Below, in pieces: positions 1 to 64,000 of a DNA stretch of 64,000 nt. The notes beneath the pieces were generated by a model. It had not been told where the DNA came from and ran no database searches. It saw only the letters and a list, made by a program, of their open reading frames with translations. The stretch lies in NCBI GenBank assembly GCA_030867685.1, contig JAQOWU010000007.1, positions 1,178,001 to 1,242,000 on the forward strand, read 5' to 3'. This DNA comes from Wickerhamiella versatilis. Taxonomy: Eukaryota. Position 1 is the first letter of the stretch; each line of letters starts with the position of its first letter. Both the position numbers and the translations under genes were made by a program.

Positions 1-1
1 T

Positions 2-703
2 CGCTCGAGACTATCAGTGCTTGCTCGTGCTTATTCGAGTTTTAAGCCTGAGAACCAGCCGCGTATCCGTATTGGTTCTACGGCTCCGAACTTCAAGGCT
101 TTGACTACGAACGGTGAAATAGATTTCCACGATTTCGTTGGTGATAAGTGGACTATTCTTTTTTCACACCCTGCTGATTTCACGCCTGTATGCACAACTG
201 AGCTCGGTGCCTTTTCAGCCCTAAAAGATGAATTCGCTAAGCGTGGTGCTCAGCTCATTGGTTTGAGTGCTGATCCCATTGAAAGCCATGAGAAGTGGCT
301 GAAGGATATTGAGGAAACCTCTAAACTTGGTAAATCCTTTGACTTTCCTATTATTGCGGATGTCGACCGTGAAGTGGCTTTCCTCTATGATATGGTCGAT
401 GAGGAGGGTTTCAAGAACCTAAGTAAAATGGCAAGTACAATCCGCAATGTCTTCATCATTGATCCTTCCAAGAAGGTACGTTTGTTTTTGGTTTATCCCG
501 CATCGACCGGCCGTAACACTGCGGAAGTTCTACGTGTTCTGGATGCGTTGCAGCTCACTGACTCCAAGGGACTTGTGACTCCGGTCAACTGGACTGAAGG
601 ATCTGATGTCATTGTACCACCATCGGTTCCTCTGGAGCAAGCCAAGGAGAAGTATGGAGATGTTCGCGTTGAGAAACCGTACTTGCGCTATGTCAAGGCT
701 TAA
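2..703 (+). CDS. PRX1: Mitochondrial 1-Cys peroxiredoxin (5' truncated by the window edge)
   Basis: FSHPADFTPVCTTE active-site motif, YPASTGRN and TPVNW motifs; the frame is open to the window start with no ATG, so the true start is upstream. Confidence 0.95.
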   Translation, partial: RSRLSVLARAYSSFKPENQPRIRIGSTAPNFKALTTNGEIDFHDFVGDKWTILFSHPADFTPVCTTELGAFSALKDEFAKRGAQLIGLSADPIESHEKWLKDIEETSKLGKSFDFPIIADVDREVAFLYDMVDEEGFKNLSKMASTIRNVFIIDPSKKVRLFLVYPASTGRNTAEVLRVLDALQLTDSKGLVTPVNWTEGSDVIVPPSVPLEQAKEKYGDVRVEKPYLRYVKA

Positions 704-769
704 CGAAATCTAACTAGAATATACTAAGTAGCACACATAAATGGCTATGCAATGATTCTTTTTTTCGGA

Positions 770-3337
770 TTAGGATCCATTAAGTGCACCTAAGTATTCG
801 ACGACCAGCGTCTGAACACTTCGGTAATTTCGAGCTACTTCGATCATTTCGGCGAGTAGAGGACGATTATTTGCCAGCAATGCCCGGAAAACTTCATCAA
901 GGCGGCTACGTTGGCCGAACTCGCTCAAGCGACGGATATAAAGCTCCAGATTGCGTTTTAGTTCGCTGCCTGATACATCAAGAAGAGAAGAAGAAGCAAC
1001 ACGGTTAGCCAAATGTGAGAGACTTACAATTTCATCGTATCTTTGGAATCCCTCCTGAAGCATACGGTTAACTGCTTGACGTTGCATTGCACGGCCCCTT
1101 GCACCAGCCTTCAGAAGAGCTTCCTCATTTGTACGTCTTTCCGCAGCAGCCACAGGACCTTCACGTACTGCAAACCCTGTGGAATCCCAAAATTGAGAGC
1201 CATATGCCCAAAATGGTTCTGAGACACGAGACCACGCCTGCATTTCTGCATAGTAGGCGTAAACATTACCATTGGTCAGGCTAACCACAACTGAACTACC
1301 GGTTACTTGAACTGAAGTCACACCAGGTCCCTTCGTTAGTTCTTGAGCCTTTGATCCTGTGTCTAGGATAGGAGCAAGCGATACTGGTGGGAATAGCGCC
1401 TTGTGCTCTTGTACATTCCAAGCGTAAACCATTCCAGTAGACGTCACCGCCACCAGCCACCGTTCTCGGCTTTCCAAGAAACTTAGAGCCGCACCTAAGG
1501 CAAATGGAGGCGTCCATCGTTGGCCTTGCGGGGTCCAGATATATACGACACCATCGTCTGAGCTTACAGACCAGAACCAGTCTGGAGCACCAGTGGCCAG
1601 GTGCGCATGCTCAGCAATGAAATCTGTGAATACGAGTTTACCATCCCGCACCACCGTTACTTTTGTTGGATCGCCCTGGCGGCCATTTCGAGCTTCTAAT
1701 ACTGCTTTCGCATCGACATCCGTGGATAACTGACTTATTACTTTCGGAGTAGCTAGGCGTAATGCAGATGCGGTGACAGCTGGACTTACAACTGCAGGTT
1801 TTGTCCACTCAGGACGTTTTGGAGGCTTCGGTGCATCTTCCGCTCGACGCTTATGTCCAATTACGAGGGAGGGAACACCCCCCTTCGGCAAACCGTTTGA
1901 TGGACGGTCAAATTCAGCACTGCTGTGCTGTATTGCAGGAGCAGGCGTAGTGCTCACTGATGGTGTTGCTGGGGTATCAGCACCAACAAGAACCGGAGTA
2001 ACACGCTTCCGTCCGTCTTTTGTTCGGCGCACTTGTGGCATCGAAACAGGCTGTGCCTGCGAAAGAGTATTAGACACATTTGAAGAAGAACATTGAATCT
2101 GGGGCTGGGATTGAGGCTCTGTATTTGTGGAAGAAGGCAGGCTATTCGACGCGGTGGGGTTTTTCTTCCCATCTGCGGAATCCTCCTTCTTGTTTTCCAT
2201 TTGTACCTGCTCAACGCTTTCTGGGATATCCATGAACTCTGCCTGGCCATATTTAGATAGTCGCTCCCTTGTCTCTTCTGGAGAGAGCACAGTTCCAATA
2301 TCATTAGGTCCAAATTCACAGCGAAGCACAGTTCCATCCAACGAGGATGCAAATACAACAAGCCCAGAAGGATCCCATGCAAGATCGCTGATGGCTTTCG
2401 TGCAAACATTTTGGACGACACACAATGGCCGTGCATCGTTTGTCGACCACAGCACCAATGTTCCATCTTGAGAAGCGGTTGCTAAAACTGACCCAACTAC
2501 ACCAGCTTTGCCAAGTTTATACAGCCTCGGACTGAATCTGCATACTTCGCATGCGGCCTGGTGGCCAACAAGACAATCCTCGCTGGTCGTCCATTTACCT
2601 CGATCTATTATGGCTACTGTGGGCACTGAACCATTCGTTGCATTAGGAGCGGCTATTGATTCACCGTCTGGAGACCAGCTACATCTTCTGAAATAGGTCG
2701 TCAATGGAGCTTCTCTGAATGGGGTCTCCACAACAGCTTCTACAGAAAATGAAAATTCAGTGGGGGTTGGACGAAAGTAGCGAACAAATCTAGCAGTCCG
2801 ATCATCACTACAAGTAACGAAATACTTACCTGCCGGGTCAAACGCTATACCTTTCACGTGTGATGTATGGTAGTCCAGACGCTTAATTTTCTCAAAAGTT
2901 GTGGCACTCCATACTATTACTGCACTATCAAGTCCCACCGAAACAATTAGGCTCTGATCTGGCGACCAAGCTAGATCTTGTACATCACTATCATGGCCAA
3001 CAAGACGCTTTCGAGCACTCCACGTTTCCTGGTTAACCCGTTCACTGACCAATACAATACGGTCATCTGAGCCCGTCGCCAGGTATCTCCCATCGGGACT
3101 AAACTTTACACATGTTACTGCTCCATTATGAGAAGCTAGAGCAAAAAGTTGAGGGTCCTCTGGCTCCTCGTCAGTGCCAGCCAAGGCCGTAGCGTTTACA
3201 GGCCATATTCGAGCCTTCCCGTCGAGACCACCTGTGGCCATTCGGGTACCGCTTGGATCCACGTCTAGCGAGTATATTTCAAAGCTGTGCAAAGTATCAT
3301 CAAGATGCCTGAGCCAGCCTGGCCTAACTAAACGCAT
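770..3337 (-). CDS. HIR1: HIRA/Hir1 histone chaperone
   Basis: N-terminal WD40 repeats (ATGGLDG, GHDSDVQDLAWSPD, HVKGIAFDPAGKY, TTYFRRCSWSPDG), B-domain TKDGRKRVTP and Hira C-domain; start placed at the ATG of MRLVRPGW (CAT at 3335-3337) rather than the ORF-track start. Confidence 0.93.
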   Translation of the reverse strand: MRLVRPGWLRHLDDTLHSFEIYSLDVDPSGTRMATGGLDGKARIWPVNATALAGTDEEPEDPQLFALASHNGAVTCVKFSPDGRYLATGSDDRIVLVSERVNQETWSARKRLVGHDSDVQDLAWSPDQSLIVSVGLDSAVIVWSATTFEKIKRLDYHTSHVKGIAFDPAGKYFVTCSDDRTARFVRYFRPTPTEFSFSVEAVVETPFREAPLTTYFRRCSWSPDGESIAAPNATNGSVPTVAIIDRGKWTTSEDCLVGHQAACEVCRFSPRLYKLGKAGVVGSVLATASQDGTLVLWSTNDARPLCVVQNVCTKAISDLAWDPSGLVVFASSLDGTVLRCEFGPNDIGTVLSPEETRERLSKYGQAEFMDIPESVEQVQMENKKEDSADGKKNPTASNSLPSSTNTEPQSQPQIQCSSSNVSNTLSQAQPVSMPQVRRTKDGRKRVTPVLVGADTPATPSVSTTPAPAIQHSSAEFDRPSNGLPKGGVPSLVIGHKRRAEDAPKPPKRPEWTKPAVVSPAVTASALRLATPKVISQLSTDVDAKAVLEARNGRQGDPTKVTVVRDGKLVFTDFIAEHAHLATGAPDWFWSVSSDDGVVYIWTPQGQRWTPPFALGAALSFLESRERWLVAVTSTGMVYAWNVQEHKALFPPVSLAPILDTGSKAQELTKGPGVTSVQVTGSSVVVSLTNGNVYAYYAEMQAWSRVSEPFWAYGSQFWDSTGFAVREGPVAAAERRTNEEALLKAGARGRAMQRQAVNRMLQEGFQRYDEIVSLSHLANRVASSSLLDVSGSELKRNLELYIRRLSEFGQRSRLDEVFRALLANNRPLLAEMIEVARNYRSVQTLVVEYLGALNGS

Positions 3338-3397
3338 ATCCAAGACCGCTGAGGTAATCGCAGCCAACCCACTAAGAATTATACAAGTCGGCAGATA

Positions 3398-4066
3398 ATG
3401 GACGAGACGTGGGGCGATGTATTCACTCGGCAGAAGGGGAATGAGTACTTTTGTAGTGTCGATTTGGACTACATTCTGGACCGTTTTAACCTCACCGGCC
3501 TCAACAACGAGGTGAGCAATATCCAACATCTTCTTGAAGTTCTCACGAGCAGTCCTTCACCAGCAGACTCTCCAGATAGTGATCAAGAGGAATGGGAGGT
3601 ACCAACATCAGTTCAAGATCCCCAGGCGCGCCACCTGTACGGCCTAATCCATGCAAGATTCATTCTTACGACTAGGGGACTTTACAAAATGATGGAGAAG
3701 TATCGGAACTGTGAGTTTGGCCGTTGTCCCCGAGCGTTATGTCGAGCACATCCTGTACTACCAGTAGGTCTTCATGATTACCCTCATGTTGCCAGTGTGA
3801 AGCTGTACTGTCCTAAATGTGAGGATATCTACAATCCTAAATCACAGCTCCACCAGCAAATTGATGGCGCATACTTTGGCACCAGTCTTCCTGCAATGTT
3901 TTTCCAAGTTTATTCCAAGCAGTTGCCAAGGCACTCTAATGAACAATTTTGTATAAAGGTTTTTGGTTTTAAAATTCACGAGAACGCAGAGTTGTGTCGG
4001 TGGCAGCAGCATCAACGTGAGGAGCAAGAAAAGCGTCTTACCGGCATAGTGGGGACCAAAAGATAG
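3398..4066 (+). CDS. CKB2: Casein kinase II regulatory (beta) subunit
   Basis: GNEYFCSVD..YILDRFNLTGL, LYGLIHARFI, zinc ribbon CPRALC...YCPKCEDIY, DGAYFG; CKB2 versus CKB1 is less certain. Confidence 0.88.
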   Translation: MDETWGDVFTRQKGNEYFCSVDLDYILDRFNLTGLNNEVSNIQHLLEVLTSSPSPADSPDSDQEEWEVPTSVQDPQARHLYGLIHARFILTTRGLYKMMEKYRNCEFGRCPRALCRAHPVLPVGLHDYPHVASVKLYCPKCEDIYNPKSQLHQQIDGAYFGTSLPAMFFQVYSKQLPRHSNEQFCIKVFGFKIHENAELCRWQQHQREEQEKRLTGIVGTKR

Positions 4067-4405
4067 TTTATGAAATTTTTCGCGATTAAGTTATTCGTTG
4101 AATACTGCTGTGAAAGTGTCTGTGTGTGTTATGCGTATATGTTCCTGCCAATTCTTGAGTCAAGCAGCACCCGTAAAAGCCAAACCACCTTATAACTTCC
4201 TTATTTTTTTCTTAATGAGCACATTCAGATCTAATTAGCCTCCATATAAAGACCAAATTTGCCGCACATGTTCCGGGTAAAACCTTTATTAGTCCTGAAT
4301 CTCAGTATACTTACCATCTATGAAATTCTATAAGACTTAGTTGCTAAAGTGAATCACAGAGAAAAAAAATCTTTTGTTCTTCCTTTCAACCGACCAATGA
4401 ATAGT

Positions 4406-5836
4406 CTACACCAATCTTTCACGGAGTGTTTTGCCTAATGCTTCAACAGCAAGATCCATATTTTCAAACGTGACACTGGCATACGTTCCACGCAAATATA
4501 TAGCGTATTCATCTGCCTCGTCGGACGCGGACAATACTGGCTGTGGAGGCGAGGTATTACCCTTGGCCTTAAACCAGTGGCCTGGGGCCATCAGAACTTT
4601 ATTGTCAATCCCAGCATGCCACAAAGCATCCGTTATTTTCGCTGTGTCTCCTTTAAATTCTTTAAATAAGGTGAAACGACGGGCATCGAACTTTAACCAG
4701 AAAAACATACCAGCCACAGGCGGGGAAACTTCATAACAGTCGCTTGGTAGATATTTCTTGATACTGTCAATACAATGGTCTCTCTTTTTGGTGTATAGCT
4801 CGCGGATTTTCGCCAACCATTCTAAGTAGCCCTCTTGGCCCCACCTCCGAAGCAACCCGTATATAATTGACTGAGTAAAACCACAGGGAGACTGCTGGGA
4901 GGATTCAATGATTAGAAGAAGGCGACTGATAACAGCTTTGGGTCCCACAGCCCATCCCAATCTTGTTCCTGGCGCGATAACTTTAGAGAAACTTTCCAGC
5001 CGAACTACAATTCCCTCTGTATCCATAGAAAGGAAACTTTTAATAAGGGCTTTGGGCAGGTCTACCCCTGACACTGGCTCGTGCTTTTCTCCATAAGGAG
5101 GCATTTGAAGATAATAATAAGGCTCATCTTCAATAATCACCATGTCGTGCTTCGCACAAATGTCATAAATCTTCTTCCTCCTCTCTTCACTCAAACTAGA
5201 ACCTGTGGGATTTTGACCGGTTGGAATAGTATACAAAAGCTTCGGTTTGGGCCCTACCCAATGTTCCAATTGTGCAGCAAGAGCCTCTGGGAGAAGACCT
5301 TCCAGATCCATCTTCGCTGGGACACATACCGCACCCACAGCCTGGGCTGCATTCAAAGCAGATGAAAAAGTAAATTCCTCGACCAATATGGGTTCGCCAG
5401 GATTAACAAATGTACGCAACACAGCGTCCCAGGCAAATGTATTTCCAATTGTCATCGTCAAATCCCAATCATCGTTGGGAATTGAATGAACTCTAGTGGT
5501 GTGCTCCGTAACAAAGTCCTTTAGTGGAGGAAATCCAGCTGAGCCACCGTATTGAAGCGATTTAGCCAGAGGTATCTCTTCTGGGCTACTTTCGAGTGAC
5601 TTACCAATATGAATTTCTAGATTTCCTGATCCCTCAATGGGAGCCTCAATACCACGTTCAAAAGGAACAGCATGTGACTTCACGGATAGATCATCAAACG
5701 GAAAGAGTGAAGTCATCGGCATGCCGCCGCCTAGCGAACGCATTCCGGGATAATCGTTATATTTATGAGAAGCCTTCAGAAGACTTGGGTGGCGACGGTT
5801 CGATTCCTCGCTGAACAAATGACTTATATCTTTCAT
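4406..5836 (-). CDS. ARO8: Aromatic amino acid / 2-aminoadipate aminotransferase (PLP class I)
   Basis: SLGGGMP, LQYG, YTIPTGQNPTG, IIEDEPYY, SFSKVIAPGTRLGW (PLP lysine). Confidence 0.92.
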   Translation of the reverse strand: MKDISHLFSEESNRRHPSLLKASHKYNDYPGMRSLGGGMPMTSLFPFDDLSVKSHAVPFERGIEAPIEGSGNLEIHIGKSLESSPEEIPLAKSLQYGGSAGFPPLKDFVTEHTTRVHSIPNDDWDLTMTIGNTFAWDAVLRTFVNPGEPILVEEFTFSSALNAAQAVGAVCVPAKMDLEGLLPEALAAQLEHWVGPKPKLLYTIPTGQNPTGSSLSEERRKKIYDICAKHDMVIIEDEPYYYLQMPPYGEKHEPVSGVDLPKALIKSFLSMDTEGIVVRLESFSKVIAPGTRLGWAVGPKAVISRLLLIIESSQQSPCGFTQSIIYGLLRRWGQEGYLEWLAKIRELYTKKRDHCIDSIKKYLPSDCYEVSPPVAGMFFWLKFDARRFTLFKEFKGDTAKITDALWHAGIDNKVLMAPGHWFKAKGNTSPPQPVLSASDEADEYAIYLRGTYASVTFENMDLAVEALGKTLRERLV

Positions 5837-5887
5837 TAGTTCTTCCTTCTTACTGCCGATGGGTGTTCAAGAAGTTGGGAACTCTAC

Positions 5888-5898
5888 TATATGACTCA
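5888..5898 (-). promoter_or_regulatory. Gcn4/AP-1 site abutting TATA (TGAGTCATATA on the - strand) upstream of ARO8
   Basis: TATATGACTCA read directly, 52 bp from the ARO8 ATG; ARO8 is a known Gcn4-type target. Confidence 0.6.
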
Positions 5899-6170
5899 CT
5901 AACACTAGAATGCTCAATTTGTCAGATATTTGGAACAATCATTGGCTTGTGAGCTTGAAATGTGTAGCTAAATAGCTCCTATTTTTCGTAAATGTCGATT
6001 AAAATGTGCATTACCATATTTCTTAGATGATGGCATAACCTATTAAGATTGAAAAGCGAGAACAAAATGCTCCAAGATTACCGACAAGAATATAGCTGAG
6101 TTACATTTAGCCCCTCTTATTTACAAAATTGCCGTCAAGTGTGACAAAAAGTGTCAAATTTTTATACGAC

Positions 6171-7517
6171 CTAGCGCAATTGCCCGAATAAATTCAGGGG
6201 TGTAATATTTTCGCGTGCCTGCGTACCGTCATTAATGCTCCAGAGTCGCAATGTTTCATCACCTGCCCCAGTAGCTATCGACTTTCCATCGGGGCTCATT
6301 GCCAGGTATAGAACTCTTACTGCATGCCCAGTCAGAGTAGCTACTGTCTCCATTTGTGGGTACTTCCAAAGGGCAACGTAATTATCTGAGTATCCGTGAG
6401 TTGAAATCAATTCTCGAGTGTTTAAACTCCAAGCAAGGTTGCACACCTGAGAACTTGTTTGATGCGTTGAAATGTTGCGGCCTGTCAAAGTGTTCCAAAA
6501 TCGTATGCTTCTGTCTGACGAGCCACCCCCAGAGGCTAGAAGCCCGCGCTGGTGGGGACTCCATGCCAATGCTTTGACAGCTGCTGTATGGTCATTGAAC
6601 CGGTGGAGCGGCCGCGTTGATAGGTTGTCCCACACTATGAGCTGATTACCATTACAGCCAGAAGCTAATTGGTTTGTCTCCAAGTTCCAGCGTAGTCCAC
6701 AGACTTCTCCTGTATGCACTGACAGTCGTTCGATGTAGGGCTCAGGAACCCGCACATCACGGTGGAGAATGCTATAATCGCGAGAGCCGCTGCTCAAAAT
6801 ATGCTCATTCCAAGATAAACTTGAAGCTCTATCACTATGACCCACCATTTGTCTTAGGCGCTGGCCTTTCTCCACATCCCAAATTTGCACATACCCCTTG
6901 AGCGTTCCAACTGCGAGGTGTGTACCCTGACGAATCCAGCTAACTGAGGTCACCTCATCTATATCCAGGCGTGTAACTTCCTGCACATCACCGGTCAAGG
7001 CGTCCCACACATACACGAACCTACCAAGACCTACTGCAACCTTATTCTGAGCACCCCAGTCAACAAGATTCAGATAAAAATCATCCGCAAGATCTGGTGC
7101 ATCTAGAACTTTATATGGTGCTGATGGAATTGAGCGTGGCTTCCTGCGTGGTTGTAGCAGGAGTCGCTGTGATTCAAGCCGGACCGGGGAAGTCGAATAG
7201 GCCTCAGCTGATGCAGGGTTGGGAAATAATCTTTTCGATGGCGAATACTTAAGGACACCCGGGCTTCGCATTCGATGGGGACTGGTCGGCATGCTTTTAA
7301 CACTTTGGACATCACGTTCAGGGCTCGATGAAGATGTCGACGGCGTACTGAGCTCCATGCGGAGCAGCTGGTTGTAAGTCGACTCCACATCTCCTTCGGG
7401 TAGCTCACCGGCAAATCCAAAGGCTGATTGAAGGTTTATACCCTCACGTGCGGGAATATACCGGTCGGCACGACGCTTCTTGGATGGTGTGGAAGGTGCA
7501 GACCGGGACCCTTCCAT
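6171..7517 (-). CDS. CDH1: APC/C activator Cdh1/Fizzy-related
   Basis: C-box DRYIP, KVLDAPDLADDFYLNLVDW, WD40 repeats, GAGDETLRLW, C-terminal LR tail; likely start MEGSRS (CAT 7515-7517), alternative ATG at 7586. Confidence 0.92.
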   Translation of the reverse strand: MEGSRSAPSTPSKKRRADRYIPAREGINLQSAFGFAGELPEGDVESTYNQLLRMELSTPSTSSSSPERDVQSVKSMPTSPHRMRSPGVLKYSPSKRLFPNPASAEAYSTSPVRLESQRLLLQPRRKPRSIPSAPYKVLDAPDLADDFYLNLVDWGAQNKVAVGLGRFVYVWDALTGDVQEVTRLDIDEVTSVSWIRQGTHLAVGTLKGYVQIWDVEKGQRLRQMVGHSDRASSLSWNEHILSSGSRDYSILHRDVRVPEPYIERLSVHTGEVCGLRWNLETNQLASGCNGNQLIVWDNLSTRPLHRFNDHTAAVKALAWSPHQRGLLASGGGSSDRSIRFWNTLTGRNISTHQTSSQVCNLAWSLNTRELISTHGYSDNYVALWKYPQMETVATLTGHAVRVLYLAMSPDGKSIATGAGDETLRLWSINDGTQARENITPLNLFGQLR

Positions 7518-7917
7518 GCCATATTCCTTAGTCAACAAGGGCAGCGATAACAAGCTATATAGCGTCAGACATGGCAAGTGCAACATGTGTTACATTATAG
7601 GACTTACTTTCCCGAAGCAATCCGTCTGAAAAAAGCAATTCTAATAGAAAACTCACTTGATCAATTGGCTATCCATTATAATTAGGCCTACTGCATATTA
7701 GCACATAAAAAAAAGCGCTGATGTGACCTAGATATATCACATTATTATCGTTAAACTGAGTAATTTTGAATAAATCTCGCTATCCTGTTTTCTAGCGCAT
7801 GAAAACCAAGAAAAGATCGTATTTGGGCCATGTGGTCCGAGTGGTCCGGGTAAGGGTAAATGGCGGTCCTTAGCTAACTTCGCGCGCATTTATTCTTTTT
7901 CGTTGTACTTCTACAAG

Positions 7918-8895
7918 ATGTCAATGGTTTCAAGTATATTTCCGGCGGATGCAGCAGACCGCATGCGTCGGCGGCAGATCACTAAAAAGGGATTCCAGCT
8001 ATGCGTGATGGTATGCGGTCGCAGCGGAACCGGGAAGTCTACGTTCGTGAATACATTATGCGATGGTGAGGTTTATGAAAGAGTTATGGACGATGACTGC
8101 GAGGAGATTGATGAACTGGGAGACGATAGTACCCGGGAAATGGTACTACGCTCACATAAAGTGGATCTCGGTGAGAGTGACGGCACCGTTATATCATTGA
8201 CAATCGTCGATACTCCAGGCTTTGGGGATAACATTGACAATACAGACTGCTCTGGTAAGATTCTAGACTACCTTGAGTCCCAATTCGACGAGGTTCTTAT
8301 TGAGGAAGCTCGTATCCGACGTAACCCCAAATTTCAAGATCATCGCGTGCATGTCTGCCTCTACTTTATTGCTGCAAACACCCATGGCTTGAAAGAGCTC
8401 GATGTAGAGCTTATGACATTGCTAAGCTCACGCGTCAATGTAATACCCGTCATATCCAAGGCTGATACAATGACGGACGAGGAACTGGCCGACACCAAAC
8501 GTCAGATTATGGCCGATATTGCTGACCACCAGATTCCTATATTTTCTATCCAATCAGAAAGTGATGACAATGAAGCCTTGGAAGAAACTATGGCGTTACG
8601 GGAGATGATGCCCTTCGCTGTGGTGGGGTCGAACTCGATCTACCAAGTGGGCGAGGAGTACCTGCGCGGGCGCAACTACCCATGGGGCTTTGTCCGTGTT
8701 GAGGATCCATTGCATAGTGATTTCGTGGCATTGCGAAGTGTTCTATTTGGCTCACATATACAGGAGCTGCGTGACGTGACACAGGATGTCATATACGAAA
8801 AGTATCGGACTGAAAGGCTTTGCCAGGAGCCAGATCTCATGTCAAGGCTGCGTATGGAGTCCGAAACACAGTCGATAGCATCGACCACAATGTAA
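7918..8895 (+). CDS. Septin, Cdc11/Spr28-like, without an obvious C-terminal coiled coil
   Basis: Polybasic RRRQITKKG, G1 GRSGTGKS, G3 DTPG, G4 SKAD, septin unique element RGRNYPWG...HSDF; first ATG at 7918. Confidence 0.9.
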   Translation: MSMVSSIFPADAADRMRRRQITKKGFQLCVMVCGRSGTGKSTFVNTLCDGEVYERVMDDDCEEIDELGDDSTREMVLRSHKVDLGESDGTVISLTIVDTPGFGDNIDNTDCSGKILDYLESQFDEVLIEEARIRRNPKFQDHRVHVCLYFIAANTHGLKELDVELMTLLSSRVNVIPVISKADTMTDEELADTKRQIMADIADHQIPIFSIQSESDDNEALEETMALREMMPFAVVGSNSIYQVGEEYLRGRNYPWGFVRVEDPLHSDFVALRSVLFGSHIQELRDVTQDVIYEKYRTERLCQEPDLMSRLRMESETQSIASTTM

Positions 8896-8978
8896 ATTAC
8901 ATGGCGAAAATACACCAAGGTTTATGAAATGGGTCAAGATAAAATGCAGATGATCTATATATATGTACATGTATAAGA

Positions 8979-10034
8979 CTAAAATCCCATTGCTCTAGAA
9001 GCCCTGCTAACCACACCATTAGTTCTTCCAATAGCCTTTTCTGCACCCTCCTTGGATACTGATTCAAGATAGGCTGGTTCATGCATTAGCCGCGCATATT
9101 CATTGCGTATGGGCATGAAGTATGCACAGACGGCCTCAGTAATCAGCTCCTTCAATTGCTGGTGATTGGCAGGACGATGCCGTGCAATCCATTCTGTGGG
9201 CTCAATTTTTTCTATTGCTGCTGCAATATTTACTAGATTAGCCACTCCGGGACGAGTGACAGGATCAAACGTGATGGGTCCCTGCACAGAGTCTGTAACG
9301 GCGCGCTTCAGTTTCGCAGCAATCTCATCAGCTGAGTCTGAGATGTTTAAACAGGAAAACTTGTCACTATCACTTTTGCTCATTTTCTTGTTGGGGTTCC
9401 GAAGTGACAGTATTCTTTTTGTCGGTGCAAGGACGGTTTTTGGTGTTTTGAACGTATTCCCGAATCGGTGATTGAAAGCTTGGACCAAGTGGCGCGTAAG
9501 TTCTAGATGCTGGGACTGATCATCCCCGACAGGTACGAGATCTGCGTCATTAGCCAGGATGTCAGCTGCCATCAACACCGGGTATGCAAATAACGCCAAA
9601 TTCACCTCAGAGGTCAACACCTCCTTAAGGGTCGCATCCGGATCGATATGCGATTTGCTCTTCCACTGGGCCATACGACCTAGATAGCCCATACTGGCAA
9701 CCGATTCAAGTAGCCAATGAAGCTGGGCGTGGCCTGGCACTTGACTTTGAAAATACAGATTAGCCTTGACTGGGTCAACACCAGATGCAATAATAGATGC
9801 AAGAGCCTGCCACCTATATTCACGCAGTAGATCTGGCTTCTTTGGCACAGTGATAGAATGCATATCCGCGACCATGAGTACAACTTTTGTGTCCGCGGAG
9901 GCAGACTTGCACATATCTACCCAAACGTTGACCGCACCCAAAAGATTTCCCATATGAAAAACCCCCGAGGGCTGGATGCCGCTCATAACGGTCTTGCCCG
10001 CCAGACGGGCTACCTGGGTAGAGAGTATCGACAT
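8979..10034 (-). CDS. MSW1: Mitochondrial tryptophanyl-tRNA synthetase
   Basis: SGIQPSG.FHMGN (HIGH-like), YPVLMAADIL, VPVGDDQSQH, KMSKS. Confidence 0.95.
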   Translation of the reverse strand: MSILSTQVARLAGKTVMSGIQPSGVFHMGNLLGAVNVWVDMCKSASADTKVVLMVADMHSITVPKKPDLLREYRWQALASIIASGVDPVKANLYFQSQVPGHAQLHWLLESVASMGYLGRMAQWKSKSHIDPDATLKEVLTSEVNLALFAYPVLMAADILANDADLVPVGDDQSQHLELTRHLVQAFNHRFGNTFKTPKTVLAPTKRILSLRNPNKKMSKSDSDKFSCLNISDSADEIAAKLKRAVTDSVQGPITFDPVTRPGVANLVNIAAAIEKIEPTEWIARHRPANHQQLKELITEAVCAYFMPIRNEYARLMHEPAYLESVSKEGAEKAIGRTNGVVSRASRAMGF

Positions 10035-10144
10035 GTCAGCATGCTGGTAGCATGATAGAACAAAAGTCTTTCATAAACACATTCTTAAAAGCGCGAATAA
10101 ATAGTGGTGAATGCATTAGGATATGGTAATTAACTATGTACACA

Positions 10145-11386
10145 CTATATATTACGCATGCGAGTGGTAATATCCTTAGTCCATCCCTGGAGGCCTAAGA
10201 GGCCGCCAATGTCTTTCTCAAATTTTAGCCCTGGATCACCTGAAACGAATGTAATATATCCAGGTGGTCCACATACAACAGCAAAATTTGGTGAAGTATC
10301 CTTTGATTGCGCATAGTCTGGGTCTGCGTTTTGCTGTAAAGCGGACTTATATTTTTTGTTCTTTCTACTACCACCTTCCTCGACATTGGCATATTCTTGA
10401 AACGCCGTAGGCTGAGGAATATCACTCGCTTGTAAATATTTGTTTTCGTTGTCTACAAAAAAGTGAAACTTAGAGCGGCCCGCGCTCTCAAGAAAGAATA
10501 AGAAACGCTTCACTGGGATTTCCTCCCGACTTTTCACACTATGGAAGACATGTACAAACCCTTTAGGCGGATTGAATGGGGACAACAGGCACTGAAGAGC
10601 TGGGGCAATACCTGTCCCTCCCGTGTAAAAGGCTATGTTTGGTCCCCAGAGGTCTGGTGAGTCGGGCGGCACCCGCGTGGGAACGTCTTGCATAGGTGCG
10701 CGTGGCTCCTGCATGTCCGCCTTAGTGTAATTGAATTGATGCTCAATAAAAGGACCCCGAAGTTCCACATCAGATCCCGGTGGAAGAGAGTGGAGATAAC
10801 GAGACATTTCACCATCGGCATATTTTTTGACCAGAACTACAAATCTGCCATCATCTGCTTGTTCACCACTGGTGATTCTGAGGAGAGGTTCAGTTCCTGG
10901 TGATTGCATGAAATACAAAGGCAGAGGTGTATAGTGACGTCCGATCTGGATATCTGGATGTTTGACCTGAACGCTCCAAAGCTTTTTGCCATTCCATAGA
11001 CGTGACCCGCTCTTCATCAACTCGACTGAAGCATGATACTTAGGTGAGAGTTCGATGAGAGCGAGATCGGGGGTGAGCTCCTGCCGACACGTGACACGAA
11101 ACTTAGCAAATTTGTCGGGGGTCAAAATGCTAGTTTCTTCTCCAGGACTATTGAAAATATAGTTCCACGCATACAATGCCCATCCTAGGCCACCCAGCCC
11201 CATCAAGAGTGGGAAGTGTCGACGCCAGGCAGATGACTCTCTAGGGGGCTTTGGAGGGATACGTGGGGGTGGAGGATACTCATATTCGACTCGATGGACC
11301 CCTGAAGGAAGCTTTGAGGGAATATTTTCTTCCGCTTTCTTGACCAGGGCAAAGAATCTCCGACCCCTAAGATTCCCACGATACAT
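10145..11386 (-). CDS. CYC2: Mitochondrial FAD/NAD(P)H oxidoreductase, Cyc2-like (cytochrome b5 reductase fold)
   Basis: Basic presequence, one TM segment, RHYTP, KKYADGEMSRYL, GGTGIAP, VCGPPG. Confidence 0.8.
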   Translation of the reverse strand: MYRGNLRGRRFFALVKKAEENIPSKLPSGVHRVEYEYPPPPRIPPKPPRESSAWRRHFPLLMGLGGLGWALYAWNYIFNSPGEETSILTPDKFAKFRVTCRQELTPDLALIELSPKYHASVELMKSGSRLWNGKKLWSVQVKHPDIQIGRHYTPLPLYFMQSPGTEPLLRITSGEQADDGRFVVLVKKYADGEMSRYLHSLPPGSDVELRGPFIEHQFNYTKADMQEPRAPMQDVPTRVPPDSPDLWGPNIAFYTGGTGIAPALQCLLSPFNPPKGFVHVFHSVKSREEIPVKRFLFFLESAGRSKFHFFVDNENKYLQASDIPQPTAFQEYANVEEGGSRKNKKYKSALQQNADPDYAQSKDTSPNFAVVCGPPGYITFVSGDPGLKFEKDIGGLLGLQGWTKDITTRMRNI

Positions 11387-11414
11387 TGAGTCAGCAGCGA
11401 TTTAAGAAAGTTTC

Positions 11415-12398
11415 ATGGCCACTGCTAGCCATGGCGATCGTGTTTGGCAAGTAGCCGTAGATCATACGGGTTCTTACATTGCTTCGGCGAGCGATAATAA
11501 AACTTCTTGTGTTTGGAATACGCAGCTCGAATTACTTCACGAGTTTAGTGGCGTCCATCAAAAAAGCGTTAGAAGTGTTGCTTGGAGAACCAATACAGCG
11601 GAACCAACACTCGCAACAGGATCTTTTGATGCTACTGTGGGCATCTTTGTCCTAGAGAAACCAAAATGGGAGTTTGTTGCTCAGCTAGAAGGTCATGAAA
11701 ATGAAGTGAAACGAATTGCTTGGAGTAGACACGGTAATTACTTGGCAAGCTGTTCTCGAGACAAAAGTGTATGGATATGGGAGGTAGATCAGGACTGTGA
11801 GGACTTTGAATGTGTTGGTGTATGTATGGAGCACACCCAGGATGTTAAACACGTAGTTTGGCATCCCTACTCCGACCTATTAGCTTCTACCTCTTATGAT
11901 GAGACCACTCGGCTTTGGAGACAAGATGACGATGAATGGGTTTGTGTAGCGGATTTACAGGGCCATGATGCCACTGTTTGGGCGTGTGACTTTGAGCCCA
12001 GGGAAGACACTATGCGCCTAGTCACAGTCTCAGCTGATAAGACATGCCTCATTTGGGGTAAAGTAGGCTCATCTGGGGGTCGCGAAGGTGAGCAATTGCC
12101 TTCAGTGGCTAGGTGGGATACCTTAGTTGAGGAATGGGAATGCGAATGTAAACTCCCTGAGATACATACTGATGCAGTGTATGCAGTACGATGGTCACCG
12201 ACTGGTTTAGTGGCCACATGTGGTGCTGATGGCCGGGTAGTTGTGTACGCACCGGATCCCTGGCGTATCGTACATGTAATTGAAAAAGCACATGGGGTAT
12301 TCGAAGTAAACAGCGTTGACTGGCTTGGAACTCGCCTAGTAACTGGAGGTGATGATGGCCAGGTCAAAATATGGAACATTCCTGAAAACTTGCGTTGA
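11415..12398 (+). CDS. CIA1: Cytosolic Fe-S assembly WD40 protein Cia1
   Basis: HGDRVW, HQKSVRSVAW, LEGHENEVK, LASCSRDKSVWIWE, EHTQDVKHVVWHP, AHGVFEVN. Confidence 0.95.
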   Translation: MATASHGDRVWQVAVDHTGSYIASASDNKTSCVWNTQLELLHEFSGVHQKSVRSVAWRTNTAEPTLATGSFDATVGIFVLEKPKWEFVAQLEGHENEVKRIAWSRHGNYLASCSRDKSVWIWEVDQDCEDFECVGVCMEHTQDVKHVVWHPYSDLLASTSYDETTRLWRQDDDEWVCVADLQGHDATVWACDFEPREDTMRLVTVSADKTCLIWGKVGSSGGREGEQLPSVARWDTLVEEWECECKLPEIHTDAVYAVRWSPTGLVATCGADGRVVVYAPDPWRIVHVIEKAHGVFEVNSVDWLGTRLVTGGDDGQVKIWNIPENLR

Positions 12399-12643
12399 TC
12401 ATAACTCTATGTGAATCTCAATGCATAACATATGTTCCGTTTTGGGTCTTTTCTTTCGCATCGTACATATTTAATAAAGCGCTATAGGTATAGATCAAAA
12501 TTAATTTGCACCGTATATAAGATAGCAAGTTTTTAAAATAAAAGTTGGAATGCCTAACTGCTGAAAACTGTTATTATTGCCAAAACTTTCGGATTAGTAA
12601 TCCGAAGTGAATTATTTTTTGTCGGAAAATTTCACTTTCGAGG

Positions 12644-15600
12644 ATGAGCAGTATGTGGCGCCGTGCGGCGCCGCAATTGCGAGTTATGGGCTCTAGGGTG
12701 CTTTCAGTAGTTAGTACACCTTCTGTTAGTCGCCCAATCTCACGGCCTGCCGCCACCTCGAATTGGACCGGAAGCCACGGCCAGGCCTGGATGCTCATGG
12801 AAGCATGCCTGGAGTCTGGAAACCTTGAGAGAGCTGAGAGCGTTCTTTTGGGCCTTACAGAACTTGGAAGTGATGAGGATGTGCCCCTTGCAATCAATAA
12901 CTACCTACTTAGGTTAGTGGAAATGAATGCTGGCCGGCCTCAAATCGCGAAGGATTGGCTCAGTAGGGTCGAGCGTACAGTGCCTAGGTTCAAACCAAAT
13001 GATGTTACTGAAGCTATAATGCTCAAAAATGCGTGTTTAAGTGGTTCTGTAGATTATTTGAGAGTACATCTCAAGCAGCTGCAACCACCAAACAAACTAG
13101 CGGCTCTTGTGAAACACGTAGAGGTATTGGGTGTTCAGCATATCAAAAAGATAGCTGAAAATAACGGTGTTGGTGTTCCAATCGACCGTCAAACTAGCAA
13201 ATTGATCAATTCCCTGGAAGAGCCGTCTCTGCCGGAAGCAACATTTGACTCTGTACCACTCCAGGAGCCTATTCAGAAAGAAGGATTCGAGGCTTTGGAA
13301 CCTACCTACTCAACTGGATTGAAATCTATTCGTCATGTTCTTGGAGGGTTGCGATGGAATCGCAAGCATTTGAAAGATCTACCTGTTGTGCAAGACAAGT
13401 CACTTGATCTAAATAATTTTATTGATTTCTTCGAGCTTTCGAAGCAAATATCGGAAGACGAACGTCCTACATTTGAAGCATGGCTGGATAGGATAAATGA
13501 GGAACGTCAGCAAAAGGTTGAAATGCGAGGAATCGAAGCGGCTCGTATGAAGTGGAAAGAAATGTTTGAACAGATGGCGGAGATGGATAGACCTGGTAGT
13601 GGATCTTCACTAAATTTGGGCTTGGGTAAATTGGAGGCCCTGTTATGGCATTGGAGCCAGTCAATGACTCCTCTTGTGCAGGAGGAAATCGCAAAGTGTA
13701 AGGAGGTGCTAAGCTATGAGTCTCCTTCCAAGGTCCCTAAGAGCGTGAGCCAGCGTATTGGAGGTTCAGTTCATGACAGGTTTGAATATGGACCGTATCT
13801 GGTAAGTGCCAAACCGGAAAATCTTCCAGCAATGACCATGATGGAATTATTGCGACTAAACTCAACCCGAGGGGGAATTGAAGGAGTCCGCATTGCGAAT
13901 GCTGTACTATCTGTAGGGCGTAACGTTGAATTAGAATATCGTCTCAGCACTCTAAAAAAGAGGGAGCGTGAAACTTTGAAAGGTGTCCCCCAATCCAAAC
14001 GTCATACGCGTGCCGCTCATTCACTCCGTCGACGACTCTGGGAGTCCACATTTGAGGGAGTTTCAATGACATGGCCCACGGCAGTGAGAGCAAAGCTAGG
14101 ATCTCTTCTCATCAGCCTACTTATGCGTGTTGCGAAAGTTCCTGTTTATGCAAAAGACCCTGTCACTGGTGCGCCAGTAAGGGGTCATAGTCCAGCCTTT
14201 CATCATACGTACCAATACCAAAATGGCAACAAAGTTGGTGTGCTGCGGCCACATAAGCTAGTTGCTCAGCATCTCAGTGGAGAAAATGCAGCAACAATAC
14301 AGCCACAGCAATTGCCAATGCTCGTAGAGCCTCGTCCGTGGACTGCTTGGAACAGAGGAGGATACCATTACACCACTACAAAGATAATTCGAAGTCGTGA
14401 AGCACCAGAACAGCTTGCATACGTCATTGCTGCATCGCGTAGGAACCAATTGGATGCAGTTTATGACGGTTTGAATACTCTCGGCCGCACGGCTTGGACA
14501 ATTAACAAGGACATGTATCGGATTATCTCTAAGATTTGGAATTCAAAGAAAGCTTTTCTTGACATTCCTCCTCATGTTTCTCCTCATCCCGATCTCTCCC
14601 ACTTGAAGCAACCCGAGCGGAATGCTGATCCAGTGAAACGGCGAGAATATTTAAGAGAATGTAGGGCACTCACATTGCAAAATGGTGCATGGTATTCTCA
14701 AAGATGTGACCTCAACTACAAGCTTGACATTGCGAGAGCCTTCCTCGGGGAGCGTTTTTACCAGCCCCACAACTTGGACTTTCGCGGGAGAGCGTATCCT
14801 CTGAGTCCGCATTTGACACATCTTGGAAGTGACGTCTCGAGAAGCTTGCTAATGTTCTGGCGCGGACGCGAACTGGGCCCCCATGGTCTCCGTTGGATCA
14901 AGGTGCACTTGGCCAATCTTTGTGGTGTCAATAAAGCCAACCACGATGAAAGGGTTATGTTCGTCGATGAGCACTGGGAGGATGTCGTGGATTCTGCCAA
15001 AAATCCCCTCGATGGAAAAGGTTGGTGGCAAACTGTTGAGTCGCCTTTTCAGGCTCTCGCTGCCTGCATGGATCTTGTCCGTGCTGTAGAGCACCCAGAG
15101 GGACCTGAGAAATATCGTAGTCACTTAACGATTCATCAGGATGGCAGTTGCAACGGTCTTCAGCATTATGCTGCTTTAGGAGGTGATGCTGAAGGTGCTC
15201 GGGAGGTCAACTTAGCTGTGGCCGATAAGCCTCAAGATGTCTACTCGAGAGTCTTAGAAATTGTTCGTCACAAAGTACAAATTGATGCGGATAATGGCAA
15301 CATATTTGCTTCAGTGTTACTTCCAGTACTTACGCGTAAAGTTGTTAAACAAACTGTTATGACCCATGTCTATGGTGTCACCCTGGTTGGTGCGAGGGAA
15401 CAAATTTCGAATCGCCTTCGTGAAATAGAGTCTTTCCCGCAGGAGCAGCGTTTCCGAGCAGCACATTACTTGGCCACAAGAGTGCTTGGTGCTGTACGGG
15501 AGCTCTTTGAATCCGCCCATAAGATTCAAGATTGGCTTGGTGATAATGCCACTCGTATCACACGTTCAATACTTCTTCACAAAGACCTAGCAACAACGCG

Positions 15601-16459
15601 ATTTATGTCTAGTGTTATCTGGACCACCCCATTGGGCCTACCTATCGTACAGCCGTATCGGAAAGAAAAGAGGCGTCAAGTCTCTACTGAACTCCAAACA
15701 ATATATTTAACAGATCCAGATGAATTTGAGAGTGTAAATCCTCGAAAGCAGCGGACGGCTTTCCCACCAAACTACATTCACAGCCTCGATGCAACACATA
15801 TGCTTATGAGTGCTACTGCTTGTGGTAAGGAAGGTATAGATTTTGCCGCGGTGCACGATTCCTACTGGACGCATGCTGGTGATGTTGATGTCATGAATCG
15901 CCATCTTCGAGAGTGTTTTGTAGAGCTACACTCCCACAATCTCATCGAAGATCTCAGAGAAGAATTTAAACAGCGCTATATGGGTCACGTTCAACTTGTG
16001 GATATCCCCCTGGACTCTGAAGTTGGTCGTCAATGTGATGAGTTGGGACATAAGTATACGAAGATACATGGCCACTCTCGTGCGCCTACTATCAACGATC
16101 TTGTGCAGCTTGAGCTGTCAACTCCACCAGAAGAACCTACTCCCTATAGAATCCTCAAGAAATTGGCTCCTGAAGAGATAGATGACCTGGTTGCTAAAGC
16201 GAAGGCTACGAAGCCTTCTGCCGCGCGCATTCATCAGCAGCTCCGTTCAACTGAACATGCTGGCTCAGGATTGGATCGCATAGGGGAAGTAGAAGCCGCG
16301 CTGGACGCGGAAGAAGAACCTGAGGAGGAACCTTGTCGTCGTCGGACCCGCCAGCGAAAAGTAGTCCGAGTCTTAGCACCTCTTGATATTCCAGAGGTGC
16401 CCTCACGTGGAAGCTTCCATGTGAGCCAAGTACTAAACTCACCGTACTTCTTCTCTTAA
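12644..16459 (+). CDS. RPO41: Mitochondrial T7-like single-subunit RNA polymerase
   Basis: HNLDFRGRAYP, HQDGSCNGLQHYAALG, TRKVVKQTVMT, FPPNYIHSLDATH, AVHDSYWTH, C-terminal YFFS. Confidence 0.97.
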   Translation: MSSMWRRAAPQLRVMGSRVLSVVSTPSVSRPISRPAATSNWTGSHGQAWMLMEACLESGNLERAESVLLGLTELGSDEDVPLAINNYLLRLVEMNAGRPQIAKDWLSRVERTVPRFKPNDVTEAIMLKNACLSGSVDYLRVHLKQLQPPNKLAALVKHVEVLGVQHIKKIAENNGVGVPIDRQTSKLINSLEEPSLPEATFDSVPLQEPIQKEGFEALEPTYSTGLKSIRHVLGGLRWNRKHLKDLPVVQDKSLDLNNFIDFFELSKQISEDERPTFEAWLDRINEERQQKVEMRGIEAARMKWKEMFEQMAEMDRPGSGSSLNLGLGKLEALLWHWSQSMTPLVQEEIAKCKEVLSYESPSKVPKSVSQRIGGSVHDRFEYGPYLVSAKPENLPAMTMMELLRLNSTRGGIEGVRIANAVLSVGRNVELEYRLSTLKKRERETLKGVPQSKRHTRAAHSLRRRLWESTFEGVSMTWPTAVRAKLGSLLISLLMRVAKVPVYAKDPVTGAPVRGHSPAFHHTYQYQNGNKVGVLRPHKLVAQHLSGENAATIQPQQLPMLVEPRPWTAWNRGGYHYTTTKIIRSREAPEQLAYVIAASRRNQLDAVYDGLNTLGRTAWTINKDMYRIISKIWNSKKAFLDIPPHVSPHPDLSHLKQPERNADPVKRREYLRECRALTLQNGAWYSQRCDLNYKLDIARAFLGERFYQPHNLDFRGRAYPLSPHLTHLGSDVSRSLLMFWRGRELGPHGLRWIKVHLANLCGVNKANHDERVMFVDEHWEDVVDSAKNPLDGKGWWQTVESPFQALAACMDLVRAVEHPEGPEKYRSHLTIHQDGSCNGLQHYAALGGDAEGAREVNLAVADKPQDVYSRVLEIVRHKVQIDADNGNIFASVLLPVLTRKVVKQTVMTHVYGVTLVGAREQISNRLREIESFPQEQRFRAAHYLATRVLGAVRELFESAHKIQDWLGDNATRITRSILLHKDLATTRFMSSVIWTTPLGLPIVQPYRKEKRRQVSTELQTIYLTDPDEFESVNPRKQRTAFPPNYIHSLDATHMLMSATACGKEGIDFAAVHDSYWTHAGDVDVMNRHLRECFVELHSHNLIEDLREEFKQRYMGHVQLVDIPLDSEVGRQCDELGHKYTKIHGHSRAPTINDLVQLELSTPPEEPTPYRILKKLAPEEIDDLVAKAKATKPSAARIHQQLRSTEHAGSGLDRIGEVEAALDAEEEPEEEPCRRRTRQRKVVRVLAPLDIPEVPSRGSFHVSQVLNSPYFFS

Positions 16460-16632
16460 TTGTACATAGTTCATGAATGATGCATAGTTAACTCTCGCTC
16501 TTATATCATTTCAAGTGATATGGTCTATATTTTACTGCTCTCACTAGCAAAAATATTTACTTTACTTTACGTTACGGTCATGCAAGAGAACGGTTACAAG
16601 GTTCCTCCAAAATGTGATCCGGTCCAGCCGGG

Positions 16633-17406
16633 TTACGCTATCTTTCCCTGAGCCTCAAAACTCTGAATGAGCTTTAGCAGGGGTACTACTTCATTGCGGT
16701 CTATTAGCCCAAATGTCTTACCAAATGAGGTGAAATGGCAAAATAATGAGTTGAAATGCGGCTCCAGTGACAAATGCACTAGTGCTTCGAAATGATTATG
16801 ATACAAATACGCGAAAAGACGGAATTGTTGAGTATAAATACTCATGACCGTAGAAGCGAAATTGGGAGAGAACGGAACCCCTGGACGGGTTGGAAACAGC
16901 ATTGGATCATCTAGCTTCGATGAAATCCAGCTTAAAGTGTAGTCAACATAAGTTGATGCACCCAGACGGATCGGTTGCTTCGAAGCATCTATCCACAGAT
17001 AATCGCGACCGCGTCCCGCATTCATTGGAACAGAATCCGTGATTAGTTCAGAAAGCATAGAAATCACCTGTGTTAAGTACGTATTGAACTCAAAAATATT
17101 GAGGGCTAACCACTCGTTGATATCAACATACCGCGGAAGTTCAACGATAGTTTGGAAACTACCCTTAACAAGAGCTGCACGGACAAAAGGTTGTTGTTGA
17201 AACAATGGTGGCTCCTGCGACTTCATTCCGTGTATCGAAATCGGTTGGGTGACGCCAGGCATGTGTTGCCCTTGCTGCTGTGATCCACCTGTGGCAACAC
17301 TTACCTGACTTGAGTTCCTGCTGGAACCAATCTTATAAGGGCTATTGCTTTTTGCATGATTCTTGCGCTTGGATGATCTGAACCGGAGATTCGAGAAGAA
17401 CGACAT
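16633..17406 (-). CDS. MOB2: Mob1/phocein family kinase activator Mob2 (RAM network)
   Basis: PFVRAALVKGSFQTIVELPRYVDINEWLALNIFEF, FPT, HFNSLF.HF. Confidence 0.92.
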   Translation of the reverse strand: MSFFSNLRFRSSKRKNHAKSNSPYKIGSSRNSSQVSVATGGSQQQGQHMPGVTQPISIHGMKSQEPPLFQQQPFVRAALVKGSFQTIVELPRYVDINEWLALNIFEFNTYLTQVISMLSELITDSVPMNAGRGRDYLWIDASKQPIRLGASTYVDYTLSWISSKLDDPMLFPTRPGVPFSPNFASTVMSIYTQQFRLFAYLYHNHFEALVHLSLEPHFNSLFCHFTSFGKTFGLIDRNEVVPLLKLIQSFEAQGKIA

Positions 17407-17821
17407 AAAAGTGTCACCCTCCCCTTCCTGTTGTTATCCTGCCGAAAGATGAGTCAGCAACAGCGTCCCACCTGTCAAAACATTGCACTCTGGTTGGCTA
17501 AAAAGCATCCTTCTATAGACATCTCGTGTATAGATATTTTAGTACTTGCCCCACTGCTATTTTGATGTTCCTTAAAACTTTCTATAAAAGTAATTTATCC
17601 CGTCCTCTTCTTGTCAATTCCAAGCAATTCTTGCTAAGGTTAAGTGTTAAAAAGCTTAAACCTACGCCTCTGATAGTTGCCCATGCTAATCTCAAAGGTT
17701 ATAACTGAGTTCTCGCAGTCATGAATTATCCAACCTGTCTCAGGTTGTGTGACCTACAACTTCAACCATCTTAATAACCCGTTACAAGTGTGCACGGGAA
17801 AAAAAGAGTTGTCGAAAGTAG

Positions 17822-18385
17822 ATGCGGTCTGGTCTTTTACCTGACCATGTTATTCGGTCTCTAAATTCCCGTCGTAACCGCATATATCACAACCTGCCCC
17901 AAACTGGTGAAGCGCTTCGGAGACTAGCATTAATATTCGGACCGGCTATTGGAGCTTTGCCGCGACGGCTGAGAATTGAACTTATGGCCCCAGAATTGCA
18001 AGTTGATCGCCCCGTATTTAGCAATATGCATTTTATGGGCCAGAATCTACTGCAACTTTATCTTAATGCCGGTCTCGGCACCCAAACAGTTCTTCTCGGA
18101 GAAGGTCTTCTGGCAAAGTATGCTAAGTTAAACAAATTGGGTTCTCTCATTCTGACCCAACCACACATCTGTTTGTCACCAACTGAAATAGATCGGGCCT
18201 CGGTAGATCTGCTGGTGGGATGCGTCGCATCAATGCGCATTTTTGTAGGACCAAATCAATGCCATACGCTCGTAAATTCGAGAATTCTCAATGGTCAGAG
18301 AGGACTGAAAAACGTATACTTGGACGCTTTGGCAATGAGTGATCCAGTGTTGCATTCAGATGTTGCCGCATCTCCAAATTCATAA
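17822..18385 (+). CDS. Hypothetical protein, possibly a degenerate RNase III-like (mitoribosomal-type) domain
   Basis: 187-aa ATG-initiated ORF filling the gap between MOB2 and VPS35; basic N-terminus; FSNMHFMGQNLLQL loosely resembles the RNase III signature helix. Confidence 0.55.
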   Translation: MRSGLLPDHVIRSLNSRRNRIYHNLPQTGEALRRLALIFGPAIGALPRRLRIELMAPELQVDRPVFSNMHFMGQNLLQLYLNAGLGTQTVLLGEGLLAKYAKLNKLGSLILTQPHICLSPTEIDRASVDLLVGCVASMRIFVGPNQCHTLVNSRILNGQRGLKNVYLDALAMSDPVLHSDVAASPNS

Positions 18386-18516
18386 TCCCAGGTCAAAGAA
18401 CCTGTACCTATATATTTATTTTTTGCGTATGAATGACGAAACTAGAAAATTTAATGCAAGCTTTGCTATAGTAGAAAAAACCAGACTCCATTACTTTCGT
18501 CTCATAACCGGGCTGG

Positions 18517-21177
18517 ATGGCACATCGCTTGGTCAGCAGGCACATGGAGGTGGATGAGCCTTTGGCACGCAGCCTGGAACATATACGTTCCCAGGCTGCG
18601 CAAATGCGCAAGTGCCTGAGTACCCCAGGGCAGCTAATGGTTGCCTTGAAACATGCCTCCTTAATGGTGGGTGAACTGCGCAGTAACGAGTTCTCGCCCA
18701 AGGAATATTACGAGCTGTACATTGCCTGTCTTGATGCGCTAATACAGCTCCAAAGCTATCTCGTAGAGGACCATCAAAACCATCATCTTGCCGATATATA
18801 TGAGATGGTTCAGTTTACAGGAAATCTGCTCCCTCGCCTTTACCTCATGATCACAGTAGGATCCGCATTTCTAGCCACACCTGATGCTCCAAAATTCGAT
18901 GTGATAAAGGACATGCTTGAAATGTGTCGAGGTGTTCAGAATCCTCTACGAGGACTGTTTCTACGCTATTTTCTAGGACAGGAAACACGAGGGTCTCTTC
19001 CTACCGGTACTGGCGGTGCTGAAGGTAGTTTAGCTGATTCAATTCAATTCATAATTACAAATTTCGTCGAAATGAACAAGCTCTGGGTACGTCTACAGCA
19101 TGTGGGGCCACTTCGTGAGCGCGAGAAGAGGTTCGAAGAGCGCTGCGACCTTCAACTCATCGTAGGGTCGAATATTCTGCGTTTAGCTGAATTGGACGGT
19201 GTGGATGCCAATGTTTTTGGCGAAAGGGTTCTTCCACTGCTTTTGGAACAAGTCGTTCAGTGTCGAGATTGGCTTGCCCAAGAATATCTGTTGGATGTCA
19301 TCACCCAAGCCTTCCCCGCTGAATTCCACTTTGACACCCTCTCAAAATATCTCTCGGTTATCCAGAAACTGAGTCCTCAGGCATCCCGCCGTAAGGTCTT
19401 ACTGGCCTCTATTGGACGTGTGATTCAATTCGCGGAAGAATCATTACAAGCAGAGGATCAGAAAGCACAGAAAGCCATACACTCTGAGCAAGCGATCGAA
19501 GACACTAAAAAGTCTTTGGATTCTTCACAACAAGAAGCCGAGAAGCAATCTACTTCGTTAGAGGATGAAACTAATAAGGCTCCCTCTAGCGCGAATTCAC
19601 AAAAATCATTAAAACCTTCAGAGTCAGAGGACAACAAACTATCTGAGTCCTCAGAGCATGAGCAAGAGCAAGACCAGGATCAGGAACAAAAACAGGACCA
19701 GGATCAGGACCAGGATCAGGACCAGGATCAGGATCAGGATCAGGATCAGGATCAGGAACAAAAACAGGACCAGGACCAGGACCAGGAGTCTCAGAAGCCA
19801 CCTACCCCACCAAATCAAGAAGCTAAGCATGAGGACGGTCAATCCCTGAAGGAAAATAGTTCACCCGATAAGAATGAACCATCGGAGAACGATGGTCGGA
19901 GCAGACTTATTGCTATACTACAGAGCGCAGTTCGCGACTACTGGTATTTTATCCGTGATCTCACTTTAAATATTGCAGACCGTGCGGCTGTCGCAACCAA
20001 GTTGGCCGAATTAGAGCACATTGCAACTGGTTCTGTTAATCTGGATACTTACTTTGAGTATGTGTCTAAAGAGGATGGTGGCGCGGAAAGTGCTGAATTC
20101 TTAATGAGTTTGTTTGAGCGTACAAAGCCGACCCTCGTACTCGAGAACCCACATTTCCGTTCACTATTGGCTGTACAAAGCTCCAATACCAAGCATTTAG
20201 TAGCCGAAAAGGTCTTAGAGAAGATCCTCAGTGGCTCCTCTACCATCAATGACCTCGAGGTCGCCCAACAAATATTTGGTCTTTTTGGTCTCATAATTAA
20301 AAGTGGAGGTGTTGACCCAATGCGCATGTCAGAATTGGTTCATCTCGTAGATGGTTCAAATCTTGAGGAAACCCTCAAATTACTCCAGCTAGCCCATCGA
20401 ACGCTACGAGAAGGAGGAGTTGATACAATCCGTCAAACTTATGGAGGACTGGTTATGGCAACTTTGCAGGCGTTGAGGGTACACAGTAAGGGCCCAGCAC
20501 GTGAGGCGCTGAAGTTCGTGAATAAGACTATACACGATCTAGCCACGGTTGGTGATCTTCCTCTAGCTGCCCTTAAACTTTATGTTTTTGCCGGATCATG
20601 CACAGATGTTTTAGGCCACCAGGCAGCTGCCTATGAATTTTTTGTTCAGGCATTTACCGTATACGAGGAGCAAGTGTCAGATTCTCGCGCCCAGTTCACT
20701 TCACTTTGTATAATAATAGGCGCTTTGCAGAAATCGAGAGCCTTTTCACCGGAAAACTATGAGACTTTGGCTTTGCGATGCATTTCTTATGCACAAAAGT
20801 TACTCAGGAAGCAGGACCAGTGCCACACCATCCTCTTGTCTGCTCATTTGTGGCTACCCACCTATTCTGAGTATGAAAACAGCACCAAGGTTTTCGATAC
20901 GCTGCAGCGTGCGTTGCGCGTGGCTGATAGCTGTATGGACTCGGGGATTTCCTGTCAACTTTTTGTGGATGCGCTTGATCGTTTCTGTTTTTTTTATGAC
21001 CGCGAAGTTACATCTATAACATCAGAAGATATATCAAGACTTATAGAGCTTATACAAAGCCAACTCGAAAACAGTGATGAAGCGGATGTGAAGTTTGCGA
21101 AGTCACAATTCAAGCGCACGATAGAATATTTGTCGAGCCAGGGATCAGATCGACTCGCTAGTCTCAACCTTGGATAG
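18517..21177 (+). CDS. VPS35: Retromer subunit Vps35 with a large acidic low-complexity insertion
   Basis: ALKHAS, ELR...SPKEYYELY, GNLLPRLYLMITVG, MCRGVQNPLRGLFLRYFL, NFVEMNKLWVRLQH, YEFFVQAFTVYEE. Confidence 0.96.
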   Translation: MAHRLVSRHMEVDEPLARSLEHIRSQAAQMRKCLSTPGQLMVALKHASLMVGELRSNEFSPKEYYELYIACLDALIQLQSYLVEDHQNHHLADIYEMVQFTGNLLPRLYLMITVGSAFLATPDAPKFDVIKDMLEMCRGVQNPLRGLFLRYFLGQETRGSLPTGTGGAEGSLADSIQFIITNFVEMNKLWVRLQHVGPLREREKRFEERCDLQLIVGSNILRLAELDGVDANVFGERVLPLLLEQVVQCRDWLAQEYLLDVITQAFPAEFHFDTLSKYLSVIQKLSPQASRRKVLLASIGRVIQFAEESLQAEDQKAQKAIHSEQAIEDTKKSLDSSQQEAEKQSTSLEDETNKAPSSANSQKSLKPSESEDNKLSESSEHEQEQDQDQEQKQDQDQDQDQDQDQDQDQDQDQEQKQDQDQDQESQKPPTPPNQEAKHEDGQSLKENSSPDKNEPSENDGRSRLIAILQSAVRDYWYFIRDLTLNIADRAAVATKLAELEHIATGSVNLDTYFEYVSKEDGGAESAEFLMSLFERTKPTLVLENPHFRSLLAVQSSNTKHLVAEKVLEKILSGSSTINDLEVAQQIFGLFGLIIKSGGVDPMRMSELVHLVDGSNLEETLKLLQLAHRTLREGGVDTIRQTYGGLVMATLQALRVHSKGPAREALKFVNKTIHDLATVGDLPLAALKLYVFAGSCTDVLGHQAAAYEFFVQAFTVYEEQVSDSRAQFTSLCIIIGALQKSRAFSPENYETLALRCISYAQKLLRKQDQCHTILLSAHLWLPTYSEYENSTKVFDTLQRALRVADSCMDSGISCQLFVDALDRFCFFYDREVTSITSEDISRLIELIQSQLENSDEADVKFAKSQFKRTIEYLSSQGSDRLASLNLG
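19660..19788 (+). repeat. Coding hexanucleotide tandem repeat (CAGGAY)n encoding (QD)n inside VPS35
   Basis: CAGGAT/CAGGAC units read directly; the interrupting block CAGGAACAAAAA recurs at 72-bp spacing. Confidence 0.97.
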
Positions 21178-21419
21178 AATATTGGTATTTTTATGTTTAA
21201 ACTGGTATATCTCACGACATGATAAGAAAGCTGGTATTTGAATCGTTATGTAAAAACAAGTGTAGCCACGAACGAAATCTAGCTGTACCGCCAACTATTT
21301 TAATTAAAATTATATGAGTCTATGTTTCATTCTCAGAGTTTTAAAGCCTACACTTAGGATTGCTCACTTCCTGGAATAGCGACAGTACAAAACCAATGCA
21401 AATCGACGTTCAGTGAATA

Positions 21420-22274
21420 TTAATAGTGCAAAGACCGAACAAAAGAGAAGTCTCTGGCTTGCTTAAGTGCACAATAATGTGCGTACGCAGCTGCAACTAC
21501 AAATACATGAAAAATTTGATGTGAATGCCCAATATAGTCGTACCTTCCTGGGCAATACTTCTCAGGAACTCTGAGTGCGTATATAGCAGCACCAGTAATA
21601 TACAATATTGCCTCAGCATACAACCATGTTGTCCCGGCCCTCATATTGGTCTCACTGTAACCAAAAACAATTGATCCAGCGACAATGGGCAGCACACCAC
21701 TGAGCCCATAGGCTACAAAGATTGTGGCTCTATAGGCTCTCCACTCAGGTCTGCGAAATTTATCAAGTAAAGACACAACGCAGCACGTAGACCCTAGTAT
21801 TGTTGTCAAGCACACAAACACGAAACGCATGGCATGAGAGTCATCAAATGCATAATTAAGTAGAGAAATCATCGAAGTTGCTATCAGCACACAGATTCCA
21901 ACATAATCCAATTTGTTGCCATACACTGCTACTTTATGGGAGTGCGATTTAACGGTATGGAAGGTAGCACTCATGCCGAGACAACTGGCACATCCCACAC
22001 CGAAAAGAAGCATTGACTGTTCCCAGCTGAAAATAATGAGGAGTAGTGCAAATGCCGGGAAAAGGTGTGTGTATATATTTCCTGTTTCGTTGTGAGCATA
22101 GAGGAGTGATTTTGCAACAGCCACAAAACTTCCTTCAGCAGGAACATAACCATCGAGAATATGTTCATTATCGCGCTGCCACTCTTCCAACTCATTCCAT
22201 TTCAACAGATACTTTTTACCATCCTTGATACCATGAGTTTCTGAAGGATGAATGAAAGGCCCGCGGCGACGCAT
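21420..22274 (-). CDS. PAQR / haemolysin-III family membrane protein (Izh2-like)
   Basis: WQRDNEHI, HNETGNIYTH, SATFHT..SHS, LDYVGI, PEKYCPGRYDYIGHSHQIFH. Confidence 0.92.
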   Translation of the reverse strand: MRRRGPFIHPSETHGIKDGKKYLLKWNELEEWQRDNEHILDGYVPAEGSFVAVAKSLLYAHNETGNIYTHLFPAFALLLIIFSWEQSMLLFGVGCASCLGMSATFHTVKSHSHKVAVYGNKLDYVGICVLIATSMISLLNYAFDDSHAMRFVFVCLTTILGSTCCVVSLLDKFRRPEWRAYRATIFVAYGLSGVLPIVAGSIVFGYSETNMRAGTTWLYAEAILYITGAAIYALRVPEKYCPGRYDYIGHSHQIFHVFVVAAAYAHYCALKQARDFSFVRSLHY

Positions 22275-22397
22275 TGATTACGAGGTTGTTGTGCAGGATG
22301 CACCCAACAAAAGCATCATCTATGAGTGTGTGAATTATTTAATAGTCAATAGCGTTTTCTTAGAATAGAATAATCTATTAAATTGATACTTTGATGC

Positions 22398-23426
22398 TTA
22401 TGCCTCAAATGGCTGCTCGACAACTGATACCACAACCTTTTGTTCAGGATGTTCTTGTGCCCAGTTGTGAGCTCTCTGTATATGCTCCAAAGGAAAAAGC
22501 GCATCCATTTGAACATCCATTCTGCCATTTGCAAACCTCCATAAAACATGATCGTCTATAAAATTCCGTAATGGTGCTTGTTCCTCAGGGCTAAGTCCTC
22601 GAATCATCGTACCATGAATATGCAGATGTCGCATCACTGCATCAAATAGATTGGTTGATAATGAAGGTTGATAGCCAAGGAGCACCATATGTTGACCAGG
22701 GGCAAGAACTTGAAAGTTACTTTCAGAATTATACCCACGAGAGTCGATCACCAGCTGAAGACCTTTTGGGTCCCATTTTTTCACCTTTTCCACGTCTAAA
22801 TCCTCAAGTAGAATCACCTCGTCAATAAGAGCTCCAAGCAGCCGCAGTTCGCTCTCCTTGAGATTTTTCCCAACGCAATAAACACGACGGCAGCCTAACA
22901 ATTGCAAGAGTTTTACCATGGCACGACCCACTGGGAGCTCCGCATCCTTCACTAGTGCCTTACCCCGTTTCTGGAATGCCCCATCATATTTTACGGCGCG
23001 CACAGCTGTATACCATACAACGGGAATCGCAGCTGCTTCAGTTATAGACAAGCCAGGAGGTTTAACTAGAAGTGTCCGGTAATCACATACCACATACTCT
23101 GCGTATGCTCCACCAGGAACCAGTCCAAGTACGTACTCACCTACATTCAGTCCCTTAGAGCGAATCGAATGAGTTGGGACTTCAGCGGCATCAGATCCTA
23201 ATTCGACAATTACTCCTGAAAATTCTTGACCTAGAATAGGAGAGACAGAGGCCGGTAATGGATATTTATTGCTGCGCTGGATAATATCAATCTGGGATAT
23301 GCCGAATGCATAGACCTTGACCAGCGCTTGTCCAGGACCTGGCTTGGGAATAGGGCATTGAGACAGATAGAGATTTTCTGCAGGACCATGTTCATTCAGA
23401 ACCTTAACTACCTTCATGGAGGTCAT
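22398..23426 (-). CDS. MDR-family NADPH:quinone oxidoreductase (PIG3-like), divergent
   Basis: GPAENL, PKPGPGQALVKV, YPLPASVSPILGQEFSG, GGAYAEY, EAAAIP..WYTA; the cofactor loop is atypical. Confidence 0.8.
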   Translation of the reverse strand: MTSMKVVKVLNEHGPAENLYLSQCPIPKPGPGQALVKVYAFGISQIDIIQRSNKYPLPASVSPILGQEFSGVIVELGSDAAEVPTHSIRSKGLNVGEYVLGLVPGGAYAEYVVCDYRTLLVKPPGLSITEAAAIPVVWYTAVRAVKYDGAFQKRGKALVKDAELPVGRAMVKLLQLLGCRRVYCVGKNLKESELRLLGALIDEVILLEDLDVEKVKKWDPKGLQLVIDSRGYNSESNFQVLAPGQHMVLLGYQPSLSTNLFDAVMRHLHIHGTMIRGLSPEEQAPLRNFIDDHVLWRFANGRMDVQMDALFPLEHIQRAHNWAQEHPEQKVVVSVVEQPFEA

Positions 23427-23764
23427 TTATGTTGCTCGGAAGGTTTGTGTTGGGCTTTTGTAGGCACATACCAAATCGGGTTTTGAGGGTTTTTGGAAGA
23501 GGTCAAGAAATATGCCGCATTTGGACATAGCTTACAGAGCTTCAGTATCCGAATATATTTTCGCGAAAGTCTACGTGAAGAGATGAAGTCTCATGTGTTA
23601 CGGAATAGATTAAATATTTGGGAATTGCATGGCCTCCCTATGGGTTCTTCCAGAAAGGGTGAACACCATTATATTCGAATATGTATAGAAAAAAAAATCT
23701 TTTAACACAATATATCATAACTGATTAGCCCAGTTCTTCTTGTTCACGTGAATGGCTAGGATGT

Positions 23765-23781
23765 GCGCGTACTCGACGCGT
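23765..23781 (+). promoter_or_regulatory. MCB (MBF-binding) elements in the CDC6 promoter
   Basis: GCGCGT at 23765-23770 and perfect ACGCGT at 23776-23781, about 210 bp upstream of CDC6, a classic MBF target. Confidence 0.7.
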
Positions 23782-23987
23782 CCCAATTAAGGGTTAGGTT
23801 TACATCAGTGTCCAAATTTCCGAGATTTAAGAATATTAATTGAGCAACTTATCTCATATTCGCTTACGAGTGTTCTTAAATCTGACGACCATCCTTCTCA
23901 CTCTTTTTGTACAGCGTTAATCGATTCAACCAGCCACCTCCACACCATTTTCAGCATCAAATTTGTCACCCAATAAAGCACCACGAC

Positions 23988-25358
23988 ATGCCGTTGACGC
24001 CAATAAAGCGTGTCGCCAGACGAGAACCAACACGTATAAAACCAAAAGCGGATGAGACTGCCACCAGCTCTATGCCTACACCTCCTCCTAGCGCCAAGAA
24101 ACGAAAATTTGATAGTAACACTGACACTATTTTTTTCCATGGAAAAGCTCTATTTCAGCGCGGCTCGAAACAAAGGCACGTTGTAAGGCGAGATGAAGAG
24201 CGCTCCAAGTTAATTAATTATGTGGAACCTCGACTAACAAGCAATACTTCAGGGGCTATGTATCTCTCGGGGCTTCCTGGAACCGGAAAGTCCGCACTCG
24301 TTGCTGAGGCTCTCCCTAGTATTCTCCATGGAGCTCGCCTTGCGAATATTAACTGCATGACCACCACACCAGATCAAATATATGCCCTTATTGCAAAAGA
24401 ATTCGAATATATAAACCGTAATGCGCGAATTTCAAAAGATGAAGCGGTGGAACTTTTGGATAACATCTTTAGTACACCAACTCAGAGTCACGTTCTAGTT
24501 CTTGACGAAATGGATCATATTCTGACTTCAGACCAGGAAGTTCTATTTAAGATATTTGAATGGGCAACAGGTCGTACAAACCTAGTTGTCGTTGGAATAG
24601 CAAACGCGATCGATCTCACGGACCGGTTTTTACCTCGGCTTCAGGCTCATGACCTCAAGCCTGAGGTTCTGCCTTTTAAACCCTATTCGACGACAGATAT
24701 TGTCGCGATCATTGAGCAAAGACTGAAAACCTTGAATGGTGAGCAACTAATACACCCTGGCGCTATTAGAATTTGCGCAGCGAAAACTGCGGCAAACTCT
24801 GGTGATTTACGCAAAGCTTTTGATATCTGTCGAAAAGCCATTGAGATGGTAGAAGAGGAAGGCGAATCGCTAGTCCAAGTCAAACATGTGGCTAAGGTTT
24901 GCTCACAGGCATTTGGAGGTTCTGATGGGCGTGGTTATATTCAGGACCTTCAATTTCAGCAAAAAGCAGTTCTTTGTGTCCTCTGTCTCGTGGAACGTCA
25001 ATGGTGCTCTGGTGACCCTTTGACCGTTCAAAAGCTCTATAATGAGTACGTGCGCTACGCCAACAATAATCCTGCTGTGTCTAATCTTCTCTACTCCGAA
25101 TTCAGTGAGGTACTGTCCGCACTTGATGCCCAGGGTCTGATAACTATAGCAGGGATGTGCGTGAAAAGGGGTCTTGGATCTCGCGGACAGGTAAGGCTCT
25201 CCCATGGAGGAGGAGGGGCTGTTCAGAATAAGGGCCAATCAGGCTATCGCGAAGAATTCGGTCTCAGACGTGTTACAGCTAGGACTCCGCTGATGGATGT
25301 TGTTACCGCTCTGGCCGATAATCCCCCACTGAAACAGATGCTGATGAGCGAACTGTAA
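23988..25358 (+). CDS. CDC6: Replication licensing AAA+ ATPase Cdc6/Cdc18
   Basis: N-terminal CDK sites (TPIKR, TPPPSAKKRK), Walker A GLPGTGKS, Walker B VLDEMD, GIANAIDLTDRFLPRL, GDLRKAFD; first ATG at 23988. Confidence 0.95.
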   Translation: MPLTPIKRVARREPTRIKPKADETATSSMPTPPPSAKKRKFDSNTDTIFFHGKALFQRGSKQRHVVRRDEERSKLINYVEPRLTSNTSGAMYLSGLPGTGKSALVAEALPSILHGARLANINCMTTTPDQIYALIAKEFEYINRNARISKDEAVELLDNIFSTPTQSHVLVLDEMDHILTSDQEVLFKIFEWATGRTNLVVVGIANAIDLTDRFLPRLQAHDLKPEVLPFKPYSTTDIVAIIEQRLKTLNGEQLIHPGAIRICAAKTAANSGDLRKAFDICRKAIEMVEEEGESLVQVKHVAKVCSQAFGGSDGRGYIQDLQFQQKAVLCVLCLVERQWCSGDPLTVQKLYNEYVRYANNNPAVSNLLYSEFSEVLSALDAQGLITIAGMCVKRGLGSRGQVRLSHGGGGAVQNKGQSGYREEFGLRRVTARTPLMDVVTALADNPPLKQMLMSEL

Positions 25359-25751
25359 GATACTTGTTTACACGAATTAATTAAAAATGTCCGCATGCAT
25401 AGTAGTCCCTCATATGCCACTTCATTTATCTTATTCTTTATTCTAGACGTTAGTTTGAAGGCCTCATATTAAGCATGCTACTTTTTTTTCGATAGCCTTT
25501 CAGTTATTGAGGCAACTACTGTTCCTGATAAAAGACGCCGTCACCATTGCATATAGTGGTTAGGGTAGGAGGCTAATTCAATAGCTGCGTCTGGCTGTAT
25601 CTTAATGAATCTAACCAGCAAAAAAAGATAATGGTAATCATTGAATTGAATGATTTTGTTATAGGGTTAGGTGGAACTGCGCAATTGGAACACAAAGACA
25701 CACAGACTGCACTATGTTAGGTCAGCGGAATATTCGACCTAGGGTGGCGCT

Positions 25752-26483
25752 ATGGCTCTGAAGAATGAATTGTTCGATCCCGAAATGGTTGAATTACCAT
25801 TTTCTGAACTCAAGAATACTGCTACATCATCCTGTCTGGAGACCAGTGGACTCTTACATCCTATTGTTAACACCCCATTTTTGACTGATCAGCCCATTCT
25901 AACACTATATGATTCACTTTCTTTTGAGAATACAAATGATTTGCAGCTTAGCACACAGGGAAGTAGTATATCAGAGCAGTATTTCCCAAGTTTCGAGGAA
26001 GTTCCCGGCCTTGATGATATCCCTCCTCTCGAGGCCTCATATCAAGGTAAGAAAGATTTTCATACTTTAGAGACACCTGTTAGGAATACAGCTAATTCCA
26101 TGAGTGATATTAAGTCTCAAGAAATATTGGATGAAGAAATCTTATTTCAAGCATGTGCTGATGTTAACGCAGCACCTTCATGTGAGGGTGAAACGCCAGA
26201 ACTGATTCCTAAAGCTCCATCCCATTTTGTGCCAGTCCAGAACTGCCAGAAAATCCTGGCAAATACACTTGAAGGTGCTGATACTGTTGCTCTTAGACGC
26301 TATCGTAACATGCAAGCAGCTCGGAGGTCACGAGCCCGCCGGCGTACGGGTGCTATATCTGAGCTTAGTGCAGTCAATGAGAAAATATTCAGAGAGAATA
26401 TGGATCTCAAAGAAGAAAACGCACGATTGAGGCGTCTGCTCGCTGGCTTCAGCAAGGAGCTACCCCGTTCTGAGCTTAGATAA
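25752..26483 (+). CDS. GCN4: bZIP transcription factor, Gcn4/CpcA-like
   Basis: Acidic N-terminus; basic region [21 protein letters not shown] matches the Gcn4 pattern [21 protein letters not shown]; leucine zipper follows; orthology is not certain. Confidence 0.65.
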   Translation: [243 protein letters not shown]

Positions 26484-26597
26484 ACCAACTAAACCAACAT
26501 ATATATCTAAAGAATATGGGTAAGCACTTGCTTCAATAAATTTAAAAAAAAATGTGCTTTTATCATCATCGAAATTTAGAGTAATCCAAAAAAATTA

Positions 26598-26701
26598 TGC
26601 CTTCGGCGAGGTTCGAACTCGCGACCTCAGGATGACCCTCGATTGTAATCGAAGTCATACTGCGTATGAGACCTGCGCTCTTCCTACTGAGCTACGAAGA
26701 C
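26598..26701 (-). tRNA. tRNA-Met(CAT), elongator type, with 31-nt intron (26634-26664)
   Basis: Cloverleaf GTCTTCG/CGAAGGC, D arm GCTC-AGTAGGAA-GAGC, anticodon loop CTCATA^A, T arm GCGAG-TTCGAAC-CTCGC; 73 nt mature; oligo-T terminator. Confidence 0.95.
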
Positions 26702-26924
26702 TGATCTGTGGATGCAGACTTGAAAATAATTTAATCAAGCCCAAAATTTTAAACTGATTTCTCAGCATTTTTAAATCTTCTCCAGATCAATAAATATGTA
26801 TGCCATTGTCAACTGTAATATATCATTGTGCTAGATAATTTAACAGAACCAGTGTACCAAATAGTTCTTTCGGATGCACTAAAATACTAAGTCATTATCA
26901 CATAGCTGTGAGCATGCATCGGCC

Positions 26925-28664
26925 CTATACCTTGGGGTTCTGCTTGGCTTCCTCCATTTCATGTTCCTTCTTCTCGCGGTCTGCCTCAAGCAATTGGGCA
27001 AACTTCGACCTTTCACGAACTCTGGGTCCGTAGAAATAGAACAGATATACAGGAATCATGGCAATCACACCTATGCATCCTAAAAGTGTGGACGCCCATT
27101 GGAGATGGAATCGATTACCTATGTTGCTATACATAGGTGTTGAGTACATCGTTGCAATTCCTGCGAGCAGATCACGAGCGAATCCATTGCCACCAGTGGC
27201 AGAGGCAGAATAAGGGCCATACGCAGCAACCATATAATCAATGGTCGCCGCATAAATATCAAAATTTGCTATTGCGATTAGCGCAGCAAAAATCAAAGGC
27301 GCTATCCAGGGACAGTTCCTACAAAAATATACACCAGACTCGTCAGACCCTTGAGTCGTCCATGCGAAGCCCAACAAACCAATAGGTTCGAGGGGTCCAA
27401 GAAATAAAAGCAAAAGAAGTCTACGTTCCGCGGTACGTGCAGCCTTACCATCACGTTTGTGAATATATCTTTGTCGAAGGACATCAGGTATAACGATAAG
27501 GTATGCAATGACATAGCCAATTAGGATTGATCCGAAAGCCATTCCAACCGCTAGTGTATTGAAGTCCCATGCCTTTGGGTCAGTGGTATTCTCTGTCGTT
27601 GTTTGGGAAAATACAAGAGAGAAACTAGACGTAAATACAAAAATGAGAGCGTCTGAAAATCCTGAGAGAAGTGACAGGAACAAAACTATAGGTTCGCGCA
27701 CAAACATTTCGAACGGTCGTCTCCATATTCGTAGAATCTCCCTTAGCTCAAGCCTGTGCTCCTTTATCTCATCAGGACCCCAGATATCAGTGTCCTCACC
27801 TGTCTTACGACGCCTTCTGGCCTCACGATCGAGAAGCGTGGTGGAACGAGTTTCTCTTACCAGTAGGAAATGTACTAATTGCGTAAACCCACCTACGATG
27901 AGCTGTATCCAGAAGTTCCAGTGCCAACTCGGGGTCCACTGGCCAATCATGCCTCCAAAAAATGGTCCAATGGTGGAACCACCCACGGATGATAGTACCA
28001 CTGTGGCTAGTCCAAGACCCTGATCATATGAGTCCCATAGATCAGCCACCATGCCCAGGGTGACAGAGCCACCCGCTGAACTCAGCCCCAAAAGAATGCG
28101 TCCAACTATAAGGGAACCAAAGTTGGGTGCCAAAGCACAAAGAATTTGCCAAATATTCACAAGGAAGAGCGATAACTGCATTATGGGCCATCTGCCGAAC
28201 TCCTCCGACCACGGTGCCCACAGCTCACAGCCAAATGCATAGCAGATAAGCATTACTGCCTGGCCCACTCGGAGTGCTTGGTCACTCTTATCTGGCCATT
28301 CTTCTTTAAACTGGGCTAAACTTGAAGCATATGTGCCGGAATTGAAGTTCATTGACATCTGTACAAGGGCAATGACGATAATGGTTAGCCATTTCCTGTA
28401 CGGTGACCAGCAGTAAGGCAAAATATGTAGACAATCCTTCTCAAGTAATACACGCTTGCCGCCTATGAGATTCGATGGGACCTTTGACGGCTCCACGTCC
28501 TCATGAGCTAGTTCCTCGTCTGGAGCATTTTCCTCATACGAAAAACTAGGTGCACTGAATGTCTTCTTCACTGGTGGACCCATAGTGGGCTCATCCACGT
28601 GCTGGGTGATTATATCCTTTGAATTATCATCTTCAGCACTCTTGGTACTTCCACTAGAAGCCAT
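26925..28664 (-). CDS. FFZ1: MFS transporter of the DHA1-related Ffz fructose facilitator type
   Basis: 12-TM MFS; motifs VQMSMNFN, YAFGCELWAPWSEEFGRWP, LSSAGGSVTLG, REPIVLFLSLLSGFSDALIF, YGPYSASATGGNGFARD recalled as typical of Ffz-like proteins; substrate is inferred. Confidence 0.75.
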   Translation of the reverse strand: MASSGSTKSAEDDNSKDIITQHVDEPTMGPPVKKTFSAPSFSYEENAPDEELAHEDVEPSKVPSNLIGGKRVLLEKDCLHILPYCWSPYRKWLTIIVIALVQMSMNFNSGTYASSLAQFKEEWPDKSDQALRVGQAVMLICYAFGCELWAPWSEEFGRWPIMQLSLFLVNIWQILCALAPNFGSLIVGRILLGLSSAGGSVTLGMVADLWDSYDQGLGLATVVLSSVGGSTIGPFFGGMIGQWTPSWHWNFWIQLIVGGFTQLVHFLLVRETRSTTLLDREARRRRKTGEDTDIWGPDEIKEHRLELREILRIWRRPFEMFVREPIVLFLSLLSGFSDALIFVFTSSFSLVFSQTTTENTTDPKAWDFNTLAVGMAFGSILIGYVIAYLIVIPDVLRQRYIHKRDGKAARTAERRLLLLLFLGPLEPIGLLGFAWTTQGSDESGVYFCRNCPWIAPLIFAALIAIANFDIYAATIDYMVAAYGPYSASATGGNGFARDLLAGIATMYSTPMYSNIGNRFHLQWASTLLGCIGVIAMIPVYLFYFYGPRVRERSKFAQLLEADREKKEHEMEEAKQNPKV

Positions 28665-28685
28665 TATAATGACAAATCAGTAATA

Positions 28686-29379
28686 GTGGGGAGCAGCTTG
28701 TCAATAGATCTATATGACTCAGCGATGCAATATCCGCAGGAACCCAAGTTAAACGATAGAACCCGACGGAATCACGGCACATCTCTTGTAATGATATGCA
28801 CCCAATGATACTAGTATGACAAACTATTCTCTAAATTATACATGCTGGGACCCCTCAATAATTCAAGAAAGGAGCCAATAACCCCACGATCTAGCACAGA
28901 ATGCTATAACCTTACCCGAACCTGATGACAAGCCATTATATGCGGAGTGCTCACATCCCGACGCCTAGACGATCCCAGTAGGCTGGGGGCTTAGATACAA
29001 AACTGCTCATTTATACCTCAAAATCACCACTTTCAAAATTGAGTTTAGTTATTTTCTACTTGAAAAGGCTAACATCCTATCGCAATGGTCCCCCCGGCAT
29101 CGGAGCCCCGCTTATACATCACAGCCAAATAGGTAGGTAGCACATGTGAGCTCATGCATGGGGGGTAGAGTCAACATAGCCTGGCCATCCGGACCCAAAA
29201 AAACAAGTACCCCAACAATGCAGCTGCAGACAGAAAGCTTGTAGCCAATATTCCGTAATTATCCGACTATTGCGTGAAAAATAGGGCCGGGTTATATAAT
29301 GTCCCAACAGTCATACTTATACTTCTGTTTGCAACAATTGTTGGATATGGCTGACGTGGTGTAGTGGGTGGACCCCCGC
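28686..29379 (-). promoter_or_regulatory. FFZ1-like promoter with Mig1/CreA-type and Rgt1-type sites plus a TGASTCA-TATA element
   Basis: SYGGRG matches at 28686, 28882, 28942, 28983, 29092, 29106, 29374; CGGANNA (- strand) at 29249-29255 and 29259-29265; TATATGACTCA at 28711-28721. Confidence 0.55.
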
Positions 29380-29404
29380 TACGCCCGGAGTCGGAGAGAG
29401 AAAG

Positions 29405-29531
29405 GCTCGGGTAGTATAGTTGGTTCATTACCTCGTGCTTATAACGTTATGTTTGTCCGGCATCATGTTATTATAATGTCACGATCGTGTTAGAAACGCG
29501 AAGGTCGTGGGTTCGAGCCCCACTCCGAGCA
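29405..29531 (+). tRNA. tRNA-Ile(TAT) with 52-nt intron (29444-29495)
   Basis: Acceptor GCTCGGG/TCCGAGC, anticodon arm TCGTG-CTTATA^A-CGCGA, T arm GTGGG-TTCGAGC-CCCAC, T8 terminator. Confidence 0.95.
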
Positions 29532-29595
29532 ATTTTTTTTCCTCCCCTCAGGTCTCACAGATTATCCTTCGGGGTATCAGGTGGTGTGTGTCATC

Positions 29596-29823
29596 ATGGG
29601 AGCGTGCCTATCTAGAGAACCAGCGCCCCGGGAACCCAATCGAGAGCGTGCTGCTCCACGTAGGGCACCTGCAGCAGCAGGAAGTAGTGGTGGACGTGGA
29701 CGTTTGCTCTCAGAGGATCGCGCGGCTGAGAAGCCCGCTTCGGCAACGGATGCTGCAGCTGCAGCTGCCGAGAGGCGAGCTGAACAGCAAAAGCAACGAA
29801 TGAAAACCACTAAGATCCGATAG
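29596..29823 (+). CDS. Small putatively acylated protein (SVIP-like)
   Basis: 75 aa; MGACLS N-terminus (Gly2/Cys4), GRLL segment and AAAAAAERR helix resembling a VCP/Cdc48-interacting motif. Confidence 0.7.
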   Translation: MGACLSREPAPREPNRERAAPRRAPAAAGSSGGRGRLLSEDRAAEKPASATDAAAAAAERRAEQQKQRMKTTKIR

Positions 29824-29893
29824 AGGTGGCTATTCATTTCATCTTAACTCTGCATTTTAATATTAGACTAACCCTCAAGCTCATTACATATAT

Positions 29894-31891
29894 TTACACA
29901 ACGTACTTTCTTCTCCGCGCAGCACCTTGAAGGAGCAGTTCACCGAGCTCCTCATATGCACGGGTGACTTCTTCCTTACTATCGCCTTCGATTATTAGCC
30001 GCAGCTTGTCTGCTTTATTGTTAAACGTTCCCCTTCCGGTAATCGATACCCTATGGCGCTCAATTACGGCAGCCTGGTTTCCAGCTGCAACCACGGCAAG
30101 TCTTGCTGGTTGTGGGTAGTCATTAATTATTAGTACGGTTGAGAATCGCCCTTTATTTTCTTCGATCTTGGGGTCTGGTAGGCGGTCTTCCTCCTCGCTA
30201 GCCGCACTGCTGCTGTCATGTTCTGAGTCGTCAGATAAAAACGCATCTTTTTCCACTGCCCTTTGGGCTCTTCGTTCTGCCGCAAGTCTTCCAAGGCCTT
30301 TACCGCCGAACCCGTATCTCCGACGATCTGCCTTGGCAGCCAGGTCCGCCAAATCAGGCGAGACGTCATTATGAGCCAACTCCAAGGCAGTCTTAGCGTC
30401 CGCTGCCTGTGCCGGCTGATCTCGAGTGATGAAAGTGACAGCAGTACCTTGGTTGCCGGCACGCCCTGTGCGCCCTGCTCTGTGTACATAGTCCTCAAAA
30501 TGGTCGGGTGCGTCGTAATTCACAACCAGCGAGAGACGGGGCACGTCCAGACCACGAGCTGCTACAGAAGTAGCCACCAATAAGGGCAGTACGCCACTAC
30601 GGAACTCATTTAGGGCAGAATCTCGGTCTGCCTGCGACTGTCCACCATGCAGGGATAGACTGCGATAGCCCCTGGCCTTGAGCTGCAGGGAAAGCTGATC
30701 CGCCCGCTGTTGAGACTCAGTGAAGACGAGGACCTGGATATGGCCATTTATCAAGTCAAGCAACCTCTGTAACTTGTCCTCTGGATTGATTATTTCAACC
30801 TGTTGTTTCACACTCGCCGGCACAGTCGAGACAGATCCGACAGATACTTCCACCGGATCACGGGAGAAAAGTTTTGAGCTAATCTCAGCCATCTTGGGGC
30901 TCGCAGTAGCACTGAATAGCGCAACCTGCCGATCAGGTCGGATCGAGTTCGATATTCGGGTGACCTGAGGACCGAACCCCATGTCCAGCATGCGATCCGC
31001 CTCGTCGATAACCAGCATGGTGATACGATGCAAATTGAAAATACGGCCGCCATTTACAGCCAACAAATCTATGAGTCTGCCGGGTGTTGCGACAAGAATC
31101 TGCCATTGCCGACGCGAAGCGGCAATCTGTGGCTTGATATCTGACCCACCACAACAAACAAGTAATTCAGTATCCCAGGAACGGGCATATGGGGTCAATG
31201 CATCGCCGATCTGTGTACCTAGCTCTCGAGTGGGGGCCATTATCAATGCGCATGATCTATTTGCGGCAACATGCCGAAGGGCCGGCAATCCAAACGCTAG
31301 CGTTTTCCCACTACCCGTTGGCGCAATCACCATGCAATCTTCACCACTCATTAATTTTGGAATGGCGTGAAGCTGGACATCCGTGGGGTGGTCAATACCG
31401 CCTTCCTCCAGTACCTCCATTATGGGTCTTGGTAACCCCAGGTCTGACCATTCCCTGAAGACTCCCGACCACACTTTTCGCCTGAACGCTGGATATGCAA
31501 TTTTTGAATGATTGACCTTTGGGATCTCTTTACGTTTAGCCTTCTTCTTCTGTTCTACTGGTCCCATTGTTATATCCATGTCGTCGTCGAGGTTATCTTT
31601 AGCAATTACCTTTCCTGCGCCTACCCCTACCCCTACAGACTTGTAGCCCTCAGAGTCAACAAAGGACATAAATGCGTCCAAGGGGTCTTCTTCCTGATTT
31701 TTGAAAATATCATTACGGTTGTTTACAGTAAGATGGTCCTCTGTGTGGGTACTACCATGTGTCCCACCCGCATTTTCAAGAACGATTCGTTTTTTGAGTC
31801 CATCATCATTTGATGTTTTTGCCTTCTTCCGCTCACGCCACTGCGCAAGCCGCTCCTTGCGAGCCTGCCGCTTGGTATCGTCAATAGCCAT
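29894..31891 (-). CDS. PRP5: DEAD-box splicing helicase Prp5
   Basis: RKERLAQW, DPLDAFM motif, APTGSGKT, PTREL, DEADRM, SAT, SVAARGLDV, YVHRAGRTGRAG, C-terminal INDYPQ KH-like domain. Confidence 0.92.
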   Translation of the reverse strand: MAIDDTKRQARKERLAQWRERKKAKTSNDDGLKKRIVLENAGGTHGSTHTEDHLTVNNRNDIFKNQEEDPLDAFMSFVDSEGYKSVGVGVGAGKVIAKDNLDDDMDITMGPVEQKKKAKRKEIPKVNHSKIAYPAFRRKVWSGVFREWSDLGLPRPIMEVLEEGGIDHPTDVQLHAIPKLMSGEDCMVIAPTGSGKTLAFGLPALRHVAANRSCALIMAPTRELGTQIGDALTPYARSWDTELLVCCGGSDIKPQIAASRRQWQILVATPGRLIDLLAVNGGRIFNLHRITMLVIDEADRMLDMGFGPQVTRISNSIRPDRQVALFSATASPKMAEISSKLFSRDPVEVSVGSVSTVPASVKQQVEIINPEDKLQRLLDLINGHIQVLVFTESQQRADQLSLQLKARGYRSLSLHGGQSQADRDSALNEFRSGVLPLLVATSVAARGLDVPRLSLVVNYDAPDHFEDYVHRAGRTGRAGNQGTAVTFITRDQPAQAADAKTALELAHNDVSPDLADLAAKADRRRYGFGGKGLGRLAAERRAQRAVEKDAFLSDDSEHDSSSAASEEEDRLPDPKIEENKGRFSTVLIINDYPQPARLAVVAAGNQAAVIERHRVSITGRGTFNNKADKLRLIIEGDSKEEVTRAYEELGELLLQGAARRRKYVV

Positions 31892-31914
31892 TAGTCATTA
31901 TGTAAACCTTCACG

Positions 31915-32586
31915 ATGGACCCTCAGGCGAGACTAAAGGCCCAATTGAAGATGGCCGTGAACCGTCTGAGGCTATTGCAGCAGAAAAAGACTGCACTGGC
32001 AAAGCAGTCTCGACGAGAAATTGCCAAAGTACTTGAGAACAATAAGGTCGAAAGTGCCCGCATCCGAGTAGAAAACATTATACAGGACGACATTCACGTT
32101 GAGCTTCTAGAAATTCTAGAAGTCTACTGTGAACTTCTAATGGCACGCATTATGATGCTTCATGATCCAGATGAGCGGGTCCAGGAGGCGGTCCAGGTTA
32201 TTATACATGCCGCCCCGTTTACGGAGGTGAAAGAGTTACAGAATGTCCGGGTACTATTACTGCAGAGACTGCCTCAAGGGCTTGAGGTGTCCGAGTCTAA
32301 TGTCCCCCAAAAAGTTTATAATAAGGTCCATGTCAAGGTTCCCAGCGAGGAATTGGTGACCCTGTACTTGACCGAGATCGCCAAGGCTTACAAGGTTTCA
32401 GTACCGGGAATTTATGAGCCTGAGCCGGAACCTGAGTCGACAGAGCCGGCCGATGCCAGCCAATCAACAAAAGCAAAGTCGAACAATGGTGAGGATGAAA
32501 AAAGTAAAGATAAAGGAGGGTCTGATGACACCACGAGAGATGACCTGTGGACACGGTTTGCCGCATTAAAAAAGCCAGGAACTTAG
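31915..32586 (+). CDS. IST1: ESCRT-III-associated Ist1
   Basis: LKAQLKMAVNRLRLLQQKK, ARIRVENII, ELLEILEVYCELL, YLTEIAKAY, C-terminal MIM1-like DDLWTRFAALKK. Confidence 0.95.
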   Translation: MDPQARLKAQLKMAVNRLRLLQQKKTALAKQSRREIAKVLENNKVESARIRVENIIQDDIHVELLEILEVYCELLMARIMMLHDPDERVQEAVQVIIHAAPFTEVKELQNVRVLLLQRLPQGLEVSESNVPQKVYNKVHVKVPSEELVTLYLTEIAKAYKVSVPGIYEPEPEPESTEPADASQSTKAKSNNGEDEKSKDKGGSDDTTRDDLWTRFAALKKPGT

Positions 32587-32632
32587 AGCCTTATTTAGCT
32601 TAGCACTGCCCGTACCATAATCCATGGTCCTG

Positions 32633-33544
32633 CTAAAGCCAGCGCTTGGTCAGTTTCTGCAATGCGTATGATGCTGATCTTGTGAATCCTGCTGTGAGAA
32701 GACCCTTAAAACTTTGCGTAAATGACGGGCCCTTGACAGTACGTCTAATAGCACTGGATATTTTGGGACGGCGACTGCGAGGATCAAGTATATCACCACT
32801 TATTTTGTCCCGAAAGTGAGCGGGTAGTTTGTCCAGCAAAAATGAATTTTCACTAGACCGCTTCAACAGGCCATTATCAGCATTTTCGATACCCAATTCG
32901 CTGAATAGGGGACGGTATAGCTTTTCAAAGCTGTCCAATTGGTTTACCACGATATTTTGGACTTTTTGGGGGTTCTCAGCTACTGCCATCCGAACATCGC
33001 CCATATACGATATACCGGCTATCTTCTGATAGAGCTCAATCGGCTTGAATAGTTCAGGAGACAGGAGTAATCCAACGGACATGGCGCTCAAAAGGTTTGC
33101 ACTCTGAGCCTGAGCTGTCTCCTCATCCGAGGCTACGATTGCAACAGGCTTATGCAGTCTACCTGCAAGATATAACGATCTCCAGTTGAGCAGATCATCC
33201 TTCAATGTGTCCAAGCTAGCCACACCATACTTCACCTGGATACCATTCACGTTAACAAAAGGATTGAAGTAAACCCCTGCTCCAAGATTTTGCTGCACCC
33301 AAGACGTGCCCCGCGGTCCAAAATATTTAAGGAAGCTGTAGTGTCCCGGATTTTGCTGAATATTTATTGCATGCCAATTCAAAGGGTTTTCAACCGCGAA
33401 AATCAAATCCACCTGGGTTTGTTTTGTGAGCTGTCGTTTTCCTTGGCTCATTACCCCACTGCCGTATCCAAAGGCAAATTTAACTGGGGCCTGGAAGGCA
33501 CGAACGATCCCAGTCAAATCCGCCCGGCTAGCCGGGCCCCGCAT
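32633..33544 (-). CDS. TAM41: Mitochondrial phosphatidate cytidylyltransferase Tam41
   Basis: FAFGYGSGV, DLIFAV, GAGVYFNP, KYGV, YLAGRLHKPV, SYMGDVRM..AENP; first ATG at 33544. Confidence 0.95.
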   Translation of the reverse strand: MRGPASRADLTGIVRAFQAPVKFAFGYGSGVMSQGKRQLTKQTQVDLIFAVENPLNWHAINIQQNPGHYSFLKYFGPRGTSWVQQNLGAGVYFNPFVNVNGIQVKYGVASLDTLKDDLLNWRSLYLAGRLHKPVAIVASDEETAQAQSANLLSAMSVGLLLSPELFKPIELYQKIAGISYMGDVRMAVAENPQKVQNIVVNQLDSFEKLYRPLFSELGIENADNGLLKRSSENSFLLDKLPAHFRDKISGDILDPRSRRPKISSAIRRTVKGPSFTQSFKGLLTAGFTRSASYALQKLTKRWL

Positions 33545-33829
33545 TATGTAATTTTTAATCACCTCTGCTTATTTTGGCATATATATGGATTATGAGTGGT
33601 TACTAGTTATGTTATGCCCTACTTAAATGAAAAAACAAAAAGTGAAGGGACATCAATTTTAGTCTTGAGAATTCCAACATCCGAATCGTTGTAATTTTGC
33701 ACCTACCATGTTCCGAACAAAAAAATGCATGTACCAACAATATGTAAACACTGTCTCTAAAAGCCAATTCTAAGCCCAAAGTTTCATTGCACACAATATA
33801 GCTAAAACTATTCGTATACATGCGTTCTT

Positions 33830-34348
33830 TCAATGGTTTGTAGAGTTCGCCAGCATTACATTCCTCAGGGTATCCGCGGCCCTCGGCGGCTTGTCCTTGT
33901 CTTCCTTACAAACTGAAGCATCCTCCCTGGTAACACTCTGCCTGGGTGAGGCAGCAGGCAATGTGCATGGCCCTCGTTTTGCCACTAAGTCATGTAGAAT
34001 TGGATAGTGACTGTGGTGCGGGTTTCCTGGTGCTACCAGCCTGTCCGGTAAAGGTAAAGCATCATCGAGCAACTTGATAGACGCTACAGTATCATCTAGA
34101 GTTGACATTACGGATCTCAGAGTGCCTTCCAATGACAACAAAGCTTCTGCAGCAGTGGTGTCCTGGCGGGGTGTTTCTGCCGCCGTTCGCTTCGCCAGGT
34201 CTTCGACGTGTTTCATGCGCTCTGAGAGCAGATTCTGGCGTTCACAGGCTTCCAATATGGCGTCATCAACGGTGTTCTGATATTTTTGTTTCAATGCAGA
34301 CAGGGCATCACCGAACCCACTACCTACATCCGAAGGCAGTGGGCCCAT
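33830..34348 (-). CDS. Coiled-coil protein, BORCS5/Vab2-like (BORC/BLOC-1 related)
   Basis: RQNLLSERMKHVE and LDDTV..IKLLDDALPLPDRL resemble BORCS5 QNALVKRIKEMD and IDQTV..LDRLNSMLPEGERL (from memory); ATG at 34348. Confidence 0.55.
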   Translation of the reverse strand: MGPLPSDVGSGFGDALSALKQKYQNTVDDAILEACERQNLLSERMKHVEDLAKRTAAETPRQDTTAAEALLSLEGTLRSVMSTLDDTVASIKLLDDALPLPDRLVAPGNPHHSHYPILHDLVAKRGPCTLPAASPRQSVTREDASVCKEDKDKPPRAADTLRNVMLANSTNH

Positions 34349-34559
34349 GAAGCTCGCTGACTCACCCTGACATCTGGATATATAGCGCCTGCATCTGTCA
34401 GTACACAGGACATTGTGTTGATTTAGGTAGTGCAAAAGGTTATTAGACTTTTTTATGAACGCTGCTATTACATATGTTTAAACCACTCGCCTCGCCAATT
34501 TGGCCAGAAAAATTAAATACATGCGTTCAGTACTAAAGAATTCTTCTCGTTCATTCCAC

Positions 34560-35312
34560 TTACATCAATTTTTGCTCCTTTGCAGGCGGTTGCTCACCAC
34601 TGAAACTATCCTGGGTATTATCTTTGCGTCGTTTCACGAGCATGCTACACCACGAGTCTGCCTTGTCAAGTGTTCCTGAAACAATTGTGGTCACTGCACT
34701 GATCATATTCAGAGCCTCCTTGGCCAAACTCAGTACTGCACTTTCCTTAATTACGACTGAGTTTTGACGCTCTTGTGCCCATCTACTGGGGAGTGAAAGT
34801 ACAGATCTGCGTACGGCTGAAACCGCAGCGGCTGGGAGACTCCTGCTTGCTACCTTGTCAATGACATCCAAGCACTTCTTCACCGTGGCAACTATGTCCT
34901 GACGGCATGCCTGGGAGCTCATTTTCGGTTCGATGCCGGTAGCCTCGGCCGCTACCGACTCCTGAAGTGTGTTGACCTTAGCACTAAGATGCTCGTTTGC
35001 CAACTTGAGCATTTTCAGCAGATACCTTAATCGCCCCCGTGACTCGTCGCTAAGGCTCACAAGCCCTGCTGCAGAAAGTAGAGGCTTCTTCCAACGGCCC
35101 ATCGCTACTTTAGGCTCCCTGGGTGGCAACCCACTGGCCTCGGGGGTGGTAGACTCCCCTGAAGATCTGTGGTCTCCTTTCTGTTTCAAGTCCAATTCAA
35201 TCCCATTCTCTGATACAATCTTTTGATCATAGGTAGATTCCCCTTTAGAGTTAGAGCGAAGAGACTGCAGCGCTTCAGCTACAACTATCTGCTCTTCAGT
35301 TCGTGCAGACAT
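34560..35312 (-). CDS. OPI1: Opi1/Yas3-family transcriptional repressor
   Basis: AEALQSLR, SLSDESR.RLRYLLKMLKLANEHL, DIVATVKK, LSLPSRW, VLSLAKEALNM..TLDKADSW. Confidence 0.88.
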   Translation of the reverse strand: MSARTEEQIVVAEALQSLRSNSKGESTYDQKIVSENGIELDLKQKGDHRSSGESTTPEASGLPPREPKVAMGRWKKPLLSAAGLVSLSDESRGRLRYLLKMLKLANEHLSAKVNTLQESVAAEATGIEPKMSSQACRQDIVATVKKCLDVIDKVASRSLPAAAVSAVRRSVLSLPSRWAQERQNSVVIKESAVLSLAKEALNMISAVTTIVSGTLDKADSWCSMLVKRRKDNTQDSFSGEQPPAKEQKLM

Positions 35313-35888
35313 GTCACATGCTTAGAAACACCGGGGTAGGGCCAGGGCTATTATTGACAGTAGGTTGAAGTCCGTCGTGGAAGTATTACAATTGGCAATT
35401 GAGGCGAACTAAAATGCTTTGGCTCTCTTAAGCAACAATTTTAGATATTTATCGCGACTTAAAGACGTGACCGGGGTAAGCATCCTTATCTCCAGCAACA
35501 CAGCAAGGAATACAGAGCATTATGGGAGACGTCTGCAACCCCAGTCGTTGAAGAGATGATTACAGTAGCTATTTCGGCCCTTTCCCGATCGGTGCTATAA
35601 CAGTTCCTTACGCCTCTCACATAATTTTCCGACATGAAGGTGGTCCCGGTCGGTTTGATAGGTTAGGGTATACAAGAGATGGTGAACGAAGATCGTCATA
35701 TGATAAAATAGCAGCCGATGCCATCTGAGCCAATTAGACCTGGTCAAATCAATCTAGGCCTAGCCGCGTATATGAGATTGCTCTTCTGCCTGCAATTAAA
35801 GATAGATAACTACGTGCCCACCCACCTAAAGCTTAGACAATAATTTCCAATAAATGACCAAATAACGTTCGGGGAATATGTAATGACA

Positions 35889-35911
35889 GAACATTCTAGA
35901 TTCATCTAGAA
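35889..35911 (+). promoter_or_regulatory. Heat-shock-element-like array in the RPN4 promoter
   Basis: GAAcaTTCtaGA...TCTAGAA; RPN4 is Hsf1-regulated in S. cerevisiae. Confidence 0.4.
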
Positions 35912-36233
35912 TTTTGGGATAACACAGAGCTTATGTGGGTGCAACACTCTAAGCTCACATGTCATACTGGGTTAGGGGTGGTCTCGACCCAGGCCACAGT
36001 ACCGAGCTAGAATCCAAGGGGGTTTAAGCTCACCCTGGTCAAGATGATGTTCTAAGATACAGTGGACTAAATTGAAGTTGCTAAAAAAAAATTATCTCGT
36101 AATGTTTTTGTGGTCCTATCACTCGTGTGTAATGTAGTAATTAATGAAGGTGCTATGCCCTTGCCCTGTTACATAATGGGGGTATAAATAGAGTCATCAC
36201 ATCATCTCCTGGTCCACAGTACAACACCCAAGC

Positions 36234-37256
36234 ATGGCATCGCTAGGTAGCGATACTACCGGCGACTTCTACAATGGAGTGCCGGAATCCACAAAGGAAT
36301 TCATTCCTGATCGCCTGAGTTTGAATTTAGACAGTTACGAGATGTATATCCCCCCAGCCTCTGAATGTGTGGCCTCGGTGGACGATGTCATGGGCTTTTG
36401 GGAGCCGCCTGAGGCAGAGGAGGATGACGAGGATGATGAGGATGATGATCAACGTTGCTGGCTGCCTCCGACGGTCAATGACGACTTGCTGTTCCGTGCC
36501 GCGGAACCGCAAGGGGGGCCAAGCGAACCACAAGTACCGCCATATTGGAGAATTCCAGAGCATGAGACTGGTGGGGGCTGCATAGATCCCTCCAGCCTAC
36601 AGCTTCCTGTGGAAGCCAAAGGCAATTCGCAGATACCATGGCCTCAGCTACGTAAACGTCGTATGCCGGTGCCAACGCATACCGAGCAAGAATCATCATC
36701 ATCAGACAGCATTCGCAATTCGACAGCACCTTTAGCAAGGCAAGAAGATAGCATTTCCACAATTACCACCAATACTCCCAGTAACAGGGACCGTGAGGAC
36801 GTCGCAGAGCCAAAGGTGGAGGCACCGCCCACTGGCAGTGGTACCACCATTCCAGACAGTCTAGAGCGTAATCACTCAGCATTAGTCTCTTCTCCGGAGT
36901 CGTCAGTGAAATCCGTACCGACCTCCCCTGAATTGGATCCTTCCGACATTTACGACATGTCATCCGAATCGGAGAACGATCCTGAGGTTCGTATGCCGAT
37001 CCGTAGCTCCCGTGGCGGAGGAGGACATGGTCGTAAGATGACCCAGCAGCATCGCTGTGATAAGGTGCTGCACAATGGTAGGCCTTGTCTGAAGAGCTTC
37101 ACGCGCCCTTATGACCTCGCTCGCCATCAGGAAACTATACATGCCCGCGAGCGCAAAGTGTTTAAGTGCGACAAGTGTAAAGACAATTCTAAGACGTTCA
37201 GCAGGATGGATGCGTTGTCCCGACATATGCGCATAAAGCATCCACACGGTCGCTAA
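36234..37256 (+). CDS. RPN4: C2H2 zinc-finger activator of proteasome genes Rpn4
   Basis: Acidic N-terminus; CLKSFTRPYDLARHQETIHARERKVFKC...KTFSRMDALSRHMRIKH; TATAAATA at 36183. Confidence 0.9.
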   Translation: MASLGSDTTGDFYNGVPESTKEFIPDRLSLNLDSYEMYIPPASECVASVDDVMGFWEPPEAEEDDEDDEDDDQRCWLPPTVNDDLLFRAAEPQGGPSEPQVPPYWRIPEHETGGGCIDPSSLQLPVEAKGNSQIPWPQLRKRRMPVPTHTEQESSSSDSIRNSTAPLARQEDSISTITTNTPSNRDREDVAEPKVEAPPTGSGTTIPDSLERNHSALVSSPESSVKSVPTSPELDPSDIYDMSSESENDPEVRMPIRSSRGGGGHGRKMTQQHRCDKVLHNGRPCLKSFTRPYDLARHQETIHARERKVFKCDKCKDNSKTFSRMDALSRHMRIKHPHGR

Positions 37257-37403
37257 TTTTTGTCTTCTTTTTTACCGCAGATTATTTATTGTATTCCCCT
37301 CTTAGCATAACTTATAAAATATAATGAACATCATTCTTAATACCCAGCTGTTGTGTGAGCATAAATATATATATATAATTGTGGCCTCGCAGATTTTGCG
37401 ATC

Positions 37404-38729
37404 TTAATCGTAATCGTTATAGAGATGGCTGCCTCCCCCGAGAACTGGAAGTAACCCTTCCAGGAGGCAGGGATCCCTTTCAAGCGCGTAGTCACGGTGA
37501 TCTGACATGCACCTACATCTACACCCTACGCCATTAACCCGTTCAGGGTCCGGTACACTTTGTCGTTTCAGGGCTATCTGACGACCAGGTGCATTTCCTG
37601 GACAGGATCCCAGTCCCCCATGCGAATATCCAATATCCCTGAAATAATGGATCTGCGATGCATTTAACATCATGGCGACACCTAAAGTATGCACAGGGGC
37701 ATCGCCCCATCGTTCATTCCAAAAACCGCCCGCAGCATCCAATTCCTTAAAATATTCCATGTACAAGGGCGAATTCCACAAGTCAACCCTGGCAATTTCA
37801 AAATTTGACCAAAAATGGCACATGTTATATACATCATTGTCCATTGGTTCTACAGGATTCTCTTTGGCCGCCTCCCCAATGTCCAGGATACATGAAGTGA
37901 CAGCCTTCCACAGATCTAATTCAGGCACGTTCCAACGCCGACGAAATGCTTGAGTATGGCGAAACAAACTCTCTATAGTGTTCTGATTCTCACGCATGAA
38001 AACATTGAACCCATATTTCTTGCCATGCCTTTCCATTTCTTTGAACACGTCGTAGGTCACATCACAGTAATAGGCCACATCCGGTTCGACACGCCAGTAC
38101 CATTCATATTTGGCAACCAATGCGTTTTTAAAGAAAAAGCCACTATAAAATCGACACATCTGGTGATACGATTTCTTTCCTCCATACTTGATTGCCCGAT
38201 TATCTTGTCTCAGCAAAGCCTCCTGAACCAATTTCTCATCAGTGTCCTCGGGAAACTCCCAATGTTCTGATGCTATTGTGCCGAATTCAACTTTTGAGGA
38301 TACAGTGCTTCGCACAGCATCCTTGAATGCATCTGAGAAAGGCTCGTCGCTCAAAAATGTCCAAGGATAATTGAACCACTGGTTGAAATGAAGTTCCAAC
38401 GACTTCACACTCTCAACCACACTATCCATGTCAGAGTTACGTGCCAGCATGAGTAGGGTTGCATTTGCTCTGGGGGCAGAAGTATCGGGTATCCGACAAC
38501 CTATCGAGAACGGCTTATCCCACAGGCCACCAAAGCCTGGATGCCGGGCATACCATATATTCCATTTGATTGACTGAAAGGCTACCCAGAATGTTATCAG
38601 AACAGTAACAACAAAACAGAGCCCCCTTCTTCTCAAACGAGACATATACCTGCTCCTGCTTACAAAAATGTCATCTGCCAAAAAAAATGTGGTCCTACTA
38701 ACACCACCTGTCCATGTTCGAGTGAGCAT
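37404..38729 (-). CDS. GT15 (KRE2/KTR family) alpha-1,2-mannosyltransferase
   Basis: Type II TM anchor, NATLLMLARN, SYHQMCRFYSG, YWRVEP, YNMCHFWSNFEI, ERWGDAPVH. Confidence 0.93.
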   Translation of the reverse strand: MLTRTWTGGVSRTTFFLADDIFVSRSRYMSRLRRRGLCFVVTVLITFWVAFQSIKWNIWYARHPGFGGLWDKPFSIGCRIPDTSAPRANATLLMLARNSDMDSVVESVKSLELHFNQWFNYPWTFLSDEPFSDAFKDAVRSTVSSKVEFGTIASEHWEFPEDTDEKLVQEALLRQDNRAIKYGGKKSYHQMCRFYSGFFFKNALVAKYEWYWRVEPDVAYYCDVTYDVFKEMERHGKKYGFNVFMRENQNTIESLFRHTQAFRRRWNVPELDLWKAVTSCILDIGEAAKENPVEPMDNDVYNMCHFWSNFEIARVDLWNSPLYMEYFKELDAAGGFWNERWGDAPVHTLGVAMMLNASQIHYFRDIGYSHGGLGSCPGNAPGRQIALKRQSVPDPERVNGVGCRCRCMSDHRDYALERDPCLLEGLLPVLGGGSHLYNDYD

Positions 38730-38841
38730 TTTTTTCGAAGACTTAAAATAAAGTGTTTATCCTTTTTTTCCTTCCGTCATCTATGTAGACAGACTAGACC
38801 AAAGTAGAGTAAAGTATTTACAATTATGCATAGGCTAGGCA

Positions 38842-39855
38842 CTACCGCCTTGCAAAGCGTGAACGAGATTGAGGAACACGCCGTTTATTATTACGGGACT
38901 GGTACCGCTTCAGTGCAGCACGGTATACCCGTTTAGCTTGTCTCAATGCAAGCTTTCTCAATTTAATTGGAGCCTTCGCAGCACCACGTTCCCCATGGGG
39001 CAAAAAGTGATCATAAGCTGCCTCTGCCTCCTTCAAAGAGGCAGTGATCCTATCGATCGCTGCCCGCTTGTCAGCTAAGTCCTTAAGCTCAGGACGAGAT
39101 GCGAACAAAGCCTGCTGCTGACGCTGGCGTGCCTGTACTATCTTTTCGTATCTCTCCGCAACGGACGCATTGAACTGCCGCCTCAGATCTGAAGCAGTAG
39201 GCTCTCCTGCACTACGCGCTTGCTCAGCGGTAACTATGTCGCTGCGAGTACGCTCCGCCTGATCTCTAGCAGCCCTGGAAAGAGACTCTATCCGAAGTCT
39301 GTTTAAAACTGCAAATTGTTCCCGAGGACTATGCCTCGGCAGGACGGCTTGTTCGACCTCAAGACCGTCCCAGTATTCAGGTGCTCCCCGTCGGAAATCA
39401 CCATCCCACCACAGCTTCGCAGGTACTTTCAAAACCTCCAAAGCAGAAATAACATCGGCAACTGCCTCCTGAGTATACGTTGGGCGATATTGATTCCAGT
39501 ACCAAATATTTCCAAACTCATTTTTTCGACGCCAATCACGAGCCTGATTTCGCATTTCCATATCACGGAGTTCCCGCAATCTTACCAAGTTCCTATAGAG
39601 CTGAACAGCCTGCTCATGCGTGGGAACCTCAGCAACTGCGAGACAACGCCAGATATCCTTCCGAAGATTGGGTTTTCTATTTTGCCAATTAGGCCATCGG
39701 AACTGACGGTCCAAATAATACTGCTGTGGTGCAAGCGTTTGACTCCACACCACCTGACCCGTCTCCAAGTTTCTGAAGCCCACTACCAGAGGACCATAGC
39801 GAAACTGACGCAGCCACCGCGCAGAACGAAGGCCACCGTACACCGAGGTCGACAT
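38842..39855 (-). CDS. MHR1: Mitochondrial Mhr1 / mitoribosomal mL67, with a C-terminal extension
   Basis: GP...FRNLETGQVVWSQ, LRKDIWR, YRNLVRLRELRD, QYRPTYTQEAVAD. Confidence 0.88.
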   Translation of the reverse strand: MSTSVYGGLRSARWLRQFRYGPLVVGFRNLETGQVVWSQTLAPQQYYLDRQFRWPNWQNRKPNLRKDIWRCLAVAEVPTHEQAVQLYRNLVRLRELRDMEMRNQARDWRRKNEFGNIWYWNQYRPTYTQEAVADVISALEVLKVPAKLWWDGDFRRGAPEYWDGLEVEQAVLPRHSPREQFAVLNRLRIESLSRAARDQAERTRSDIVTAEQARSAGEPTASDLRRQFNASVAERYEKIVQARQRQQQALFASRPELKDLADKRAAIDRITASLKEAEAAYDHFLPHGERGAAKAPIKLRKLALRQAKRVYRAALKRYQSRNNKRRVPQSRSRFARR

Positions 39856-39951
39856 ATTATGCTTATGTAAAAAGTTCGTAGATGAAATTTCACCGTCACC
39901 AAATGTAAGTGCGAATGGTATTTCTCACTAATAATTAAGTTTAAGCGGTAG

Positions 39952-41274
39952 TTAATGGATCTCAAGCTGATAGCCCTTCGATCTACAAAAATTCCGAATG
40001 TCCTTTTCAAACGGTCTCCCCTCCTGACTCCACGAAGAGACAAATCTGCTATCCCCATGGGTAGCCCTTACGAGGGCAAACCAATCAAGAGCATCTAGAG
40101 GCGAATCACGAAGCGCTACTCTTGCATTCCACAGCTCTTCAACAACACCTGGGTCCAGGTCCAGTGCTTCACATGCATTAAGTCGAACTCGGTATGACAC
40201 TGGATCGGACTCTGGGTCGTATGCCCGAAGAACCAACATTGCCAGAGACTTTTGGCCATTTTCAATACATTTTGTGAGAAGTATGTTAAGGAGAACTGTG
40301 CGATGAGGCAGCTCTGAATCGTACATGGCCACAAGCTTTGCAACATTATCGAGACTGGGCTGCTCCAGAACGTTTGCAACCACCTGATAGGTTACCGTCT
40401 TAAATTTCGATTCGCTCAAGTCCTGCGACCGCAGGAGAAAAGTGGAGAATAATTCTAATTGCTCTTCAATATCATGACTCTGATTCCAACATCGAGCAAG
40501 CAATCTCGTCATAGCGGCCGGATGAGGTGCCTGATTATAATTAAAGAAAAATGATTTTGCAATATTTGCATCCATACAGTCACCAATGAATGAATTATAT
40601 ACTGAATCGACCGCCATTTGGGGCCAATTCTGTCCCCTCGATACGTTGTCCCATAGCGAGACCGCAGTTTCAGCGCGGTCATAGCATAAGTAGGCCCAGA
40701 TCATCTTTGAAACGAGAAGAAAGTTTGCCTGTGGGGCTTTTCCAAAGGCATCTTCAATGCTCTCCAGTGGCTGCAATGATTTCACCATACACGGAATGGC
40801 CGAGGCCGTTACCTTCGGTTGATGCCATAAATAAAACGCAGAAACGCCTGCAGCTGGATTTGCGATTTCATATGCATTCAGAAGTGAGCTCATAGGCCTC
40901 ACAAGTCTATTGTCCTCCTCTTTGCTTTCAGAAATAGCTTTTGACACAGCATCGCAGTAATGGGTCAAGGTCTTAAATAATGGAGGAAGAATTCTGCGCT
41001 TGTCACGCTGCGAGAGACGCCTGAAAACATATGAGCAGTCTCTGGTGGTCCTAGAAAGAGCATACGAAACGAGACCAAATGTTTTTGCATCCACCTGGCG
41101 GGCTCCACGCAAGAACTCATATACCTTCATCATAGGATGCACATCTACCAACATGCGGACAGTCTCAGGCGTTGTTTGGTTCAGAAGGGTGCTATGCAGA
41201 CTCAGTGCCTGGAATTCTTTACTGAACGGCCCAGAAACGGAAGCAAAGCCACGTCTTAAAATCAGCCTCAGCAT
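39952..41274 (-). CDS. Mitochondrial helical-repeat (PPR-like) protein, possibly Rmd9-like
   Basis: MLRLILRRGF presequence; helical repeats (MIWAYL, VYNSFIGDC, LLNILL, VSYRVRLNA). Confidence 0.6.
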   Translation of the reverse strand: MLRLILRRGFASVSGPFSKEFQALSLHSTLLNQTTPETVRMLVDVHPMMKVYEFLRGARQVDAKTFGLVSYALSRTTRDCSYVFRRLSQRDKRRILPPLFKTLTHYCDAVSKAISESKEEDNRLVRPMSSLLNAYEIANPAAGVSAFYLWHQPKVTASAIPCMVKSLQPLESIEDAFGKAPQANFLLVSKMIWAYLCYDRAETAVSLWDNVSRGQNWPQMAVDSVYNSFIGDCMDANIAKSFFFNYNQAPHPAAMTRLLARCWNQSHDIEEQLELFSTFLLRSQDLSESKFKTVTYQVVANVLEQPSLDNVAKLVAMYDSELPHRTVLLNILLTKCIENGQKSLAMLVLRAYDPESDPVSYRVRLNACEALDLDPGVVEELWNARVALRDSPLDALDWFALVRATHGDSRFVSSWSQEGRPFEKDIRNFCRSKGYQLEIH

Positions 41275-41439
41275 ATGCCATTCAGATAAACCTAACCCTG
41301 AAATATTTCGGTTTTTCGGCGAATCTGTAAAAAAAAATCTCTTGCGAAACTTTATAAATCATTTTCGTGATACAGTAGAGTCTGCTCTTACGCCTATGTG
41401 GACACTGATCTGTTCCATTCATCACGCATAGTGATGAGT

Positions 41440-41447
41440 GTCACGTG
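41440..41447. promoter_or_regulatory. Cbf1-type bHLH site GTCACGTG
   Basis: Perfect RTCACGTG in a divergent spacer; another TCACGTG at 23744-23750. Confidence 0.5.
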
Positions 41448-42006
41448 AGCACGACCTGACTCGACGGAACTTTTCTCCAGAATTTCCTTAATTAGATGTT
41501 TTTTCCCTAAATATAAGGCCTGATTTTCCCCATGTCTATTTGCTCGAAAGATATCTCTGCTTCAAAATAGTCGGCCTCTTATCATAGCTCTGCCGAGGCA
41601 GATGTCATTGTGCTATAGCACTGTTGTGGGCTAGGGTCCGTTGGCGGGTTGAATTAAGCTTGCAAAAGGCCAAAAGGCTGTTGCATTTCTCTTCAAAACA
41701 AGCCAATCAGTTATTCTTTAGAAACCACAATTCCTTCTGGAGGCCGCAGATGATGCGGTAACCATACTCTGCCCTATATATTGAATGGTATGTTAAATAC
41801 AGTAAAATAGAATATAATAAAAACAAAGCTAAATGATTGCAAGCGAAGTGATGAAATTAAAAATGTAGACAAGCGCAACAATTTTCTATGATTGTCAATT
41901 AAAAACAATTCGAACGTACTGACAAGTAATGAGTTTCTCCACTCAAAGAATTATAGAATTGTCGACAACCATCTAAACCGTGTGTCTTATTAATCAACTT
42001 GTCTCC

Positions 42007-43308
42007 ATGAGCAGGGGTTCAACGACCCTTTGGTCTCCAGGGGATACTGTGAAGGATGCTGCTGAGGTGCTAGGTGTGGCAAATTTACCTGAAGATGTCG
42101 CAAAAGTTCTGGCAATGGATGTAGAATACCGACTGAAGGAAATCATCGAACAGGCCATGAAGTTCATGCGCCACAGTAAGCGGAAGACACTTAATACAAA
42201 AGATATTGCTGGTGCACTAAAGGTTTTAAATATTGAACCGCTATATGGGTATGATACGGGTAGGGCGCTTTCGTACCGCGAGGCTGTGACTGGTGCAAAC
42301 CAGACCCTGTACTATGTGGATGAGGAAGAGGAGGTCGACTTTGACAAACTTATCAACGAGCCGATTCCAAAGGTTCCAAGAGAGCCAACTTTCACCGCGC
42401 ACTGGCTCGCCATTGAGGGTGTGCAACCATCAATTCCTCAGAACCCCCACTCTTCTGAAATTAAGGCCCTGCCGCCGTTGCTTCGCGGATCGCAGGTATT
42501 CAACTCAACGGCTGCTCTCACACAAGATGTCGATGTGAAGCCTCTAGTAAAACACATGATTTCAAAAGAGTTGCAGCTGTACTTTGACCGTGTTATACGT
42601 GCGCTGGTGGATGACATGGCGGTCGAGACAGGCGACCGCCAAACGGCATTATTCTCTCTCCGAAGTGATCCCGGACTCCACCAGCTTACCCCTTATTTCA
42701 TTCAATTTGCTCAAGAAAAAATTTCAGACGCTCTCAAGTCCAATCTTAGGGTGGTTTCAACGATGCTTGAAGTATTAGATTCGCTACTGGCAAATCCTAC
42801 AATATTTGTCGAGCCGTATATTCATCAGATTGTTCCCTGTGTGTTAACGGTACTTGTCGCACGTCGGCTGGGTGAAACTGATCCTGAGGGCGCCGAGGGC
42901 TACACGGCAAGAACGTTTGCCGCGGCCTTGCTTCAGCAGCTTTGTGATCAGTATGGCGCGACATATCCCACCCTTCGGTCACGATTAACCAGGACACTGC
43001 TCAAGGGTTTCATGGATGTTCGCCGCCCCCTTCCGTCGCTTTACGGCATTGTTTTGGGTATAGAGGCGCTTGGAAGCGAGGTTATTCGAGTAATCATCCT
43101 CGGAAACCTTCGAGTATGGTTTGACGCTGCACCCCATGAGCCAGAAATGCAGTGGAATAATTTGCTCTATGCCCTGGAGAGAACCCTCTCACATCTAGAT
43201 GCACCTCCCAATGCTGAATTTGATGAGGCCCAAGTGAAGGAACGTTATGGTGAAAATGCTGGAGATTTTTTGATCGAACGGGGATTGGCTGCTGCGGCTA
43301 TGGCATGA
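42007..43308 (+). CDS. TAF6: TFIID/SAGA subunit Taf6
   Basis: H4-like fold (DTVKDAAE, LAMDVEYR, KFMRHSKR, LNIEPLYGY), HWLAIEGVQP.IPQNP, ISKELQLYF, DPGLHQL.PYF; ATG at 42007. Confidence 0.96.
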   Translation: MSRGSTTLWSPGDTVKDAAEVLGVANLPEDVAKVLAMDVEYRLKEIIEQAMKFMRHSKRKTLNTKDIAGALKVLNIEPLYGYDTGRALSYREAVTGANQTLYYVDEEEEVDFDKLINEPIPKVPREPTFTAHWLAIEGVQPSIPQNPHSSEIKALPPLLRGSQVFNSTAALTQDVDVKPLVKHMISKELQLYFDRVIRALVDDMAVETGDRQTALFSLRSDPGLHQLTPYFIQFAQEKISDALKSNLRVVSTMLEVLDSLLANPTIFVEPYIHQIVPCVLTVLVARRLGETDPEGAEGYTARTFAAALLQQLCDQYGATYPTLRSRLTRTLLKGFMDVRRPLPSLYGIVLGIEALGSEVIRVIILGNLRVWFDAAPHEPEMQWNNLLYALERTLSHLDAPPNAEFDEAQVKERYGENAGDFLIERGLAAAAMA

Positions 43309-43530
43309 AGGATCACGGAGTTCTAGAAGACCGAGACTACTTCCTTACTTCGATTTTGTGCGATTTTTATATAATTTGACGGTGTTAGAATTAATTCAAA
43401 GATTCAAAAATCATATATATACAGTATTTTTTTTTATGGCTATTGTTATTTCACAATGTAACTCAATCATGCTCCGGTTATGCATAATGCCTTTTACTCT
43501 TGCTCTTGCTCTTGCTCGGATTTGCTCCGA

Positions 43531-43938
43531 CTAAGCCTCAGGTCGGCGAGGAAGCTCAAATTCGATTGCCTTGTACTCAGATTCACCTTCTTTAGTAGCA
43601 ACCATAAGTTCATAGAGTTGAATAATTTTATCGGGCTCAAGCCTCTCGATTGTTTCGATGCTCAAATTATCGGTCTGCCACTTATCACCAAGAATACACT
43701 CCAGATATTTTTGCCACTGCGTAAGAAATGCAATGATCTGAGCAGGATTGTCCACATTTTTATGCTGCTTGAACTCCGATTTCACATAAGACGTGCCTAA
43801 CACCCTCTGAGGCACCGGAAGTAAACGATGGGACCGTAGGATGCGGCGGTACAGCATTAAAGGGGGCAGAAGCTCTATTTTGGGCACTTTTTCACCTATT
43901 TTTCGCCTCGTAGCATACCCTCTCTTCAACATCATCAT
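43531..43938 (-). CDS. SDH7: Succinate dehydrogenase assembly factor 3 (LYR protein, Sdh7/Acn9)
   Basis: LLPPLMLYRRILRSHR, LG..YVKSEFKQHK..DNP, FLTQWQKY, QLYELM. Confidence 0.93.
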   Translation of the reverse strand: MMMLKRGYATRRKIGEKVPKIELLPPLMLYRRILRSHRLLPVPQRVLGTSYVKSEFKQHKNVDNPAQIIAFLTQWQKYLECILGDKWQTDNLSIETIERLEPDKIIQLYELMVATKEGESEYKAIEFELPRRPEA

Positions 43939-44110
43939 CCCGTGTCTCAGTAGTCCACCTAATCTCTTAGGGTTTTATAAATTGATGATGTAATCATATG
44001 TGAATTATGACTAATGTGAACTCCCAATTCCCCAGTTACTCTCGCGCGCTGAATTTTTACCAACCACTACATTAACTCATCAACCGGTCCAGGTTTTTTG
44101 GAGAATTAAC

Positions 44111-45223
44111 ATGGCTGGGGTAGAGTCGCCTGTGAGTTCGCACGAATATGAGGGTACAACAAAGTCTGCGCCGGCGCAGATAGAACAGACCCCCGAACCG
44201 GCGGAGGTGGAAAAATCGCAGTCTCAGAGTCGTTCATCTCAGACATCAAAACAGCCAAAATCTGTGCGCCTTGCTCCGGCTCCAGTGCCTGCGGTGTCCC
44301 CGTGGAAGAGTACGGCAGCTGGTGGGTCTTCGTCGGCCCCTCCTGTCGATGCCGCTCTGGCCCAAGCCCAAGTACAGCACAAAAAGCAGACCGGAGGAAA
44401 GGGTAAAGGGCAAGAAGTTCCGCCTCCCCCTAAGCGTACCACTGGGAAGGAGAAGTGGGTTCGTTATACTCCACCACCGGCTCCTGCTGGTTCGACATCA
44501 AACTCTTCACGCGACTCTCCCGGAGCTCAGGGTGAGCGTCGAAATGCCGGTGGCAAGCAGCGTTCACGCAAGCAAGGTGGGGGACAGTCAGGACAGCGTT
44601 CCCAGAATGGTGGTGGACAGCGTAAATCCAAGTCCAACTACAATTCGTCCGGAACTCCGCCGCCACAGCAGCACCCACCGCAGGCGGCGGGTGGGACCTC
44701 GGGCCCGCCAGCTGGCTCATCCAGCCAGAATGCCAGTAAAGGTGGTAGTACTGCCGGAGGTGCAACGAATACTTCGAATGCATCTCCAACGAGAAATGCA
44801 TCTGTAAACGCGGGCCTGCCTGCGGCGCCTCTGATGCCTACAAATGCCCTTGAACTTACTCTTGGCTTGTTGGCGCAACAGATGGAGTACTATTTCAGTC
44901 TTGAAAACTTATGTAAAGATATATTCCTACGTCGCCAGATGAACTCCAGCGGGTTGGTACCTCTTGCCGTGTTGGCAAATTTTAATCGTGTCCGTACTTT
45001 GAGTGGTGGCGATTTGTCCCTTGTGGTTGAGGCCTGCCGTTGGGCACCAGGGGTAGAAACTCTGGGGAAAAAAGTGCGACCTGCACAAAACTGGGAGCAG
45101 TGGATTCTGCCCCTCGAAGATCGTTTGGAGTCTGGTAAGGACGAGTCTTCAGGTGATGACGACGAGCCAAAGTTCGAGGTCGAGAATGCGAAACCTTTTG
45201 TTCCACGGCACAGCCGAGCCTAG
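44111..45223 (+). CDS. La-motif RNA-binding protein (Sro9/Slf1-like)
   Basis: LAPAPVPAVSPW, GKEKWV, La motif QMEYYFSLENLCKDIFLRRQM...VPL..LANFNRV. Confidence 0.9.
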   Translation: MAGVESPVSSHEYEGTTKSAPAQIEQTPEPAEVEKSQSQSRSSQTSKQPKSVRLAPAPVPAVSPWKSTAAGGSSSAPPVDAALAQAQVQHKKQTGGKGKGQEVPPPPKRTTGKEKWVRYTPPPAPAGSTSNSSRDSPGAQGERRNAGGKQRSRKQGGGQSGQRSQNGGGQRKSKSNYNSSGTPPPQQHPPQAAGGTSGPPAGSSSQNASKGGSTAGGATNTSNASPTRNASVNAGLPAAPLMPTNALELTLGLLAQQMEYYFSLENLCKDIFLRRQMNSSGLVPLAVLANFNRVRTLSGGDLSLVVEACRWAPGVETLGKKVRPAQNWEQWILPLEDRLESGKDESSGDDDEPKFEVENAKPFVPRHSRA

Positions 45224-45243
45224 ATGATACAAAGAAAAAATGT

Positions 45244-45810
45244 TCAAGGATCGCCATAGAGAAATTGCATTGACTTTAGCATTGCGGTACTGATATTTTC
45301 TGGCTGGTTTTGATAAAAATACATCATAGCCGCCCATGCAACTGCTGAAGTTATCTGCCATCCTTTTTGATGATACTTGACTGGAGTTAAAGACCGCATT
45401 GCGCCCGCTGAAGCATGACTGAAGGCGATCAACACCAATTGTTCTGCCATGGGCCGATGGTCATTTCCAAAAACTAGCAATCCTGCGGCGGCTCCTGCTA
45501 CCAGTGCATGCCATCCCTTTGTCGATTGCTTGGTTGCAATATCATATCTGAAGGGGTGACCATTAGCAATACACAATAGTACCACCACAGATTTATAGAC
45601 ACTGGCAAACATTGCAAGTGCTACTGCATGTGAGATAGTTGCGCGAATCAGTCTTTTTATTCGTGCTGTCCATGGAGCTCGACTGAAGACTAACATTGCA
45701 ACGAAGGAATGTAGAAATCGCACTTTTACACCGTAAATTGCACCCCTTCCTGCGGATCTAGCAATGCGGCATGCCAATACCAATGCTACCTGGCTCGGCC
45801 TGTCTGGCAT
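45244..45810 (-). CDS. Peroxisomal membrane protein PXMP4/PMP24-like (Tim17 superfamily)
   Basis: GAIYGVKVRFLHSFV, AT..HA..LA.FA..YK, AG...G..VFG, WAAMMYF, SMQFLY; first ATG at 45810. Confidence 0.85.
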   Translation of the reverse strand: MPDRPSQVALVLACRIARSAGRGAIYGVKVRFLHSFVAMLVFSRAPWTARIKRLIRATISHAVALAMFASVYKSVVVLLCIANGHPFRYDIATKQSTKGWHALVAGAAAGLLVFGNDHRPMAEQLVLIAFSHASAGAMRSLTPVKYHQKGWQITSAVAWAAMMYFYQNQPENISTAMLKSMQFLYGDP

Positions 45811-45845
45811 CAAATTCAAAACTTTCTCTTACTAATACGCATCAT

Positions 45846-46726
45846 ATACGAGACGTAGTACAAATTGTTCAACGGCTTGAAATAACTGAGAAGGAGGATA
45901 TTCTGATAATAGAAGTAAAACCTACTTCTTGGGGCCGTAGGACTTTTTTTGGCGCGATGGATACAACGGTTTTTCCTTAGAACCGCTCCCTGCATTTTGG
46001 GCCATTTTTGAGGAGTCTTATGGGTTTCTAATGGTCAAACGAAAAAAAAATAACTTTATAAAGTTTCACACCCTTTGTTGTCGGTCTTTTCGTTAGTACA
46101 TCTGGCGATTTGCCACTACGAGCATCATTCCTTGACGGGATGTAATAGTAGACTTGAGCTCGAGCTTGAGTTTCTGTTAGGTACCACAAGGAGTACAAAT
46201 GGCTAGCAGACTCATATTCGCTTTTTACCCTGCTCGAAGCAAGTTGATAAAGTTCTTAATATGGCTTCTGTTTCCAGACCCGCCGTCGATGCTCGTAGCC
46301 GACTTGGGCCAAGACTAATGTTACTGTGAAGTTTATGAGTGAATTATGAGATTCAACCTGATACTTAACTGGTAACCTAAACGTTAAGGATTCGGTCCAT
46401 CATGAAGGCAAGCCGTTAAGTGGATTATATATCTCTGCTATACCTGCCTCTGCTAATAAAGGACAATTACCAGTCAAACAATGATTGGCCGTAATTTGTG
46501 ACCTTCTGTGGAAAGCCCCATGCAAAAAGAAGTCGTTGACTGGAGTCTTCCAGGGAATTTATTTAAGTCACAAAATTAGTTGATGTACATGACGTTCCTG
46601 AGGCCCGATTTCGGGGTCACAAATGTCAAGAAATCGGGTGCATGCAAAACTTCTGTCGCTAAATAATACGAAAAGTCTATAAGTGACGGTATGTCTCGTA
46701 TTCTGACTTAGTGACTCGTAACACAA
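45846..46726 (+). ncRNA. Candidate large structured ncRNA (identity unresolved; telomerase RNA candidate)
   Basis: No credible protein-coding ORF; nested collinear helices 46091-46320, a 14-bp helix 45935-45948/46010-46023, a possible end-to-end helix 45846-45857/46690-46701; G.U pairs favour the + strand; boundaries approximate. Confidence 0.5.
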
Positions 46727-47062
46727 TTAATTCATGAGAAAAAAAAATAAGTTTACCATATAGTTCTGTTTGGAGAGATGTTCAATCTATCAGATTAGGT
46801 GCTCTTGGTACTTTTTAAGAAATACTATATGCTATATATTGATTATAGAAATTCTCGCCTCGTGGTTCTCAGCAACTCGGACGCAGCAGCAAGAGAAGTG
46901 CTCATCCAAAGGCATAAAGTGTAAACCTTTTTTACCTACTTAAATCCAGCAAGAATACTCTAGCCAGATAACATTTACATCAGGTGAGCGTTAGTATAAT
47001 TGATCCAGCATGTATGTATCACAATTCTTAAATAACGGTATTCTGAAAATAAAGATTACGTG

Positions 47063-48517
47063 ATGCTGTTGGGCTGGTACGCGTATGCGGCAGCGGCTGA
47101 GCCGTTTGTCGTGAGTGCCATGGCGACATATCTGCCGTTATTTCTCGAGAGCATATCCCGGGACAACGCTGTCTGGGCTGGAGACAAGAGAACGCCCTGC
47201 GACCAAGCGCCCGCTGACTCTCCTGGGTTAGTGCCAATACCCATCGAAGCACCGAAATGTGTGGTGCGTCTCGGGTGGGCTTGGGTGGATACGTCAAGTT
47301 TACCTCTGTATACGTTCTCGTTCAGTGTTGCTCTGCAAACACTTCTTGTTGTTACAGTATCTGGGCTTGTCGACCAACCACGTGGACGGCAACACCGCAA
47401 GCTCGCACTCGTTGGATTTGCAATAATCGGGGGGGTTGCTACCTGCGTCATATCACAATTAAATCATACACATTATTATGACGTCGCTATTCTAGCAATT
47501 GTGGCGATCAGTTCGTTTGGCGCAGTAACTGTCTGCGGTAATTCATATCTTCCACAGCTGGTGAAGGCAGAATCAGATAGGTTCAACAATATGAGATTGA
47601 CAATGAGAGACAGATGGCATGGTGCTGTAACAGCCATCGGTGGTATAGATACTGCGAGGGTGGCTGCAGATATTTCCGGAAAGGGTGTCGCAAGCGGCTA
47701 CGTTAGTGCCCTTCTGGTTCAAATCCTGACAATGCTAATTCTGATAAAATCTGATAATATGCTGCAGCCAGTTATTGGGCTCGTTGGACTGTGGTGGCTT
47801 ATCGGTCAGGTGCCGGTAGTTGCCTGGCTCAAGGAACCTATTCAACCACCGCCCACCGACGAGCCCTGGCATTGGAATGAGGGCTGGCGTTCCTTAGGCG
47901 TGACTATTTCCAAGGCACGCGAGCTCCAAGATGTCATGACATTTCTTGCCGGTTGGTTTCTGTTAAGCGATGCTGTCACCACCATTAATTCCACCGCAGT
48001 CTTGTTCGCTCGAGCTAATCTCCAAATGAATACACCAGCCTTGGCGTTGATAGGGTTGCTCACGGTAGTGTTTGCTATCACGGGCTCGTTGTTTGCCCCG
48101 CGTCTTCGCCTGAACCTAGTGAACATTGCAATGGCTGCAGCTGTGATACCCCTCTATGGAATTATTGGGTTTTTCGTCCCATTCATAGGTCTGAAGCATG
48201 CCTGGGAAATGTACCTACTTGCCGTATGGTATGGTATTGTTTTAGGTGCACTCAATGCTGTTTGTCGATCCCAGTTCTCGTTGCTCATTCCAAGTGGGCG
48301 CGAAACTATGTTTTTTGCATTATACGCCGTCACAGATAAAGGCTCCTCTGTCCTGGGGCCCGCGATTACGGGGGTCATCACGGACAGAACACATGATATA
48401 AGATACACTTTCTATTTTTTGCTGGGTATGATGCTGCTGGCGGCATACAGTTTCAGCAACGTCGATTTCGTCCGTGGGCAGAAAGAGGCGGAGGAAGAGG
48501 CTGCATCTCAGGAATAG
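47063..48517 (+). CDS. ATG22: Vacuolar amino-acid efflux MFS protein Atg22
   Basis: GWYAYAAAAEPFVVS, TSSLPLYTFSFSV, NSYLP, WFLLSDAVTTINSTAVLF, FFALYAVTDKGSS. Confidence 0.93.
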   Translation: MLLGWYAYAAAAEPFVVSAMATYLPLFLESISRDNAVWAGDKRTPCDQAPADSPGLVPIPIEAPKCVVRLGWAWVDTSSLPLYTFSFSVALQTLLVVTVSGLVDQPRGRQHRKLALVGFAIIGGVATCVISQLNHTHYYDVAILAIVAISSFGAVTVCGNSYLPQLVKAESDRFNNMRLTMRDRWHGAVTAIGGIDTARVAADISGKGVASGYVSALLVQILTMLILIKSDNMLQPVIGLVGLWWLIGQVPVVAWLKEPIQPPPTDEPWHWNEGWRSLGVTISKARELQDVMTFLAGWFLLSDAVTTINSTAVLFARANLQMNTPALALIGLLTVVFAITGSLFAPRLRLNLVNIAMAAAVIPLYGIIGFFVPFIGLKHAWEMYLLAVWYGIVLGALNAVCRSQFSLLIPSGRETMFFALYAVTDKGSSVLGPAITGVITDRTHDIRYTFYFLLGMMLLAAYSFSNVDFVRGQKEAEEEAASQE

Positions 48518-48609
48518 GTGCTAAATTGACCAACTATCATTCGTAAAAGTTATTAATTCCTAAATACGTTCATACATTTGATATCCTGCTAATTCAGTAT
48601 TACTCAGCA

Positions 48610-49134
48610 ATGGTATCGTCTTCCACAGCATTTCCTAAGTCCTTGGTTGACCAGTCCAATTTTAGCTCGGAGGAGCTTAATAGCCTACTGGCAAGGTTCA
48701 TCAAGCTCGATGCTGATTCAAGCGGTACTATTGAGAAAGAGGAGTTCCTCTCCATCCCGGTCATCAAGTCAAATCCCCTGGCACCTCGCTTGGTGGAGCT
48801 TTTTGATGAGAACGGGGATGGACATGTCGACTTTGCCGAATTCATTCGGGCGCTGTCGATCTTTTCGACAAAGGGCAATAAGGACGAGAAGTTGAGATTT
48901 GCCTTCAGTGTATTCGACATTGACGGCGATGGTGTCTTGTCAAACGGTGAGCTCTTCATCCTTCTGAAGACAATGGTCGGCGAAAATTTGCAGAATATTC
49001 AGCTCCAGCAGATTGTGGATAAGACGATCATTGAGCATGATATCGATGGAGATGGGGCGTTAAGTTATGACGAATTCCTTAAAGTCATTGATGGATCGGC
49101 AATAGCGGAGTCACTTACCCTGGAGGGTCTTTAA
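48610..49134 (+). CDS. CNB1: Calcineurin regulatory subunit B
   Basis: Four EF-hands (DADSSGTIE, DENGDGHVD, DIDGDGVLSNGE, DIDGDGALSYDE), NPLA.R, KLRFAF, QLQQIVDKTI. Confidence 0.9.
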   Translation: MVSSSTAFPKSLVDQSNFSSEELNSLLARFIKLDADSSGTIEKEEFLSIPVIKSNPLAPRLVELFDENGDGHVDFAEFIRALSIFSTKGNKDEKLRFAFSVFDIDGDGVLSNGELFILLKTMVGENLQNIQLQQIVDKTIIEHDIDGDGALSYDEFLKVIDGSAIAESLTLEGL

Positions 49135-49237
49135 GGAACCTGGTTGAATATAACGCTTAATGAGAAAAATTCTTTTTAATGCCCTTTGACATATAAACAC
49201 TATAAAATGTGAGTACCGTATATCACCTGCTTACTTA

Positions 49238-50062
49238 ATGGTGGAGAGAATCACGGTGGGAGCCACTCCCTGTCTACGGGTACCCGGTCCAGGACCTGTA
49301 ATTTTGTTTTTACCTGGAAATCCCGGTGTGTGTGAATTTTATGAGGGGCTTGTTGCTGATATCGCAGAATTTATCCCGGAAGCAGAGGTCATAGTTCCAT
49401 CCCATCTCGGATTCGGCCTTGGTGTCGAAAACTCAAAGGTATGGACTCTCGATGAGCAGGTGCAGAATTGCATCTTCCTTGCACGTGAAGTGGCAAAAGG
49501 TCGCCCATTGTATATATTTGGGCACTCCGTAGGTGCGTGGATGGCTCAGCGGGCCGCCATGGCCCTTGAGCCAGCTGGTGTGGGTCTTGTAGCCCCAACT
49601 ATCATGGGGATGCCTGCATCAGAGAAGGGACGTACCTTGGTGCGGCTGGGCTCAATCGGGTGCCTGCCATGGCTGGGCTGGGCTCTGGCCACGGTTTTGG
49701 GCTCGTTACCCTCTGCTTTGCTTAACTGGGCCCTATCCTTCCCCTTCGGTAGATATGCTCCTATCGGAGAAGAAATCTTGCGCCAGAGCAGCATAGTTTA
49801 TCAGGTCATTAGCTTGGGTCTCGAGGAAATGGAACGTATCGTAGCGACCGACCCCCCTGATGCCACGGGGTTTTGGGAATCAGGATTCCCGGTATGGGCC
49901 ATTCTCTGCGAAAAAGACCCGTGGGTTCCGACAGCAGCGCAGTCCGTGATAAGGTCCCGCTGTACAAATTCATTGGTTGCCGACATCCGGCATTCCTTTG
50001 TTCTTTCGAGTGAGGACACGCGCCTAGTTGCTCAATGGATCGCAGACAAATTGAATGAATGA
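49238..50062 (+). CDS. Lipid-droplet-associated serine hydrolase (LDAH/YPR147C-like)
   Basis: FLPGNPG..EFY, SHLG, LDEQV, GHSVG nucleophile elbow, DPWVP, HSF. Confidence 0.88.
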   Translation: MVERITVGATPCLRVPGPGPVILFLPGNPGVCEFYEGLVADIAEFIPEAEVIVPSHLGFGLGVENSKVWTLDEQVQNCIFLAREVAKGRPLYIFGHSVGAWMAQRAAMALEPAGVGLVAPTIMGMPASEKGRTLVRLGSIGCLPWLGWALATVLGSLPSALLNWALSFPFGRYAPIGEEILRQSSIVYQVISLGLEEMERIVATDPPDATGFWESGFPVWAILCEKDPWVPTAAQSVIRSRCTNSLVADIRHSFVLSSEDTRLVAQWIADKLNE

Positions 50063-50078
50063 TGCCGGCTTCTATAAT

Positions 50079-50555
50079 TTAAGGTATATGATTCTCTTTG
50101 CAGTGGCCTAATCTCTTATGGTCGGATAGCACATCCAGCCGCGAAAATTGATTACCACAATTATCACAGGTGAACTTTCTTTTTTCATGGATGGAGAGTC
50201 GGTGACGTTTAAGGTCAGCATTGCGTGAGAACGACTTTTCGCACTCATTGCAATAAATCCGTCGCGAGACTCGTTGTGGGGGCTGCATATCAGCTGACGT
50301 GGTGTCAGACTCGGCGCTACCAGTATCCACAGGTGCTTCTGGACCTATATGCTGCTTGTCACTCCCGTTTTCTGTTTGATTCACTGGCAACGCTTTCTCC
50401 ACCATCACCGGTGTTGCAAGTCTGGCTCGAAGGCATGCATTTTCTTTGCATACTGCAATATAGGACTGGTGGAGGGAATTGAAGCTGCATTGCAGTATAG
50501 TAAAATCAGTTTGCAATATACGGAATTCTGGGTGTCTGTTCAAAGCTGAATCCAT
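50079..50555 (-). CDS. Small C2H2 zinc-finger protein
   Basis: CNECEKSFSRNADLKRHRLSIH and CDNCGNQFSRLDVLSDH...HC; short N-terminal coiled coil. Confidence 0.85.
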   Translation of the reverse strand: MDSALNRHPEFRILQTDFTILQCSFNSLHQSYIAVCKENACLRARLATPVMVEKALPVNQTENGSDKQHIGPEAPVDTGSAESDTTSADMQPPQRVSRRIYCNECEKSFSRNADLKRHRLSIHEKRKFTCDNCGNQFSRLDVLSDHKRLGHCKENHIP

Positions 50556-50757
50556 GCTATGTGAGGCTCTCCCCTTGCCCTTGGTCTTATATGATAGGTG
50601 AGGGTTACCAACGTGAATTTTTTTTCTCCGCTCTGTATCGGGAATTTATTCCATAGAAGCTAAATTATTGATGTATTGCTTGCCTATATACTCGTAATTG
50701 TTTAATTATTATTGGGAAGTACATATCGACCCGCAGACCCTCCGTAGTCTTTGTCAT

Positions 50758-52791
50758 ATGGTGCGGAGACGGGCTGTCGCACCGGCCATTGTCTTACTCT
50801 TGGTCGTTGTGCTACGCCGTCGTCACCTTTCCCGGTACTTAAGGCGTCTTTTGTATCGTAGAGGTGCAGGATATGCTGAAATTTCATCAGGCAAGGCTTC
50901 TGTACGGGAGGATGAGAGTACTGTTATTCACCATGACCCGCTTGCCAAGCCCGCCAACACTTTTGCAAGTCAGTTTAAGATGATTACAGCAATTGTAATT
51001 CCTTCATATCGATCAGGCCTAGTTGTTTTACTTTGTCTGCACATGGCATTGCTAGGTATGCGTACATACCTTAGCGTGGTGGTGGCAAGGCTGGACGGGC
51101 GAATTGTCGGCCACATGATGGCACTGGACAAGAAAAAATTTTGGAGGTCTATGGGTAGCTGGATGATGTTGGCTGTTCCAGCGTCATTGACAAACGGATT
51201 GATACGGTACCTAGAGCGCCGGATCGCCCTTCGTATTCGGTCCACTCTAGTCAAGTACACCACAGACCTATATCTATCGGGTGCAACCAACTATCGTTTG
51301 AGGCTTGATGGAGATTGGGATCCTAGCCAGCATATCACGACAGATATCATACGGTTCTCCGAGGCTACTGCCCATCTGTATTCAAGACTAGGAAAACCTA
51401 CGCTTGACATAGTCATTTTCTCATGGCAATTATCACAAATGCTGGGTGCCCCTGCTGCATTAGGAATTTTCTTCAATTACGGATTTACCGCCTGGATGCT
51501 TCAAAATGTGTCACCACCGTTTGGCCGTCTGGCATCTCAGGAAGGGGACCTGGAGGGCCAATACCGTATGACACAGGCCCGTGTAATAGGTTATTCGGAG
51601 GAAATCGCATTTTATGACGGTGCTGAATTAGAAAGGGTTTCCATCAGCGATGCATACTCGCAATTGGCGAGTCACATACGGAAAGTATATCTTACCCGTG
51701 CATGGTATCATGTATTAGAGGACTTTGTACTCAAATATTCATGGTCTGCATCTGGATATGTGTTTGCTGCTGTCCCAGTATTCCTCTGGCAAGCAGCTGC
51801 TTCTCAACAAGAACGCATGGCCAAGTTCATTACCACTAAGCGGCTCATGACGGCCATGGCCGATGCAGGTGGCCGAATTATGTTTTCTATAAAGGATATT
51901 GCAGCACTGGCTGGGCACACACGCCGCATCTCTTTGTTTATCGCAGCACTGCATAGAGCACATTCAGGTGATTATGAGAACAGTGGCCAGCTATTCAACT
52001 TGGGAGACGTTGAAGGTCGAATTGTTCGGGGTGAAGAGCTTGCTTTGGAAAACGTACCCGTGATTGTTCCTGGCGGAGGTGATCTCGGGCCCGGTGAGCC
52101 CCTGATAGACCCGATAACTTTCGAAGTCAATAATACCCTTCTGATAACGGGGCCAAATGGTGTTGGAAAAAGCTCCATCGCCCGCATCATGGGTGGCTTG
52201 TGGCCAGTTTTCAGGGGGGAGCTTACCATACCCCCTTCGATATTCATACTTCCACAACGGCCCTACTTCACGCGAGGCACGCTTCGGCATCAAATAACCT
52301 ATCCACATATGGACTCACTAATGACAGATGAAGAACTACAAGTAATCCTGGATAAGGTGAGTCTAGGATATATCCCTGCACGGGAAGGTGGTTTTGATGC
52401 GAGGAACACCTGGCTAGATGTTCTGTCCGGAGGAGAAAAGCAGCGCTTGCTATTTGCGAGAATCTTGCATTCGTCTCCCTCCGTTGCAGTCATTGATGAA
52501 GGTACATCTGCCGTATCACAAGATGTGGAGGCCCAGCTATATGAAGCTGTGCAGGCTGATGGCATCAAAGTGGTGACTATATCGCATAGTCAAAGACTGG
52601 CCAGACTACATTCGGCCAAACTAGATATAGGTCTTGGTCCAGAGGCCTCTGAGTGGCGTTTCACAGAAGTAACTGATAGATCGAAGTCGCCTGAAGAGGA
52701 AATTTCCATGATCAAGGAGAAGCTTGACCGGTTGCCAGAACTTATGCGGCGACGCGTACAAATCACCGAATTACTTGGTCTAAACACATAA
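50758..52791 (+). CDS. PXA1: Peroxisomal ABC half-transporter (ABCD), Pxa1-like
   Basis: RTYLS..VARLDGRIV, EAA motif SEEIAFYDG, Walker A GPNGVGKS, LSGGEKQR, DEGTSAVS; ATG at 50758. Confidence 0.9.
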   Translation: MVRRRAVAPAIVLLLVVVLRRRHLSRYLRRLLYRRGAGYAEISSGKASVREDESTVIHHDPLAKPANTFASQFKMITAIVIPSYRSGLVVLLCLHMALLGMRTYLSVVVARLDGRIVGHMMALDKKKFWRSMGSWMMLAVPASLTNGLIRYLERRIALRIRSTLVKYTTDLYLSGATNYRLRLDGDWDPSQHITTDIIRFSEATAHLYSRLGKPTLDIVIFSWQLSQMLGAPAALGIFFNYGFTAWMLQNVSPPFGRLASQEGDLEGQYRMTQARVIGYSEEIAFYDGAELERVSISDAYSQLASHIRKVYLTRAWYHVLEDFVLKYSWSASGYVFAAVPVFLWQAAASQQERMAKFITTKRLMTAMADAGGRIMFSIKDIAALAGHTRRISLFIAALHRAHSGDYENSGQLFNLGDVEGRIVRGEELALENVPVIVPGGGDLGPGEPLIDPITFEVNNTLLITGPNGVGKSSIARIMGGLWPVFRGELTIPPSIFILPQRPYFTRGTLRHQITYPHMDSLMTDEELQVILDKVSLGYIPAREGGFDARNTWLDVLSGGEKQRLLFARILHSSPSVAVIDEGTSAVSQDVEAQLYEAVQADGIKVVTISHSQRLARLHSAKLDIGLGPEASEWRFTEVTDRSKSPEEEISMIKEKLDRLPELMRRRVQITELLGLNT

Positions 52792-52913
52792 TAGAGGACA
52801 TCAAAAGAAACACTGTTTTGATTTCAATTAATTGTAGCATTACTACCACTAGCTAAGATGTTGATTGAGATCTGCTTACCCGCACCAACTTTAAATCTTT
52901 TGTCAGCTATGGG

Positions 52914-53555
52914 ATGGGGCTCACGTTCCAGCTAAAGGCTGCACACCTAGTTGCACTGAGTCGCTGCGAGCGTAACGCATATCGTGGATTAATAGGTAAA
53001 TTAGGCCCGGACGCAGGGCCCCGCCAGAGATTCGTGGCCCGGTCTGAGACATATCACCCCCATGACGAACGACTTCTACCCTACCCCGAAAGGTCATCCA
53101 GAGGCATTATGCTCTTGAGTCTAGCACAAAGACTTGCAGGATCGGACTCTGCTCTTGTTTTGGAGGCGCTAAATCCACAGATGCGCCCGTTTATCTCAAA
53201 AAAACTACAGCATGCAAACTATTCTGAAAACGAAGGTCAAAAATTATCAGTATATTCAATTAAGGGACAGGAGTTTTGGGCAGCATTGATGAGCCGTGGG
53301 GGTAATCCATTTGATGCATTCAGGGAGCGTTCTCAGCATGGCTCAGTCGGATTACCGTCCCTGCCCCGCCGCTTACTTTGCGTCATTGACCCACCGGGTG
53401 CCGTTTGCCAAAATACGGATGAGTGGCGAGTGGCAGGCATGTTTATTCGTCTTGCCAGCCCGCATACAGATGACAGATTGAAGCAAGCTGCTCATGTGGG
53501 ACTCACAAAAGTAACGCCGTTAGATCATGGTGTGTGGGTCGTACCTAGCGATTAG
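52914..53555 (+). CDS. Hypothetical protein (213 aa)
   Basis: ATG-initiated ORF occupying the whole gap between PXA1 and the WD40 gene; Reb1-like TTACCCG at 52876-52882; no family recognised. Confidence 0.65.
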   Translation: MGLTFQLKAAHLVALSRCERNAYRGLIGKLGPDAGPRQRFVARSETYHPHDERLLPYPERSSRGIMLLSLAQRLAGSDSALVLEALNPQMRPFISKKLQHANYSENEGQKLSVYSIKGQEFWAALMSRGGNPFDAFRERSQHGSVGLPSLPRRLLCVIDPPGAVCQNTDEWRVAGMFIRLASPHTDDRLKQAAHVGLTKVTPLDHGVWVVPSD

Positions 53556-53576
53556 TTTATATTTAACTTATAGTCA

Positions 53577-55580
53577 TTATTGTGGAGAAACCTCTTGGGG
53601 ATGAATCACATTTGCTTGACGGTTAAAAATTGACGCGAGAGCTCCGGGGAATCTCCATTCGAACAGAGCACCACCAACAACACCCCTAAGGGCGTCACCA
53701 GCCGGCACAAATTCAATACTGACTGCCAATCCAGCATTATGCAGTGTCCAAGTTGAAGCTTGTCTCAAATTGAAAAGCGTAGCATCGGTTCCTGGTCCCC
53801 GAGCCACAATGCGTTGTTCTTCGCGATGAAACCAGATTTCTTCCGGCAATTTGTGAACAAGAGCTACCAACATTTCACGCGAAAGCATGGAAGGTAATGC
53901 ACTCACTGATAGCTTCACCAGATCCAGACAGTATGAATCCAGGACGGCACTATCCTGTACCAATTCCAGTAGGGGTTGTAGGGAATTAGGCAACATTTCA
54001 GTAGATTGCGACAAAAGACCCTCAGGATTCCCTCTGGCATAACTTAAAATAAATTGTTTGCGAGATATAGAATCTCTTTTTATTGAAGCAACAGCTGCGA
54101 ATGGAAATTCAGCCAGTGTTGGATGACGTCCAAGAACACGCATGGCTACAATTTTTTCATCCATATCACCCTCCAAATATTCTGAAATCCTTGACTTAAG
54201 CCAATCAGCAACATTTACTTTTGGGTAGGCCACTGATATTGCTAGGAATGACCTAAAGCCTCCTGAACTTAACAGAGCTTCTAATCGGCCTGTGCTCCAG
54301 CCCCAGAGTCGGACCAGGATACCAGCCGCCCGTTCTGAAGGTCTCATGATAGCATAGTCCTCATACAATGGTGCAGAACTCGTAGCTGCTATTTCTCTAG
54401 CTGCCTCATCGTGATCCAGGTCGGGCCTCAATTCAGTAAACAACAACGGCGCTGTAAATTCTGTTGGCTCTCGAGGCAGGATTGTGTTCTGATATGTGAT
54501 GAATTTATCATTATCATTTCTTCCTCTATAGTATTCCCTGAAGCGACCACAACTGGTCTGAGTATATGTTGGTGGATCATCAGTCAGGGTTACTTTTGTA
54601 TCAATGGAACAAGCCTCGGCTTCGCTAAGTGCTACCACACTGCTGGGCAGGATCTTAGACCATTCTTTGACGACTTCTCCCTCTCGAATCTCTCTCACTG
54701 TACCATCAGGGTATCCATAAAAATCATTGAAATGAACTACCAAGCTAGGCTCGGTATCAACTGGATAAAAAGTGCCTTTTGCAATAAATCGATCCTTATC
54801 AACAGCAAATGCCGCCAACTCCTGCGTTATTGCAAGAACACCGGCGTCACTACAGTCTATAAAGGAAATTATATGTTCAGGTGGGCATTGCATAACCTGT
54901 ACATGATTTTGGTGAACGTGCACTAGAACTCCATCATCGCACTCCAGGAACAAATGTTTCCCAACAGCATGAAGCTTATTGAATGGTGCCGGGCCCACGG
55001 CACCAAACTCCTCGTCAAACCCAACAAGCAGAGACCATCTATCTCTCCAAACTCCAAACCAGGTATCGCCTGAAAGTGCCGCTGCGTCAACTATCCATTC
55101 GTTGTCTCGGCATCCCAAGTCACCCATCACCTGAAGTTTATGGTTCACGACCACCCCATCTTCTAGCAATATATTTTCACCCGTAGCCATAACCACGGCT
55201 CGCTCAGCTTCTATGAAATGTGAAACGTCAAGTGTTGCTCTTCTTAAGATGACGAGGCGCGATGATATACCCCATACGACCACCTCCTTTTCGCTAACAA
55301 CCAATCCGCTAGGCTCGAAGCCAACTTGTGCCTGGCCATCGCACAATCCTGTCCACACGTCAAACTTACGAAGTGAGCCATGCTCAAATCCTGCAAATAT
55401 GTGTGAGTTTGTTGCATGCAGAACTGTTACTCGCTCACCTGTCAAGATCACCGAGACCACCTTCCCATCCCGCAAAGTGCTGATACTTCCATCACAATGC
55501 GCTAGGACGACATGCCCACCATCCCATGAAGCAGCAAGGGTCGCGGGAGGGAGCTGGGCCGCACCTCGGCCGTCAGGCAT
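53577..55580 (-). CDS. Divergent WD40/helical protein, possibly WDR7 (rabconnectin-3 beta)-like
   Basis: Degenerate beta-propeller strands at the N-terminus; C-terminal WFHREEQRIV....TLFNLRQA resembles the WDR7 terminal repeats. Confidence 0.6.
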   Translation of the reverse strand: MPDGRGAAQLPPATLAASWDGGHVVLAHCDGSISTLRDGKVVSVILTGERVTVLHATNSHIFAGFEHGSLRKFDVWTGLCDGQAQVGFEPSGLVVSEKEVVVWGISSRLVILRRATLDVSHFIEAERAVVMATGENILLEDGVVVNHKLQVMGDLGCRDNEWIVDAAALSGDTWFGVWRDRWSLLVGFDEEFGAVGPAPFNKLHAVGKHLFLECDDGVLVHVHQNHVQVMQCPPEHIISFIDCSDAGVLAITQELAAFAVDKDRFIAKGTFYPVDTEPSLVVHFNDFYGYPDGTVREIREGEVVKEWSKILPSSVVALSEAEACSIDTKVTLTDDPPTYTQTSCGRFREYYRGRNDNDKFITYQNTILPREPTEFTAPLLFTELRPDLDHDEAAREIAATSSAPLYEDYAIMRPSERAAGILVRLWGWSTGRLEALLSSGGFRSFLAISVAYPKVNVADWLKSRISEYLEGDMDEKIVAMRVLGRHPTLAEFPFAAVASIKRDSISRKQFILSYARGNPEGLLSQSTEMLPNSLQPLLELVQDSAVLDSYCLDLVKLSVSALPSMLSREMLVALVHKLPEEIWFHREEQRIVARGPGTDATLFNLRQASTWTLHNAGLAVSIEFVPAGDALRGVVGGALFEWRFPGALASIFNRQANVIHPQEVSPQ

Positions 55581-55959
55581 TGTGGCTCTTAATACAAGAC
55601 TAATATCTAATGATACCTCGTCAAAGACTCACGACGAATATGGTTCAAACCCAAGCAGCTCGCACAGTCACACTTACCGCTCTACCATAAACATTTTTTT
55701 CTTTGAACCACCTCAATTTTCAACGAATTCCAATCCCCTTAATTGTCCAGGAGATTAAACGTAGGTGACATTTACCTTTTGGTTGTCGCCACTTTATCAA
55801 TCAGGCGTCTAAACTCGAGTTAACAAAAAGGTATTACCCCTTGTGATGCTATCAGCTGAGACCATATTGATACCAGAAACTATTGAACGATGATATCTTC
55901 AGAAAGCAACCTTGTTGCTACCTTAAGAATTATATCTAAAGAACGTCACCAACAACAAA

Positions 55960-56041
55960 GACAGTTTGGCCGAGTGGTTAAGGCGCTTCCCTGCTAAGGA
56001 AGTGCGCATTGCGTTCGCAGGTTCGAATCCTGCAGCTGTCG
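55960..56041 (+). tRNA. tRNA-Ser(GCT), intronless, followed by genomic CCA
   Basis: GACAGTT/AGCTGTC acceptor, CTTCC-CTGCTAA-GGAAG anticodon arm, long variable arm, GCAGG-TTCGAAT-CCTGC, G73, 82 nt; T5 at 56050-56054. Confidence 0.96.
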
Positions 56042-56125
56042 CCATTTCCTTTTTGCTAATTCAACTTTTTAGATAATCAAAAAAATCACCAGTTGTCACA
56101 TACTATTCGATTAAAATACACAATA

Positions 56126-56638
56126 TTATGGAAGGGGACCATTTTCCTTCTCATCGGTAGCCTGACGCACTGCATCGGGATGGCCCCGAATGAGAACATG
56201 AAAATGTTCCATGGTGGGTACACTTTGAAGTACTGCTGTGTTCTTAAACCAAATTATATCCTCACGTGGTATGGCTTTAAACCTTTGGCTTAAGAAATCC
56301 TCAATTCGCTGTTGGGCCGCCTCAGTTGGGACGTGATGGGCATCACAGGGACAGCGAGCCCGCGTCCACACACACACATGTTCAATGCCATCCACAAATC
56401 CGTATGGATGGTCATTATACAATACCTTGATATCCGCAGGGTCTGCAAGAAATTCCTCATTCGTGGGCGTCATATCTGGCCATTGGAGACGGTCCAGGCG
56501 CATGTGATCGGCCACGGAGATCCCTTTGGCAGACAACAACTTTTTATGTTCGGTGTATTTAGTCGTCTGCTCCGGGGTTCGCCTTAATTTTTCCAGATGG
56601 TGCTCCTTGATAGCAGACACAGCTTCATCCCATTCCAT
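56126..56638 (-). CDS. DUF3605 / Gig1-like protein
   Basis: LEKLRR.P....Y, DIKVLYNDHPYG...GIEHVCVWT, WFKN...LQSVP..EHFHVL; ATG at 56638. Confidence 0.85.
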   Translation of the reverse strand: MEWDEAVSAIKEHHLEKLRRTPEQTTKYTEHKKLLSAKGISVADHMRLDRLQWPDMTPTNEEFLADPADIKVLYNDHPYGFVDGIEHVCVWTRARCPCDAHHVPTEAAQQRIEDFLSQRFKAIPREDIIWFKNTAVLQSVPTMEHFHVLIRGHPDAVRQATDEKENGPLP

Positions 56639-57099
56639 TATCCTGAATATAGGCGGGTAGACCTTATTCGTGTTATGTAATAATTCATCGGGCAATCTGA
56701 TCCACGCTTATAATTGACAAGCAACAAGCTCCAAAACTCGTGGTTTAACCAGCCTTTCCTTTATGTTCATTAGTGGAAACATATATGTGTAGCTGATCTG
56801 GTAGTGCGGTTTTGTTTTTTTTCAGGGGAGAGATATGTTATCTGTTAACTCTTTATGGACCCTGATTTGAGATTATAAATTTGCCAGATTCAGATAGTGC
56901 GATCAACGTAGTATTTAGTAAAATAGATCTACGCACCACTACATATATAATGACCATCTGCGAAGAAGTCCAGGAAGATATCAGATAAGTACAGTACAAT
57001 GATATATCCTAAGAAGTTTAAAAAATGTCAAGAATTAGACGAGTAGTGACTCGACGCCCACCCCGCTCAGCAGGGAAGGAAACCAATAAATTTTCAACA

Positions 57100-58233
57100 T
57101 CAGTCGTTTTTCCACACACCACCAAAATGGTGCTGTACAAAAGCACCAGCGTCACTGATAGGCTTAGAGCCCATATGTCCGACGCCAGGGCTAAACGCTG
57201 TGATTGGCAGCGTCAAGACATCAGCGTATTGCACTGGTTCCTCCAAGTTAGTGAAGTTGTTCCATGTTATTGGTTTTTCGGAAACAGACACCGAGTCGTT
57301 TAGGTATGTAAAAATCTGATCCGTCCAGATACCGGGACCTGTCCAGTCCATAATCTCTTTGCCTCTCTCTGAATCTGTAGGGAGATAAATACCGTTCTCA
57401 GCCTTTCGAGCAAGGGTCTGCTCAGTGATAGCTGCAACCAAGGATCTCAACAAGGGATGCCCAGGCTTTGATTGGATTGTCCACTGACAGAACTGGATGC
57501 GACGGGCATAGTGCTCACGCCAGTCGGGGCGGTCTGGATCAGCCTCGATACCGATTATAAGCCCCATGGTTAGCGGGTCAGCGGAGGCTGGTACCCACAT
57601 CGGGATCGGCTTCAGCGCCTCAGTATCGACGTCAGAGTAAACCCCTCCACGAGCGAGCAAAATGAGATAGCGGAAGAAATCGGCCCTAAGAATCGGATCG
57701 GGCATAGTCTCGTACGCCTCCACGACCTTTGGAATGTTGCTATACAGGTGCTGCACCATCTTGAGAGCATAATCGTCGGTTAGGAGCTCATGCGTGAACT
57801 TGGAGTTAAGACGGCGCCAAGATTCGATATTGTCACGAATGTTCGTCTCCAGAGTTGGATCGATCAAATGCTTTTTCCATGTTTGCCAAATATATGCCGG
57901 AAATTTCTCCTGTTTGCGGTATGGAAACTGGTATTTGAGCTGGTCGAGAATAGACGCAGAGTCCGGCAAACGACGCAACCCTTGGATCTGTTTCTCAAGA
58001 ATACGACGCTGAGCCTGGAGCTTCTTTATCTCCTCCTGCTGAGAGCTCTCCCTCGACTCAGTGGTCTGTTGCAACTCCTTGAGTGCGTTCTCTTGGATGC
58101 GCTCCCACTGTTGCAACTTCTGCTCTAATTCATTTTGCTGCCGCAAAGGTTCATCCCACTTCTTTCCACAGAAAAGGAGAAATAACAAGAGGACCGAAAC
58201 CGCAATAAGAGCGGCTCGGCGAAAGGTCAACAT
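57100..58233 (-). CDS. GT32 alpha-1,6-mannosyltransferase (Och1/Hoc1 family)
   Basis: Type II anchor, FPAYIWQTWK, ILRADFFRYLILLARGGVYSDVD, GIEADPDR.DW...YARRIQFCQW, WTGPGIWTD; ATG at 58233. Confidence 0.93.
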   Translation of the reverse strand: MLTFRRAALIAVSVLLLFLLFCGKKWDEPLRQQNELEQKLQQWERIQENALKELQQTTESRESSQQEEIKKLQAQRRILEKQIQGLRRLPDSASILDQLKYQFPYRKQEKFPAYIWQTWKKHLIDPTLETNIRDNIESWRRLNSKFTHELLTDDYALKMVQHLYSNIPKVVEAYETMPDPILRADFFRYLILLARGGVYSDVDTEALKPIPMWVPASADPLTMGLIIGIEADPDRPDWREHYARRIQFCQWTIQSKPGHPLLRSLVAAITEQTLARKAENGIYLPTDSERGKEIMDWTGPGIWTDQIFTYLNDSVSVSEKPITWNNFTNLEEPVQYADVLTLPITAFSPGVGHMGSKPISDAGAFVQHHFGGVWKND

Positions 58234-58403
58234 CTGACTGCCCCTTAAATTACAGGCCTTATGACTAATCACCTTCTAACACATTAATTCAGGTCTGTAA
58301 ACCTTACAACCAAGCCACCTCCCCCACTATATTCAATTACATAAACAATTAAAGAGATTCCAAAAAGTCTGCCATAGCTAAACAAGAAAACAAGAAATTA
58401 TCA

Positions 58404-59870
58404 TTAAACAGCAACTGGCCTCGGGTCTTGCTGCACATCAGTAGGGGGTTCTAGAGCACTGATGCCTGAAGACGCGCGTGACTTTCTTCGGTAGTCATAC
58501 GCGTCTGGGTAAGCCTCTTTACGTTGGATGGTGCCCATGGAGAAGATGCCCTCACCCTCGAACATTGCTTCGTACTCCTGTAACTGGGCACGATCACTTC
58601 CGACCAGCTCGTCCTCCTCAGTCATTCTGATGTGCGTCCATTTGGACAGGATTGGGGTATAATTCATTATGACAAGGATCAGACTGGTAACGACAAACGA
58701 CCAGCCATATACGGATCCAATTGCTGCCAACTGATAAGGCAGCTGGACGTAGTGGTGGTCAAACCAACCAAGTGGGCCACCGCTGCCAACCCCGTCCAGG
58801 GAAAAGACGTAATTAGCAGCAAACAGCGAAGTGCAAATGGACCCCACGGCACCTCCCACCCCATGGAGGGCAAAGACATCAAGGCCATCGTCAATGCGGA
58901 TTAGGAACTTAAGGAGAGTTGCAGCATTGCAGCATGCAGCAGTTACTGCCCCGATAGCCACGGAGGTCCAGACTGGCACGAAACCAGCGGCCGGGGTGAT
59001 GCCCACAAGACCAGCTATGGCACCAGAACACATGCCAACTGTGGACCACTTGCGGAACCGGGCATAATCGATAAACAACCAGACGAGCGCTGCCGTGGAC
59101 GCGGCAACATTGGTATTAACGATAGCGTACCACGAACGGATTGTCGCGTTTCCTGTACTGCCTCCATTAAATCCGAACCACCCAAACCACAGGAATATTG
59201 TCCCGAATACAACCAAAAGGACAGATCCAGGCTTATATACCGGATTGCGGTCGTCGGTCACAGGGTCCTTACGCTTGCCGCATATCAGGGCGTACGCCAA
59301 GGCACCGATACCGGACGCCATATGCACTGGTCCTCCTCCCGCGAAGTCAAGTGCACCGAGGCTGGCGAGCCAGCCCTCGGTGTTCCAGGTCCACTCGGCA
59401 ATAGGGCAGTAAACTATGGTAATCCAGATGAACAAGAAGAGCATCATTGGCCCGAGGCGGGCCCGTTCATGAGCACCGCCCAGCATAATGATTCCGGTAA
59501 CACAGGCGAACATGCCCTGAAACAAACAATAAACGATATCTGGGACACTGTCAGAGCCAACTGAAGGGTCCGCGAGTACTTTCATGAGAGAGAAGTTGTT
59601 GATCTTACCCCAGAAGTCGCCTGCCTTGTGGCTGAACACAAATGTGTAACCCCAGAAAAACCACTGGAAGGTAACCAGCGCCACTGTCATCATTGATGCC
59701 CATACTAGGGACAGTGCATGTTTCTTTCGAGAGAGACCTGCATAGAAGAAGCCGATTCCCGGGATCATCAGCCACACAAGCAGGCCCGCAACAACAACCC
59801 AGACCGTATCACCCCGGTCATATGGCTCATTCAGATCTTGGCCAGTGGAATTACCGCCAAAAGCTCCCAT
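58404..59870 (-). CDS. Ammonium permease (Mep/Amt family, Mep2-like)
   Basis: FQWFFWGY, FQGMFA, LDFAGGGPVH, LWFGWFGFNGGS, GLVGITPAAG, DDGLDVFALHG. Confidence 0.95.
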   Translation of the reverse strand: MGAFGGNSTGQDLNEPYDRGDTVWVVVAGLLVWLMIPGIGFFYAGLSRKKHALSLVWASMMTVALVTFQWFFWGYTFVFSHKAGDFWGKINNFSLMKVLADPSVGSDSVPDIVYCLFQGMFACVTGIIMLGGAHERARLGPMMLFLFIWITIVYCPIAEWTWNTEGWLASLGALDFAGGGPVHMASGIGALAYALICGKRKDPVTDDRNPVYKPGSVLLVVFGTIFLWFGWFGFNGGSTGNATIRSWYAIVNTNVAASTAALVWLFIDYARFRKWSTVGMCSGAIAGLVGITPAAGFVPVWTSVAIGAVTAACCNAATLLKFLIRIDDGLDVFALHGVGGAVGSICTSLFAANYVFSLDGVGSGGPLGWFDHHYVQLPYQLAAIGSVYGWSFVVTSLILVIMNYTPILSKWTHIRMTEEDELVGSDRAQLQEYEAMFEGEGIFSMGTIQRKEAYPDAYDYRRKSRASSGISALEPPTDVQQDPRPVAV

Positions 59871-59925
59871 GTTTATCGTTACTGGAAATTTCCTTTCTAG
59901 AGAAGGAAAGTTGTTATTTTATGTA

Positions 59926-59947
59926 TATATGAGTCATCAATGATAAG
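59926..59947 (-). promoter_or_regulatory. TATA-fused perfect Gcn4 site ATGAGTCAT plus GATAAG site upstream of the MEP gene
   Basis: TATATGAGTCAT at 59926-59937; GATAAG at 59942-59947. Confidence 0.65.
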
Positions 59948-60232
59948 ACTTTACCATTTACAGAAACTAGTGATTAGGGTATGCTTTTTGTTGCAGAAAC
60001 AGAACCGGGCAAGGTGCCAGCGTCTCCAGGTGATCGGCGGAATAAGGATCGAGCTTAATATCTTGTTTACAAATACGCAGGGACACACGGAAAAACATGA
60101 TATTGCGGCTAATAATGCAAACTATATAAAACCTAAAGAAAAGCGAACAGATATCGGAAATCGGGGTCCCTTCTCGCACTCTCTAGGGGGGTCAACCTTA
60201 ATCAACCTTAATCGACCATACGTCTCATAGGT

Positions 60233-60272
60233 AAGGTCAAGGTCAAGGTCAAGGTCAAGAGTCATGAGTCAT
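60233..60272 (+). repeat. (AAGGTC)x4 direct repeat running into overlapping GAGTCAT/ATGAGTCAT
   Basis: AAGGTC x4 at 60233-60256; ATGAGTCAT at 60264-60272. Confidence 0.9.
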
Positions 60273-60291
60273 CGAATCTAGAGATCACTGA

Positions 60292-60843
60292 TCATTTATC
60301 GCCAAAAAGCGAGGAATCGTTGACCTCAAATGATGCTATAAACGTCTTGGTGATCCGTATAAAAGTATTCACCAAGTCATCGGCTGGAGTAGGCGCATCA
60401 TTATAATCTTTCTCCGCTTGGTCGAATTCAAAGGTAGAGGTCACCATGACGTCCGTCAAGGATTCTTTGAGGGTGAAAAGCGAAAATACATTGTAAGTGC
60501 GCCCATGATCGCGACCTCTTTCTCCTGGCGAAACCTTAGTTGGTTCGATGCAGTTAACTAGATTTGCAGTTTCATATTTGCCAATTTTTTCCGTCCAGGT
60601 CATTACGGGATCCGGAATCGCATCTCCTGAAAAATGTACAACCTCACGTACGTGAATATTCAGGGCCTCAATGAGAGAATGCGCCTCAACGTGCTCATTA
60701 AGCTCAACGATGAATGCAGCGCTTATATTACTCCACGAACCTACATAGACCTCCTGGTTATCCGGGACTTGACGAAACTCTGACGCATCTATCATGTTAG
60801 GTGGAAGCTCGGCGGTCACGGCACCTCCCCAAAGCTCAGGCAT
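60292..60843 (-). CDS. MOG1: Ran guanine-nucleotide release factor Mog1
   Basis: LWGGAV...LP...DASEFRQVPDNQEVY, IVELNE, TDVMVT, SFEVNDSSLF; ATG at 60843. Confidence 0.92.
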   Translation of the reverse strand: MPELWGGAVTAELPPNMIDASEFRQVPDNQEVYVGSWSNISAAFIVELNEHVEAHSLIEALNIHVREVVHFSGDAIPDPVMTWTEKIGKYETANLVNCIEPTKVSPGERGRDHGRTYNVFSLFTLKESLTDVMVTSTFEFDQAEKDYNDAPTPADDLVNTFIRITKTFIASFEVNDSSLFGDK

Positions 60844-61064
60844 TTGCAACGTCGAGAAGGTGGTTCTTACTCAGGTATTATACGAAGGTGAATTGTTACT
60901 ATTGCTGGACGGTGCTCACTCGCAGACTTGTTTATTACGCTAATCAACTAATTAACTAGAAGGCAATATTGAGACAAACAAAGTTAAAAAATAATATCTC
61001 TCCTCACCACGACAGTGAAAAGAGAAGCCTTTTGTCTTCGTCAGCACTGGCGATTTACGTGCTC

Positions 61065-62552
61065 ATGGGCAATGACCTCTACGGCTTTGCAGACCTTGGG
61101 ACTTTTAACATCCGCTTCAGTATAACAAGTCTCAGCGAAAATCATGCTCGTCTACTCCCTTATGTGTTCCAGGATCGCGCACCGGTATCGCTCTATAAAG
61201 GCCCTGGAGTGCCCATCGAGGATAGCGAAGCAGCCGACGCTGTTGCATGCCTGCTGCGCTTTAAATCGATTTGCAAGGATTACTGTGTTCCACCCAGAAA
61301 TGTTATAGTGGCAGCAAATCTACAGGAGGCCCCGAACTTCGACAAGGTATGCAGCGAGATAGAGTCTCGCCTAGGTTTGAAGGTGGCTCGTCTCGGAACC
61401 CACGGTGAATCATGGGCAAATGTCTATGGAGTTGCTTCTTGCTTTTACGAGCCTTGTGGGGTCTATGTGGAGTTGCGTCAAAGAAGTGCATTTCTTTATT
61501 GGATGAAGTTTCGCGATGGAAAGGAGGAAGCATCGGCACCTATCGAGGTACCCTACGGTTACAATCTACTAAAGAGCCATACAGATGCTCAGGTTGAAGA
61601 ATTTTCCGACCGTCTTGATCGTGTGATGCCTTCATTCAAGTTGCGAGAGCGTCGTCATGGATGGCATGTCTACCTGTCTTCATCGGGGTTTGGCGGATTA
61701 AACAATATTCTGATGTCGCGGTATCCAAAATCGCCATTGCCACTTGTGAATGGAATGAAGATGCCTATCAAAGACCTCTGCGAATGGCCGAAAGAAAATA
61801 CTCTTTTGGCTGGCACGTTACAGGCACTGGGAAAGGCCTTGGAAGCACATCACGCCAAGCATGTCTATTATTGCAGACATAATCTGCGTGACGGTCTCCT
61901 TTTTCAATCACTTCCTAAGGAGATTCGCACGCAGGATCCTCTCGTAGTTGCAACTCGACCATTCTCACTCAAAGGAGCTGGCTCATTGATGCATGGTATC
62001 CGCGCAGCATTACCGCAATCGTGCCCAAGCTTTATATCGTTACGACTTGTAGAGGCACTGGCCAATTCAGCATACATACACTCTACGTACCCCCAGGAGA
62101 TGCAGGCAAGTGCGGCCTTGACATGCGCCGTTGACGGCGTGATCTCGGGTGCACATGGACTGACCCACGAGGAAAGAGCATTATTTGGTCTCGCTCTAAG
62201 TAATCGTTGGGGTGGACGACTTACCCATCGGTGGCAAGGCCTACGTAATTCTCTCCTGCATATCTGTAGACGGCACCTCGGGTGGTGGGCCCTGTATTTG
62301 GGATGGATCATGCACCTGCTAGGCTGTGCCTATCCGGGTGCCCATGTACGGAACGACATTATTCACATCAGCTGTGCTGAGGGTCCCGAAAAATTACTCA
62401 AGTTGACTGTCAGTTTGAGCCAAGACAGCGTATATAGTTGCAACGCCATTATGAGAAGAAGAGTCTCTTATGTTTGTGAACGTCTTCAGGACCTTAACGA
62501 TGAATTCTATGGAGAGCATATGCCCATAGTCGAGGTCCATACAATCCAATAG
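61065..62552 (+). CDS. Rtg2-like Ppx/GppA-fold protein with degenerate nucleotide-binding motifs
   Basis: DLG..NIRFSITSLS...ARLLP..FQDRA.VSLY, RFK.IC.DY, RDGLLF..LP.EIR.QDPL, HGLTH.ERA..GL....RWGG; ATG at 61065. Confidence 0.82.
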   Translation: MGNDLYGFADLGTFNIRFSITSLSENHARLLPYVFQDRAPVSLYKGPGVPIEDSEAADAVACLLRFKSICKDYCVPPRNVIVAANLQEAPNFDKVCSEIESRLGLKVARLGTHGESWANVYGVASCFYEPCGVYVELRQRSAFLYWMKFRDGKEEASAPIEVPYGYNLLKSHTDAQVEEFSDRLDRVMPSFKLRERRHGWHVYLSSSGFGGLNNILMSRYPKSPLPLVNGMKMPIKDLCEWPKENTLLAGTLQALGKALEAHHAKHVYYCRHNLRDGLLFQSLPKEIRTQDPLVVATRPFSLKGAGSLMHGIRAALPQSCPSFISLRLVEALANSAYIHSTYPQEMQASAALTCAVDGVISGAHGLTHEERALFGLALSNRWGGRLTHRWQGLRNSLLHICRRHLGWWALYLGWIMHLLGCAYPGAHVRNDIIHISCAEGPEKLLKLTVSLSQDSVYSCNAIMRRRVSYVCERLQDLNDEFYGEHMPIVEVHTIQ

Positions 62553-62630
62553 CAGCTCCCAACAGCTACGCCTGACTTAATTTATCATATCGTCCTAGAT
62601 ATATATACTTTGACGCTAGTTTTGAATCCA

Positions 62631-63998
62631 TCATACTCGCTTGACACCGAGGCTACCTCCATTGGCCGCACGCTTCTGCGAAAGAGCGGCAATGATAGCG
62701 GCGCCAGCACCAGAGCCATCCTCTGCAGCTACCATGGTAATGGGATGATCCTTCTCATACGGCGAATCCCAATCAAAGATGTCTGCAAGTGCTTTGGCAG
62801 CCCGCTCTTTGAAATGTGGGTATCTGTTAAACACAGAACCATCTGCACCAGCCTTTGCGGTCTTCAGATTGCGTTTCATTGTCATTGCAGCTACACCGCA
62901 CATAGATAGACGCGATGCTCTGGTACCCAGCAGCTCTGCGAGATGGCGGATCAGCTCACGCTCAGCATCCGTCGTGGAGATACCGTAATTCTCTGAGAAA
63001 AGAGTCTCTGTATCACTCAAGTTCTCAAATGGGTCCAACTCGATCTTAGCCAAGAATTCCGCATCCATCACAAATTTCTTGTCTAGTTTCGAAACGTCTT
63101 GCCCACGGAATATGCGACCCTGCTGGATGAGATCTTGAAGTATGAAACGAAGAAGTTCACCCAGAGTATAACCAGCAATCATCTTTTCAAAGCTTTGTTG
63201 ACCCGGGCGAGGACTTTCGAGATCAAGTCTATCATCATACTTCGTGCGGGGGAGCACCACATGATCATTATCAAAGGCGCCATACTCGCAGTTAATTGCC
63301 ATCCAGGAATCGGGACCGATGTCAGGAGGACACAGGCCCTCCAGCTTTGGAATGTTACCCACCTTGTCGTAGTAGGCAGCATTGCAGCCAGTGCCGAAGA
63401 TGCATCCCATTTCAATAGCTGGATCACAATAGTTAGAAATAACTAGAGTTCCTGTGGTGTCATTGATGACTGCACCAACTTTCACAGGTACCTTCTTTTG
63501 GTCCAGTGCGGCCTGGAGAAGGGGAGTCACATCCTTTCCCTCGACACCATCAACATCCCAGCCTTTTGTCCATCGTTGAAGGACACCGTGGTTAATAGCA
63601 TCCTGGGTTACTGGGTAGGAGAAAGTGAAACCGATGTAAACATCCTCCTTGCCGTAATCCTCTGGATGATAGTGTCTGAGGAAATTGTCCACACAATCAG
63701 CAGTGAAGTTCCAGAGCTCATCGCTGGTTCCTGTAATGACCTGTTGAGGAATCTTGTATTTTGATTGCGTGGTATCAAATCCCCGGCGGCCGTCCAGAGT
63801 AATCTCTGCGACACGCAAGTTTGTGCCACCCATATCAAGGGCGAGGAATGTCCCGGTTTCTTTTCCTGTGGGATAATCCATCACCCACGCAACATTCATC
63901 GGGATGTTTCCACCCTCCTTACTTAGGCCCTTTTCCAGTTCTTTCACGAAGTGTTTTGATATTTGTTTCAGCTTTTCAGCATCGACAGTCAAAAGATC
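62631..63998 (-). CDS. Hexokinase (5' truncated by the window edge)
   Basis: IPMN, LALDMGGTNLRV, GFTFSYP, QRWTKG, INDTTGT, IFGTGCN, NCEYGAFDN, FEKM.AG, DGSV, EDGSG. Confidence 0.97.
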   Translation of the reverse strand, partial: DLLTVDAEKLKQISKHFVKELEKGLSKEGGNIPMNVAWVMDYPTGKETGTFLALDMGGTNLRVAEITLDGRRGFDTTQSKYKIPQQVITGTSDELWNFTADCVDNFLRHYHPEDYGKEDVYIGFTFSYPVTQDAINHGVLQRWTKGWDVDGVEGKDVTPLLQAALDQKKVPVKVGAVINDTTGTLVISNYCDPAIEMGCIFGTGCNAAYYDKVGNIPKLEGLCPPDIGPDSWMAINCEYGAFDNDHVVLPRTKYDDRLDLESPRPGQQSFEKMIAGYTLGELLRFILQDLIQQGRIFRGQDVSKLDKKFVMDAEFLAKIELDPFENLSDTETLFSENYGISTTDAERELIRHLAELLGTRASRLSMCGVAAMTMKRNLKTAKAGADGSVFNRYPHFKERAAKALADIFDWDSPYEKDHPITMVAAEDGSGAGAAIIAALSQKRAANGGSLGVKRV

Positions 63999-64000
63999 CG

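Follow-up and report, generated by a model that had tools for sequence, protein, structure and literature searches.

LUTI-type mRNA isoforms, with their undecoded 5' leaders, and the SRG1-type lncRNAs of Saccharomyces cerevisiae exert their effects by way of transcription or translation, for which no RNA fold is required. The fungal telomerase RNAs (TERs) that are cleaved by the spliceosome carry an Sm site directly upstream of a 5' splice site, and their branch point and 3' splice site are likewise defined. Spliceosomal cleavage makes the 3' end of Schizosaccharomyces pombe TER1 and of other fungal TERs (PMC6746865, in excerpt). The excerpts of the same paper describe the TER of Yarrowia lipolytica as having transcripts that reach 1400-1500 nt at their longest, most ribo-depleted reads that end ~950 nt from the 5' end, and an Sm site that is only 'imperfect' (PMC6746865). 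They also attribute to Yarrowia TER a verified TAACCC-containing template, a template boundary element, a triple-helix pseudoknot, a three-way junction and core-enclosing helices, with support from covariation and deletion (Cervenak et al. 2019, PMC6746865). The CR4/5 domain consists of P5, P6 and P6.1, the last a 4-bp stem with an NUNGN loop (Qi et al. 2013, PMC3592445). Beyond the Saccharomycetaceae, the Candida group and the Yarrowia clade, TERs are unannotated in most budding-yeast lineages (PMC6115765, in excerpt); among the literature matches listed, none reports a TER from Dipodascaceae, Trichomonascaceae, Magnusiomyces, Blastobotrys or Wickerhamiella.

The locus considered here is a ~1.25-kb spacer in a 64-kb window, the window being the whole stretch of DNA that was analysed. 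The spacer is transcribed, and its RNA is abundant, unspliced and non-coding. The explanation that we prefer, tentatively and at somewhat under an even chance, is that the spacer encodes a structured ncRNA on the + strand with a 230-nt arm as its functional core. Telomerase RNA is the leading specific identity, a possible but on balance unlikely one, and the locus is not filed as such.

The locus and its coding potential

The spacer and its surroundings comprise the following features.

45811..47062, spacer (~1.25 kb) between the Pmp24/Tim17-family (PXMP4-like) ORF and ATG22, from the ORF list and Pfam
45244-45810, - strand, PXMP4-like ORF (Pmp24/Tim17 family), Tim17/Pmp24 Pfam E 2.8e-05, below the family cut-off
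44111-45223, La-domain gene, left neighbour of the PXMP4-like ORF
47063-48517, + strand, ATG22, Pfam E 1.5e-127
46826..46850, no strand assigned, TATA-like AT-rich block, read from the sequence

The PXMP4-like ORF has a relative of equal length (188 aa, 71% identity over 100% of the query); since the two lengths are identical, no upstream coding exon of PXMP4 is missing. The block at 46826-46850 is ambiguous: it may belong to a promoter, whether of ATG22 or of a transcript starting on the - strand, or it may serve a long + strand form as a poly(A) efficiency element. The 64-kb window holds no second copy of the spacer. The ATG22 protein gave 199 pattern matches in JGI metagenome contigs, 0 of them confirmed by tblastn; a Vps35 relative at 93% identity exists.

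The preliminary description of this DNA had found no credible ORF in the spacer, and this is borne out: the longest stop-to-stop frame has 75 aa, and Pfam returned nothing at cut-off, reverse transcriptase included, for any of the 10 frames tested (the longest from each part, of 30 stop-to-stop frames of at least 30 aa). Sister-strain indels of 1-2 nt at no fewer than 8 places, among the variants listed, rule out a conserved reading frame. A cmscan of 45700-47100 on both strands with all 4227 Rfam families, which we take to include telomerase models, likewise found nothing, whether at gathering score or with E as high as 10. The signatures of U1, U2, U3, U5, RNase P/MRP, SRP and snR30 are therefore absent, as had been said from inspection; the covariance-model search of both strands removes spliceosomal snRNAs, RNase P/MRP, SRP, U3 and snR30 as candidates, and with them the U1/U2/U5-like strings picked out by eye (GUAGUA at 45855; GCUUUUUACC at 46219). 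A single chance match was to mir-305, at 15.7 bits. An H/ACA identity, also raised earlier, fails on position: ~32 nt separate the last hairpin (46653-46689) from the ACA at 46721, and this ACA falls beyond the main RNA end. The H box ANANNA is absent, by eye, from the hinge 46639-46652, and there is no Rfam H/ACA match.

Transcription of the spacer

Transcription was assessed in two unstranded RNA-seq runs from a sister strain, X8 and X11, of which X11 is a poly(A) library. The transcribed features are these.

45846..46700, + strand (presumed), main transcribed non-coding region, right end at ~46637-46705, coverage continuing leftward into PXMP4
46740..46893, + strand (presumed), 3' extension of a longer form, enriched in the poly(A) library X11
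46689..46694, + strand, GTATGT, 5' splice-site-like, at the collapse of X8 depth and overlapping the 12-bp end-to-end helix listed below

Reads of both runs span 45200 to ~46700 unbroken and without splice joints. X8 depth is ~575 at the left edge (45200-45276), 503 over the PXMP4 CDS and ~499 over 45816-46354, with hardly any dip at the PXMP4/spacer border (508, 452, 534). It is 370 at 46355-46662 and then falls bin by bin from 46663 on (114, 30, 14.5, 4.5), with ATG22 at 143. X11 depth is 197-291 over 45816-46662 and 23 over ATG22; relative to ATG22 mRNA, the spacer RNA thus stands at ~9-13x in the poly(A) library vs 2.6-3.5x in the other. Right-hand fragment ends cluster at 46637 in X8 (32/146) and at 46683 in X11 (71/264). 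The 3' extension, whose depth relative to bin 46586-46662 is 0.09 and 0.05 in X8 and 0.57 and 0.18 in X11, contains a further cluster of X11 ends at 46837 (11/44). These right-hand piles have no poly(A) loose ends among the loose ends listed, and no 5'-end pile-up appears near 45846 among the best 9 of 13 places listed. A food metatranscriptome (X2) yielded two identical 151-nt pieces within the arm.

The X11/X8 depth ratio climbs from ~0.3 at the left to ~0.8 at 46355-46662, a gradient that fits the 3' bias of a + strand RNA and is opposite to that of a - strand mRNA ending left of 45244. First-mate imbalance in X8 and X11 was rejected as a strand signal, being at most ~2 sigma and confounded by edge effects. 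The GTATGT at the right end is one of two on the + strand of the spacer (46689, 47012), the whole window holding 8 on the + strand and 14 on the -; spliced or lariat reads at 46689 were not seen in X8 or X11. An A-rich stretch lies 15-25 nt upstream of 46683 and could equally be the mark of an ordinary poly(A) site.

Predicted fold of the + strand

The predicted elements of the + strand fold are as follows.

46085..46325, + strand, multi-branched arm with an outer 7-bp helix, the 11-bp closing helix, two long hairpins and a 3-bp mini-hairpin
46116-46126 / 46288-46298, + strand, perfect 11-bp closing helix, pair probability 0.99
45935..46023, + strand, hairpin domain with a 14-bp closing helix (9 Watson-Crick + 5 G.U), pair probability 0.94
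46604..46638, + strand, 9-bp hairpin, P 0.61, its 3' foot at the X8 fragment-end pile 46637
46653..46689, + strand, predicted 3'-terminal hairpin of the minimum free energy (MFE) structure
45846-45857 / 46690-46701, + strand, 12-bp end-to-end helix, probability 0.80

All 12 helices that had been drawn by inspection are in place, with 0 mismatches and 9 G.U pairs on the + strand. The accompanying remark that every wobble is G.U on the + strand agrees with those 9 pairs and is otherwise partly circular, the helices having been defined as + strand Watson-Crick/G.U runs; an unbiased alignment gives G.U-type vs A.C-type mismatches of 8:3 in the arm and 5:2 around the 14-bp helix. Single helices lie near chance, with Watson-Crick-plus-G.U runs of at least 12 in 59/60 dinucleotide shuffles and of at least 14 in 22/60; a Watson-Crick-only run of at least 11 occurs in 3/60.

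The fold as a whole is another matter. The entire 881 nt has a z of -3.03 on the + strand (reached by 0/20 shuffles) and of -0.25 on the - strand (6/20); the arm 46085-46325 has a z of -3.99 on the + strand (0/100 shuffles) and of -1.28 on the - strand (13/100), the values across tests being -4.0 to -4.8 and about -1.2, respectively. In a stability scan of the whole window the arm ranks 2/532 window-strands, and the remaining spacer segments are ordinary (+ strand z -0.95, -0.53 and -1.42). The region 45935-46023 gives z -2.4 on the + strand and 0.03 on the -, and holds U-runs plus two Sm-like AU4-5G motifs, at 45994 and 46004. The ~850-nt structured RNA of the preliminary description accordingly survives in part: its + strand fold is collectively beyond chance, while exceptional stability is, in these folding models, confined to the 230-nt arm.

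The three-way junction that had been placed within this arm does not survive. Its inner helices and its TCTG/CAGA side hairpin have pair probabilities of at most 0.02, and the proposed arm structure amounts to -51.2 kcal/mol (-62.8 when completed) vs -78.6 for the MFE. Two strain substitutions, 46176 G>A and 46212 T>C, break its Watson-Crick pairs at sites that are G.U pairs in the MFE model. By model energies, then, thermodynamics disfavour a three-way junction that includes a P6.1-like hairpin. A 9-bp long-range helix, 45871-45879 / 46409-46417, was rejected as a core-enclosing helix, two strain transversions breaking it.

Strain substitutions and pairing

Counts of sister-strain variants rest on those listed; 49 SNP and 7 indel entries more exist. 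Among the variants listed, 6 of 9 informative transitions fall on G.U pairs of the + strand MFE structure and 1 of 9 on Watson-Crick pairs (permutation P 0.002 and 0.010); for the - strand MFE structure the corresponding fractions are 2/8 and 5/8 (P 0.33 and 0.75). Against a 'decaying hairpin' null the substitution pattern has a P of about 0.06-0.08 (our own calculation, for the variants listed). An energy test on the arm finds the listed strain SNPs no gentler than random SNPs of the same type: 45/300 controls fold as well or better, and significance is reached on neither strand. The sister-strain arm, with the listed variants introduced, has z -2.2 on the + strand and -0.56 on the -, and its branch layout looks unchanged when the dot-brackets are compared by eye.

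At the level of individual positions, 5 of the 15 listed SNPs at MFE-paired sites break pairing, including both in the helix 45871-45879 / 46409-46417. The substitution 46123 C>T turns C-G into U.G within the 11-bp closing helix, and 46639 T>C turns G.U into G-C; in the 9-bp hairpin 46604-46638, 46612 C>T keeps its pair and 46634 T>C breaks one. The stretch 46640-46737 contains no variant among the variants listed, and all six wobble-site substitutions fall within 46059-46737. Taken together, fold energy and strain substitutions favour RNA-level pairing of the + strand and not of the -, in keeping with the original argument for an RNA rather than DNA palindromes.

A direct repeat around the arm

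The segment that holds the arm is bracketed by an 18-nt direct repeat.

46041..46058, + strand, left copy, consisting of G, A9 and TAACTTTA
46738..46755, + strand, right copy, 17/18 identical to the left

The copies enclose 46059-46737 (679 nt). At up to 3 mismatches they are the only matches to the 18-mer in 64 kb; at least 2 matches turn up in 2/100 shuffles. A repeat of this kind around a structured 679 nt suggests an insertion, and the spacer without the corresponding 697 bp comes to ~555 bp.

A proposed structured RNA of the + strand

On the preferred explanation, a stable, unspliced, non-coding Pol II transcript of ~0.85-0.9 kb would run from the + strand, overlapping or abutting the PXMP4 start at its left and stopping at ~46640-46705; a minor form, found preferentially in poly(A) libraries, would continue to ~46840-46890, the longer form presumably being the precursor of the shorter. 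The functional core would be the 230-nt arm at 46085-46325 with its 11-bp closing helix, flanked by smaller hairpins, and the arm may function as an RNA scaffold for proteins. An insertion (679 nt, with the 18-nt A-rich direct repeat) probably gave rise to the gene or enlarged it, because the structured part of the gene sits inside the segment that the repeat brackets. Several observations tell against this explanation. A border depth without a dip is what would be expected of a single transcription unit, and two independent transcripts would need to overlap by at least 100 nt; the right-hand piles, without listed poly(A) ends, resemble a - strand 5' end, and a TATA-like block lies 150 nt rightward.

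Alternative explanations

Precisely these observations are the strength of an alternative that we consider unlikely, yet with an appreciable chance of being right, namely that the signal comes from the - strand: PXMP4 would have a distal start at ~46640-46840 and a ~870-nt leader, or a tandem upstream lncRNA. PXMP4 would be regulated by transcriptional interference or through upstream AUGs, the fold of the + strand would have no bearing, and the locus would be ordinary. The continuity of X8 depth from CDS (503) to spacer (499) with almost no border dip, the sharp right ends at 46637, 46683 and 46837 with no poly(A) among the loose ends listed, and the TATA-like block 46826-46850, which lies upstream of those ends on the - strand, all speak for it; the 679-nt segment, if an insertion, may have landed in a former 5' UTR or promoter. 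Against it, the leader would contain 13 upstream AUGs. Poly(A) depth moreover grows away from the 3' end of PXMP4 (155 -> 197 -> 291), the opposite of 3' bias, the CDS-to-spacer ratio is unequal between libraries, and X8 and X11 do not agree on the three end positions. The - strand has z values of -0.25 and -1.28 and takes 5/8 of its substitutions on Watson-Crick pairs, so that the signals of the + strand are left unexplained.

That the RNA is the TER of this yeast, with a template copied by TERT, is a special case of the preferred explanation and, on the evidence at hand, improbable without being far-fetched. TERT and accessory proteins would attach to the arm and hairpins, and cleavage of a longer polyadenylated precursor, possibly as the first spliceosomal step at GTATGT 46689, would produce the mature 3' end. 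The size class and the pattern of two forms are like those of Yarrowia lipolytica TER (PMC6746865, in excerpt); GTATGT coincides with the collapse of X8 depth, and reads of the poly(A) library continue past it; the abundant RNA has structure but no coding capacity, and every other large ncRNA class is excluded by Rfam. A template-like repeat of the right polarity is also present.

46433..46455, + strand, best candidate for a template, a C/U-rich direct repeat with a 15-nt unit and 8 nt of terminal redundancy

The product of this candidate would have 40% G and 13% C, and the stretch is weakly paired (mean P unpaired 0.49); about 0.4 repeats as good are expected per strand by chance (our own estimate), and 46433 C>T in the sister strain reduces the redundancy from 8 to 7 nt. 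The exact 23-mer has 0 matches in JGI metagenome contigs, and six 10-mers of the implied 15-nt repeat have no telomere context in the literature among the matches listed. A search for literature joining telomerase RNA with ATG22 found none, and the text of the telomere review PMC7857110 contains no named relatives; supplementary tables and figures of the telomere reviews may list the repeat.

Much else weighs against a TER. The candidate's product lacks the TTAGGG-like core that is said, in excerpts of PMC12449055, to be kept in deep-branching yeasts; other C-rich stretches that might serve as template vary from strain to strain (46069 +A, 46517 C>T); and the candidate lies 3' of the arm, an order that is not canonical. 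The last 600 nt before the 3' end contain no Sm site of the form AU4-6G, which on the + strand occurs at 45994 and 46004 only; relaxed pyrimidine versions occur near the 3' end at 46649 and 46700. Candidates for a triple helix exist in U-runs (45944, 45970, 46005) and in an A9 run (46042), but the run lengths vary between strains (A6, A9, A10-11). The poly(A) enrichment over ATG22 speaks against a mainly non-adenylated mature form, unless internal A-runs were captured. To our knowledge budding-yeast TERs do not need P6.1, and the failed P6.1 test therefore lowers the telomerase claim no more than mildly. What failed is the P6.1-like junction, which is disfavoured (P at most 0.02) and whose loop misfits NUNGN (PMC3592445). 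That the Rfam search yields no telomerase match with either threshold is expected, because the TERs of distant Saccharomycotina branches, unannotated as they are, escape homology search (PMC6115765, in excerpt).

If the RNA is truly a TER, it yields the template, and hence the telomere repeat, of a poorly sampled lineage, and adds a small TER to comparative studies; failing that, it is an abundant unclassified yeast RNA with a strand-specific structure within an apparent insertion, and still a concrete target.

A + strand transcript without any RNA-level function is a doubtful reading, of low probability. It would be read-through or a long 3' UTR of the La-domain gene, or else an SRG1-like transcript that damps ATG22, SRG1-SER3 being the precedent for an upstream interfering transcript. 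The depth of ~575 at 45200-45276 stays level across antisense PXMP4, as such read-through would have it. The transcript also heads toward ATG22, its long form stopping 170-220 nt before the ATG22 ATG, and ATG22 depth is below that of the spacer RNA by 3.5-fold in X8 and 9-13-fold in X11. Left unexplained are the arm's rank of 2/532, on the + strand only, and the wobble-biased substitutions, and in so compact a genome one would hardly expect a 1.5-kb 3' UTR that spans an entire antisense gene.

We think it equally improbable that the structured 679 nt is the fossil of a mobile or retroposed element, passively co-transcribed. The candidate sources are a 5'-truncated non-LTR retrotransposon or a retro-copied RNA, A-tailed and with an 18-nt target-site duplication; the + strand fold would be a legacy of the source RNA, and as an origin story this is compatible with other readings. 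The 17/18 identity of the repeat, the A9 at the start of each copy and their standing as the sole two matches in 64 kb argue for such an origin; the right A-run follows directly on the end of the segment, as an A-tail would, and the arm and all six wobble-site substitutions lie within the segment. A second copy is nevertheless absent from the window, the 10 of 30 frames tested carry no reverse-transcriptase or other Pfam signal, the transcript has equal depth also over the 230 nt that precede the segment, and the substitution bias, if real, represents a present-day constraint on structure. There is, finally, a small chance that the TER and the insertion belong together: a TER of a long-branch, early-diverging budding-yeast lineage with no TER known so far, compact at ~0.85 kb, without a canonical Sm site, with an end at a 5' splice site and hairpin that is made from a polyadenylated precursor, and with its gene in a retroposition-like insertion with an 18-nt duplication, would be a TER moved or renewed via an RNA intermediate. 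A protein-coding gene or a PXMP4 upstream exon is dismissed on the lack of a Pfam match among the 10 frames tested, the frame-breaking strain indels and the equal-length PXMP4 relative.

Comparison with known systems

The spacer RNA resembles the TERs of the Yarrowia clade in being an intergenic Pol II transcript, as we read it, of ~0.9 kb with a longer, precursor-like form, in lacking a canonical Sm site and detectable sequence homology, and in coming from an early-branching budding-yeast host, whose nearest named Vps35 relatives are Trichomonascus, Lipomyces and Yarrowia (36-44% identity). A difference from Yarrowia TER is that TAACCC is absent from the spacer, where the nearest approach, TAACCT at 46373, has no terminal redundancy. 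With the S. pombe TER1 type it shares a consensus 5' splice site at the main RNA end and a poly(A)-enriched form that reads through this site, no spliced product being seen; it differs in having no Sm site there, and its branch-point candidates are weak, in our own reading.

The likeness to the CR4/5 of vertebrates and Pezizomycotina is one of layout, in that the closing helix bears two hairpins, a long one on the 5' side and a very short one on the 3' side, next to its own 3' strand. The details are unlike: the proposed 4-bp hairpin has the loop UUUC and a probability of 0.02, the MFE alternative is a 3-bp stem with the loop CCGCC, and the junction predicted in the spacer arm is four-way. LUTI and SRG1 types, for their part, resemble the spacer in that a non-coding transcript either adjoins a neighbouring gene without a break or is directed toward it, and in the many upstream AUGs of the - strand. 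The spacer is set apart from them by one segment with an exceptional fold that is specific to a single strand.

Locus and transcription of the spacer

The spacer lies in a compact, intron-poor segment of fungal chromosome, with these features:

44111-45223, + strand, La-domain ORF, converging on PXMP4
45244-45810, - strand, Tim17/Pmp24-family (PXMP4-like) ORF, 188 aa
45811-47062, spacer (1252 bp) from the PXMP4-like ORF to ATG22, containing the candidate RNA
47063-48517, + strand, ATG22

The stop codons of the La-domain and PXMP4-like ORFs are only 20 nt apart (45223-45244); therefore each 3' UTR must overlap the other's coding region. Vps35 encoded in the window shares 36-44% identity with the best of its full-length relatives, and the nearest named ones are from Trichomonascus, Lipomyces, Dipodascopsis and Yarrowia; relatives so distant mark the host as an early-branching, fast-evolving budding yeast.

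The spacer is transcribed. The RNA data mapped to 45200-47500 consist of two contig sets and two raw-read runs from a strain ~4% diverged from the window: X8 (random-primed, paired; described in its record as 'RANDOM' alone, its total-RNA origin not being certain) and X11 (poly(A), single-end), both unstranded.

Read depth across the spacer and its flanks (X8; X11)
PXMP4 CDS: ~503; ~155
45816-46354: 499; 197
46355-46662: 370; 291
46663-46739: 114; 240
46740-46816: 30; 157
46817-46893: 14.5; 48
46894-46970: 4.5; 26
ATG22 (47125-47500): ~143; ~23

Right ends of fragments accumulate at 46637 in X8 and, in X11, at 46683 and 46837; RNA reads reveal no splice joint across 45200-47500, and two identical 151-nt pieces from a food metatranscriptome map within the arm (46085-46325). 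In the RNA-seq strain, ATG22 reads have a start pile at 47080, 3' of the ORF's first ATG (47063), the next in-frame ATG being at 47120; either the true ATG22 start is further downstream or reads are clipped by strain divergence. One contig set (X1) also breaks at 46993-47010. Runs under one species label are ~4% off the window in 45200-47500 (most reads 95-99% alike) and a run under a second label is ~2-3% off (41 mismatched letters and 11 gaps over 1811 nt); these are therefore deeply diverged strains within the species, or a species complex.

The preliminary description's reading of the spacer as lacking a credible ORF is borne out: stop-to-stop frames reach 75 aa at most, and none of 10 frames tested against Pfam, from 30 stop-to-stop frames of at least 30 aa, reaches the cut-off. 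Strain indels of 1-2 nt fall at eight or more sites (46041, 46069, 46109, 46140, 46259, 46261, 46425 and 46738). The PXMP4-like protein has just two relatives among 5.8 billion proteins searched (99% and 71% identical); both are 188 aa, the length of the window's ORF, so its start is sound and the spacer hides no coding exon. Known RNA signatures are likewise absent, as had been proposed: an Rfam scan of 45700-47100 (E up to 10) gave no credible match, its sole hit being a chance 15.7-bit miRNA. Over the whole window Rfam finds three tRNAs and nothing else:

26598-26701, - strand, tRNA gene, 104 nt, long enough for an intron
29405-29531, + strand, tRNA gene, 127 nt, long enough for an intron
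55960-56041, + strand, tRNA gene

Elsewhere in the window, a pattern search returned intron-like segments adjoining ORFs, with a GTAAGT, GTGAGT or GTATGT 5' end, CTRAY-type branch points and a YAG 3' end:

5811-5899, - strand, intron-like segment
34389-34563, - strand, intron-like segment
41788-41956, + strand, intron-like segment

This pattern search alone suggests an intron consensus looser than that of S. cerevisiae.

One exceptional arm

The spacer yields a real and abundant RNA that is non-coding and has a single arm of exceptional stability, specific to one strand. All helices previously listed are present at the positions given for them, with zero mismatches. Singly they are unremarkable, since dinucleotide shuffles of the 881 nt contain Watson-Crick plus G.U runs of at least 12 in 59/60 cases and of at least 14 in 22/60 (Watson-Crick-only runs of at least 11 occur in 3/60); collectively they are remarkable, though only locally. 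The full 881 nt folds at -254 kcal/mol on the + strand (z -3.03, 0/20 shuffles as stable) and at -210 kcal/mol on the - strand (z -0.25). The arm has z -3.99 on + (0/100 shuffles) and -1.28 on -, and the remaining spacer windows on + give z -0.95, -0.53 and -1.42. Because the excess is confined to the arm, the ~850-nt structured RNA originally envisaged reduces to a 230-nt exceptional arm and a few ordinary hairpins. Among 266 non-overlapping 240-nt windows covering the 64 kb and scanned on both strands (532 window-strands, 20 shuffles), the arm is second most extreme (z -4.78). The sole more extreme window, 12485-12724 (-4.87 on -, -3.61 on +), spans the 5' end of the ORF for mitochondrial RNA polymerase (12644-16459); a repeat search found no long inverted repeat there, and, extreme on both strands, it resembles a DNA-level feature.

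The arm's minimum-energy fold (MFE, -78.6 kcal/mol) is a four-way junction on the 11-bp closing helix. The three-way junction first drawn on the same helix is not supported: its inner helices and TCTG/CAGA side hairpin have pair probabilities of at most 0.02, its energy is -51.2 kcal/mol (-62.8 once completed), and strain changes at 46176 and 46212 conflict with it, whereas wobble-site changes at 46176, 46212 and 46220 fit the MFE hairpins. An H/ACA assignment is unsupported. The argument that every wobble is G.U on the + strand was partly circular; in an unbiased alignment, G.U-type mismatches outnumber A.C-type ones (8 vs 3 between the arm halves, 5 vs 2 in the 14-bp domain).

A direct repeat of 18 nt (46041-46058 and 46738-46755, 17/18 identical; G, A9, TAA, C or G, TTTA) has no further match in the window when up to 3 mismatches are allowed. 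Its copies bracket 679 nt, within which lie the arm, the main 3' end and all six of the wobble-site substitutions. The pair resembles a target-site duplication left by an A-tailed insertion. Minus this putative insertion the spacer would be ~555 bp; the window holds no second copy of the bracketed segment.

Strand of the transcript

The transcript is probably on the + strand, and a + strand structured ncRNA is the most likely reading of the spacer RNA, if a tentative one. Excess fold stability is confined to that strand. In its MFE, 15/23 listed strain SNPs fall at paired sites and 10 of these 15 preserve the pair; of the nine listed transitions capable of disrupting pairing (G>A, U>C), six lie on G.U, one on Watson-Crick and two on unpaired positions (permutation P 0.002 for wobble excess, P 0.010 for scarcity of disruptions). 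The - strand MFE, examined likewise, gives 2/8 wobble and 5/8 Watson-Crick (P 0.33 and 0.75). Depth in the poly(A) library relative to the random-primed one rises from ~0.3 over PXMP4 through ~0.8 at 46355-46662 to >2 past 46663. This is the trend that 3' bias would produce in a + strand RNA; a - strand mRNA would show the reverse. The long form accounts for ~9% of depth in X8 and ~57% in X11. Against this, depth scarcely dips at the PXMP4/spacer border (508, 452, 534), the places listed include no 5' pile-up near 45846, the listed right-hand end piles lack poly(A) loose ends, and to the right of these piles there is a TATA-like block. That the signal is instead a long PXMP4 leader on the - strand is credible, if less likely. 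Also counting against the + strand, real SNPs are no gentler on its energy than random ones (45/300 controls), z falls to -2.2 when the listed variants of the sister strain are applied (the branch layout seems unchanged by eye), and under a null of a passively decaying old hairpin the substitution bias reaches just P ~0.06-0.08 by our own calculation.

Comparison with telomerase RNA

That the + strand RNA is a telomerase RNA (TER) is possible but improbable, and we do not file it as a member. Several features count against it. Canonical Sm motifs in the spacer occur at 45994 and 46004 alone, far from the 3' end; the P6.1-like junction does not hold up; homopolymer runs, potential parts of a triple helix, range from A6 to A11 among strains; in the poly(A) library the RNA shows relative enrichment rather than depletion; and an ordinary poly(A) site could be marked by the A-rich stretch that lies 15-25 nt upstream of 46683. 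In favour of TER is the best template-like repeat (46433-46455, with a 15-nt unit and 8 nt of redundancy), which would specify a G-rich product. Against it, this product has no TTAGGG-like core, repeats of such quality are expected ~0.4 times per strand by chance, and neither metagenome contigs nor the texts of papers gave a counterpart. Also in favour, one of two GTATGT motifs on the spacer's + strand stands at 46689, where depth collapses. Failure of homology searches, as in the missing Rfam match, is expected of such a TER (PMC6115765). In size, and in having short and long forms, the spacer RNA parallels the Yarrowia TER described in PMC6746865.
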